A model generated the notes under the pieces. The model was not told where the DNA came from. It worked only from the letters and a program-made list of their open reading frames with translations, and searched no databases. Positions 1 to 42,114 of a DNA stretch of 42,114 bases are shown piece after piece. The stretch's first letter is position 1. Each line of letters begins with the position of its first letter. The stretch is from positions 1-42,114 of the IMG/VR virus record IMGVR_UViG_3300020045_002395. The stretch is one strand, 5' to 3'. The stretch is from a virus. Its lineage: Duplodnaviria > Caudoviricetes. The translations under genes and the position numbers were made by a program.

Positions 1-121
1 AAACCGCCGTCCAGTCCCCAGACATGAAGTCAAGTTTTTAATAGACCTTCAGGCGGTCAGTTTATGGTCCCCGAATAAATTGCGACTGGTCTATAAGTGT
101 CTGCCCCTACTCTACAGGGAA
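1..121. repeat. Terminal direct repeat, left copy (circular-assembly overlap)
   Basis: 1-121 is identical to 41994-42114. Confidence 0.97.
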
Positions 122-140
122 AGTTTATATCCAGCCGCTA
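3..140. ncRNA. Candidate structured intergenic RNA
   Basis: Relatively GC-rich non-coding stretch with several complementary segments (19-24/98-103, 41-47/88-94, 58-65/75-82, 3-8/52-57, 11-16/84-89). Confidence 0.4.
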
Positions 141-147
141 AAAAATA

Positions 148-330
148 TCATTGAATTATCCACCTCACTAATTTCTCGAGAAACATAACCGAGCCTATAA
201 AGGCAGCGATAACGATCAGTAACCCGGTGAGAATACAAGCTCCGAAGGTTAGGTAAGTCCACAAGGCGAAGTTGTTTAACCGTCTTTGGCGCTCTACTAG
301 CCTATTGTATAAAATTGATCCCCTATTCAT
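148..330 (-). CDS. Small single-TM membrane protein
   Basis: Long hydrophobic stretch; overlaps upstream gene by 4 nt. Confidence 0.7.
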   Translation of the reverse strand: MNRGSILYNRLVERQRRLNNFALWTYLTFGACILTGLLIVIAAFIGSVMFLEKLVRWIIQ

Positions 331-533
331 ACAAGTGATTTAAAGTAATATTGTTTGTATCGCTTTCCCGGTTTCGTTTCCCTGTCCACAGTGCAATCAT
401 AATCCCTTTGCACGTCTGAGATCCTACTTCTTAAATCCGCAATGTTTAACCATCTCCATGCGTAAACTCGGTCGACCTTTATTCCAAGAAGCAAAGCCGA
501 TAAAAGGTTTCTTACTTGTGATTCTGGTTTCAT
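327..533 (-). CDS. Small winged-HTH DNA-binding protein (HTH_39-like)
   Basis: LNIADLRSRISDV motif followed by a KRYKQYYF wing strand. Confidence 0.6.
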   Translation of the reverse strand: MKPESQVRNLLSALLLGIKVDRVYAWRWLNIADLRSRISDVQRDYDCTVDRETKPGKRYKQYYFKSLV

Positions 534-559
534 CCTTGTGTGTTTTTAGTGAATAAATG

Positions 560-961
560 TTAAACCGTTTCGATTATTTCAAATTCTTTAATTCCATAAA
601 ATCCGATTGGCGAAAATGTTCCGTCTTTCCATTTCCTTAGCCATCCGATCACGGTAATCTCAGTGTCTAAATCACCCCTGAAAGTATGAGTATCGAATAC
701 AATGGTAAATTCAGATCCGTTAGGTTCTTTACATGTGTCTCCTTCGTATGCTTCCTTTCCATTCTTATCAATGAGCCCGGTGAACATTGAAACTGTTTCA
801 GGCTTAACAGCGAAACACCATCCATTAGCACAACCATAGTTAATTGGGTTTTCTATTTGCTGGATTATAGCAACAGGCTTTTCTTTATCTGACACTATAC
901 TACCAAACCGAACATTACCGGAAGTGTCAATAGCTCTAAATTTTATTATCTTATTTTGCAT
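560..961 (-). CDS. YopX family protein
   Basis: IKFRA...PETVSMFTGLIDKNGKEAYEGD signature. Confidence 0.88.
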   Translation of the reverse strand: MQNKIIKFRAIDTSGNVRFGSIVSDKEKPVAIIQQIENPINYGCANGWCFAVKPETVSMFTGLIDKNGKEAYEGDTCKEPNGSEFTIVFDTHTFRGDLDTEITVIGWLRKWKDGTFSPIGFYGIKEFEIIETV

Positions 962-982
962 CTTTCAATTTATTAAGTTTTT

Positions 983-1015
983 AAAAAAGATCGGGCGCTC
1001 TTATGCCACCCGATC
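983..1015 (-). terminator. Intrinsic terminator after the exonuclease gene
   Basis: GATCGGG...CCCGATC stem with an A-run on the left (U-tract on the minus strand). Confidence 0.65.
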
Positions 1016-1032
1016 AGCTCAATCAAACAAGA

Positions 1033-1704
1033 TTACTCCGCCTGAGTAATGTCATAGAGTTTAGTTAAAAACTCCTGTTTCTTAACCGCGCAAATCTTCG
1101 TCTTTCTATAGATTTCGTTTTGCCGTTTAGTATCTGCCTTTACCTCAATGGTGTGGTGTTGTAATTCTGCTGTCTTGAATCTTGGGTCAAAAGAAAAGAA
1201 GTAACACAAAGGGCGCTCGCAAAGCATCATTTCCGTTTGGATCTGATCGTAATACTTTGGCAGTTCTTCCGCGAAGTTTTCTGAATTAACAAATAGTTTG
1301 TATCTCAAATGGGTGTCGCTGTTCGGGCATTTAACCTGGCAAATAGCATTAGGTAAAATCAAATCAGGGGTAGCGCCTAAAATATCATCAGCCACAAAGA
1401 AAACCGTACCTCCTAATGAAGTGTAGATTACATCATCGGCGTTCAAATCGAATCCTTTGAGCTTGCAGAAATACGCTATAGCTTCCGGTTCGGTATTGGT
1501 TCCCCATTCCATTTCGTGAGAGTAATAATCTACCTTTGGCTGGGCTTCAACATTCTGAATCAGATTCAAAATGTACGTGATTGCTCCCGCTCCGACTTTA
1601 TCACCACCGGCCATGATTTCACTTATCCGTGAACCGGTGAATAGTCCTTTACGGGCTTCTTTCCAATCTTCTTTATTCTCGAAAATGTAGCGCTTAATTT
1701 CCAT
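1033..1704 (-). CDS. YqaJ/lambda-exonuclease family recombination nuclease
   Basis: WKEARKGLFTGS, MEWGTNTEPEA, GATPD, QVKCP, YYDQIQTEM motifs. Confidence 0.9.
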   Translation of the reverse strand: MEIKRYIFENKEDWKEARKGLFTGSRISEIMAGGDKVGAGAITYILNLIQNVEAQPKVDYYSHEMEWGTNTEPEAIAYFCKLKGFDLNADDVIYTSLGGTVFFVADDILGATPDLILPNAICQVKCPNSDTHLRYKLFVNSENFAEELPKYYDQIQTEMMLCERPLCYFFSFDPRFKTAELQHHTIEVKADTKRQNEIYRKTKICAVKKQEFLTKLYDITQAE

Positions 1705-2287
1705 TTAGCTTTTGTTTATTTGTTTTTAGGATAGTCATATCAGGTTGAAAAACCGCTACGTCCTTACGGTTTAAATTACCACCGAATACAGTTCCAATCA
1801 ACTCGCAAGCGTCCTTTATAGCCAATGATTTCGCAATAGGCAAAGCCATTGTAACAGCGCCACGGTTGACGTTTGACATATCCATTTTAAGCGCTCCGGT
1901 GTCTTTCTTTGTTTGAAGTTCTTGAGCACCTACACCGTCTTGATATTCCATTTGGTTAGACGCTGGGCTAAGATAATGAACCCGTACAGTAACCTCCACA
2001 GCATTCATAAGCATTCCCGTTTTCAAAACCTCAACGTGCCACTTCTTAAATAGAACCCTCATCATGTGTTCAACCTTGTCGATCGGGATATATTTCCAAC
2101 CCGGAACATTTGGGTGCTCTTTAATCCATTCCTTTTTAGGCGCTCCGTTCAATAGGTAATTCAATCCCTCCTGCCTGCCAATCGCAACCGCATTCTCCTG
2201 GAATAGTTCTTGAATAGTCGGCAACTCAACTTTATTACTATCGACCGTCTTTTGTAAATCTTTTATACTAGGTGTTTTTTGTTCCAT
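1694..2287 (-). CDS. ssDNA annealing protein (Rad52/Sak-like)
   Basis: KYIPIDKV...VEVTVRV...DGVGA...AKSLAIKDACELIG pattern; adjacent to the exonuclease. Confidence 0.72.
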   Translation of the reverse strand: MEQKTPSIKDLQKTVDSNKVELPTIQELFQENAVAIGRQEGLNYLLNGAPKKEWIKEHPNVPGWKYIPIDKVEHMMRVLFKKWHVEVLKTGMLMNAVEVTVRVHYLSPASNQMEYQDGVGAQELQTKKDTGALKMDMSNVNRGAVTMALPIAKSLAIKDACELIGTVFGGNLNRKDVAVFQPDMTILKTNKQKLNGN

Positions 2288-2300
2288 GTTCTATAGTTCG

Positions 2301-2489
2301 TTAATCAACTTCTTGATAAATTTTGTAGTCGAAATACCAAGGGCTTGGACTGTCTTCGTTTTCGTTCTTTAAAGTTTCTTCAGCGTGTTCGCGGGCCGAT
2401 TCTTCATCCGAAAATGATTCAATAAAATCATGTGAATCCATCCCAACGTGCGGGTCTCTGTGGCTGTTTCTCCAAATGATAATGTACAT
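2301..2489 (-). CDS. Hypothetical acidic protein
   Basis: ORF packed in the leftward operon. Confidence 0.7.
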   Translation of the reverse strand: MYIIIWRNSHRDPHVGMDSHDFIESFSDEESAREHAEETLKNENEDSPSPWYFDYKIYQEVD

Positions 2490-2495
2490 ATTGAG

Positions 2496-2741
2496 CTAGT
2501 TTGAAAGTGTCGTTTGTCTATCCTTAACAATCTGTAAAGCGGTTAGCGCTCTCACGTTTAGTTCTCTGAGCCTTGCAATAGACCTGCTTTTCTTCTTGTT
2601 TATTTCTTCTGAAAGTTTAGCAAGGTCTTCCCCATAAGAATTGCTAATATCGATTAACGATTGCTTCTCTTTAATCAGGGACTCAAAGGCTTCTGACATA
2701 TCGCGTAATTCTTCTTCTGAATGATCGGTGTAGTTATACAT
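2496..2741 (-). CDS. Hypothetical coiled-coil protein (start revised to MYNYTDH)
   Basis: ATG lies 1 nt after the stop of the upstream 39-aa ORF. Confidence 0.65.
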   Translation of the reverse strand: MYNYTDHSEEELRDMSEAFESLIKEKQSLIDISNSYGEDLAKLSEEINKKKSRSIARLRELNVRALTALQIVKDRQTTLSN

Positions 2742-2742
2742 A

Positions 2743-2862
2743 TTAGTCTTCGTTAATTGTTTCGTCTTCGTCTCTTTCAGTGTCGTCATCTTCTAGCATT
2801 GTATCAGGGATCAACTCATCTTCTCCGAGATCATTGTTCCAAGTTTCTGTCGTGTTTACCAT
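2743..2862 (-). CDS. Very acidic 39-aa protein, first gene of the leftward operon (not in ORF track)
   Basis: MVNTTETWNNDLGEDELIPDTMLEDDDTERDEDETINED, translated by hand; downstream of a -7 box. Confidence 0.6.
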   Translation of the reverse strand: MVNTTETWNNDLGEDELIPDTMLEDDDTERDEDETINED

Positions 2863-2884
2863 AGTGTTTCTCTGTTTGATGTCT

Positions 2885-2892
2885 CAAAGATA
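2885..2892 (-). promoter_or_regulatory. Bacteroidota -7 promoter box (TATCTTTG), leftward
   Basis: Matches TAnnTTTG on the minus strand ahead of the leftward operon. Confidence 0.7.
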
Positions 2893-2981
2893 AAGGAATC
2901 AATTCCTATTTTCCTAATCTTGATTAAAAATATTTAGGATTTATTTCTTAAGACCGCTAGGATTGTATTCTTATTGTTTTA

Positions 2982-2989
2982 TATATTTG
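2982..2989 (+). promoter_or_regulatory. Bacteroidota -7 promoter box (TATATTTG), rightward
   Basis: TAnnTTTG 4 nt before ATG 2994. Confidence 0.72.
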
Positions 2990-2993
2990 CATC

Positions 2994-3326
2994 ATGGCAC
3001 GCAGGACTAAGGAACAATTAAGGATTGACAGAAATAAAGAGCGAATTGACAAATTAGTCAGTACGTTGAAGTTTTTGGCCAATCCTAAGTACTACAAAAA
3101 TAACTTTTGGTCAATGGCCGCTTACGATAGTTGGGCTAATCAAGGCAAGGCAGGAAGTTGCGGTTGTGGCTGCGGTAATTATCAGGCAAGTTTGAACAAC
3201 ACGCGGAGAAGTACCCGTAAGGGAGGCCGCAAAGAACACTGTAAATATGTGATTGAAAAAATTTGTTCCGATTGTATGCAGCAGATCGAATCAAAAATTG
3301 GAGTTAAATTTAGAAACAGATATTAA
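2994..3326 (+). CDS. Basic Cys-rich (probable Zn-binding) early protein
   Basis: CGCGCG and CSDC motifs; first gene after the promoter. Confidence 0.7.
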   Translation: MARRTKEQLRIDRNKERIDKLVSTLKFLANPKYYKNNFWSMAAYDSWANQGKAGSCGCGCGNYQASLNNTRRSTRKGGRKEHCKYVIEKICSDCMQQIESKIGVKFRNRY

Positions 3327-3429
3327 AAGTTATAACCACCGGAGGCAGCAAACCAATGGAGAATGCGCAAGCGATAAAAAGCCAATTGATCAGGGTGTTG
3401 AATAGACTCGCGAGGTAAAACAACATTCT

Positions 3430-3458
3430 GGGGGAGGTAGGCGCTATCCCCACTTTTT
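3430..3458 (+). terminator. Intrinsic terminator or attenuator
   Basis: GGGGAGGTAG-GCG-CTATCCCC followed by ACTTTTT. Confidence 0.55.
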
Positions 3459-3476
3459 AAAATTTAAAATAAAACT

Positions 3477-3620
3477 ATGGCAACGAAATTAATTACGATC
3501 AAAGAGTACGTTAAAGACTATTCAGATAAGAGTAAATCGCAAACGTATCTGCTTATTAAGCAAGGCAAAATAAAGACTACCGAAAAATACGGTAAGAAAT
3601 TAATAAGGGTTGAAGTTTGA
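3477..3620 (+). CDS. 47-aa excisionase/HTH_17-like DNA-binding protein (not in ORF track)
   Basis: MATKLITIKEYVKDYSDKSKSQTYLLIKQGKIKTTEKYGKKLIRVEV; A-rich start region. Confidence 0.65.
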   Translation: MATKLITIKEYVKDYSDKSKSQTYLLIKQGKIKTTEKYGKKLIRVEV

Positions 3621-3767
3621 ACAAGTTAAACCAGTATTAAAGATGCGTATGGTGGAGAGGCTCTAAAGGCGCCATATCAAGGTAAAAAAATGCACAGCCT
3701 GACAAGCGGGGAGAGACCCGCACATTTTTCAACAGTAAACAGAGAAACAACTAAACTCAAAATAATT

Positions 3768-4043
3768 ATGATGACCATACAGAGGCAAAATCTTTTGCTC
3801 GAAGAGATTAAATCAATGTCAGAATTAGAGCTACAATCTTTTTTTGAAGAGCTGTCGGAATACATCAAGAAAAACAATCTGGTTACGGTGGTGCAAAACT
3901 CATTTGATCTTGAGGACTTGAGCGACCGGGTAGATGAACTTCAGGAAGAACTTGATGATATGGAGAAGGAGCGAGATAATGCCCTTAGTGATTTGGATGA
4001 CCTGAAGCACAATGTAAAAGAGGCGCTGGCCTTACTCCAATGA
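3768..4043 (+). CDS. Acidic coiled-coil protein (start revised to MMTIQ)
   Basis: A-rich region before ATG 3768; heptad pattern. Confidence 0.7.
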   Translation: MMTIQRQNLLLEEIKSMSELELQSFFEELSEYIKKNNLVTVVQNSFDLEDLSDRVDELQEELDDMEKERDNALSDLDDLKHNVKEALALLQ

Positions 4044-4468
4044 CCGAATTAAATTCCCAGCAGTTAGCCTTCCTTCTCGATATCAAAAAGGAAGATGCTC
4101 GCGCTCGAATGTGCAACGCTTATTCAAAAGCGCATGACGTTCTAAATACAGCCGAACGAGTTAAAAACAAAATTGTTGATTCATTTCCTAAAACAATGCC
4201 TATCGATATGCCGGCCAAGGGATTGAATTTGCCGACACTTCAGAAAATGGTGGACGACATTCGAGAAAACTATTTAAAGCGTCAGGCGACAAAGAAATAT
4301 ATTCTCTACGATTACCCTGAGGCTATGATTAAAAAGGCCGAGAGTGGAGATAAACCGCCGCCATACAAAGTTTCAATACCTCCCGCTCTTGCGTCCCTTC
4401 TGACGGACGAAGATAACAACACGATTTTGAACGCGTGGGAATCAAAGTATAAAAATATTCGCGTTTAA
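4040..4468 (+). CDS. Hypothetical protein
   Basis: ATGA overlap with the previous gene. Confidence 0.75.
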   Translation: MTELNSQQLAFLLDIKKEDARARMCNAYSKAHDVLNTAERVKNKIVDSFPKTMPIDMPAKGLNLPTLQKMVDDIRENYLKRQATKKYILYDYPEAMIKKAESGDKPPPYKVSIPPALASLLTDEDNNTILNAWESKYKNIRV

Positions 4469-4491
4469 CCATCTCCCTAAAGATTAGCAAG

Positions 4492-4653
4492 ATGTACCAC
4501 AAGAAGCATTTCAATTACCAGTTCTCCGCTCCTTACTACCACACCCTTCACGAGATAGCCCAGAAGCTAGGAGTAAGTATAAAGGAGGTTAGAAAGGTTG
4601 ATATGAGGAAAGAGATTATCGAAATTAACACTGGATTAAAGATAAAAAAATGA
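4492..4653 (+). CDS. 53-aa sigma-region-4-like HTH protein (not in ORF track)
   Basis: HTLHEIAQKLGVSIKEVR helix-turn-helix. Confidence 0.6.
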   Translation: MYHKKHFNYQFSAPYYHTLHEIAQKLGVSIKEVRKVDMRKEIIEINTGLKIKK

Positions 4654-4742
4654 TAAACTTTATATTAGGATTCATCGCATGCCTTGTGGTAATTATTTTC
4701 ATAGTATTAATGTACTTTAAAAATGGAGGGTATAACAAATGA
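4650..4742 (+). CDS. 30-aa single-TM peptide (not in ORF track)
   Basis: MINFILGFIACLVVIIFIVLMYFKNGGYNK; ATGA overlaps at both ends. Confidence 0.6.
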   Translation: MINFILGFIACLVVIIFIVLMYFKNGGYNK

Positions 4743-4972
4743 GCGAATTCATACAACCACTCGGTCAGGCTTCTGTTAGCAAACCGAAAGGCAAGATTAA
4801 AAATGTAGTTCTCGACCTTGAAAGAGGAGATATAATGCATGTTACTTTTAAGATTGGAAATAAAACCATTCTTCATATTGAGGCCGCCCCTGGAAACATG
4901 TTAATTGACCGGGACATTGACGGATCATTAAAGCGTGAAATTAATTTTTATACACGAACTATACAGCCATGA
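4739..4972 (+). CDS. Hypothetical protein
   Basis: Translationally coupled ORF. Confidence 0.7.
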   Translation: MSEFIQPLGQASVSKPKGKIKNVVLDLERGDIMHVTFKIGNKTILHIEAAPGNMLIDRDIDGSLKREINFYTRTIQP

Positions 4973-5190
4973 AAAGATCCTATGAAACCTGTGATTTAAT
5001 GCACGGTAATATATGCGTATCTGAACCATGTATTTGTAAGGGGATGGCCATGATTGAAAAGAGGGCTAAGAATAAGCAACAAAAAGGCGACATCAAAGTT
5101 TGCATGACATGCGGATCAACAAATGATCTGATAAAATGTAATTCAGCTAACTTAATCCGTTATGAATGCATAAAGTGTCGCGGTCTATGA
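4969..5190 (+). CDS. Cys-rich Zn-ribbon protein
   Basis: CMTC and CIKC pairs. Confidence 0.65.
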   Translation: MKRSYETCDLMHGNICVSEPCICKGMAMIEKRAKNKQQKGDIKVCMTCGSTNDLIKCNSANLIRYECIKCRGL

Positions 5191-5369
5191 AATGCCACTA
5201 CTCCAAATGCAATAAACCTTTCGAGCCTTTCCGGTCTAACCATCGTTACTGCTCTGTTTTATGCGGTCAAAGGGATAGAGAGTTTAAAAACGTAGAACGC
5301 CAAAGGGAAAAAAGAAGGGTGTACTGGTTAAATAAAAAACTTAATCAGGCTTTGGTTTTTAAAGATTAG
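5187..5369 (+). CDS. Small Zn-finger protein
   Basis: CHYSKC...F...YCSVLC; ATGA overlap at 5187. Confidence 0.7.
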   Translation: MKCHYSKCNKPFEPFRSNHRYCSVLCGQRDREFKNVERQREKRRVYWLNKKLNQALVFKD

Positions 5370-5380
5370 AAGTATATTTG
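5351..5380 (+). promoter_or_regulatory. Promoter for replication genes (TTTG-N18-TATATTTG)
   Basis: Bacteroidota -33/-7 arrangement. Confidence 0.65.
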
Positions 5381-5410
5381 AATACGCTTTGAAAGGATCA
5401 AGGCGCAACG

Positions 5411-5491
5411 CTGCCGACACAGCCGGAAAGAAATTAAAAGAACCTTAGGGTGGGAGTAGCTGTCGGGCGAAACCAACCTCAGGTTTTTTTT
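5411..5491 (+). promoter_or_regulatory. Structured leader / attenuator upstream of the replication initiator
   Basis: Long hairpin 5436-5490 ending in a U-tract abutting the ATG; loop GCTGTCGG is complementary to upstream CCGAC(AC)AGC. Confidence 0.55.
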
Positions 5492-6496
5492 ATGGCCAAA
5501 GAGCTACCGTACTTTAAATTTGAGCCCGGACAATGGGACACTGGTAATATACAGCTTTGTTCATTTGAAGCTCAGGGCGCATTCATATCTATTTGTTCAA
5601 TATACTGGCAGAGACTTGGTGACCTTAAACACAAGTTCGCTTTAATGAAAGTGTGCAAGGGGAATGATGCCTTACTTAAGGAATTGATTGATGCGAATGT
5701 AATTAAGCAGGACGGTGATGATTTAACAATATTTTTTTTAGATCAACAGTTAGAAGAGTTCCAGATAATTTCAAATAAGCGTTCCGAGGCTGGTAAAAAA
5801 GGAGGCGAAAACAGATTTTTAAGCCCTGAAATAGCCAGAGTGAAAGGCAATCAGATTTATGTTATTCATTGCTTTGATGAGAGTGAGGAGTTTATAAAGG
5901 TAGGGATTACCTCGGACAGTATATCCAGAAGATTCAGCGGTAAAATACCCTACAATTACACGATACTTTTCCAATTCTCAACCGATGAATACCTCGATTT
6001 AGAGTCACTTTGCAATGATGCTTTTTACCCAAAGTATGGATATAAGCCAGAAAAAGAATTCATTGGGTATCTAGAGTGTTTTAATATGTCTGTTTTTAAC
6101 GAATTAAACGGGTTTATTAAGCATCGCACAGGAAATGCAATTGCGATGCCTAAGCAACGCAATGCTAGAAGAGAAGAAGAGAAGAGAGTAGAAAAGAAAA
6201 AAGGAGAAGATAGTACCGTTGAGGTTTTGCCTTTTGAAAGTGACCAATTTGCTTTTGCTTGGAATGAATGGGTAGAGTATCGAAAAGAAAAAAAACAAAA
6301 GCTTACCCAAAAAACAAAAGAAATGCAGCTTCGCACACTGGGGGCGCGGCCAGAATCGGAGGCTATCGGAATGATCGGCCAAAGCATTCAAAACGGATGG
6401 ACAGGATTATTTGAATTTAAAAATAAACAGAATGGAAAATCAATTACTGCCGAAGGTACGCGCGACAGACTTAATAGCTACCGTACAGAGTCCTGA
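5492..6496 (+). CDS. Replication initiator (lambda O/YdaU-like N-terminus) with internal GIY-YIG/T5orf172-like domain
   Basis: MAKELPYFKF...QGAFISICSIYW N-terminus; IYVI...FIKVGIT...RRF...E...GYLECF middle; WNEWVEYRKE...SIQNGWTGLF C-terminus. Confidence 0.75.
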   Translation: MAKELPYFKFEPGQWDTGNIQLCSFEAQGAFISICSIYWQRLGDLKHKFALMKVCKGNDALLKELIDANVIKQDGDDLTIFFLDQQLEEFQIISNKRSEAGKKGGENRFLSPEIARVKGNQIYVIHCFDESEEFIKVGITSDSISRRFSGKIPYNYTILFQFSTDEYLDLESLCNDAFYPKYGYKPEKEFIGYLECFNMSVFNELNGFIKHRTGNAIAMPKQRNARREEEKRVEKKKGEDSTVEVLPFESDQFAFAWNEWVEYRKEKKQKLTQKTKEMQLRTLGARPESEAIGMIGQSIQNGWTGLFEFKNKQNGKSITAEGTRDRLNSYRTES

Positions 6497-7166
6497 AAAG
6501 TATAAGAAGTTCGAACAATGGTTAAACGTTCGCGCGATCATTGAAACGGCTTTGCCTATTGTGGAGCTTAAAAGAAACCTGCCACAAGGTGAAGTCGAGA
6601 TAGCGATTGATACCGCCTTGACAAAGTTGGTAGGTAGCCTTAACTTGAAATGGAATTTAAACGAGAATCAGATCAAGCAAATTGTGGAAGACTTGGTTTT
6701 TAAATACCCAAATGAAACGGTTGAGGACTTTATCCTGGTATTCAGACGCGCCCGCCAAAACGAGTTTGGAGAGATATACCGGCTCGACAGTGCGGTTATC
6801 TTTGGATGGATGGAGTATTACCTAGAAGAAAAGTACACCGTTGTAGAGCAGCAATTAAAAGCGGAAAAGGAGGAGTATTATAAGCCACCGGAAAAGGTTG
6901 AAGATGTTGACCGATTAAAGCAATGGAAGGCCAGCATTGACGCAATAACGATCGGTAAAACGATCCTACCAATGACAGAACAGGAAGCAAAAGAAGAGGG
7001 ACAGGTAAGACCACCAAAGAAAGCCTACACGCCTCCACCGTTAAGTTATGTTGAGCAACACGAAAAGCACATGCGTTATCTAAAGGCCAACTACGACACC
7101 TATACCGGAAAGCCTTTAAAAGACATTTGGGTAAAAGAAGAAACTTGGAACGCTTTGAACGATTAA
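6432..7166 (+). CDS. Replication-associated protein (possible helicase loader)
   Basis: Overlaps the initiator 3' end in the lambda-P position; FGEIYRLDSAVIFGW motif; function is inferred. Confidence 0.55.
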   Translation: MENQLLPKVRATDLIATVQSPEKYKKFEQWLNVRAIIETALPIVELKRNLPQGEVEIAIDTALTKLVGSLNLKWNLNENQIKQIVEDLVFKYPNETVEDFILVFRRARQNEFGEIYRLDSAVIFGWMEYYLEEKYTVVEQQLKAEKEEYYKPPEKVEDVDRLKQWKASIDAITIGKTILPMTEQEAKEEGQVRPPKKAYTPPPLSYVEQHEKHMRYLKANYDTYTGKPLKDIWVKEETWNALND

Positions 7167-7186
7167 CCTTTTAAACTACTGATAAG

Positions 7187-7438
7187 ATGAAAATGTACAA
7201 AACAAGAAGTTGGGGACATGAAATTGAAGAGGTTGAAATAGTAAGGAAAACAAGCCAAAGCGTTTACTACATTCAGAACGGGAAAGAACAAAGGGAGCTT
7301 GACACTTATTATTTTGATTCCAAAGAAGATGCTCAAAAGTCCATAATAGAACGTGAATCAGATAAGGTTGCTAAGGCGAGAAGGCAACTTGAATATGCTG
7401 AAAAGGAATTACTTGAGATAACTAGGAAATTGTTTTAG
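7187..7438 (+). CDS. Hypothetical protein
   Basis: Beta-rich N-terminus plus coiled coil. Confidence 0.75.
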   Translation: MKMYKTRSWGHEIEEVEIVRKTSQSVYYIQNGKEQRELDTYYFDSKEDAQKSIIERESDKVAKARRQLEYAEKELLEITRKLF

Positions 7439-7466
7439 TCCCTGTCTATAAGCTAATTATAAAAGT

Positions 7467-7619
7467 ATGACCGAAAGAGAAGAAGTTTTACAAGAGCTGA
7501 TTGACCACTTCAAAGAGGAATCGGTGGATGAGTACGATCGTGAGGTAAGAGAGATTGAATACAACCCACATAAACTGTACTCAGTCGAGGAAATAATTCA
7601 GATAATTAAAGATTTTTAG
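7467..7619 (+). CDS. 50-aa acidic hypothetical protein (not in ORF track)
   Basis: MTEREEVLQELIDHFKEE...; fills the gap, A-rich start region. Confidence 0.6.
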   Translation: MTEREEVLQELIDHFKEESVDEYDREVREIEYNPHKLYSVEEIIQIIKDF

Positions 7620-7642
7620 TCGCTAATTTAAAAACACACAAG

Positions 7643-7825
7643 ATGCGAAGAACAAAAGAAGATTTCCAGAAATACACAATTCAAGAGCTTTTCAATGAGA
7701 TCATTAGCCTTGAAGGTGGCGACATGTGGGACGGAATGAGCAGCGCCGGACAAAAGAAAGAAACCAAAATAGCGCACGAAGTCTTTGCAGAAAAGATGCG
7801 CGAAAAAGGTATTGATTGGGACTAA
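7643..7825 (+). CDS. Hypothetical protein
   Basis: ORF with A-rich leader. Confidence 0.7.
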   Translation: MRRTKEDFQKYTIQELFNEIISLEGGDMWDGMSSAGQKKETKIAHEVFAEKMREKGIDWD

Positions 7826-7843
7826 ACAGTAAACAACAACAAG

Positions 7844-8428
7844 ATGAGAGTGCTAGTAGCTTGCGAGGAAAGCCAGGAGGTAACAAAAGCCTTTAGATAT
7901 ATAGGGCATGAAGCATTTAGTTGTGACCTATTGCCTTGCAGTGGTGGTCATCCTGAATGGCATATTGAACAAGATGTTACCCATGTTATGACAAGGCCAT
8001 GGGATATGATCATAGGATTTCCTCCATGTACCGATTTAGCCGTAAGCGGTGCGCGTTGGTTTCCTGAAAAGAAGGCAAACGGATCACAGCAAAAGTCAAT
8101 AGAGTTCTTTATGCGATTTGTGGAATGGGGGTTAGTTTTTGATAAGCCATTGGCTATAGAGAACCCAATTGGTATAATGTCAACCTATTACAGGAAACCA
8201 GATCAAGTAATTCAGCCGTGGCAATTCGGTCACGGAGAAACAAAAGCAACTTGCTTATGGCTAAATAACCTTCCAAAACTTCAACCGACCGATATAGTCG
8301 AAGGTCGGGAACAACGCATTTGGAAACTACCACCATCTGAAGATCGTGCAAAACTACGTTCGAAAACCTTCCCCGGAATAGCCCGCGCAATGGCGGAACA
8401 ATGGGGCAAACATATTTCTAACACTTAA
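7844..8428 (+). CDS. Short phage DNA cytosine methyltransferase-like protein
   Basis: VLVACEES, FPPCT catalytic motif, IENP, RSKTFPGIARAMAEQW. Confidence 0.8.
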   Translation: MRVLVACEESQEVTKAFRYIGHEAFSCDLLPCSGGHPEWHIEQDVTHVMTRPWDMIIGFPPCTDLAVSGARWFPEKKANGSQQKSIEFFMRFVEWGLVFDKPLAIENPIGIMSTYYRKPDQVIQPWQFGHGETKATCLWLNNLPKLQPTDIVEGREQRIWKLPPSEDRAKLRSKTFPGIARAMAEQWGKHISNT

Positions 8429-8505
8429 ATAAAAACACTATGTGTGGCTAAATCAGAAAATCACCAAAGAAAGCAGTAGTAGATGGGGAGGATAAGCACC
8501 CGTAC

Positions 8506-8700
8506 ATGAAGGGATACGCAACTTGGCGAACCCTACAGTTCTGGCATAAGCCGGTAATTCATTCCATTGACGGCACTGGGTTAATGGTAACGTGCGACAG
8601 CCGGGAGATAACCGACAAGGGGAAATACTACCTAAACGAAAGCCTGGATCGGATGTCAAAGGTTTACAACCTCACCAAAGTAGATCAATCTTTCCAATGA
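8506..8700 (+). CDS. Hypothetical protein
   Basis: ORF in the operon. Confidence 0.5.
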   Translation: MKGYATWRTLQFWHKPVIHSIDGTGLMVTCDSREITDKGKYYLNESLDRMSKVYNLTKVDQSFQ

Positions 8701-8779
8701 AACACCAACACCAATTTTATAAGACATCTACTCCCCAGGTATGGAAATGCCGGTATTGCCCATGTAAAGTAAAAAGCTC

Positions 8780-9001
8780 ATGAGCGAACAAGAAAAAAGA
8801 CATTTAGAAATTTGGGCAACTGAGTTAAATCGTGAAGAGTACGGTTTAGCCTGTATGAACGGAATTTATTTAGCCAAACGAGAAAAATGGCAGATAAAGC
8901 AAAACAACAAAAACAGTTCATTTAAAGCCGAAAACGAACCAATCAACATTTTAAAAAGCATCGATTTTAAGCCAGAATCTAAGGGGGAGGAAAATAAATG
9001 A
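8780..9001 (+). CDS. Hypothetical protein
   Basis: ORF in the operon. Confidence 0.6.
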   Translation: MSEQEKRHLEIWATELNREEYGLACMNGIYLAKREKWQIKQNNKNSSFKAENEPINILKSIDFKPESKGEENK

Positions 9002-9044
9002 TTTAATTCTTGCACGTTAAAGATTTATTTCAGTATTTCGAGTC

Positions 9045-9248
9045 ATGGAACACAAGAGAATACACCCAGCATTAAAACATCGCAACATCGCAATTATTTA
9101 TTACAACGAGTTTTCGGGTAAAAATTACGATGAAAAGACCGCGTCAAAAATGTTTCACCAAGACTTGCGAACGGACAAGCTAAACGAAAGAACGCTGCTA
9201 AAAGTCCTGAAGCAAATCACTAACGAACAGATTGCAATTTTAAAGTAA
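9045..9248 (+). CDS. Hypothetical protein, possibly DNA-binding
   Basis: Preceded by a variant -7 box (GTATTTCG) 4 nt upstream. Confidence 0.65.
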   Translation: MEHKRIHPALKHRNIAIIYYNEFSGKNYDEKTASKMFHQDLRTDKLNERTLLKVLKQITNEQIAILK

Positions 9249-9274
9249 TTTTTCAACCTCTAAAGATAACTAAG

Positions 9275-9649
9275 ATGAACTACCTCGAAAACCCTTATGA
9301 CCCCGAATATATGAAAGCTTCAAAACTCGACACCCAAGCCTTTAAGAACGGTATTCGAATGACTCGATCAAACAAGTTTGAACTCGAAGAAATGCAAGAA
9401 AGCAAGCTAATGGAAGGCATGTTCAGTACCCCGGCTTTAATGGGCGGTGCTCTCCTTTGGCTTATTGTTGCGGCAATCTTCCTTCACGGGAGCAAGCCCT
9501 GGCATCAATACGTGACCTACACGCTGTTAATTATGGCGGGTGGGATGATTACAGTCTGGTTTTTAGTCCACGCTGTAAAGCCAGCTATATCGTTTTTAAA
9601 GCCGTTCGCGGTTAAGGTGATTGACTTTATTTGTAAGCCTGTGTTATGA
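9275..9649 (+). CDS. Two-TM membrane protein
   Basis: Two hydrophobic segments in the C-terminal half. Confidence 0.75.
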   Translation: MNYLENPYDPEYMKASKLDTQAFKNGIRMTRSNKFELEEMQESKLMEGMFSTPALMGGALLWLIVAAIFLHGSKPWHQYVTYTLLIMAGGMITVWFLVHAVKPAISFLKPFAVKVIDFICKPVL

Positions 9650-9972
9650 AGGAGCTTTTGAAAGATGAGTTCCAAGATAGTCAGATTCAGATTGTTGAGG
9701 AAAAGCAGCAACGCAAAGAAATTAAGCTAATCGGCCAGCAAAGGAAGATCCCAGGTTTAACGCTTTGGGAGTTCGACAGAAATACAAAAGAGATAAAGAA
9801 AGCCGAATACAAAAAACAGGATGTTATTTTAAGGACTCTGAAAGTAGCATCTGACGACACGGTTAAAAGTAATAAAGTAGTTGTAAATGAAAATTGCTTC
9901 TACATCCAAGCTCTGAATAAAAAGAACGCGATTAAGCATTTGAAACGTTACGGCATGCTGAATATTTTTTGA
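9646..9972 (+). CDS. Hypothetical basic protein
   Basis: ATGA-coupled ORF. Confidence 0.75.
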   Translation: MKELLKDEFQDSQIQIVEEKQQRKEIKLIGQQRKIPGLTLWEFDRNTKEIKKAEYKKQDVILRTLKVASDDTVKSNKVVVNENCFYIQALNKKNAIKHLKRYGMLNIF

Positions 9973-10001
9973 TTCTATGATAAAAGACAAACAAAAGAGC
10001 G

Positions 10002-10385
10002 ATGAACTTCTGCACTGATTGCAACTGTGATATAATCGAGAACAAAGAACTGATGCTTTGCGCCTCCTGTAACCACGCCCGAAGGAAAGCGGACAGAGCA
10101 AAACCGGTAGTGGTTAAGCCTGTTAAGAAGGTATCCGAAAAGAGAAACGTTCAAAATCAGTACTACGCAAAACTTAGATTGGAATATTTAGAAGCTTACC
10201 CATCGTGTGAGGTTGTAGACTGTCATAACAAATCCAGCCAGATACACCACATGCAGGGCCGTGAAGGCGATAAATTGACCGATACTGATAAGTTCCTGGC
10301 AGTTTGCCCAACATGCCACGAAAGGATTACAAACGACACGCAATGGGCAATAACAAACGGGTATTCGTACCCACGGACAGTATGA
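10002..10385 (+). CDS. HNH endonuclease
   Basis: CEVVDC...QIHH...LAVCPTCHERI plus N-terminal CxxC pairs. Confidence 0.8.
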   Translation: MNFCTDCNCDIIENKELMLCASCNHARRKADRAKPVVVKPVKKVSEKRNVQNQYYAKLRLEYLEAYPSCEVVDCHNKSSQIHHMQGREGDKLTDTDKFLAVCPTCHERITNDTQWAITNGYSYPRTV

Positions 10386-10594
10386 ATGAAATTTCTAATC
10401 GCTGAAAGGCAACACTCACCCTTCAACGGAATCGTTACGCAAGTATGCTTGCCAGTGAGTGGATTAGAAGAAGGCTTGATGCCGGTAGATAGCAGGGGAG
10501 ATATAACGCTGTGAATGTAGAGGATATGGCTCCTTAATACTCATTAAACAGTTCTACCGGTTGAAAGCTGATTGAAGTATTAAACAATAAGGCG

Positions 10595-10753
10595 ATGAAC
10601 TACATCAACAAAAATATCAAGAAGGTTTCCAAGGACGATCTTTTAAAAGTTCTTCGCGAGATGACCAAAAAACAGGAAGAACAAAGGCGGGAAGATGCAC
10701 AATCACTTTCCAAGGCACTATCTGACGGATTTAGATGTGGTCCGAAACTTTGA
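10595..10753 (+). CDS. 52-aa hypothetical protein (not in ORF track)
   Basis: MNYINKNIKKVSKDDLLKVLREM..., translated by hand. Confidence 0.5.
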   Translation: MNYINKNIKKVSKDDLLKVLREMTKKQEEQRREDAQSLSKALSDGFRCGPKL

Positions 10754-10779
10754 TTGCTCACGTAAACGATAAAGACAAA

Positions 10780-11334
10780 ATGATCTATAAAACTTACGAA
10801 CTTCTAACGTGCAATCATCCCGAAACTGGGGAATTGATTACTGAAGAGTTTCGTCCGGTTAAGGATTATGAAGGCAAATACGAGGTTTCGAGTTTTGGCA
10901 GGGTGTTATCGCTGAATTACCAAAGATTCGGTTACCCAAAGCTATTGGTAGCATCTGCCGACACAAATGGATATATGAGAGTGTCATTATCTTTATATGG
11001 CGTTGATAAATCAAAACAGATTCACAAGTTAGTTGCAATCGCTTTCCATGATCACACGCCCAATGGGTTCACTCGGGTGGTTGACCATAAGGATTGCGAT
11101 AAAAAGAATAACAAGGCTATTAACCTAAGAATCGTAACTCAGCGCGAAAACTCGAATCTTAAGCATATCCCGCACACAAGTAAATACACAGGTGTTTTCT
11201 GGTCTAAAGCACACCGTAGATGGGTTGCGTCAATTGGAACAGGCCAGAAATGTAAAAAGTTAGGATATTTTACAAACGAAGATGAGGCAGCAAAAGCCTA
11301 TGAAATTGAATTACTCCAAATAACAAGCGTATGA
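10780..11334 (+). CDS. NUMOD4-HNH-AP2 homing endonuclease
   Basis: YEGKYEVSSFGRV (NUMOD4); IHKLVA...VDHKD...N...NL...EN (HNH); SKYTGV...W.A.I...LGYF...EAAKAY (AP2); start may be 10735. Confidence 0.9.
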   Translation: MIYKTYELLTCNHPETGELITEEFRPVKDYEGKYEVSSFGRVLSLNYQRFGYPKLLVASADTNGYMRVSLSLYGVDKSKQIHKLVAIAFHDHTPNGFTRVVDHKDCDKKNNKAINLRIVTQRENSNLKHIPHTSKYTGVFWSKAHRRWVASIGTGQKCKKLGYFTNEDEAAKAYEIELLQITSV

Positions 11335-11531
11335 CCGAACTACAACAAATTGAAAGCTTACGAACCGAGCTACAGGCTGAAAGAAATAAAACGATTCAGG
11401 AAGTACTTGACCTGTTTAAACCTCTTTTTGAAATGGAGCCACGCGCACAAAACATTGTTCAGATAGCAATGAAAGTGAAGGAAATTTACGACTCAATCGA
11501 ATCCCTCAAAACCAAATCTAACAAGCAATGA
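11331..11531 (+). CDS. Hypothetical protein
   Basis: Coupled ORF. Confidence 0.7.
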   Translation: MTELQQIESLRTELQAERNKTIQEVLDLFKPLFEMEPRAQNIVQIAMKVKEIYDSIESLKTKSNKQ

Positions 11532-11746
11532 AGCAGAAACTATTTGCTATCGCTAGAAACCTTCAAATACATATTTTAATGTATAGAACCTATCATTCTG
11601 AATCAGGAGTGCAAGTTTACAATATCACGTATTCAGTTGGTAAACAACGATTTGATTTTAGCGATGGTTATTTTGTTGGATCAGGTGAAAAAGAGAAGCA
11701 GAAAGTAATTGACCAATTCAGAAAAGAACTTGTATCTAAAATTTAG
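11528..11746 (+). CDS. Hypothetical protein
   Basis: Coupled ORF. Confidence 0.7.
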   Translation: MKQKLFAIARNLQIHILMYRTYHSESGVQVYNITYSVGKQRFDFSDGYFVGSGEKEKQKVIDQFRKELVSKI

Positions 11747-11781
11747 TTTATGAATGAACCATACTTAACACTAGAGAAACC

Positions 11782-12123
11782 ATGAAAGATTTCGAGCCAA
11801 TGGCATTACAGCAGTGCAAGGATAAGGTAGCTAAGAATCACAGTTTCATTGATTGGGGTCATTTAATGAAAGCTCATAGCGGAAGATTATATGAGTTTAT
11901 CGATATGGCAGCCGAGCTCTACGCCTCCCAGTTTCGTGATCGATTAAAGGAGCTTGAAGCCGAAAACATCGTTCTAAAAGAGGTAATCAAGGCTATGGTT
12001 GAAACTTTCGAGGAAACAACAGAGGTAAAAACGCCAAGAAAATCATTTAAAGAGCGACTTAATGAAGAACTTGCCAAAGAAAGTGCTAGTAAGCAATCGC
12101 GTGAAGCCAACAAAACGGAATAA
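11782..12123 (+). CDS. Hypothetical coiled-coil protein
   Basis: ORF in the operon. Confidence 0.7.
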   Translation: MKDFEPMALQQCKDKVAKNHSFIDWGHLMKAHSGRLYEFIDMAAELYASQFRDRLKELEAENIVLKEVIKAMVETFEETTEVKTPRKSFKERLNEELAKESASKQSREANKTE

Positions 12124-12142
12124 TATATTGAATTTTTGACCC

Positions 12143-12424
12143 ATGAAGCAGAAAACGAGAAGACTAACACTATTATTACTTTTAATCAGCTTTGCAGGAT
12201 ATTGCCAAAATATAGAGGTAAAGAAAAACGAAATTTATATTTCAATACCAGACTCATGTAGCGTTAAATCGGGATTTAAAACACTTGCTAAGGCTACATC
12301 CCTAAACATGAAGCATTATCGTAGGTATGTAGTAAGAGATGGAGTAACGTACTTTAAACCAGGAATAAGGCTTTCGAATAGGTACTATCAATTGGTTGAC
12401 CTTTACAAAATCAATAGTTTTTAG
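12143..12424 (+). CDS. Small exported protein with signal peptide
   Basis: MKQKTRR-LTLLLLLISFAGYC-QN; own variant -7 box at 12131-12138. Confidence 0.7.
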   Translation: MKQKTRRLTLLLLLISFAGYCQNIEVKKNEIYISIPDSCSVKSGFKTLAKATSLNMKHYRRYVVRDGVTYFKPGIRLSNRYYQLVDLYKINSF

Positions 12425-12436
12425 TTTAAAAATTTT

Positions 12437-12444
12437 TATATTTG
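12437..12444 (+). promoter_or_regulatory. -7 box ahead of terS
   Basis: TATATTTG 4 nt before ATG 12449. Confidence 0.7.
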
Positions 12445-12448
12445 AGGT

Positions 12449-12790
12449 ATGGAGTCCGAAACTAACGGGGATATTCGGGATGAAAAGGGTAAGTTTGCTG
12501 TTGGAAATCCTGGCAAGCCGAAAGGTGCGGTTGTAAAGGTATCTGTTAAGGTTAGAGAGGCTATTGTACAGTTTTTGGAAGATAACATAGACCAAGTTCA
12601 AAGTGACTTTACGGCCCTTAAAACACCAAAAGACAGGCTTCAATTTATCGCAGAGATATTACCATATGCAGCCCCTAAGTTATCAGCAGTTCAAACCGAA
12701 CATAGTGGCGAAGTTGGCCATAGGATCGAAATAACTTGGAATGAGCCAAACAATAACATTCCAGATTCCACAGATAAAGGTAGCGCTTGA
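12449..12790 (+). CDS. terS: Terminase small subunit
   Basis: RDEKGKFAVGNPGKPKG N-terminus, EHSGEV C-terminus, directly before TerL. Confidence 0.8.
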   Translation: MESETNGDIRDEKGKFAVGNPGKPKGAVVKVSVKVREAIVQFLEDNIDQVQSDFTALKTPKDRLQFIAEILPYAAPKLSAVQTEHSGEVGHRIEITWNEPNNNIPDSTDKGSA

Positions 12791-13925
12791 GTCTTACAAG
12801 GCATATAAGGCCGGGTATAGAATCATTGCAAACCAGGGCGGAACGAGAAGCGGTAAGACTTACACGATAAACCAGCTTTTAATAGCACTGGCACTAAAGG
12901 AAAAACTAACGGTTTCTGTCACCTCAGTGGCGTTTCCTCACCTTCGAAGGGGCGCAATGCGAGATTGGCGGAACATAATGGAAAACTCAGGACTCTATGA
13001 TCCGAATAGTCACGTACGTACAGAGCAAGTATATAATTATCCAAACGGATCGTACACTGAGTTTTTCAGCTCGGACAATAATCTTAAGGTACGAGGGCCG
13101 GGACGGGATATTCTATTCTTTAACGAGGCGAATCTCACCGATTTTGATACGTTTACTCAGCTTATGCTGCGGACACGGAAGTGTATTTTTATCGATTTTA
13201 ACCCCGCTGATGAGTTTCACTGGATATACGACTCGATACTCACCAGGCCCGACTGCTACTTCATCAAATCAACATACTTAGACAACCCATTTTTACCCCA
13301 TGAGCAAGTCAAAGAAATCGAAAACCTCAAGAACGTTGATGAAAACTTCTGGAGAATTTACGGGGAAGGAGAACGCGGTCATAGTGAAGGTGTCATCTAC
13401 ACTCATTGGAAGCCTTACACAGGAACTGAAAGAATTGGAGGAAGTTCTGTTGCCTTTGGGCTTGACTTTGGATATAACAACCCTACCTCCCTTGTCAGAG
13501 TCACCGAAACCGATCAAGACCTTTACTGGAAAGAAGAAATCTACCAAAGCCACCTAACCAACAGCGATTTAATCCCAATGATTAAGCAAATAGTAAAGCC
13601 ACATGAAACGGTTTATTGCGATTCAGCAGAACCTGACAGGATTGAGGAGCTTAAAAGGGCCGGAATTAAGGCAGTTATGGCAAATAAGAACGTAAAAGAA
13701 AGGATTGACTTCATAAAAAGCCGAAAACTGTTCATTGATTCTGGATCCGCCAACCTTTTAAAAGAAATCAAGTCATACAAGTACATAGATCAGGGTAAAC
13801 GAAAAGGGAACGAGCCTGAAGTACCTTTAAAGCTCAATGATCACGCAATGGACGCTGCTGGATACGCTTCTATTTCATTCAAACGGGCTAAAACATCATT
13901 CAGATCATCATTTCATAAAGCATGA
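12741..13925 (+). CDS. terL: Terminase large subunit (PBSX/SPP1-like)
   Basis: QGGTRSGKT Walker A, FFNEA Walker B, DFNP, STYLDNPFL, GLDFG, CDSAEP, DHAMDA nuclease motifs. Confidence 0.96.
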   Translation: MSQTITFQIPQIKVALESYKAYKAGYRIIANQGGTRSGKTYTINQLLIALALKEKLTVSVTSVAFPHLRRGAMRDWRNIMENSGLYDPNSHVRTEQVYNYPNGSYTEFFSSDNNLKVRGPGRDILFFNEANLTDFDTFTQLMLRTRKCIFIDFNPADEFHWIYDSILTRPDCYFIKSTYLDNPFLPHEQVKEIENLKNVDENFWRIYGEGERGHSEGVIYTHWKPYTGTERIGGSSVAFGLDFGYNNPTSLVRVTETDQDLYWKEEIYQSHLTNSDLIPMIKQIVKPHETVYCDSAEPDRIEELKRAGIKAVMANKNVKERIDFIKSRKLFIDSGSANLLKEIKSYKYIDQGKRKGNEPEVPLKLNDHAMDAAGYASISFKRAKTSFRSSFHKA

Positions 13926-14569
13926 TACAATTCAAACTAAACGGTAAGAAGTTAAACATCCCTAGTTCATGGGAAGACCTTTCATTCAATCAGTATTTGC
14001 AAATAATGCAACCTAATAACGATTATTTGAAAGTAGTCTCTATCGTCTCGGGACTGGATTATGAATATTTGAAAAAGGCTGAGATTATAGGACTTGAGGC
14101 TATCATTCAGGCATTAACATTCCTTAACAAACCTCCAGTTATACCCACATCAGTACCAAAAATCGGTAAATATAAACTCCCATTAGATGTCAAAGGTCAA
14201 TTTAACATTCAATTCAAGCGCCTTGACCAGTTCGAAGATATGCGCAAGGTGATGGCGAAGGATTCAACGCTTCAAGGTATTACAGAATCTTACCCTGTGT
14301 ACGTGGCTATCTACTTACAGGCGATTCGAGATGGAGAATATAGCTATTCCAAAGCCATAGCGATGGTTGACGAGATAAAAGAGATGCCGGCACTCGAAGT
14401 TATAAGCGCAGGAAGTTTTTTTTTGATAAAGCAGTTGAGCTTATTAACTGGCACGCCTCTCAAGTCCCTGAATACAGCCCTGAAGCCGAAGAACTCGAAG
14501 CTGGGTTCGACAAGTTCCAAGAAAAGTTCGGGGCGTATGCGACCATCGCGGAAGTCTCGCAAGAAATAG
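13922..14569 (+). CDS. Tail assembly chaperone-like protein (short form)
   Basis: IPSSWEDLSFNQY start; SFFL encoded by a T9 slippery run followed by a low-complexity S/K tail. Confidence 0.7.
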   Translation: MIQFKLNGKKLNIPSSWEDLSFNQYLQIMQPNNDYLKVVSIVSGLDYEYLKKAEIIGLEAIIQALTFLNKPPVIPTSVPKIGKYKLPLDVKGQFNIQFKRLDQFEDMRKVMAKDSTLQGITESYPVYVAIYLQAIRDGEYSYSKAIAMVDEIKEMPALEVISAGSFFLIKQLSLLTGTPLKSLNTALKPKNSKLGSTSSKKSSGRMRPSRKSRKK

Positions 14570-14691
14570 GTATACCGGAAGATGTGCTTTACGGATGGAC
14601 GGCTCGCCGGTTCTGGTTTAAGCATATTTACCTAGCCTGGAAAGCTTACCATAAGTCAGAATATACCAAGTTGTGTATGAGAAAGAAATAA
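14416..14691 (+). CDS. -1 frameshift extension of the chaperone (long form)
   Basis: -1 frame open from the T9 run to TAA 14689-14691: DKAVELINWHASQVPEYSPEAEELEAGFDKFQEKFGAYATIAEVSQEIGIPEDVLYGWTARRFWFKHIYLAWKAYHKSEYTKLCMRKK. Confidence 0.75.
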   Translation, partial: FFFDKAVELINWHASQVPEYSPEAEELEAGFDKFQEKFGAYATIAEVSQEIGIPEDVLYGWTARRFWFKHIYLAWKAYHKSEYTKLCMRKK

Positions 14692-14693
14692 TC

Positions 14694-14701
14694 TATTTTT
14701 G
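14694..14701 (+). promoter_or_regulatory. -7 box ahead of tail completion genes
   Basis: TATTTTTG 5 nt before GTG 14707. Confidence 0.55.
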
Positions 14702-14706
14702 ATACC

Positions 14707-15177
14707 GTGAGTCACAAAGGTATCCGTATGCTAATCGAAGATACTGCCAAATCATTGGGAGACAATATCCAATTCGACTACGGGCGCAAATCAGACTTCA
14801 ACGTATTAAGGGATAAAAAGTACCCTTTCATTAGCCTTGATCCATTAACCGCTTCAGCTTCTTACGCTGTGAACAACGTCTCAAACTATTCAAAGACATG
14901 GCAAGCTTCAATAGCTTTTTATCAACTCGATAAGGAGCATTCAGACCAAACACAATACGCCTGCATCCTGGATGAGATGAGCGATCTACTGGACAAGTTC
15001 ATCAACAAATTAAACTCACAGGCCGAAACTCTTTGCCTTGACTCGGATAATATTATCATAACCGGCATGAGCCAACAGCCATTCATTAAGGCAACTTCCG
15101 ACATCCTCACTGGCTACATTCTTAACTTCTCGGTACAAGTTACAGACGATTTTAACTACTGCTCCGTTGTTTGTTGA
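14707..15177 (+). CDS. Tail terminator / completion-like protein
   Basis: KYPFISL and GYILNFSVQV pattern, size and context. Confidence 0.6.
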   Translation: MSHKGIRMLIEDTAKSLGDNIQFDYGRKSDFNVLRDKKYPFISLDPLTASASYAVNNVSNYSKTWQASIAFYQLDKEHSDQTQYACILDEMSDLLDKFINKLNSQAETLCLDSDNIIITGMSQQPFIKATSDILTGYILNFSVQVTDDFNYCSVVC

Positions 15178-15652
15178 TGTGGTTTCCATATTGAGCCAAC
15201 AAGGTAACAGCATCGTTGAACAGATACGCCAAAATTTAGCCAGCACAGGAACGAACGCAACCGGCAAGACTTCACGGTCATTAAGATTTGAAGTTATCAC
15301 AGAGGGCTTTAAAACAACTCTTAGGGTTATAGGAAAAGCTTATTTCTTTGTCGTTGAAACTGGTCGTAAAGCAACACCGCAGTATAAAGAACCATCATAC
15401 GAGTTCGTTAAGTCGATCGAGGAATGGATGCGTGCCCGTGGAAAAGAAGGATCAGGCTATGGTTTAGCGAAGTACATCCACCAACACGGAACCAAGTTAA
15501 ACCGTGACGGTGGCAGAAAAGACATAGTTTCTAATGTTGTCAATACAACTTTGGTAGATACTATTTCAAAATCTATATTGGAGAAGTTTTCGAACGAATA
15601 TTTAAAGAACGTAGTCAAAATTACAGGCAGTGGCACTACAATTACTACATAA
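15167..15652 (+). CDS. Neck / tail completion protein (HK97 gp10-like)
   Basis: ATGKTSRSL...Y...VETGR...IEEW...I...GT pattern. Confidence 0.65.
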   Translation: MFVDVVSILSQQGNSIVEQIRQNLASTGTNATGKTSRSLRFEVITEGFKTTLRVIGKAYFFVVETGRKATPQYKEPSYEFVKSIEEWMRARGKEGSGYGLAKYIHQHGTKLNRDGGRKDIVSNVVNTTLVDTISKSILEKFSNEYLKNVVKITGSGTTITT

Positions 15653-17465
15653 TCCGATAGGGCATAAACTCTCAGACTCAGAAGTAACTGCGGTTATTAT
15701 CGACAATGGGACTGGCGAGGCTTTGGTTTACATGGCCACCGGTCACGCTTTAAGCGATGGTGATTACGTTTACATTGAATCTAATTTTGACGCTTATAAC
15801 GGGTACAAGTATGTTGATTCTATTGCTTACGATTCTTTTAAGATCCGAGACAGTGAGAACAGCGATGCGGTGGAATATGTACAGGATGCCGACATTACTT
15901 ACCGGACTTCTGTTTTAAACCACGGATGGCAATGCGTTCACCTTCCGATAGTTTACGAACTTGAATCAGATCTTTATCCTAATAACGTAGGCGAGGAAGC
16001 GTACACCGCGAACACGGTAATAAGCCAATCAGAGGAGGGTGGATTGACCAGGCTGGCTTTATCAGCTGCGCTGACTAATCCAGTTGAACTTTCAAAGATT
16101 GAACTTGTAGGGAATAACGATTTGTCTGGAGTTTACCAGATAATAACTGTTTACCAAGATTGGAATATCGTAATAGATTTACCTTATGACGCTACCAATT
16201 CATTCACAAGCCTTCAGGTAGTTAGGTATTATGACAACTATACAATCAATGTAAAAGTATGGGCAGGGCTAGATTCTGGGCACCGTTGGGAAGACAGGAA
16301 GCCATTCGAACTTGCGGCAACATTGCAGTTTATACCAGACCAAAACAACCGGATAAAGTTTTCTATTTCAGACGTTCTTAAATCGTACATAAATACTCGT
16401 AACAACTTAACCCTTGACACGCTACCGAATAACTTAGATTTCATGGTGGCGTTTTATATCCAGTACTTTGAAACATACGACGAATCGGACGGTGAAGAAA
16501 TAACCACATTTGAAGGTGAGGCCACAACCGACGATTTTATAGGGTACGCAGTTAACGCTGAGCTACCGTTTAAATCGGAGAGTATTTCCCACATGAGCGA
16601 TTACATCAACGAGGACGTTTACCTTGCGCAATGGCTTACACTTCAATCCAGGCCGATCGGAGTCGTTGGAAGGTTCTTTGACTTGTCATTCATAAATCAG
16701 TTTTTAGCTACTGATATTGTGGTGGAGTTTACCAAGTCACTTGATGGCGTGGTTACCGATACAGAAACATTGACTATAACCAATCCAGGTAACGGAGTAA
16801 TAAGGGTTCCGTTTACGCCTGAATCAGGATTTGACGAGTACTGCATACAGGCATCAACAAACGGTTCTCCAGAAGGTCCAGGGGTTACAAGTTCGATAAC
16901 ATTACCATCTTTAGTTGATTGGTTATCTAGGTCTACATCTGGGTTTATCGCTAACTGGGGCACCGGTATACCAAATCCTGATGTTACGGTTGTTGGAGCT
17001 GGACCAGGATCACCTGCATCATCTGAGGATTTATACTGCGATTATGCTTTTGTTTTAGGTTATACTTATTCGATTACATTAAGTTACACAAAGGTGTATA
17101 ATTCAGGATCTTCCAACCCGAGAACGATATATTTACAGGCTTTTGATAATTCGTTTAATATCATTCATACCGCTACAGACACTACGCCTCCATCGCCAGG
17201 TGGAAGTGATACTGTTACTTTAAATTTTGTGTCTTTAGGAACAGAAACAAAAGTAGGTGTAAGCGTTACAGATGGTTCCGATGTAAGTTTTACGGTTACC
17301 GCAAGATCAGGCACACAGACAACACCAAGTACTCCAGCGGTTGCGGCACAGATTATAACAGAAAGAATTTGCATGGATATAGTGGAAGAATGCGATACCA
17401 CATTTATACCTGATCCTGATGATATTAGATTAACGGAGGACGGAGATTTCCGAATACTAGAATGA
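15630..17465 (+). CDS. Tail tip / baseplate-associated structural protein
   Basis: Large, beta-rich, acidic and S/T-rich; ends RLTEDGDFRILE. Confidence 0.65.
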   Translation: MALQLLHNPIGHKLSDSEVTAVIIDNGTGEALVYMATGHALSDGDYVYIESNFDAYNGYKYVDSIAYDSFKIRDSENSDAVEYVQDADITYRTSVLNHGWQCVHLPIVYELESDLYPNNVGEEAYTANTVISQSEEGGLTRLALSAALTNPVELSKIELVGNNDLSGVYQIITVYQDWNIVIDLPYDATNSFTSLQVVRYYDNYTINVKVWAGLDSGHRWEDRKPFELAATLQFIPDQNNRIKFSISDVLKSYINTRNNLTLDTLPNNLDFMVAFYIQYFETYDESDGEEITTFEGEATTDDFIGYAVNAELPFKSESISHMSDYINEDVYLAQWLTLQSRPIGVVGRFFDLSFINQFLATDIVVEFTKSLDGVVTDTETLTITNPGNGVIRVPFTPESGFDEYCIQASTNGSPEGPGVTSSITLPSLVDWLSRSTSGFIANWGTGIPNPDVTVVGAGPGSPASSEDLYCDYAFVLGYTYSITLSYTKVYNSGSSNPRTIYLQAFDNSFNIIHTATDTTPPSPGGSDTVTLNFVSLGTETKVGVSVTDGSDVSFTVTARSGTQTTPSTPAVAAQIITERICMDIVEECDTTFIPDPDDIRLTEDGDFRILE

Positions 17466-17881
17466 CAACGACACCAATTTATATTACTTGGCTGAACTAC
17501 TTAGGAGGGTTTGAATACTTCTTTTTTACGTCTAAGAAAGAATACCAAGTTGAGATAGGAGACACCGGTACCAGTAAAAACAACGTGTTACCACAATGGC
17601 CACAGTCTTACGGTAAAACAGCCGACGCAATTCGAAAGCAAACATTCCGGGACTCGGTTAAAAAGATAGTGGTTAGAAGCCAGCATTTGACAATTAATCA
17701 ATTGGAGGCTTTGACATCAATAAAAACAAGCCCGTTAGTTCAGATAGTTGAAAGCCGTACCGACAGAAGAACGGTGATAGTAGACAATGATTCTTTTAAG
17801 AAGTACGATGAGATAGACAAGCTTTTCACGATTCAATTCACAATAACTTACACCGATAATATACCATCGCAGCGCGTATGA
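17462..17881 (+). CDS. Distal-tail-like protein
   Basis: WLNYLGGFEYFFF...SPLV...FTIQFTI; lies before the hub-like gene. Confidence 0.55.
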   Translation: MTTTPIYITWLNYLGGFEYFFFTSKKEYQVEIGDTGTSKNNVLPQWPQSYGKTADAIRKQTFRDSVKKIVVRSQHLTINQLEALTSIKTSPLVQIVESRTDRRTVIVDNDSFKKYDEIDKLFTIQFTITYTDNIPSQRV

Positions 17882-20043
17882 TGTTAAAAGCAAATGGCGA
17901 ATATTTAGACTTCAACAGCGAGATAGACATTGAAAAGAAAATAAAGCTTTTCGAGGATATCCAAACCGCTGACGGGGATATGTCTTTTGCTTTTGATATT
18001 GAACTTACTTCAAATAATCTAAGGATACTTGGAATCCCATTGCCCGACTCGAGTTCTAAAATAATTTATGAGTTAATACCTTCTGAGGTTCAGAACGATG
18101 CAGGTATTACAATTAACATAGGATCGCTAAAGGTTGAAAGGATTATAGGATACATTGCATCGTGTTCTTTTTTAGGAGGTAATACAAATTGGTTCGCCAT
18201 GCTTGATGGGGATATGACTGAACTAAGGCTATCAAGTTATGACAGGGATCAAGATGAATCTAACATTGTGAATTCATGGGCAGAAACAGAGGGGGTAATT
18301 TTCCCTTTTATTGATCTTGGAGCTTTAATTACTAGAGGCGCACCGTCGGCAAGAATAGAAGATTTTGTAGGGTGCTTTTATCTTCACACGCTTTTTAAAG
18401 AAGTTTTCAATCAGTCAGGGATAAAGATTCAAGGGGATTTATTGAATGACTCACTTTACAATCAGATCGTAATTGCGACCAATACCAGAAGCGTAATTGA
18501 CAAAAATAATAACTCTTTATACGTTGGAACGAATACGCCACAGGTGGCATTGGCTGCATCATTCACTAAAATAACACTAGAAGACACCACAATCCCATTC
18601 TATATAGGGGATGATATTACTAACGTTTCAAATCAAGATTTCTATTTCCCTGCAAAGATGGCAATAGAATGGGAAACTTCTATAAAATCTGGTCAGGGAA
18701 CATCAACATACTTAATACCTATCCCTTACGTAAATGGTTCGATACCAGGATCGGATAGGCTTAAGTTTTTGAGATCAAACGGAATCCAGGGAGACTCGTC
18801 AACAGGGTTTACTAATACTTTAGTTTACTCTATTGTTTTGGAGGCTGGGGATTACATTAGCCTTTATGGTTTTAATGGTTACGGTTCTTCTGTAACTACC
18901 CAAAGTGCTTACATGAGAGTTACGCCACTGATAATTTATAAAGCTTTCGGAAGATCATGTGTACCGCTATGGACTAAGCAACAATTCGTATCTAATATTC
19001 TAAAGGCATTCAATGTAATAACATCATACAACCAATTCACCAAGACATTAACGCTAGATTTATTCGACAAGATAAAGACAAAACCAGCTATTGAAATAGG
19101 TCAATATCTAAGAGTTGATGAAATTGATTACTCTGATTTCATTTCAAACTATGGGCAGATAAATAATTTCTCCTATCAGGAAGGAAGCGATGAGGAATTG
19201 AACGAGTACAACATCGGATCATTTATAAAATATGGCGCCGGTGTTATTGAGTCTAGAAATAAGTACATAGAGAAAACAGCGGATGTAATTGATTTAGATT
19301 TTACAGCTCCTATAAGTTATTTTAACCCAGCATTTAACTGCTCAATGGAGCGCATAAACTTTGTAGAGTTAACCGAAGGAGATGAAACCGACATAACTTC
19401 AGTTACTGACGCTTCAGGAGTTGCAAGGTTTAACATTACAGACGCTGACGACTTCTATGCGCTTGGTGATTTGGTTAGAGTTGTAACCGCAAACTACACC
19501 GGGGACTTTACAGTAAATTCCGTTACGTCAACTTATATTCAATTTATTGGGGTTACTTATACTTCGAGCGCTTCAGGAACTGCAAAGAAATTAACCTTTG
19601 AAGTTACAACAGACGATAGCGTTTATATGTTTATTCAAATACCTTTCCGTCCAATAGATGATATAATGGCGCTTCCACTGGCTTACGTTGAAGAAAACTA
19701 TTACGTTAATTGGAGTTTGGCATTTTTTAACTTGATAAAACTGGGTAGAACCATTGAGGACGAGTACAAACAGGGTTTAAGTTTTGGACAAACCGAAAGC
19801 GAACTGTCATTTCAAAAAACATTGATAGATAAATACTGGCAACAGTTCAGACGTATTTTAAACGATCCTGTTAAGCTTTTGACTACTGGCAATCTACCGT
19901 GGAAAGTTTATGAATCAATTGATTTTTTGCAGCCGGTAAGCATCACTACAAAAGAAAGTTCAAACTTGTATTATGTAAATCGTATCTTAGGATATAAAGA
20001 TAGTTCAATAGGGTGTGAGGTTGATCTTATAAAATTACCGTAA
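17878..20043 (+). CDS. Tail tip hub / minor tail protein
   Basis: 721 aa; SFAFDIELTSNNLRILG N-terminus, YVNRI...CEVDLIKL C-terminus; context. Confidence 0.65.
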   Translation: MMLKANGEYLDFNSEIDIEKKIKLFEDIQTADGDMSFAFDIELTSNNLRILGIPLPDSSSKIIYELIPSEVQNDAGITINIGSLKVERIIGYIASCSFLGGNTNWFAMLDGDMTELRLSSYDRDQDESNIVNSWAETEGVIFPFIDLGALITRGAPSARIEDFVGCFYLHTLFKEVFNQSGIKIQGDLLNDSLYNQIVIATNTRSVIDKNNNSLYVGTNTPQVALAASFTKITLEDTTIPFYIGDDITNVSNQDFYFPAKMAIEWETSIKSGQGTSTYLIPIPYVNGSIPGSDRLKFLRSNGIQGDSSTGFTNTLVYSIVLEAGDYISLYGFNGYGSSVTTQSAYMRVTPLIIYKAFGRSCVPLWTKQQFVSNILKAFNVITSYNQFTKTLTLDLFDKIKTKPAIEIGQYLRVDEIDYSDFISNYGQINNFSYQEGSDEELNEYNIGSFIKYGAGVIESRNKYIEKTADVIDLDFTAPISYFNPAFNCSMERINFVELTEGDETDITSVTDASGVARFNITDADDFYALGDLVRVVTANYTGDFTVNSVTSTYIQFIGVTYTSSASGTAKKLTFEVTTDDSVYMFIQIPFRPIDDIMALPLAYVEENYYVNWSLAFFNLIKLGRTIEDEYKQGLSFGQTESELSFQKTLIDKYWQQFRRILNDPVKLLTTGNLPWKVYESIDFLQPVSITTKESSNLYYVNRILGYKDSSIGCEVDLIKLP

Positions 20044-21983
20044 TGGCAGACCAGACAGAAACCGTAATATTAGAATTCGTCGTCGACCAGGGGGCCGCTG
20101 AGAAGAAGCTAGAGAAAATCGAGGGGATATTACTTGATAATAAAAAAGCACAACAGGAGCTTGCTAAAGCTTACAAGGCTGGGAATATTACTCAGCAGGA
20201 ATACATTCAAGAAAATATTCGTCTACAGGCTAATATAAAGAAAGAACAGCAATCAAAGACGCAGTTAATAAAGACCATTAACACGGAAAGTAATTCCCGT
20301 AACGCTTTAAGGTCAGAGATTTCGAAGCTTGTAAAGGAGTACGATAATCTAAATCAAGGTAGCGTTAAAGGAGTCCAAAGGGCTAAAGAACTTGAAAACC
20401 AGATTTCTAAACTATCTTCACAGTTAACCAAAGGAGATAAAGCGGCGGGACTGTTTAAAAATCAAATAGGTAACTATCCAAGTGCTTTTGCTAATGCTGC
20501 AAAGTCTATAAATATTGCAGGCACTTCGGTTGGCGATATTGGTACTAAGCTTGCCGCATTCGCGAACCCTGCCACGGCGGCAGTTGGTATTATTACGGCA
20601 CTTGGCTCGGCTTATGCCAGGTCAACGGTAGGAGCTAAGGATTTAGAGTTTGCACAAGATCAGCTATCGGCTGCCTTATCTATTACAACAAACGCTTTTG
20701 CTAGTTTAATCTCTTCAGCAGAAGACGGAGAAGGTTTCTTTAGCTCAATTGTAGATGATTTATTGAGTAGGCTTAGTCCAGCACTTGCAGCGATAGCCAA
20801 TATTCAGGCTAAGAATATTCAAAATCTTGAAGATTTAGGTAGAGAAGAATTATTGATTCGAAGCTTGGTAAGTGATAGACTAGAAGAGAACCAGGAATTG
20901 TTAACAGAAATTGCAGATGAACAAACATCTTTAAACAGACAATTAGAATTAACAGCGGCAATTAACGCCAATATACTTAACAGTAAAGCTGAACTTGTAG
21001 ATGTAAATCAAAAGGAGCTTGCAATTTTAGAGTCTCAATTAGGAATTGACAAAAACAAAGAAGCGGTACAGACTCAGATAAACCAAAAAATTGCCGAGAT
21101 AAGTAAGATAGAGGCAGATTTTAGCAAGAAGTTAAAGATTAATGACATTCTTAGGGGCAACATAAACGAAAAAATTCGTGAGCAAATTGCGTTAGAAGAA
21201 AGATCTGCAAGGATAGGTAGATCTAAATTAGACCAAAACGAACTAGTTACAGGCAGAGATTCTGTTTCAAATAATCCTTTAGCAATACCACAATCATCAG
21301 CTGATGCTGCTTTAGCTGGTCAAAAAGAACTAGCCGACAATCTTCTAGCGGTAAATAAAAAGTATTACGATGCTGATTTAAAAGCCAAGCAACAAACCGC
21401 AGCTTTAAAAGCTCAAGCAGATCAGAATCAACTTGCAATTGCTGAGGATATTTTTGCTAAAGGCGCAGCTTTGTTTGGAGAACAGACAGCCGCTTATAAG
21501 GCATTTGCAACAGTATCGACACTTATTTCAACATACGCATCAGCTCAAAAAGCCTATGAGGCAGCATTTTTTCCGGTTGCTACGGTAGCCAGCCCTGCAT
21601 TGGGTGCCGCTTATGCAGCCGTGGCAGTTGCTGGAGGTCTTGCTAACGTGGCCCAAATTAACGGATTGCAATTCGCTGAAGGCGGGTTCACCGGAACAGG
21701 CGGTAAATACGAACCAGCCGGAATAGTTCATAAGGGTGAATACGTAGTACCTCAATCAGTAAATTATAACCCCAAAGCTCAGCCCCACATTGCGGCGCTT
21801 GAGGGAATGCGTAAAGGATATGCGGATGGCGGGTTTGTAACTAACCAAAGTATCAGCTCGACTCAACAGGCTTTAATAACGGCCAACGCTTTAAAGAATT
21901 TACCGCCGGTTGTAGCTTCATGGACAGAAGGACGGGCAGTTGGAAGACGTGTAGAATTCAGGGAAAAACTTTCTAAACTATGA
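20043..21983 (+). CDS. Tape measure protein
   Basis: Ala/Leu/Gln-rich helical protein; FAEGGFTGTGGKYEPAGIVHKGEYVVP...YADGG C-terminal motif. Confidence 0.88.
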   Translation: MADQTETVILEFVVDQGAAEKKLEKIEGILLDNKKAQQELAKAYKAGNITQQEYIQENIRLQANIKKEQQSKTQLIKTINTESNSRNALRSEISKLVKEYDNLNQGSVKGVQRAKELENQISKLSSQLTKGDKAAGLFKNQIGNYPSAFANAAKSINIAGTSVGDIGTKLAAFANPATAAVGIITALGSAYARSTVGAKDLEFAQDQLSAALSITTNAFASLISSAEDGEGFFSSIVDDLLSRLSPALAAIANIQAKNIQNLEDLGREELLIRSLVSDRLEENQELLTEIADEQTSLNRQLELTAAINANILNSKAELVDVNQKELAILESQLGIDKNKEAVQTQINQKIAEISKIEADFSKKLKINDILRGNINEKIREQIALEERSARIGRSKLDQNELVTGRDSVSNNPLAIPQSSADAALAGQKELADNLLAVNKKYYDADLKAKQQTAALKAQADQNQLAIAEDIFAKGAALFGEQTAAYKAFATVSTLISTYASAQKAYEAAFFPVATVASPALGAAYAAVAVAGGLANVAQINGLQFAEGGFTGTGGKYEPAGIVHKGEYVVPQSVNYNPKAQPHIAALEGMRKGYADGGFVTNQSISSTQQALITANALKNLPPVVASWTEGRAVGRRVEFREKLSKL

Positions 21984-22180
21984 GCGAGTTATCTAAAAAG
22001 TACAACATCCCGGTAGAGACAGTTAACCGAATGGTGAAAGACGGTGTAATATCTTGCAGCTGGGTTGGTCATGAAGAAGTATATCAAATGTGGAAGGCTG
22101 GGGTTTGCATTGGAGACATAGCTTTCAAGTGCCACATGACCGAAAGGAACGTTCACTACATTGTAAAAAAATTTAAGTGA
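21980..22180 (+). CDS. Small HTH protein
   Basis: IGDIAFKCHMTERNVHYIVKK. Confidence 0.65.
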   Translation: MSELSKKYNIPVETVNRMVKDGVISCSWVGHEEVYQMWKAGVCIGDIAFKCHMTERNVHYIVKKFK

Positions 22181-22227
22181 AATAGTTTTTTCACCCTTGC
22201 CATAATACTTTTTTTGAATTTTGACCT

Positions 22228-23379
22228 ATGGCAGGTCACATCTATGTTTTTGGTGGTATTGGGACAGACATAAGAAACCATGAAGTTTCTAGTCAAGATG
22301 TCCGCAGCCAGATCGACCAGAACAAAGCAGAATCCGAACTTATAGTTCACATCATTTCTCCAGGTGGAGACGTATTCGAAGGCGAAGCGATTTACAATGC
22401 TTTAAAAAATTCCGGTAAGACAATCACAACCCACATCGAAGGCACATGCGCATCCATTGCGACATTGATTGCTGCTGCTGGGGAAAAAATCATAATGAAC
22501 AAGTCTGCGAGATTCATGATCCATAATCCAAAGATTACGGGTATGCAATCAGCCGCAGATTCAAGAGACTTGAGACACGTTGCGGATCAGTTAGATCAAA
22601 TCAAAACGCTTTTGATAAATGTCTACCTGAACAAGACGGGACTCGGAAAAGAAAAGCTGTGGGAGTTATACGATAACGAGACATGGCTAACCGCTGATGA
22701 AGCGGTAAAGATGGGGTTCATCGATGAATCAGTAGACGCCATTAAGGCCGTAGCAACAGTAAACTTAAAAAATTTAAAAATGAGCAAAAATGTAACAATC
22801 TGGTCTAGAATCCAGAATGCACTTGATGCTTTCAAAACTTTCAAGAATGCGTTTACAGAAGCTTTGGCAGATGGGCGTGTGATTGTAGTTGAGAGCGAAG
22901 ATGAAGATTGGACAGGAAAGAAAGTTTCTTTCGAGGACGGATCACCACTACCAGCAGGCGAACATGAGTTGGCAAGCGGTAAAAAGATTACGGTGGACGA
23001 TCAAGGAAGTATCACCGCAGTAACAGAAGCACCGGCACCAGCCGACAAACAACAAACTGAAGAAATGGATAACAAGATTAAAGAACTGGAAGCGCAGTTG
23101 GCAGAAGCTAAATCTGCGAAGGAAACAGCAGAAGCAACAGCGTTGGCAGCTCAAAGTGAAGCGGCAAGTGCTACTGCTAAAGCGTCGAAATTCGAAAACC
23201 GTGTAGCGGCAATCGAAAAGGACTTCTTAAAACTAAAAGAAGAAGCAGGCAAAACTATCGGGGATACAACAGATCTACCTAAAGGCCCGGTTAACAAGCT
23301 GAACAACCAAGATCAAAACATCGATCCAATGGAGCAAGAAGCAAGAAAGTATTTCAGAGAACGTAACATTATCAAGTAA
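22228..23379 (+). CDS. ClpP-type prohead protease fused to scaffold
   Basis: HIISPGGDVFEG, CASIAT (Ser), FMIHNP (His), ETWLTADEAVKMGFID; Ala/Glu coiled-coil C-terminus. Confidence 0.93.
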   Translation: MAGHIYVFGGIGTDIRNHEVSSQDVRSQIDQNKAESELIVHIISPGGDVFEGEAIYNALKNSGKTITTHIEGTCASIATLIAAAGEKIIMNKSARFMIHNPKITGMQSAADSRDLRHVADQLDQIKTLLINVYLNKTGLGKEKLWELYDNETWLTADEAVKMGFIDESVDAIKAVATVNLKNLKMSKNVTIWSRIQNALDAFKTFKNAFTEALADGRVIVVESEDEDWTGKKVSFEDGSPLPAGEHELASGKKITVDDQGSITAVTEAPAPADKQQTEEMDNKIKELEAQLAEAKSAKETAEATALAAQSEAASATAKASKFENRVAAIEKDFLKLKEEAGKTIGDTTDLPKGPVNKLNNQDQNIDPMEQEARKYFRERNIIK

Positions 23380-23384
23380 AAAAA

Positions 23385-24446
23385 ATGAAGACTAGAATTG
23401 AAAATTCAATGTATACGCCAAACATTACAACGTATACATACCCTGGAATACTTTCTAAAGAGTTAATCCAGAAGCCAAAAATTGACACCCCGGCTATCAG
23501 TGATTTATTCACGATCCGTAATGGTGTTCGTTCAAAAGAACAACTGCACCTAATTAACCCGCTAACCGCTGGTCAGGTTCTTGCAAAAGGAACTGCGGCC
23601 TGCGAACCTACTTACACACAAGCCGGGTCAATCACAGGTAAAACACTTGAAACAGGTCTTTTTGAAATTAACCTGTCATGGTGTAAAAAAGAATTTCAGG
23701 GCCTATTGAGCACCTTTAACGCTATCGGTGACGATCCAGCTTATGTAAAGGATGGTCTTGATGGTTATGATCTTTCCGGTCAGGGAATCAGAAGTAAAAT
23801 TCTGGACGAAGTTACTGAAGGTGGAAGATTGGATTTCTGGAGAGTTGCCTTGTTCGGCCAGACCGCTTACTTAGGATCTTCATTCTATTCAACAATTGAC
23901 GGTTTATGGACTCAGTACCTTGACGGTTTTGGTTCATACTGTATCAAGCCGGTAACTAACAGCTTGCCAAATGCAGCAAACTCAACGTTGAATGAAAACC
24001 AGGCACGCGATACTTTCCGGGCGATGTTTACACAAGCACCGATTATACTGAAGCAAATGCTTTTTTCAAATAAAGTTAAGCTTTTTGTTACCGGTTCAAT
24101 GTGGGAAAACTACCTTCAATCTTTGGAAGATAACTGTTGCGTGGAAGGTTCTTGGAGACTTGCGCAAGACGGTAAGAAAATTCTTACTTTCAGAGGTGTT
24201 GAACTTGTTCCACTTTGGATTGCCGATCAGGTTCTTGAAAATGAGACCAGCCCTTACAGTGGACTTTTGAGACACTTTGCGATCTTGACATTGCCAGAAA
24301 ACAACGTTTTGGGTGTTGAGAACACAAGCGACTTGAACAGCATTGAAATGTGCTACGAGTGCCGCACAAAGACCACGTATTTACAAGGAGAAATGCGCTT
24401 CGGAACAAATTATATCAACTGTGATTTAACTGTAATCGCTTACTAA
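23385..24446 (+). CDS. Major capsid protein
   Basis: 353 aa directly after the protease/scaffold; LTFRGVELV and terminal beta strands. Confidence 0.8.
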   Translation: MKTRIENSMYTPNITTYTYPGILSKELIQKPKIDTPAISDLFTIRNGVRSKEQLHLINPLTAGQVLAKGTAACEPTYTQAGSITGKTLETGLFEINLSWCKKEFQGLLSTFNAIGDDPAYVKDGLDGYDLSGQGIRSKILDEVTEGGRLDFWRVALFGQTAYLGSSFYSTIDGLWTQYLDGFGSYCIKPVTNSLPNAANSTLNENQARDTFRAMFTQAPIILKQMLFSNKVKLFVTGSMWENYLQSLEDNCCVEGSWRLAQDGKKILTFRGVELVPLWIADQVLENETSPYSGLLRHFAILTLPENNVLGVENTSDLNSIEMCYECRTKTTYLQGEMRFGTNYINCDLTVIAY

Positions 24447-24447
24447 T

Positions 24448-25005
24448 ATGCCATTAAACTGCGGAATTGAAGACGGTTTTGATATTGACTGCTCGGACTT
24501 AAAAAAGCCGGGCGGCCTTTACCGAAAGGTCTGGGTCTTTAATCTTGGAGATTTGAGACTCCCGATTCCTGTTTCTCTGGCTACTTATATAACTGATTTG
24601 GAGTTCAACACGTACCAATCATTGTACGGTTTTGAGTCGGTTAAATTTAGCCATGACGCAACATGGACGCAACAGAATGGTGACGGTGGCAACGTTTCAT
24701 ACCTTCAAACTGTAAATCTAAGGCTAGCTAACAACACGCCGACCACTGATAAGGTTATTGAGGATGCCAGCGTTGCAGAACTTGGAGTAATTACCAGGTC
24801 AAATGCGGGTGAGTTTTTAATATGGGGCGCTGAAAACGGTTTAGCTTCTGACCCTGCCACAACAGGCGGAACCGGAAGACAAGCCACAGACTCTACATTC
24901 ACTCAGTTGACACTTGTAGGAACTGAAAGGTATTTGCCTAAGAGATTGTTAATAGGCGGTAGTGCATCTACTACTTTAGCTTATCTTACCGCAATGGAAG
25001 CATAG
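24448..25005 (+). CDS. Major tail tube protein
   Basis: C...GG..KVW start; WGAENGL...GGTGRQATD...LTLVG; followed by a terminator. Confidence 0.7.
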   Translation: MPLNCGIEDGFDIDCSDLKKPGGLYRKVWVFNLGDLRLPIPVSLATYITDLEFNTYQSLYGFESVKFSHDATWTQQNGDGGNVSYLQTVNLRLANNTPTTDKVIEDASVAELGVITRSNAGEFLIWGAENGLASDPATTGGTGRQATDSTFTQLTLVGTERYLPKRLLIGGSASTTLAYLTAMEA

Positions 25006-25031
25006 TTCGGATTGGGTAAGTTCGGATTTAG

Positions 25032-25064
25032 AAAAGAGCCTGGCAGAAATGTCGGGCTTTTTTT
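25032..25064 (+). terminator. Intrinsic terminator
   Basis: AGCCTGGCA-GAAA-TGTCGGGCT followed by a T-run. Confidence 0.85.
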
Positions 25065-25084
25065 GTGATTGATTTAAAAATTTT

Positions 25085-25092
25085 TAAATTTG
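25085..25092 (+). promoter_or_regulatory. -7 box driving the glycosylation/portal operon
   Basis: TAAATTTG 4 nt before ATG 25097. Confidence 0.7.
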
Positions 25093-25096
25093 TTCT

Positions 25097-25270
25097 ATGG
25101 GAAAGGCAGAAATACTCGCAGAACTCACAGCAAACGGCCAGGTTTCCGTTTTCAGACGTTCGCCTTCATGGGAAAAGGCTTTTGATCTTTATAACAAGGC
25201 AAATAGTTCGCGCAAGAATCCTAATTGCGGTTCGTGCTTCAGAGATGTTTTAGCATGGCTGCGAAGCTGA
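25097..25270 (+). CDS. 57-aa CxxC protein (not in ORF track)
   Basis: MGKAEILAEL...KNPNCGSCFRDVLAWLRS; better supported than track ORF 25065-25253. Confidence 0.7.
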   Translation: MGKAEILAELTANGQVSVFRRSPSWEKAFDLYNKANSSRKNPNCGSCFRDVLAWLRS

Positions 25271-25917
25271 TCCAGATTTATTACAAGGATGAACAAAAGG
25301 CGGCGTGTTATCCTTTTTCTGATCTATACTTTAACGACTCGCTTACCATTTTCTTTGAAAATAGTCCTATTAAAAAGCTTGTTATGGAAACCGAGGCCGA
25401 TAAAATAGGGGTTTGTTCTTGGAAACTTAGAGAAAAATTCAGAATGAACGTGTGCCGGCCTAGAGAATTGACTGAGGAAGTGATAAATACTGATTATGAC
25501 GTGCTTTCTTTTACTTGTAACACCAAATACCACAAAATGTTAGGCGCTGCGGATATTTGGCACAAAGGATTTCGCACTTCATTGACTAAAATAATGGATT
25601 CTATCGGCCAACGGTGCCCTGGTGAGGTCAAACAACCGATTTATCAAAACGCATTCATGGCAAAGCGTGAAATATACCAAGACTACGTTAAAAACTGGCT
25701 CAGTCCGGCAATGGATGTGATGATTAACGATCCAGAGATCAATAAAATGGTTACGGTCGACAGTAATTACAGCAACTTGGCAAAGAAAGACGCTGCCGAC
25801 GCGAATTACCTAAAGGAAAAAATAGGCATGCCTTACTATCCACTAGCACCATTCCTACTCGAAAGACTTTTTTCAATTTACGTACAAACTAAACGCATAA
25901 ATGTAACATGGCTGTAG
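25255..25917 (+). CDS. Putative glycosyltransferase (DUF4422-like)
   Basis: GVCSW, YQNAFMAKREIYQDYVKNWL, PFLLERLF; cluster context. Confidence 0.55.
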   Translation: MAAKLIQIYYKDEQKAACYPFSDLYFNDSLTIFFENSPIKKLVMETEADKIGVCSWKLREKFRMNVCRPRELTEEVINTDYDVLSFTCNTKYHKMLGAADIWHKGFRTSLTKIMDSIGQRCPGEVKQPIYQNAFMAKREIYQDYVKNWLSPAMDVMINDPEINKMVTVDSNYSNLAKKDAADANYLKEKIGMPYYPLAPFLLERLFSIYVQTKRINVTWL

Positions 25918-26864
25918 CTTTTATTACCGGAATTTCTGGTCAAGATGGATCTTATTTATCTGAATTACTTTTAGAGAAAGGATACGAAGTTCACGGCATG
26001 GTAAGGCGAATAAGCCAGCCTAATTTATCGAACCTTGTAAATGTTATTGATAAAGTAAAGCTACATACTGGGGATATGACAGACGCTACCAGCATCTTCA
26101 GAATCATCAATGAAGTTAAGCCGGATGAGATTTACAACTTCGCTGCAATGTCACAGGTAAGGGATTCATACGATCACCCGGACATTACACAAGATATTAA
26201 CTGTAACGGGTTGATGCGCATCATGGAAACGGTGCGAGCATTAGAACTTGACTGTAAAATATATCAGGCTTGCAGCTCTGAAATGTTTGGAAAGGTTCAA
26301 GAAACGCCACAGACAGAGACAACGCAATTCTATCCCCGTTCACCTTATGGAGCTTCTAAAGTTTCTGCTTACAATCAGGCAAGGATTTGGCGCGAAGCTT
26401 ACGGGATGAAAATCTATTGCGGTATTCTGTTTAACCACGAATCACCAAGACGCGGGCCTTCATTCTTATCCAGAAAGGTTTGTATCGCTGTTGCTGAAAT
26501 AGCAAAAGGCAAACGTGATAAATTAATATTGGGTAACCTTGACGCGAAAAGAGATTGGGGTTATGCAAAGGAGTATGTTGAATGGATTTACAGAATCATG
26601 CAACACCATACACCGGAAGATTTTGTAATAGCCACTGGCGAAACTCACAGCGTAAAGGAATGGGTTGAGCTTGCTTTTGCTCATGTTGGTATTACCGATT
26701 GGGAATCATATGTTGATTATGATAAATCACTAACACGACCCGCAGAAGTTGATCTACTTTTAGGTGACGCTACCAAGAGCAAGAACGTTTTAGGGTTTTC
26801 GCCAAAGGTTAAATTCGCTGAACTTGTTGGTATTATGATGGACGCTGAACTTGAAAAGTTATGA
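25908..26864 (+). CDS. gmd: GDP-mannose 4,6-dehydratase
   Basis: ITGISGQDGSYL, PDEIYNFAA, SSEMFG, PRSPYGASK, GILFNHESPRRG, LGNLDAKRDWG, RPAEVDLLLGD. Confidence 0.97.
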   Translation: MAVAFITGISGQDGSYLSELLLEKGYEVHGMVRRISQPNLSNLVNVIDKVKLHTGDMTDATSIFRIINEVKPDEIYNFAAMSQVRDSYDHPDITQDINCNGLMRIMETVRALELDCKIYQACSSEMFGKVQETPQTETTQFYPRSPYGASKVSAYNQARIWREAYGMKIYCGILFNHESPRRGPSFLSRKVCIAVAEIAKGKRDKLILGNLDAKRDWGYAKEYVEWIYRIMQHHTPEDFVIATGETHSVKEWVELAFAHVGITDWESYVDYDKSLTRPAEVDLLLGDATKSKNVLGFSPKVKFAELVGIMMDAELEKL

Positions 26865-27169
26865 TACACGAAGACGAAAGACGAACGCTAGAAGATTGGC
26901 CAGAGGCTAAGATTATAACCGCGAAACAAGATTGTGTTTTAGGTGGCCACTATCACAAGCTGAAGACTGAAAAGTTTATTCTTGTCGAAGGTGAATCTAT
27001 TTTCACAGTCCATACGCAAATAGGAGACGTTACCAAGAAAATGAAAAAAGGTGTATTGTATACCGTTGATCCTTTTACCGGGCATTCTTTTAAACTCACG
27101 AAAGGATCTATTTTGATTGGCATTTGTTCACACCCATTTGATTCAACAGACGATTATAAGATATGGTAA
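26861..27169 (+). CDS. Cupin, NDP-sugar isomerase/epimerase-like (FdtA/WxcM-like)
   Basis: HEDERR, GGHYHK...E.F, H in the second cupin motif, FDSTDDY end. Confidence 0.72.
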   Translation: MIHEDERRTLEDWPEAKIITAKQDCVLGGHYHKLKTEKFILVEGESIFTVHTQIGDVTKKMKKGVLYTVDPFTGHSFKLTKGSILIGICSHPFDSTDDYKIW

Positions 27170-27202
27170 GAACTTCATACGGGAACAAAAAATAAATATC
27201 AC

Positions 27203-27358
27203 ATGGCTTTAATTTATTGGAACTACAGGAAAAGCAATGGTGACTTTTGGATCAGGTTCGGAAGATTCGGAATAGCCTTTTATAAAAAACCACTGTTTTC
27301 GGATCGTATATTTAATCGTAAAAAATATTTTGGTAGGTATATTCAAATTTTAAAATAA
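27203..27358 (+). CDS. 51-aa basic aromatic-rich protein (not in ORF track)
   Basis: MALIYWNYRKSNGDFWIRFGRFG...; TAATG overlap with the next gene. Confidence 0.6.
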   Translation: MALIYWNYRKSNGDFWIRFGRFGIAFYKKPLFSDRIFNRKKYFGRYIQILK

Positions 27359-28011
27359 TGGCTTTAATATCATTGATACATCCGAGTAGAGGGAGGGCTA
27401 AGAAGTCTTTTGATACGGTTATAAAATGGATTGAGAATTCAGGTGTTCAGGTTGAGGTTATTATAAGTCTTGACGACAGAGACTTAACTAAATATAAGTA
27501 CACAGAATTATACGATGACTTACCTGTTAGTAAAAGGATAATTATTAATGATAATAGTTGCGTAGTCGAGGCAACAAACCACGCGGCAAAATTTGCAAAA
27601 GGAGACATACTAATTTACCTCAGTGACGATTTCGATTGCCCATCCAATTGGGGCCTATCAGTGTTGAAAGAATTTGAGGGGGAGGATAGGCCCTTACTTT
27701 TGAAAGTAGATGACATGCTTCAGAAGTTCGATGTTCCGGTACTTACTATTCCAATGATGAACCGGTCGCTTTACGAAAGGCTTGGATATTTTTGGCATCC
27801 TGAATACAAGTCGATGTTTGTAGATTGTGACCTATTCGAAACAGTTAAAAAGATGGGTGCATTAAAGAACGCACAACACTTAAAGTTTGAACATCAACAC
27901 GTAAGCATAGGCAAAGCTCCAGACGACGAAACATATCGAAACAGCGCAAAGAATTGGGATCAAGGTAAAGCAGTATTCGCAAAACGTAAAGCCGCAGGGT
28001 TTCCGATATGA
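27358..28011 (+). CDS. Glycosyltransferase, GT2/GT-A
   Basis: ISLIHPSRGR, GDILIYLSDD, YKSMFVD. Confidence 0.85.
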   Translation: MALISLIHPSRGRAKKSFDTVIKWIENSGVQVEVIISLDDRDLTKYKYTELYDDLPVSKRIIINDNSCVVEATNHAAKFAKGDILIYLSDDFDCPSNWGLSVLKEFEGEDRPLLLKVDDMLQKFDVPVLTIPMMNRSLYERLGYFWHPEYKSMFVDCDLFETVKKMGALKNAQHLKFEHQHVSIGKAPDDETYRNSAKNWDQGKAVFAKRKAAGFPI

Positions 28012-28106
28012 GTAGAATAATGTCTTGGGGTGATTCCGCACCTCCTTGGTGGTTGATTATATTGCTAGGGGTAATTGACTTAATACTTTGGATATTCTTT
28101 ATATGA
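28008..28106 (+). CDS. 32-aa single-TM peptide (not in ORF track)
   Basis: MSRIMSWGDSAPPWWLIILLGVIDLILWIFFI; ATGA overlaps on both sides. Confidence 0.55.
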   Translation: MSRIMSWGDSAPPWWLIILLGVIDLILWIFFI

Positions 28107-28660
28107 AGTTAAGCATACTTATCCCAACTCTACCAGAACCATACAGCATTAACAAGCTTGCTAGACTTATGGCTATACTAAAACCACAAGTTGAAAGACA
28201 TCCAGACGTAGAGATAAGGATTAACGATGCTGGCAAATCAATGCCAACAGGAACAAAGCGAAACGAGTTGATAAAGAATAGCGATGGGGAATATTTCGTT
28301 CAAATAGACTGTGACGATATTGTTCCGATGTACTACGTTGACGAGTTGATGAAAGCTATTGAACAAGGCCCAGACGTTATTTCTTTTATCGGTGAAATGA
28401 TAACCGATGGAGTTAGAAGAAATGATTTCACAATTAAGCTTGGCAGTAAGTACGAAGAAAAGCACGGGCATTATTATCGCTATCCTAATCATCTTTGTTG
28501 CTACAAAAGATCAACAGTAGGACACGTTAAGTTCCCAGACATTTGGGTTCAAGAGGATTATCGATGGGCCTCAAGTATCCAGCACCTACTAAAGTCAGAA
28601 GTCCATATTAATAAGAAGATGTACACCTACGATTTTGTAGACCCTAAAAAAAGAAAATGA
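28103..28660 (+). CDS. Glycosyltransferase, GT2
   Basis: KLSILIPT, KRN, GEYFVQIDCDD, ED..W. Confidence 0.88.
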   Translation: MKLSILIPTLPEPYSINKLARLMAILKPQVERHPDVEIRINDAGKSMPTGTKRNELIKNSDGEYFVQIDCDDIVPMYYVDELMKAIEQGPDVISFIGEMITDGVRRNDFTIKLGSKYEEKHGHYYRYPNHLCCYKRSTVGHVKFPDIWVQEDYRWASSIQHLLKSEVHINKKMYTYDFVDPKKRK

Positions 28661-29322
28661 TACCTACAGCATTAGACTACGCAAAAAGGATAGCATATTC
28701 ATCAGAAAAGACTTTGATGTTTACTTATGAGCAATCTTTAAAATACGCTGATAAAGAAGGGGTGTACTGTGAATGCGGTGTGGCCGCAGGTGCGCAGATT
28801 ATCGCTATGGCTTGTGGTGCTCCAAATAAAACTATCTACGCGTTTGATTCTTTCGAAGGCATTCCACTTCCTAGCAACAGAGACGACCAAATGCCAGGAA
28901 TTGCAATGTTATCAGAAACAGAACGTAAGGCGTTGCCTGATCCTGGGAAACAGAAGTTAGAAAGTAGTGGAGCTACTTCAGTAAGTGAGTACGATTTCTG
29001 GCAACACATCGACACTTGTTTTGGACAAAAAAAACATAATGTAAAAACGGTTTCTGGATGGTTCGAAGATACCTTGCCATCTCTATCAACATCAATAGAG
29101 CCTATTGCTATACTTAGACTTGACTCAGACTTATACAACTCTACTTACGTGTGCTTAAAAAACCTTTACCCGAAAGTTATTAAAGGCGGGTTGGTAATCA
29201 TTGACGATTGGGAGTTGAAAGGTTGCCGGGATGCTTTTTACGATTACTTCAACGAGCAATTAAATCCATACGAATCCCCAGTAGTACAATTCATTTCAAA
29301 CATAGCTTACTTTTACAAATGA
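28657..29322 (+). CDS. TylF/MycF/NovP family sugar O-methyltransferase
   Basis: ECGVAAG, FDSFEG, GWFEDTLP, ILRLDSDLY, GGLVIIDD. Confidence 0.93.
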   Translation: MIPTALDYAKRIAYSSEKTLMFTYEQSLKYADKEGVYCECGVAAGAQIIAMACGAPNKTIYAFDSFEGIPLPSNRDDQMPGIAMLSETERKALPDPGKQKLESSGATSVSEYDFWQHIDTCFGQKKHNVKTVSGWFEDTLPSLSTSIEPIAILRLDSDLYNSTYVCLKNLYPKVIKGGLVIIDDWELKGCRDAFYDYFNEQLNPYESPVVQFISNIAYFYK

Positions 29323-29930
29323 TAATACTTTCTATTCTTATTCCAACAATACCGGAACGTGGTGCGATGTTCACGAAACTTTACAATGAAGTTCACAGGC
29401 AGATAGCTTACATGGATACCGTACATCCTACATTAGGTAAGATTGAAATATTAATCGATGACTCACCAAAGTTTTTGAATGGGGGTTTATCTATCGGTAA
29501 GAAAAGAGAGGCATTAGTAAAACGATCAGAGGGGGTTTATTTATGTTTCTTGGATGATGATGAAGATATAGCACCTAACTACGTTGAGACATTGGTACGT
29601 CTTTGCCAGTTCAATGCTGACGTGTGTACGTTCAGAAATATTTCAAAGTTTGATACTTATTGGATGCTGGTTGAAATGGGGTTGAAGTATCCCAACGATC
29701 AGGCATCTAGTAGCTTTATGATTCGCAGGCGTCCCTGGCATATCTGCCCGGTTAAATCGGCCTACGCAAAACTATATCCATTCGAAGATTCAAATTACGG
29801 TGAAGACTTTACATGGATGGAAAAGGTTTTAACACACTGCACAACGGAAGCAAAAAGCGAATCGGTAATACATTGCTATAACCATTCTAAACATACATCG
29901 GAGGCCGATAAAATAACTAATCATGCATAG
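29319..29930 (+). CDS. Glycosyltransferase, GT2 (paralog of 28103-28660)
   Basis: LSILIPT, KKREAL, YLCFLDDDE, GEDFTW. Confidence 0.88.
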   Translation: MIILSILIPTIPERGAMFTKLYNEVHRQIAYMDTVHPTLGKIEILIDDSPKFLNGGLSIGKKREALVKRSEGVYLCFLDDDEDIAPNYVETLVRLCQFNADVCTFRNISKFDTYWMLVEMGLKYPNDQASSSFMIRRRPWHICPVKSAYAKLYPFEDSNYGEDFTWMEKVLTHCTTEAKSESVIHCYNHSKHTSEADKITNHA

Positions 29931-30528
29931 TCAAAACGCAGAGGAACAAATTATACTGGACTACTTCAAAGGTAAAACCGGAACGTTCATAGACATAGGC
30001 GCTAACGATGGTATTACCTTTTCAAACACTTATGCGCTTTCTAAATTAGGCTGGTGTGGAGTGTTGATCGAACCTTCTCCACGGGCTTTCGCTAAGTTGA
30101 AACAGAACTATGAAGATACTAAGGGATGTTTTTATCTTTACAACTATGCGATAGGAACGAGTAACGGAAAAGTAACTATGTGGGAATCTGGAGAACTTGT
30201 AAAAACGGGTGATGTTGGATTAGTTTCTACATTAGTCGAGAAGGAAACCGACAGATTCAAACGCACAGTTAAGTACGAAGAAATTACGGTCGATTGCTTC
30301 CGGTGGAAAACAGCTATGAACCGTTGGAAGTTTAAGAAGTTTGATTTCATTTCGATTGATATTGAAGGGCTTGAGCTGGAAGTTTTGGAACAGATTGATT
30401 TATCCGAAACTCAATTGATTTGCGTTGAAACAAACGGGGATCAATTCAAGAAAATTAAGTTTGATGAGATGTTGAAAGACTTCAAAGTAATTTATACTTC
30501 ACCTGAAAATTTAATATACGCAAGATGA
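29923..30528 (+). CDS. FkbM family methyltransferase
   Basis: SQNAEE, FIDIGANDG, GVLIEP, DFISIDIEGLE. Confidence 0.92.
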   Translation: MHSQNAEEQIILDYFKGKTGTFIDIGANDGITFSNTYALSKLGWCGVLIEPSPRAFAKLKQNYEDTKGCFYLYNYAIGTSNGKVTMWESGELVKTGDVGLVSTLVEKETDRFKRTVKYEEITVDCFRWKTAMNRWKFKKFDFISIDIEGLELEVLEQIDLSETQLICVETNGDQFKKIKFDEMLKDFKVIYTSPENLIYAR

Positions 30529-30716
30529 TACGACCATTAGACAGTATGCCAGTAGTAAGTCATGAGGATGTAAAACCCATGTATAACGAACATGAAATAC
30601 TTGACAAACTAGCTCAAGCAGTGAACGGAATGAGAGAAATCAAAGGGGATCAACGCCAAAGACTTGATTTAGAGTTAATGTATTCACTTGCTATTGCGTT
30701 AAAAAATAAAGTATGA
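30525..30716 (+). CDS. Hypothetical protein
   Basis: ATGA-coupled on both sides. Confidence 0.65.
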   Translation: MIRPLDSMPVVSHEDVKPMYNEHEILDKLAQAVNGMREIKGDQRQRLDLELMYSLAIALKNKV

Positions 30717-31336
30717 TAGTAGTAAACTTTGCAACACAGCAATACAGGGCCGCTCAAAGAAGATTAATGAACAGCTTAGGCGGTAATGGGTTGTTTATTT
30801 CAGACTATCCTAAAGACTGGAAAACTCATTCAGAAAGCCCTTATGAGTTTAAGATTAACGCAATCGAAAAGGCATTCGAACAAGACGATATAGTTCTTTG
30901 GGTTGATAGTTCGATGTACTTAAAAGGCGACCTGTCAAAGATTGAAGAAATTATAAAGCGTGACGGTTACTTCCAAGAAGAAGCCGGCCATTATTGCGGG
31001 CGATGGACCAACCAACATACGCGTAATTACTTCAAGGTTACAGAAGAAGAAATGAAACAAGGACCGGGAGGATTTATAATGTTCTCAGCTGGCCTACTTG
31101 GATTGAATCTAAAGTCAGAACTTGCTATGGAGTTCTTTTATAAGTGGAAAGAGTCAGCTAAAGCAGGATGTTTTGCAGGATCATGGGAAGACCACCGCCA
31201 TGACATGACTTGCGCCAGCATTATTGCACAGCGTTTAGGTATGAAGTACCAGCGTGGTGGATCTCATTTAAGTTATGTAGGTCCGGGTTATTCAGCGCCG
31301 GAACCTGGTTCAGTATTTTATTGTCAAGGCTTATGA
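30713..31336 (+). CDS. Putative GT-A glycosyltransferase (DUF1647-like)
   Basis: FKINAI...VLWVDSS...AG...HRHD. Confidence 0.65.
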   Translation: MIVVNFATQQYRAAQRRLMNSLGGNGLFISDYPKDWKTHSESPYEFKINAIEKAFEQDDIVLWVDSSMYLKGDLSKIEEIIKRDGYFQEEAGHYCGRWTNQHTRNYFKVTEEEMKQGPGGFIMFSAGLLGLNLKSELAMEFFYKWKESAKAGCFAGSWEDHRHDMTCASIIAQRLGMKYQRGGSHLSYVGPGYSAPEPGSVFYCQGL

Positions 31337-31521
31337 TAAACATAATTAAAGGTTGGTTCCGGTTCCTATTCGCCAAGCGTTCGCAGATGGCTAGTGATAG
31401 GCTTGTTATTTGTTTAGATTGTCCGTTCAGGAAAGGTTATTTCTGCGGTGTGTGCTTTTGTGAGCTTCACGCAAAGGCTTCGTTAGAAGAAGAAGAATGC
31501 CCTAAAGGGTTTTGGAAATGA
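31333..31521 (+). CDS. Small Cys-rich Zn-binding protein
   Basis: R..ICLDCP...CGVCFC...K...CPKGFW. Confidence 0.75.
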   Translation: MINIIKGWFRFLFAKRSQMASDRLVICLDCPFRKGYFCGVCFCELHAKASLEEEECPKGFWK

Positions 31522-32309
31522 AACTCGCAGCAATCTATAATGTTTGGGCAGACTGGGATATTTTAAAATATTCAGTAGATAACATATCACCACTTGTTGA
31601 CGGTATAATTATAGTAGCATCAGAGAAAAGCAGCTATGGTGAATACTGCGAAATACCAAATTATTGGAAAGACATAGTTTTAATACGAGAACCAATGTTT
31701 CAGATGCCTATGTATTCGGAAACAGATAAAAGAAATTATGGGTTATCATTGGCTAGAAAAGCTGGATATACTCATTTTATTTCAATGGATTCAGATGAGA
31801 TGTATGATAGATTGGAGTTTTATAAATGGAAAGATTACTTAGATCATAATCCTGAAATTAATGGACTTGTTTGCGCTTCGCAGGTGTACGTTAAAAGCCC
31901 TAGTTTAACAATAGGACTTGATACAACGCGCGTTCCTTTCATCCATAAGATTACACCAACATTAAAACATGAGTTCAACAGAAGCTATCCTTTTGCGTGG
32001 GAAGGCAATGCAATCCGGATCGATCCAACTAGAAGTTTAAACATTAATTCCGGTGTTGAATGGTCGGATATTGTGATGGATCATTACAGCTACGTCCGTT
32101 CAGATATACACCGTAAGATTCGAAACAGCACCGCCAAAGCAAACATTGAGCGAACCAACATAGCGAAAAATTTCTTTCACCTGAAGGAGGGGGATATTTG
32201 TGAACTTTATCCCGGTAAGCCTCTGGTCCGTGTGCCAGTAAAATACGGTTTGCCCGAATTCTATGGGTCTAGCGCTGAAGATTTACAATCTATACCGCCA
32301 AGTTGCTAA
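31518..32309 (+). CDS. Glycosyltransferase, GT2-like
   Basis: VDGIIIV, KRNYGL, THFISMDSDE, DHYSYVR. Confidence 0.78.
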   Translation: MKLAAIYNVWADWDILKYSVDNISPLVDGIIIVASEKSSYGEYCEIPNYWKDIVLIREPMFQMPMYSETDKRNYGLSLARKAGYTHFISMDSDEMYDRLEFYKWKDYLDHNPEINGLVCASQVYVKSPSLTIGLDTTRVPFIHKITPTLKHEFNRSYPFAWEGNAIRIDPTRSLNINSGVEWSDIVMDHYSYVRSDIHRKIRNSTAKANIERTNIAKNFFHLKEGDICELYPGKPLVRVPVKYGLPEFYGSSAEDLQSIPPSC

Positions 32310-33870
32310 TCGGCAACAGTTAACCTCTAACGAGTATCTACCTTATTTTGATGATTACGATAACTGGCCGCTAAAATGGCATCAGGCTATCTCTGAATCA
32401 AGTTCCGCGAGTTCTTGCGTGTCAACAATAGCTGATTTCTTGGAAGGGTTTGGGTTTTCGGATACCGATTTAGAAAAACGTATAGTTAATTCAAAAGGGG
32501 AAACTTTTTTCCAGGTTCACCAAGCGACCACAAAGGCTTTCGCTGAATACGAAGGGTTTTATTGGAGATTCCAATACAACGCGATGGGTTCAATCACAAA
32601 TTGGGAGGTTTTGCCGTTCGAAAATTGCCGGCTAGGTAAGCCAGATGACAACGGGTATATTTCTAAGATTTACTACAACCCTTATTTTGGAACAGGGTAC
32701 TATAAAAACGATAAAAGTCAAACTACCGTTTTCGATGTATACAATCCGAAGGCAGTTTCGGCACAATTCGCAGAGCAAAAGACAAAGTACAAAGGACAAG
32801 TGTTCTTTTTCGGGACTACCACGGCTTTAAGTCGGTTCTATCCAATGCCAGAAGCCACCGCGGCTTTGAAGTGGATGAAAATTGAATCGGGGGTTTCGGA
32901 TTATCATGAAGACAATATAAACAACGGGTTTTTGCAGCCTTTTATGCTCGCAATGATTGGCAATCCAGATGAACCGGCAAACAATCCTGAAGAAGGAAGC
33001 GGAGAGAAAGCTATAACCAAAGGCGAAGAACTGGATAACATCATATCCGAAAACTTCATGGGCGCCAAGCGGGTGGGTAATATGTGGGTAAGCTGGTTCG
33101 CAAACAAAGAAGAACTACCAGTGCCTATTGCAATGCCTTCCAACAACAGTGGGGAGATGTTCATAACATTGGACAACCAAGCGACTAAGAAGATCACCAT
33201 AGCCTTTAAAGTGCCTTCAATCCTAGCGAATATAAACGAAGGTGTTTCTTTAGGCGGTGACGGTAATATGGTCCGTGTGGCTGTTAAGCTAATGCAACAG
33301 CGGTCTATCAAGAAACAAAGAATTTTAACCGATGCTTATTCTAAAATATTAAGCTCGTTTTCCACTCCTTACCGTGAAGATATTGTTATCGTACCTTATA
33401 ATCCTTTCCCAGAACTTGAGATTTTGGATGATAAGATTTGGAACGCTATGTCTGTCGAAGAACGTCGGAAGTGGATTCAAGACAATACCGAGATTGAGTT
33501 AACCGATACCAGCGTGGCAGATCCTGCGCAAGCGGCTCCAACTCAGGCAAAGATGCTGAACGCTATTCCTATCGGGTTCCCTGAAAAAGTCCGTAACACC
33601 GTAAAGAAAACTCTGGAGTATAAGGAGAAAATGGGGATTAAATGCGGTGGATTAGCTGGTTTAGAAGTCGCTCAAAAAATTTTAAATAACGAAAGTTTAG
33701 GGCATAAACAGCTTAAAAGGATTCATTCGTATTTAAAAAAGAACGAGCAGTTTAGTAATGCGCTTTTAAATGAGGGGTGTGCCGCGATTGACTACAACGC
33801 ATGGGGCGGGAAAGAAATGTTTGACTTTTTAGAGGTGAAACTTAAAGACATTGACCAATGGCTAAACTAG
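32263..33870 (+). CDS. Portal protein with extra C-terminal domain
   Basis: YLPYFDDYDNWP, LPFENCR, YPMP, NNGF, I..AFKVP..L; appended domain of about 100 aa after an A/P/Q linker. Confidence 0.85.
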   Translation: MGLALKIYNLYRQVANRQQLTSNEYLPYFDDYDNWPLKWHQAISESSSASSCVSTIADFLEGFGFSDTDLEKRIVNSKGETFFQVHQATTKAFAEYEGFYWRFQYNAMGSITNWEVLPFENCRLGKPDDNGYISKIYYNPYFGTGYYKNDKSQTTVFDVYNPKAVSAQFAEQKTKYKGQVFFFGTTTALSRFYPMPEATAALKWMKIESGVSDYHEDNINNGFLQPFMLAMIGNPDEPANNPEEGSGEKAITKGEELDNIISENFMGAKRVGNMWVSWFANKEELPVPIAMPSNNSGEMFITLDNQATKKITIAFKVPSILANINEGVSLGGDGNMVRVAVKLMQQRSIKKQRILTDAYSKILSSFSTPYREDIVIVPYNPFPELEILDDKIWNAMSVEERRKWIQDNTEIELTDTSVADPAQAAPTQAKMLNAIPIGFPEKVRNTVKKTLEYKEKMGIKCGGLAGLEVAQKILNNESLGHKQLKRIHSYLKKNEQFSNALLNEGCAAIDYNAWGGKEMFDFLEVKLKDIDQWLN

Positions 33871-34403
33871 ATAAGTTAATAACATACGCCTATTTAAAGG
33901 ATGAGGTAGATATTCCTACAAATATCCCCGATGATGAGTTTGATAAACCCATTACCAGGGCGCAGGAGACTTTGCGAATGCTTATCGGTGATGGATTTTA
34001 CCAAGATTTTCAGACAAATTACCAAGCAAATACACTTTCTTCCCTTTACACAACTTTATTTCCGTACATAAAACAATTTTTAGCATGGGAAGCGAACGAA
34101 AAATGGACAATTAGAGCGAATGTTAAGTCAACACGGTCAGGTTTTAGGGTTCACTCAGAAGAAAACAGCACCGTGGCCAGTGATGCAGCTATGGCGACTA
34201 TAATTAGAGACGCAAAAGCACAAAGTCAGTTCTATAAAAACATTTTGATTGACTATTTGAACAATCATTCAGCAGATTACCCACTTTATAACACCGGGTG
34301 CCATAACAGAAACATAGGAAACAGCTTTAAAATAAGCGCAGTTAAAAATAAATATCGTCAACCTGATTTGTATGGGAAAGGAGGTCGAGGATGTTGCGGG
34401 TAA
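33858..34403 (+). CDS. Head-tail adaptor-like protein
   Basis: I.RAQ...L...IG...Y and DYLN...YPLY pattern; directly after the portal. Confidence 0.65.
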   Translation: MAKLDKLITYAYLKDEVDIPTNIPDDEFDKPITRAQETLRMLIGDGFYQDFQTNYQANTLSSLYTTLFPYIKQFLAWEANEKWTIRANVKSTRSGFRVHSEENSTVASDAAMATIIRDAKAQSQFYKNILIDYLNNHSADYPLYNTGCHNRNIGNSFKISAVKNKYRQPDLYGKGGRGCCG

Positions 34404-34735
34404 AACTATTTGACGGAGTTGAGAAGCCAATGATTGTTTACAATCGTCAGGCTATCATTGATAAGCAGATTGAGTACTACACAGAAGAGTGTGACACAGA
34501 AACAGACTTTACATTTCCGTCTTATGTGAGTTCTTTTTTAAGAGTTTATAACGAGAGATTGGGCATAGAGATAAAAGATATCAGTTTAAGCCAATCAGGT
34601 TTTTCATTGATAATAAACGCCAGTGTTTTGGATATGACATTCGATGACAATGGTAATTATTACTATGAAATAGGGTACGTTCAAACTGGAGGTTATGATA
34701 TTGTTTTGCAGTACGGACAATTCACGGCGGTATGA
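34391..34735 (+). CDS. Small beta-sandwich structural protein
   Basis: GNYYYEI...YGQFTAV, BppU-N/Ig-like ending. Confidence 0.55.
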   Translation: MLRVKLFDGVEKPMIVYNRQAIIDKQIEYYTEECDTETDFTFPSYVSSFLRVYNERLGIEIKDISLSQSGFSLIINASVLDMTFDDNGNYYYEIGYVQTGGYDIVLQYGQFTAV

Positions 34736-34923
34736 GAACAAGATTAACAACTGGCAGATCATCAAAATTGAATATTGGTAGTTCAAGAACGAATTTATCA
34801 AAATCAAATCGATCTAAGTTGTCCGGAGTTCCAGGAAATACTCCTAATGATTCAGTGTTTAGAATTTTAGAAGATAGTGATTTTAGAATAACAGAAGATG
34901 GAAACTTTAGAATACTTCAATGA
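34732..34923 (+). CDS. Small protein with tandem R(I/L)xEDxxF repeats
   Basis: FRILEDSDFRITEDGNFRILQ. Confidence 0.7.
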   Translation: MRTRLTTGRSSKLNIGSSRTNLSKSNRSKLSGVPGNTPNDSVFRILEDSDFRITEDGNFRILQ

Positions 34924-35099
34924 TGGAAAGAATATTTAAACACTGGAGAACATCGGTAACTGGATTATTAATTGCGGTTATGACTGTTATGTTTTGGCTT
35001 GGTAAAATAGATTCTGAGCAATGGATTATTTGTATTGGTGGCGTGGCGACTGCTGTAGGTTTACTCTCTAAAGATTCAATTAAAGAAAATGGCAAATAA
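34920..35099 (+). CDS. Two-TM holin-like protein, 59 aa (not in ORF track)
   Basis: MMERIFKHWRTSVTGLLIAVMTVMFWLGKIDSEQWIICIGGVATAVGLLSKDSIKENGK. Confidence 0.65.
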   Translation: MMERIFKHWRTSVTGLLIAVMTVMFWLGKIDSEQWIICIGGVATAVGLLSKDSIKENGK

Positions 35100-37731
35100 A
35101 AAGATTACCGAATTACCAACCGCATCAACTCCTGACGGCAATGAGCTTGTAGAGGTTGTACAAGGTGGTGTTAATAAAAAGGTAACTACCCAGGATATAG
35201 CTGATCTTGGTGGAGGTACTCAGGACTTACAACAGGTGCTAACGGCTGGAGCCACATTAACTGGCGACAACGTAATAAATACAGACGGTAATAACCTTTA
35301 CATCCAAGACGGCGCGAGTAGTTACATCGGATTACTTTCTGATGGGACTGTAAGATTGCAAAGTTTACAAGAAATTATTGTAGTAGGTGATGCTGCAACC
35401 GTAACTATAAATGGTGATTCAGGATCTACTGGTGAAGGATTAGTAAGTGATGGTGCAGGTGGAGTTGTTTGGGGATCTACTGGCGGTGGTTCAATTTCTG
35501 ATGCTGCTTATTCATCATCTTGGAATGGAAATACAACAGACGGAGCTAGTAAGAACGCTCTTTACGATAAGATTCAAACTATATCCGAAAGGGTTTATAA
35601 CGTTGAGACTTATGGCGCGATGCATGATTACCAAACAGTTTCTGATGCTTCAATAACTTCTGGAACGGATGCATTGACAACCACAGGGAGCGTGTTTACT
35701 GCTGCTGATGTCGGAAAGTCAATTAGAGTTTTTGGTGCAGGCGCAGCGGGTGCAGACTTGCTCACAACGATTGACGGCTATACTTCCTCCACTTCTGTAA
35801 GTATCGCTACAAACGCGAGTACCACAATTTCAGCAAAACAAATTGAATGGGGGAATGATGACACCCAAGAAATTCAATCTGCTATCGATGCGGCTTTTGC
35901 GGCTAATGGAGGAACAGTGTATTTTCCTAGTGGAAGATATTTATTATTTGGAGCGTTACAAACTTCGGTAAATTCAGTTAATCCAAATTGCCAGATTTAT
36001 ATACCTCTTACGCCTAACTCAACTCAGCTAGTTTCTATAAAATTAATTGGAGAGACGCAAGTACCACTGACATGGGGACCATTTGTAAGTGTTGGACAAC
36101 CTACTACAGGGGTTCAACTTATTTCTGTTATCGTTGGATCAGGTACTCTCCCATCAGTGATAGGATCTCCATTTGAAAACGATGGATTTACAGACACTAA
36201 TAGAACTGTGGTCCAAATAGAAAATATTGCTATTCGTGTCAAATCATTAACAGGGACTACGCATATAGCCCCGATAATGACTGCCTTTAATCTGGGATAT
36301 TTATCAGCAAAGCAGGTCAAAAATGATTATGCGTTTACCGAGAGTAATCCAACTGTTTCTATAGAGCCTGTTGCAGAAACTTACGGATTTCTTTTGTCAA
36401 GAACTTCGCATGATGACTACAGGTCGTTAGCAGTAAATATAACATCCTGCGGATTCTATTATGGGTTTAGAGTTGAAGAACACGATTCATGGGTTAGCAT
36501 GAACGCTTTCAATTGTATTGGAGGGGTTAGAATTAATGGTGCGGGTGGACATCCTATATTTGGTATGGGTAATATAAACGTACATTGGTGCAGGTACGGT
36601 GTAGTATTTACTGGCAATGCTGATGTTGATATTAAATATAAGGGGGAAAGATGGCCGGGGGCTTTTACTAGTCGTTGGTATGACGGTGTAGCGGATATTT
36701 ATTTTCCATCAAGTGTTGAGATAGACGGTAAACTTTCCGCGTCTGTGGATGTCGCCGGAACAGGTTCGGGATCTATAATCATGTCAGGAACCAATACTGG
36801 TAACTTAGTAACTACAGACGTACCAGCTGGAATTTCTTACGGTGTATCTGATAAGATGATAAATCTGGATGGTACAGGTAACGAAATGATAGGAGTTACA
36901 GGGACTGGCAATGACTTAATAAGTATCACAGGTACAGGAGTAGGTAGAAGTGGATTTAGAGCACGCGCAACTAATGCAGGAGGACAGGCTACTAATTATT
37001 TACTAAACGACAGAACTGTTTTTACTTCTTATGGTGGTCAGCTTTACGGTGGTTCTACTAACGCAGTAGGTAATTTATTCGGAGTATCAAGAGCTGATAA
37101 ATATTTCATTTTTGCTGACGGCGCTTCTAACCTTGGAATGGCCATCGGTACACTATCAGCGCAACCATTAATACTTGGAACTGATAACACGAACCGTTTT
37201 CAAATAGGTTCAGCCGGTCAACTTGGTATAGGGGGAGCAACATACGGAACAAGCGGGCAAGTACTAACCAGTGCAGGAAGTGGAGCGGCTCCAACGTGGA
37301 CAGATAAGGCGCAGGAGGATATAACAGGAGGTGTTGTAGCAAAGGAAACACGATCAAGCGCATCAACTACACATAGGACATACGAAACACTTTGGATTGA
37401 TGCTACTGGAACCAGCGTTACCCAGGATATAAATATTTTGAATGGGTACACAGATGCTACAGCTCTAATTGAATTTACTGGTATTGGTATTAAGTCTGAC
37501 GGATCAGAATCGGTAGCGTATAAATATGCCGCAGCATTCAATAAGGACGGAGCCACTACAGTAGTTCAAGTAGGAGCTACTCAGGCTTTAATGACACCGC
37601 TAGAAACAGATGCCGGTGCGAGTATGACAATTAGCGTTGCATCAAATTTAATCAGAGTTGTGGTTGATTCTGGGGATGCTGATTCTTATAGATGGACTGT
37701 GTTTGCTAAGGTGACAATAACTCAATTATGA
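35089..37731 (+). CDS. Tailspike / receptor-binding protein with pectate-lyase-like beta-helix
   Basis: KKITELP anchor; YNVETYGA...DDTQEIQSAIDAA...GGTVYFPSGRY; G/T/S-rich; fibre repeat LGTDNTNRFQIGSAGQLGIG. Confidence 0.88.
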   Translation: MANKKITELPTASTPDGNELVEVVQGGVNKKVTTQDIADLGGGTQDLQQVLTAGATLTGDNVINTDGNNLYIQDGASSYIGLLSDGTVRLQSLQEIIVVGDAATVTINGDSGSTGEGLVSDGAGGVVWGSTGGGSISDAAYSSSWNGNTTDGASKNALYDKIQTISERVYNVETYGAMHDYQTVSDASITSGTDALTTTGSVFTAADVGKSIRVFGAGAAGADLLTTIDGYTSSTSVSIATNASTTISAKQIEWGNDDTQEIQSAIDAAFAANGGTVYFPSGRYLLFGALQTSVNSVNPNCQIYIPLTPNSTQLVSIKLIGETQVPLTWGPFVSVGQPTTGVQLISVIVGSGTLPSVIGSPFENDGFTDTNRTVVQIENIAIRVKSLTGTTHIAPIMTAFNLGYLSAKQVKNDYAFTESNPTVSIEPVAETYGFLLSRTSHDDYRSLAVNITSCGFYYGFRVEEHDSWVSMNAFNCIGGVRINGAGGHPIFGMGNINVHWCRYGVVFTGNADVDIKYKGERWPGAFTSRWYDGVADIYFPSSVEIDGKLSASVDVAGTGSGSIIMSGTNTGNLVTTDVPAGISYGVSDKMINLDGTGNEMIGVTGTGNDLISITGTGVGRSGFRARATNAGGQATNYLLNDRTVFTSYGGQLYGGSTNAVGNLFGVSRADKYFIFADGASNLGMAIGTLSAQPLILGTDNTNRFQIGSAGQLGIGGATYGTSGQVLTSAGSGAAPTWTDKAQEDITGGVVAKETRSSASTTHRTYETLWIDATGTSVTQDINILNGYTDATALIEFTGIGIKSDGSESVAYKYAAAFNKDGATTVVQVGATQALMTPLETDAGASMTISVASNLIRVVVDSGDADSYRWTVFAKVTITQL

Positions 37732-37732
37732 T

Positions 37733-38503
37733 ATGAGACTAACTATTTTATTACTTCTTATTTCGGTTTGCTCGTTTGCAGCAATGAAGCGCGAAGAGCT
37801 TTCGTATAACGGCATCAAATACCTGAAGTACACACCAACGACAATGCCGATACGTGGTGCGGTGTTGTTTCTACACGGATTAGGGGAACGCGGGACCAAT
37901 CTATCACTACTCGAAAATACCGAAATTCCAAAGCAGTTAAAGAACGGATTAGAGGTACCTTATATTGTGGTGTGTCCTCAGTTGCCGTCAAGTTACGCAG
38001 GTTGGTACGGAAATATAACCTATCCAATAATTGATTTAATGAAGACATACAATCTAGATCTTCATATCACAGGCTTATCCGCTGGCGGGATGATAATTCC
38101 TACACTTGTTTATGAGAAGATGGGAACGTTCAAAACAGCGGCGACTATTTGCGGACAGGTGGACGGAACCATAAGGAATAAAATTCTACCTGAGATGGGA
38201 AAAATACCGTCTATACACTACTATGACCCGAACGATTATACAATCTCATACGGTTACTTAAGCGTGAAGGACATGGTCGAAACTTTGAAGCTACAGGGAA
38301 AAGATATTGATTTGATTAAATTAACCGGGTCACCTAATGCACATTCAATCTGGCCACAGGCTTACCAAACTACTCAGTACTGGAAATGGTTGGACTCTAA
38401 AACTACGACTGTTCCGGTTACAAGATTGAACATAGTAAAAACAGAAGTAGACGTAGCCACGGGGCGGATAATTCATACAGACAGTAACGGTAAAGAATAT
38501 TGA
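37733..38503 (+). CDS. Secreted alpha/beta hydrolase (esterase/peptidase-like)
   Basis: Signal peptide MRLTILLLLISVCSFA; FLHGLGE, VVCPQ, GLSAGG nucleophile, D (NDY), H (AHSIW). Confidence 0.87.
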   Translation: MRLTILLLLISVCSFAAMKREELSYNGIKYLKYTPTTMPIRGAVLFLHGLGERGTNLSLLENTEIPKQLKNGLEVPYIVVCPQLPSSYAGWYGNITYPIIDLMKTYNLDLHITGLSAGGMIIPTLVYEKMGTFKTAATICGQVDGTIRNKILPEMGKIPSIHYYDPNDYTISYGYLSVKDMVETLKLQGKDIDLIKLTGSPNAHSIWPQAYQTTQYWKWLDSKTTTVPVTRLNIVKTEVDVATGRIIHTDSNGKEY

Positions 38504-38504
38504 T

Positions 38505-38696
38505 ATGGAAGAAAAGAAACCAGAAGAACGTTATAAAGGGGTTACCTATATCAGCGTTCAGTCAAGCGAATTGCAACCGGAATTTTACGACCACCTTGAG
38601 AAGTTTATCATGGGGTTAGATAAATGCCGGATGCTTGTTTATACTACAATTCAATCAGGAAAGCCTCCTGGCTGTCCCCCGGGAGGATGTCATTAA
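38505..38696 (+). CDS. 63-aa protein ending in a Pro/Gly/Cys motif (candidate peptide precursor)
   Basis: C-terminus TIQSGKPPGCPPGGCH. Confidence 0.7.
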   Translation: MEEKKPEERYKGVTYISVQSSELQPEFYDHLEKFIMGLDKCRMLVYTTIQSGKPPGCPPGGCH

Positions 38697-39103
38697 GAGC
38701 AACATATCAACTATTTTTGCTCGTTTTGGGGGTTCTTTTTGAATCCGTACGGGAAGCGCAAGGTACAGCGTGCTATGCGTTGATTTGTTTTGAAGATATT
38801 TATTTGAGGTCGTTCATTTACTATTGTATGGAGCACTTCATTATTATTTCACTTGTGATAATGATCTGGAAAAACTCACAGCAGGATGATGACATAAAGA
38901 CGGACAGGTTTTTTGTAGTTTTGTGTGTGTTGGATTTCGCGGATTATTTGGTAACAGGGAATAACGTATGGGAGAAACTCCCATTGACTTATTCAGAAGA
39001 TAGTTGGTATTTTATATTGCCTTTAAGTATGAACGTAGTTTCGGTTGTATGCTTTATAATTTACGCAAACTGGCAATGGAGAATTTCGAATGGCAAGCAG
39101 TAA
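38687..39103 (+). CDS. Polytopic (about 4 TM) membrane protein
   Basis: Four hydrophobic segments; start revised to MSLRATY. Confidence 0.75.
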   Translation: MSLRATYQLFLLVLGVLFESVREAQGTACYALICFEDIYLRSFIYYCMEHFIIISLVIMIWKNSQQDDDIKTDRFFVVLCVLDFADYLVTGNNVWEKLPLTYSEDSWYFILPLSMNVVSVVCFIIYANWQWRISNGKQ

Positions 39104-39231
39104 TAGGGGCGAGTATATTCGCATTTAGTTGGATTGGATTAAGTTACTTGAGGCGATATTTGAATAGTTTAAAGAGGAAAAAGGTAAGGAGAAACATTTT
39201 AAAGGCAATACAAAGGTTAGGCAATGAATGA
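39076..39231 (+). CDS. Single-TM protein with basic tail
   Basis: MENFEWQAVIGASIFAFSWIGLSYLRR...KRKKVRR. Confidence 0.65.
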   Translation: MENFEWQAVIGASIFAFSWIGLSYLRRYLNSLKRKKVRRNILKAIQRLGNE

Positions 39232-39493
39232 GGTTCAAATACTTGTTAGTTTTATAGTAGGATTGGGGGCAACCGTTGGAGGTATGGGGATTTATATCGC
39301 CAGCATTCACAAGGCAAACAACCGAAAACACGAAAAGAACAACGAAGAAATGAAGGCATTGATTGTGCAGGTGGTAACGAAAATTGGGGAGTCATCATCT
39401 GTGATACAAAACTGTTCAAAGATTATTGAAGCCCATTCAGAAGTCTTTTACATTGTTAAATATAAATTCAAAAATGAGAATCCTAATCGTTGA
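39224..39493 (+). CDS. Single-TM plus coiled-coil protein (holin-like or signalling helix)
   Basis: N-terminal TM followed by an amphipathic helix. Confidence 0.65.
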   Translation: MNEVQILVSFIVGLGATVGGMGIYIASIHKANNRKHEKNNEEMKALIVQVVTKIGESSSVIQNCSKIIEAHSEVFYIVKYKFKNENPNR

Positions 39494-39857
39494 GGATAAC
39501 GACAAAACAAGATTGGAGCTTGTTGAGTCGTTGAAAAAAGAAGGTTATAAAGTTGACGCGGTTGATGACGGGGCCGATGCCTTGCGTATGATTAACAACA
39601 ATCGTTACGACTTCGTACTATCTGACCTTAACTTACCCCGCGTGGGAGGTTTAGAACTAGCTGAGAAGCTTGGAGGGGAACCGCCGATGATCTTGTACAC
39701 TTCAGGCAATTCGATAACTGGGTTAAAGGATTTGGCCGACCATTTTAATGTTAAAGTATTTATGACAAATGCCACAATTGACAGCGTTATGAGGATATTC
39801 ACCGAAAGCGTAACGGAAAACTGCCAGATTACAGACAGAATGCTGAAAACTTTATGA
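39474..39857 (+). CDS. Stand-alone response-regulator receiver domain (CheY-like)
   Basis: MRILIVEDN, YDFVLSDLNLPRVGGLEL, ILYTS; conserved Lys apparently replaced (VFMTNAT). Confidence 0.9.
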   Translation: MRILIVEDNDKTRLELVESLKKEGYKVDAVDDGADALRMINNNRYDFVLSDLNLPRVGGLELAEKLGGEPPMILYTSGNSITGLKDLADHFNVKVFMTNATIDSVMRIFTESVTENCQITDRMLKTL

Positions 39858-40288
39858 TCGACAAACTACACCCAAAAGTTCGCCCTATGGCCATTGACTT
39901 TATCGCTAAGGCGAAGACTCAAGGCATTGAAATAAAGATCACGGCTGGGCTTAGAACGTTCGACGAACAAGAAAAACTTTATAATCAGGGTCGTACTACA
40001 CCTGGAAATATCGTCACCAAAGCAAAACCTGGTCAGAGTTTTCACAATTACGGGCTCGCCATCGACGTTGTGCCTATTGTAAACGGAAAAGCAGTTTGGG
40101 AAAATGAAACACTTTGGCAAAAGTTAGGAGTTATAGGGGAGTCGGCCGGCTTTGAATGGGGAGGCCGGTGGAAATTCGTGGATAAACCACATTTTCAGTT
40201 TCCACGTGGAACAAAATACACCACAATCATGCAGCTTAAAATGGCTGGGGATGTGGATCAGGACGGATACGTAATACTTTCTTTATGA
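39854..40288 (+). CDS. Endolysin, M15 L-Ala-D-Glu peptidase type
   Basis: GLRTFDEQEKLYNQGRT, SFHNYGLAID, WGGRW..VDKPHFQ. Confidence 0.95.
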   Translation: MIDKLHPKVRPMAIDFIAKAKTQGIEIKITAGLRTFDEQEKLYNQGRTTPGNIVTKAKPGQSFHNYGLAIDVVPIVNGKAVWENETLWQKLGVIGESAGFEWGGRWKFVDKPHFQFPRGTKYTTIMQLKMAGDVDQDGYVILSL

Positions 40289-40728
40289 AAATCTTAATAC
40301 TACTCCTTTGGCACCCAATAATTTTGGGTTTTAATATCTGGGACAAGAAAATAACGAAGAACGGAGGTAAGCCGGATTACTGGAAATACAGAATCACCCG
40401 TGGAATGGCTGCAATACTTCACGGAGTGTTGATGCTAATAGTTTTCGAGGATGCTTACACGAACTACGGCGAGCTTTCAGCGTGGCAATTACTGGCTTTG
40501 TGGTTTCCGTACGTAACTTTTCAGGTGTGTACATTCTGGATTCAATACGAAATCTGTAGAAACGTTTGGAGCGGTGAGGCTTGGTTATATTACGACCGTA
40601 AGGAAAAAGATTCAGGGATTGTGGATAGGTTCTTTGCGTGGACCGGACCAACTTTTCACGCAATAGCTAAGGTTATGGCATTGGCCGTGGCAGTTCTGTC
40701 GGCTTGGTTGATTTATACAAGGCATTAA
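40285..40728 (+). CDS. Multi-TM membrane protein
   Basis: Three to four hydrophobic segments; coupled to the endolysin. Confidence 0.75.
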   Translation: MKILILLLWHPIILGFNIWDKKITKNGGKPDYWKYRITRGMAAILHGVLMLIVFEDAYTNYGELSAWQLLALWFPYVTFQVCTFWIQYEICRNVWSGEAWLYYDRKEKDSGIVDRFFAWTGPTFHAIAKVMALAVAVLSAWLIYTRH

Positions 40729-40766
40729 AAAAGCCGCTGACATGGAGTCACACGGCTTTTCTTTTT
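40727..40766. terminator. Bidirectional intrinsic terminator
   Basis: A6-GCCG.TGAC...GTCA..CGGC followed by a T-rich tail. Confidence 0.75.
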
Positions 40767-40851
40767 GTCATGACTTGATTTTTTAGATTCGTTTCATAGC
40801 TATATGAATTTTATGTGGATACGAAGATAGTAAAGATTTTGACTTGGTAGT

Positions 40852-40886
40852 AAAAAGGCTCCAAACTTTTCGGGAGCGGAGCCTTT
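40852..40886 (-). terminator. Second terminator hairpin
   Basis: AAAAAGGCTCC...GGAGCCTTT; longer U-tract on the minus strand. Confidence 0.65.
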
Positions 40887-40962
40887 AAATTGCTTTTCGG
40901 AATCTTATGCGGGAAACCTAAAGACTTGTAGCTATTGCATAACGGTGTAAATTTAATAAGAA

Positions 40963-41577
40963 ATGCAAGAAACAGCAAAGAAATATTTTAAATACCTCAT
41001 AATTCTAGCTATAGTGATTATAGCGGCGGCGGTTTTAATATCCAAGTGCGGGGGTAAAGTCAAGGAAGTTAGAACCGAAAAGAAGGAAGATAAGCGACTA
41101 GTCCATATACAGGACAAGCTTGATAGTTCTTTTAAGGCTGGCAACGACTTAATGAAGCGCGTGAATAAGAAGGCTTTAAAAGATAGCCTCGCTCTAATAG
41201 AAAGCAAACGGGTAATAAAGATGCTTAACTGGAAACTGGAAAAGGCAAGGCAACCGGTTCAGGCTTTAATAGATTCCATTCCAGAACTTGATAGGTTTGT
41301 TGATTTAGGGGATTCAATCCGATTTGAACAGGATACTTTAATCAATACACTGGTTAATCAGAAAGCGGAAATGTGGCGTAACTTCAATAACTTGCTTTCC
41401 ATCGAGCAAAGCAAAACAGCGTTGGAGCATGAGAAAGGATTAATACTAACAGAGCAGCGTGACAGATACCGAAAGAAGGCCGACAAGCGTTTTATTATTG
41501 GCCCATATGTGGGAATTGATTACCGTTTACGGCCATCAATAGGCGTTAGCGTTCAGTACCGTCTACTTAGGTTCTAG
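40963..41577 (+). CDS. Spanin-like protein (N-terminal TM, coiled coil, C-terminal amphipathic beta strands)
   Basis: YLIILAIVIIAAAVLISKC; long helical region; RFIIGPYVGIDYRLRPSIGVSVQYRLLRF. Confidence 0.6.
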   Translation: MQETAKKYFKYLIILAIVIIAAAVLISKCGGKVKEVRTEKKEDKRLVHIQDKLDSSFKAGNDLMKRVNKKALKDSLALIESKRVIKMLNWKLEKARQPVQALIDSIPELDRFVDLGDSIRFEQDTLINTLVNQKAEMWRNFNNLLSIEQSKTALEHEKGLILTEQRDRYRKKADKRFIIGPYVGIDYRLRPSIGVSVQYRLLRF

Positions 41578-41967
41578 TTCTAAACCAGTTAGTGCAAAAA
41601 TTAAATTCTGAAGCTGATGGACTGATTTTATTTCAATTTCAGGCTCATAATTTTCTGATGTACCGCCATCATATTTCTTAACTGAATACCAAAACTCATC
41701 TGAAAATATAATACACACTCCATGCCAGAAGAAATAATGAACTTGTTTTAGTGAATTCCCAAAATCGTAACCTAATGATTTCCCAAACCCGAACTTAATC
41801 AGCCATTCTTCTGTGAGTGGTATAGGTTTAATTTTATCAATAGTAGTTCCCCATAATGCAAGACCTGAATCGTAAAGTCCAATATCATTACCGCGAATCA
41901 TATTAACCGTGGATATTCCGTAATTATGATCTACAAGGTTTCCAATTCTAAGTTCTGTGTTTTTCAT
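41563..41967 (-). CDS. Conserved phage hypothetical protein (ELRIGN type)
   Basis: ELRIGNLV...IKPIPLTEEWLIKFGF...VHQLQNLIFALTG; last gene of the leftward operon across the junction. Confidence 0.8.
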   Translation of the reverse strand: MKNTELRIGNLVDHNYGISTVNMIRGNDIGLYDSGLALWGTTIDKIKPIPLTEEWLIKFGFGKSLGYDFGNSLKQVHYFFWHGVCIIFSDEFWYSVKKYDGGTSENYEPEIEIKSVHQLQNLIFALTGLELEPK

Positions 41968-41993
41968 AATTGTAAATTTTAGTTGTTAAAAAT

Positions 41994-42114
41994 AAACCGC
42001 CGTCCAGTCCCCAGACATGAAGTCAAGTTTTTAATAGACCTTCAGGCGGTCAGTTTATGGTCCCCGAATAAATTGCGACTGGTCTATAAGTGTCTGCCCC
42101 TACTCTACAGGGAA
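41994..42114. repeat. Terminal direct repeat, right copy
   Basis: Exact copy of 1-121. Confidence 0.97.

What the first reader, a model, noticed from the sequence alone, without database searches (positions are those of the whole stretch)
38505..40288. Candidate peptide-signalling module wired into the lysis cassette: CPPGGC peptide, 4-TM protein, TM/coiled-coil proteins, orphan receiver, endolysin
Seen: five tightly overlapping genes lead straight into the endolysin. They encode a 63-aa protein ending SGKPPGCPPGGCH (the two Cys could close a ring), a polytopic membrane protein, two single-TM proteins and a free receiver domain. No kinase catalytic domain or DNA-binding output domain is present. 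Established: peptide precursor, membrane processor or sensor, kinase and regulator is the Agr-type quorum-sensing layout. From memory, unverified here, Bacteroidota chromosomes carry small proteins ending CPPxC next to membrane proteins and two-component genes. Inference: this could be a kinase-less phage communication or lysis-timing system, or a device that jams a host peptide-sensing pathway. It does not resemble arbitrium.
Basis: partly seen in the sequence, partly recalled or inferred. Interest (0 to 1): 0.85.

Follow-up and report, generated by a model that had tools for sequence, protein, structure and literature searches.

The report
Phage peptide-tail lysis control cassette
Many divergent uncultured phages carry, just ahead of their cell-bursting genes, the same unnamed gene set (a small protein ending in a conserved two-cysteine tail, a four-helix membrane protein and two one-helix membrane proteins); the tail likely acts as a signal read by the membrane protein and would set when the host bursts, but this is untested.

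Summary
The genes are real (dN well below dS) in a complete, integrase-less 42-kb phage. The core is four genes, not five: A (63 aa, predicted beta-alpha-beta body plus tail), B (138 aa, four helices), C and D (one helix each). B occurs in 19 distinct phage-like loci. All 16 with upstream DNA have A ending in GKP...PPG; 15 keep both cysteines, 14 exactly CPPGGC. Selection is on the protein: third positions vary and there is no hairpin excess. A's body is swapped while tail, B, C and D stay alike; the next enzyme varies (four hydrolase families, DUF5675). B has near-invariant Glu-His, Asp-x-x-Asp and Asn residues, predicted on its outer half, and no library match. Agr is not supported: no AgrB likeness, no kinase in 10 records, receiver in 2 of 16 loci. 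Best reading (0.38): the tail is a ligand for B, and B-C tune the holin-like D. Rivals: intracellular holin regulator, Pro-Pro-Gly ribosome-stalling leader, B as peptidase. The scan noted similar layouts (Pro/Gly micro-gene, four-helix protein, lysis genes) on other DNA; no sequence link was found.

The parts
38505..38696 (+). A: 63-aa soluble protein; predicted beta-alpha-beta body (residues 11-50) and flexible tail GKP-linker-CPPGGC-x
   Evidence: pLDDT 93-96 for the body, 51-65 for the tail; no hydrophobic segment
38658..38696 (+). Conserved tail of A (G52 K53 P54 ... C57 P P G G C62 H stop); its last codons overlap the start of B
38687..39103 (+). B: 138-aa four-helix membrane protein of an unnamed family; near-invariant F18, Y45, E49, H50, D83, D86, N92, W95, N116, predicted on the outer half of the membrane
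   Evidence: (pLDDT 92)
39076..39231 (+). C: 51-aa single-helix membrane protein, nearly invariant Glu before the helix, basic stretch after it
39224..39493 (+). D: 89-aa N-terminal membrane helix plus coiled-coil-like part; variable between loci; holin-like by build only
39474..39857 (+). E: stand-alone receiver domain (E7 D8, D51, T76 kept; the conserved Lys is ambiguous, K94 in one alignment); accessory
39854..40288 (+). F: M15 peptidase endolysin; replaced by other enzyme families in other loci

Best explanation
A-B-C-D is a conserved phage gene set at the head of the lysis genes, and it likely controls lysis timing: the tail of A would act as a ligand read by a predicted outward-facing pocket of B, and B with C would then hold back or release the holin-like D. 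Shown: co-occurrence and order, protein-level selection on the tail, exchange of A's body and of the endolysin around a stable tail-B-C-D unit, near-invariant polar residues in B, absence of a kinase, receiver only as an add-on. Predicted: folds of A and B and the N-in/C-in topology of B. Inferred, untested: A has no export signal, so its tail would reach B's outer face only after membrane damage or lysis (of the same cell or of neighbours); the two cysteines would close a ring there; the invariant Lys of GKP would pair with B's acids (E49, D83, D86) or C's N-terminal Glu; D would be the holin-like output. In this lineage the receiver would add an input from host kinases.
For: A precedes B in 16 of 16 loci with upstream DNA; 15 of these 16 were reached through B alone, the window being the query. 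The reverse scan on the tail pattern gave 7 true hits of 11, all followed by B. GKP and PPG in 16 of 16, both Cys in 15, with free third positions; no excess RNA structure (mean z +0.44 over 16 loci). Pairs with 82-87% identical B and the same tail carry different body types (L044/L064, L056/L077), and starred branches of the B tree force at least 3 changes for each of body types 1 and 2: the tail, not the body, travels with B. In L080 an antisense HNH gene separates A and B by about 480 nt and the tail is intact. E49 51, H50 49, D83 49, D86 51, N92 51, N116 52 of 52 sequences; Lys+Arg per residue 0.23/0.16/0.20 for the termini and loop 2 against 0.08/0.04 for loops 1 and 3. C follows B in 17 of 18 loci, D follows C in 16 of 17. 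After D (or the receiver): M15, GH19, lysozyme or CHAP in 7 of 16, a GH19-like protein in 1 more, DUF5675 in 5.
Against: No experiment, no cultured phage and no known homologue ties any step down. A has no signal peptide and the likely host has an outer membrane, so the route to B's outer face is a guess. The tail overlaps B's start, so physical linkage alone can explain why it travels with B. L070 has no cysteines (GKPEDDDPPGTGG) and P0006 has a different ring, so the ring is not universal. D matches no holin family, and a separate holin-like gene exists in the window (34920-35099, PF23809 E 0.003) whose homologue follows D in L086. In L031/L032 the set lies between a portal gene and another large gene with no endolysin beside it; L075 has B without C and D. 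Topology rests on charge bias only.
Confidence: 0.38

Rival explanations
1. Purely intracellular multi-gene holin control: B, C and D form or gate a membrane lesion or ion path, and A stays in the cytoplasm as an antiholin-like or redox/metal-sensing regulator whose cysteines bind metal rather than form a signal ring.
For: A has no export signal; type-2 A proteins carry four more Cys at the N-terminus; B's buried acids and His could line an ion path; antiholins act in the membrane, periplasm or cytoplasm and often overlap holin genes (PMC7182436, passages).
Against: A's folded body is exchanged while B, C and D stay 71-96% identical, which fits poorly with a body-mediated contact; B's conserved residues are predicted on the outer half, away from cytoplasmic A; type-1 A lacks the extra Cys.
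Confidence: 0.25
2. Cis-acting leader: the Pro-Pro-Gly in A's tail pauses the ribosome over B's start codon and so sets expression of the coupled B-C-D-endolysin genes according to the host's translation state; A's product is secondary.
For: PPG is in 16 of 16 tails, including the Cys-free L070, and in P0006; A's end overlaps or abuts the start of B in all loci but L080; PPG as an EF-P-dependent pause motif is recalled, from no call; earlier scan notes read similar layouts this way.
Against: Invariant GKP and paired Cys are kept even where they hold no ATG (L035, L080); no RNA-structure selection; L080 is uncoupled with an intact tail; the body folds and is under purifying selection; it leaves B's own conserved polar residues unexplained.
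Confidence: 0.15
3. B is a new intramembrane peptidase or exporter that cuts A at or near GKP and releases the cyclic tail (AgrB-like work by an unrelated protein), or cuts C or D; the peptide's receptor would be elsewhere, perhaps a host kinase.
For: E-H, D-x-x-D and N are the kind of residues that make catalytic sites; an exchangeable body before a fixed GKP looks like a leader; lipoprotein signal peptidase chains were the top Foldseek rows (5dir, E 0.58, TM 0.41).
Against: The LspA likeness did not hold: VIA Z 4.7, rmsd 5.7, rank 21, hhalign probability 5%; AgrB 0.15%; the predicted site faces outward while A is made inside; no receptor is encoded.
Confidence: 0.12
4. Host-jamming or superinfection-exclusion accessory module unrelated to lysis, which sits beside lysis genes only because late membrane genes cluster there.
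For: No endolysin beside it in L031/L032 or L086; a separate holin-like gene exists; a free receiver could act as a phosphate sink.
Against: Overlapping reading frames run straight into the downstream enzyme in most loci, across several enzyme families; no host homologue found; one weak PADLOC row in 52 members (KwaA, E 0.004).
Confidence: 0.1

Closest known systems
Lysis inhibition by holin-antiholin pairs (T4 T/RI/RIII; ICP1 TeaA/ArrA; PMC7182436, passages read)
   Same: Small membrane and soluble genes next to lysis genes of a lytic phage; a plausible environmental input on lysis time.
   Different: No sequence likeness found; four fixed genes with a conserved peptide-like tail and a four-helix protein with a polar pocket; nothing shown about lysis inhibition here.
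Phage-borne agr cassette (phiCDHM1 agrDBC beside the endolysin; PMC3901668, passages read; record)
   Same: Small peptide-like gene next to a polytopic membrane protein, beside an endolysin.
   Different: B is not AgrB-like; no HATPase gene; A is a folded soluble domain with the Cys pair at the very end; same strand as and coupled to the lysis genes, whereas agrDBC is on the opposite strand; no integrase here.
Arbitrium (AimP/AimR/AimX; features recalled, only abstracts listed)
   Same: Phage-made peptide proposed to inform later infections.
   Different: No signal peptide on A, no TPR/HTH receptor in the set, no integrase; output would be lysis time, not lysogeny.
Lipoprotein signal peptidase II (LspA, peptidase A8)
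   Same: Four membrane helices with a beta-hairpin and conserved Asp/Asn on one face; top but non-significant Foldseek rows.
   Different: Z 4.7, rmsd 5.7; hhalign 5%; no Pfam A8 hit in 35 members.

Membership tests
Agr quorum sensing | AgrB-family membrane peptidase (PF04647) | tested here: not met
   No Pfam family in 35 B members; hhalign against phiCDHM1 AgrB 0.15%
Agr quorum sensing | AgrC histidine kinase with HATPase_c | tested here: not met
   0 of 10 viral records, 0 of 3 near-complete ones
Agr quorum sensing | AgrD precursor with P-X-X-P motif (PMC3901668) and, recalled, an amphipathic leader and a charged segment after the ring | tested here: not met
   P-X-X-P in 3 of 16 tails as read; ring at the very C-terminus; folded soluble body
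Agr quorum sensing | Response regulator with DNA-binding output (AgrA, LytTR) | tested here: not met
   Receiver only, in 2 of 10 records; no output domain
Arbitrium | Secreted pro-peptide with signal sequence (recalled) | tested here: not met
   Highest 19-residue hydropathy 0.62 over 13 A proteins
Arbitrium | Temperate phage with intracellular RRNPP receptor (recalled) | tested here: not met
   No PF00589 integrase; none of 36 further ORFs matched a repressor or TPR-receptor family in PHROGs; serine recombinases were not searched
Holin-antiholin lysis control | At least one membrane helix, next to the endolysin | tested here: met
   B, C, D; position
Holin-antiholin lysis control | Sequence match to a described holin family | tested here: inconclusive
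   None for B, C or D; holins are too diverse for absence to count
Holin-antiholin lysis control | Timed membrane lesion; delay on superinfection | not testable with these tools
   Needs experiment
LspA / peptidase A8 | Same fold | tested here: inconclusive
   Foldseek E 0.58; VIA Z 4.7, rmsd 5.7, 97 aligned
LspA / peptidase A8 | Profile match with catalytic Asp pair in register | tested here: not met
   hhalign 5% over 36 columns against one LspA sequence; no PDB sequence at E up to 10
Proline-codon leader / arrest peptide | Pro-Pro motif next to an overlapped downstream start | tested here: met
   exception L080
Proline-codon leader / arrest peptide | Conserved mRNA structure gating the downstream start | tested here: not met
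   Mean z +0.44 against synonymous controls, none below -1 of 16
Recalled Bacteroidota chromosomal CPPxC / membrane protein / kinase loci | Homology of A or B to chromosomal genes | tested here: inconclusive
   One GTDB scan with close-family patterns gave only a shadow frame; no longer fused form of B (weak); relatives cannot be drawn for a virus record

The most novel reading that the evidence does not exclude
A lysis-released, disulfide-closed peptide (about KPPGCPPGGCH) is a phage-to-phage signal read on the periplasmic face of a new four-helix receptor that, without any kinase or transcription step, resets holin timing in neighbouring infected cells: the first peptide communication system of lytic phages and of phages of diderm, probably Bacteroidota, hosts.
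Probability: 0.2. Interest if true: 0.92.

Novelty: categorically new. Interest (0 to 1): 0.7.

Why it matters
Known phage peptide signalling decides lysogeny in Gram-positive hosts, and lysis inhibition is characterised only in T-even phages and ICP1 (PMC7182436). A small, conserved, enzyme-independent set that plugs in front of any endolysin, with a short synthesisable tail and a receptor-like protein with obvious residues to change, would make lysis control by an outside signal directly testable. Even if the signal reading fails, A, B and C are undescribed families (no Pfam, PHROGs, NCBIfam, PADLOC or PDB name) fixed at the head of lysis operons. The rating 'categorically new' holds under the best reading; under the intracellular-holin or leader rivals it would be a new variant of a known kind.

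Tried and rejected
Complex prediction of B with A, both as alignments: no answer, score 0.00 in two runs, controls not folded; the tool says this is no evidence either way. Fold searches: B, no Foldseek match at E 0.001 in PDB or BFVD, best wide VIA Z 7.5 on generic helical bundles; A, best Z 3.5. LspA lead dropped. ESM Atlas: B best 0.87, unnamed clusters; A no usable feature hit. L002 and L029 are shadow frames. Pattern scans, true of all hits: 1 of 25, 8 of 14, 7 of 11, 17 of 35, 7 of 11 with no new locus; the rest were dropped as chance after profile search or reading. Metagenome scan with close-family patterns: 0 of 287. No B in cultured phages or plasmids. Longer fused forms of B: none among 7996 candidates, weak evidence. 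RNA hairpin over B's start in the window is not conserved. Promoter and terminator scans near chance (20 against 12.9; 5 against 4.1). I first read the receiver as lacking its Lys; one search aligns K94 there, so this is left open. Literature searches gave no paper on this set; CPPGGC had 0 hits; most subscription papers are not in the library. Earlier scan notes gave no sequence match.

Full report
Setting. The window is a whole virus record with direct terminal repeats, 100% complete. It has terminase, tape measure, head protease and portal genes and no tyrosine integrase. Only 1 of 43 gene starts has a Shine-Dalgarno-like 4-mer, against 8% at random places; that Bacteroidota do not use such sites is recalled, so the host is probably, not certainly, Bacteroidota.

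Observation. The six overlapping frames are as described. B most likely begins at 38687, where its 16 close homologues begin. A, B and C match nothing in Pfam or PHROGs, D only weakly; E is a receiver and F an M15 endolysin. All 18 gene pairs tested show dN far below dS or saturated dS.

The family. B has 16 close relatives and 31 representatives at 50% clustering, all 79-149 aa. Its 35 aligned members match no Pfam or NCBIfam family and four unnamed PHROGs weakly, one member each. Scans for B and for the tail gave 19 distinct loci with the window, after merging near-identical contigs (sorted). Ten are IMG/VR records or the window; the others are metagenome contigs that look phage-like by their neighbours but were not classed. 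Three loci (L037, L075, L076) have no DNA upstream of B. In the other 16, A is always there. GKP and PPG are in 16 of 16 tails, both Cys in 15, CPPGGC exactly in 14; L083 has CPPGQQC and L070 has no Cys. P0006, known only as a protein, has GKPPG and a longer ring. The tail scan gave 7 true hits of 11, each followed by B. C follows B in 17 of 18 loci with downstream DNA, D in 16 of 17; L075 lacks both. After D come M15 (through the receiver; window, L001), GH19 (L037; L083 by 39% identity to it), lysozyme (L043, L077), CHAP (L056 below the cut-off, L058), DUF5675 (five loci; a lytic role is recalled, not tested), an unnamed enzyme-sized gene (L044) or small membrane proteins (L032, L086). The receiver is in 2 of these 16 and in 2 of 10 whole records; no HATPase is in any of the 10. 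Five metagenome loci given to those two calls were not held and not searched.

What is selected in A. Third codon positions of GKP and CPPGGC vary freely, and the second Cys is kept where its codon supplies no ATG for B. Folding energy of the tail region is no lower than for synonymous controls (mean z +0.44, 16 loci). In L080 an antisense NUMOD4-HNH gene lies between A and B and the tail is intact; the insertion may be recent. AlphaFold2 gives a confident beta-alpha-beta body and a loose tail. Bodies fall into types: acidic type 1 (window), Cys-rich type 2, and longer or shorter forms (L035, L083, L070). Types 1 and 2 align only over the last strand and tail. They are scattered over the B tree, and pairs with B 82-87% and D 81-96% identical have A only 40-45% identical but the same tail. 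So the tail goes with B-C-D and the body does not; tight linkage is a confound.

What B looks like. Four helices with a beta-hairpin between the third and fourth (pLDDT 92). Charge bias puts both ends and loop 2 inside. The near-invariant residues (F18, Y45, E49, H50, D83, D86, N92, W95, N116; 49-52 of 52) then lie in the outer half. I could not inspect the model's coordinates, so 'pocket' is inferred from helix positions. C has a nearly invariant Glu just before its helix, on the same predicted side. D is variable. Fold and profile searches name nothing; the LspA hint did not hold and AgrB is unrelated.

Mechanism. A conserved basic, proline-rich, cysteine-closed tail on an exchangeable carrier, an outward acidic site in a partner that is always next door, and two small membrane proteins leading into whichever lytic enzyme the phage has: the most coherent reading is ligand, receptor, relay and holin-like output, acting on lysis time without phosphorylation or transcription (0.38). 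The weak step is delivery, since A has no export signal; release by membrane damage or lysis would be needed. Against it also stand the Cys-free L070, the loci with no endolysin beside them, and a separate holin-like gene at 34920 whose homologue follows D in L086. The rivals are an intracellular holin regulator (0.25), a PPG-stalling leader (0.15), B as peptidase or exporter (0.12) and a lysis-independent accessory (0.10).

Known systems. It is not Agr and not arbitrium by their defining parts (see membership tests). It would work most like lysis inhibition. Papers: PMC7182436 and PMC3901668 were read as passages found by term search; all others were seen only as listings with abstract starts. 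Searches found no description of this set; no supplements were read, and phage annotation tables there could hold these genes as hypothetical proteins. Earlier notes of this scan describe similar layouts in other phages; I found no sequence link to them, they are unchecked, and I used them only as the source of the leader rival.

Verdict. Interest 0.7.

Noticed in passing
window 34920-35099 +: 59-aa two-helix holin-like gene (PF23809 E 0.003, PHROG holin E 0.03) 3.4 kb upstream of the cassette; a 50% identical gene directly follows D in L086.
   Followed up: partly
window 37733-38503 +; L001 3963-4811 +: Alpha/beta-hydrolase-like gene with a hydrophobic N-terminus ends 1 nt before A in the window and in L001; not seen before A in the other loci. 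A candidate processing enzyme in this lineage only.
   Followed up: no
L001 7232-7981 -: On the opposite strand: the end of a second hydrolase copy, a C-like one-helix gene and a short frame matching the first half of B (E 9e-6); possibly a decayed second cassette.
   Followed up: no
L001 5797-6132 +: The receiver of L001 is shortened (Pfam positions 1-59 of 111) and the most diverged gene after A in the pair (61% identity).
   Followed up: partly
L080 582-1022 +: NUMOD4-HNH endonuclease gene inserted antisense between A and B.
   Followed up: yes
L032 3821-5057 + (also L031, L042): Cassette lies between a portal gene and a 307-aa gene of a larger phage (89.7 kb record), with a small membrane protein but no endolysin beside it.
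   Followed up: partly
window 25908-32309 +: Block of nucleotide-sugar epimerase, three or more glycosyltransferases and two methyltransferases between head genes and the portal; may glycosylate the virion or host surface.
   Followed up: no
window 40285-40728 + and 40963-41577 +: Unnamed membrane protein overlapping the endolysin stop, and a one-helix coiled-coil protein (DUF6808, E 0.002) that may be a spanin.
   Followed up: no
L050, L064, L065, L071, L077, L080 (gene A): Type-2 A proteins begin with a Lys-rich CxC...CxxC segment (7-8 Cys in all), a possible metal site absent from type 1.
   Followed up: partly
L043, L056, L062, L077 just upstream of A: A 107-118-aa multi-helix membrane protein precedes A in these loci; no Pfam family for the two tested.
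   Followed up: no
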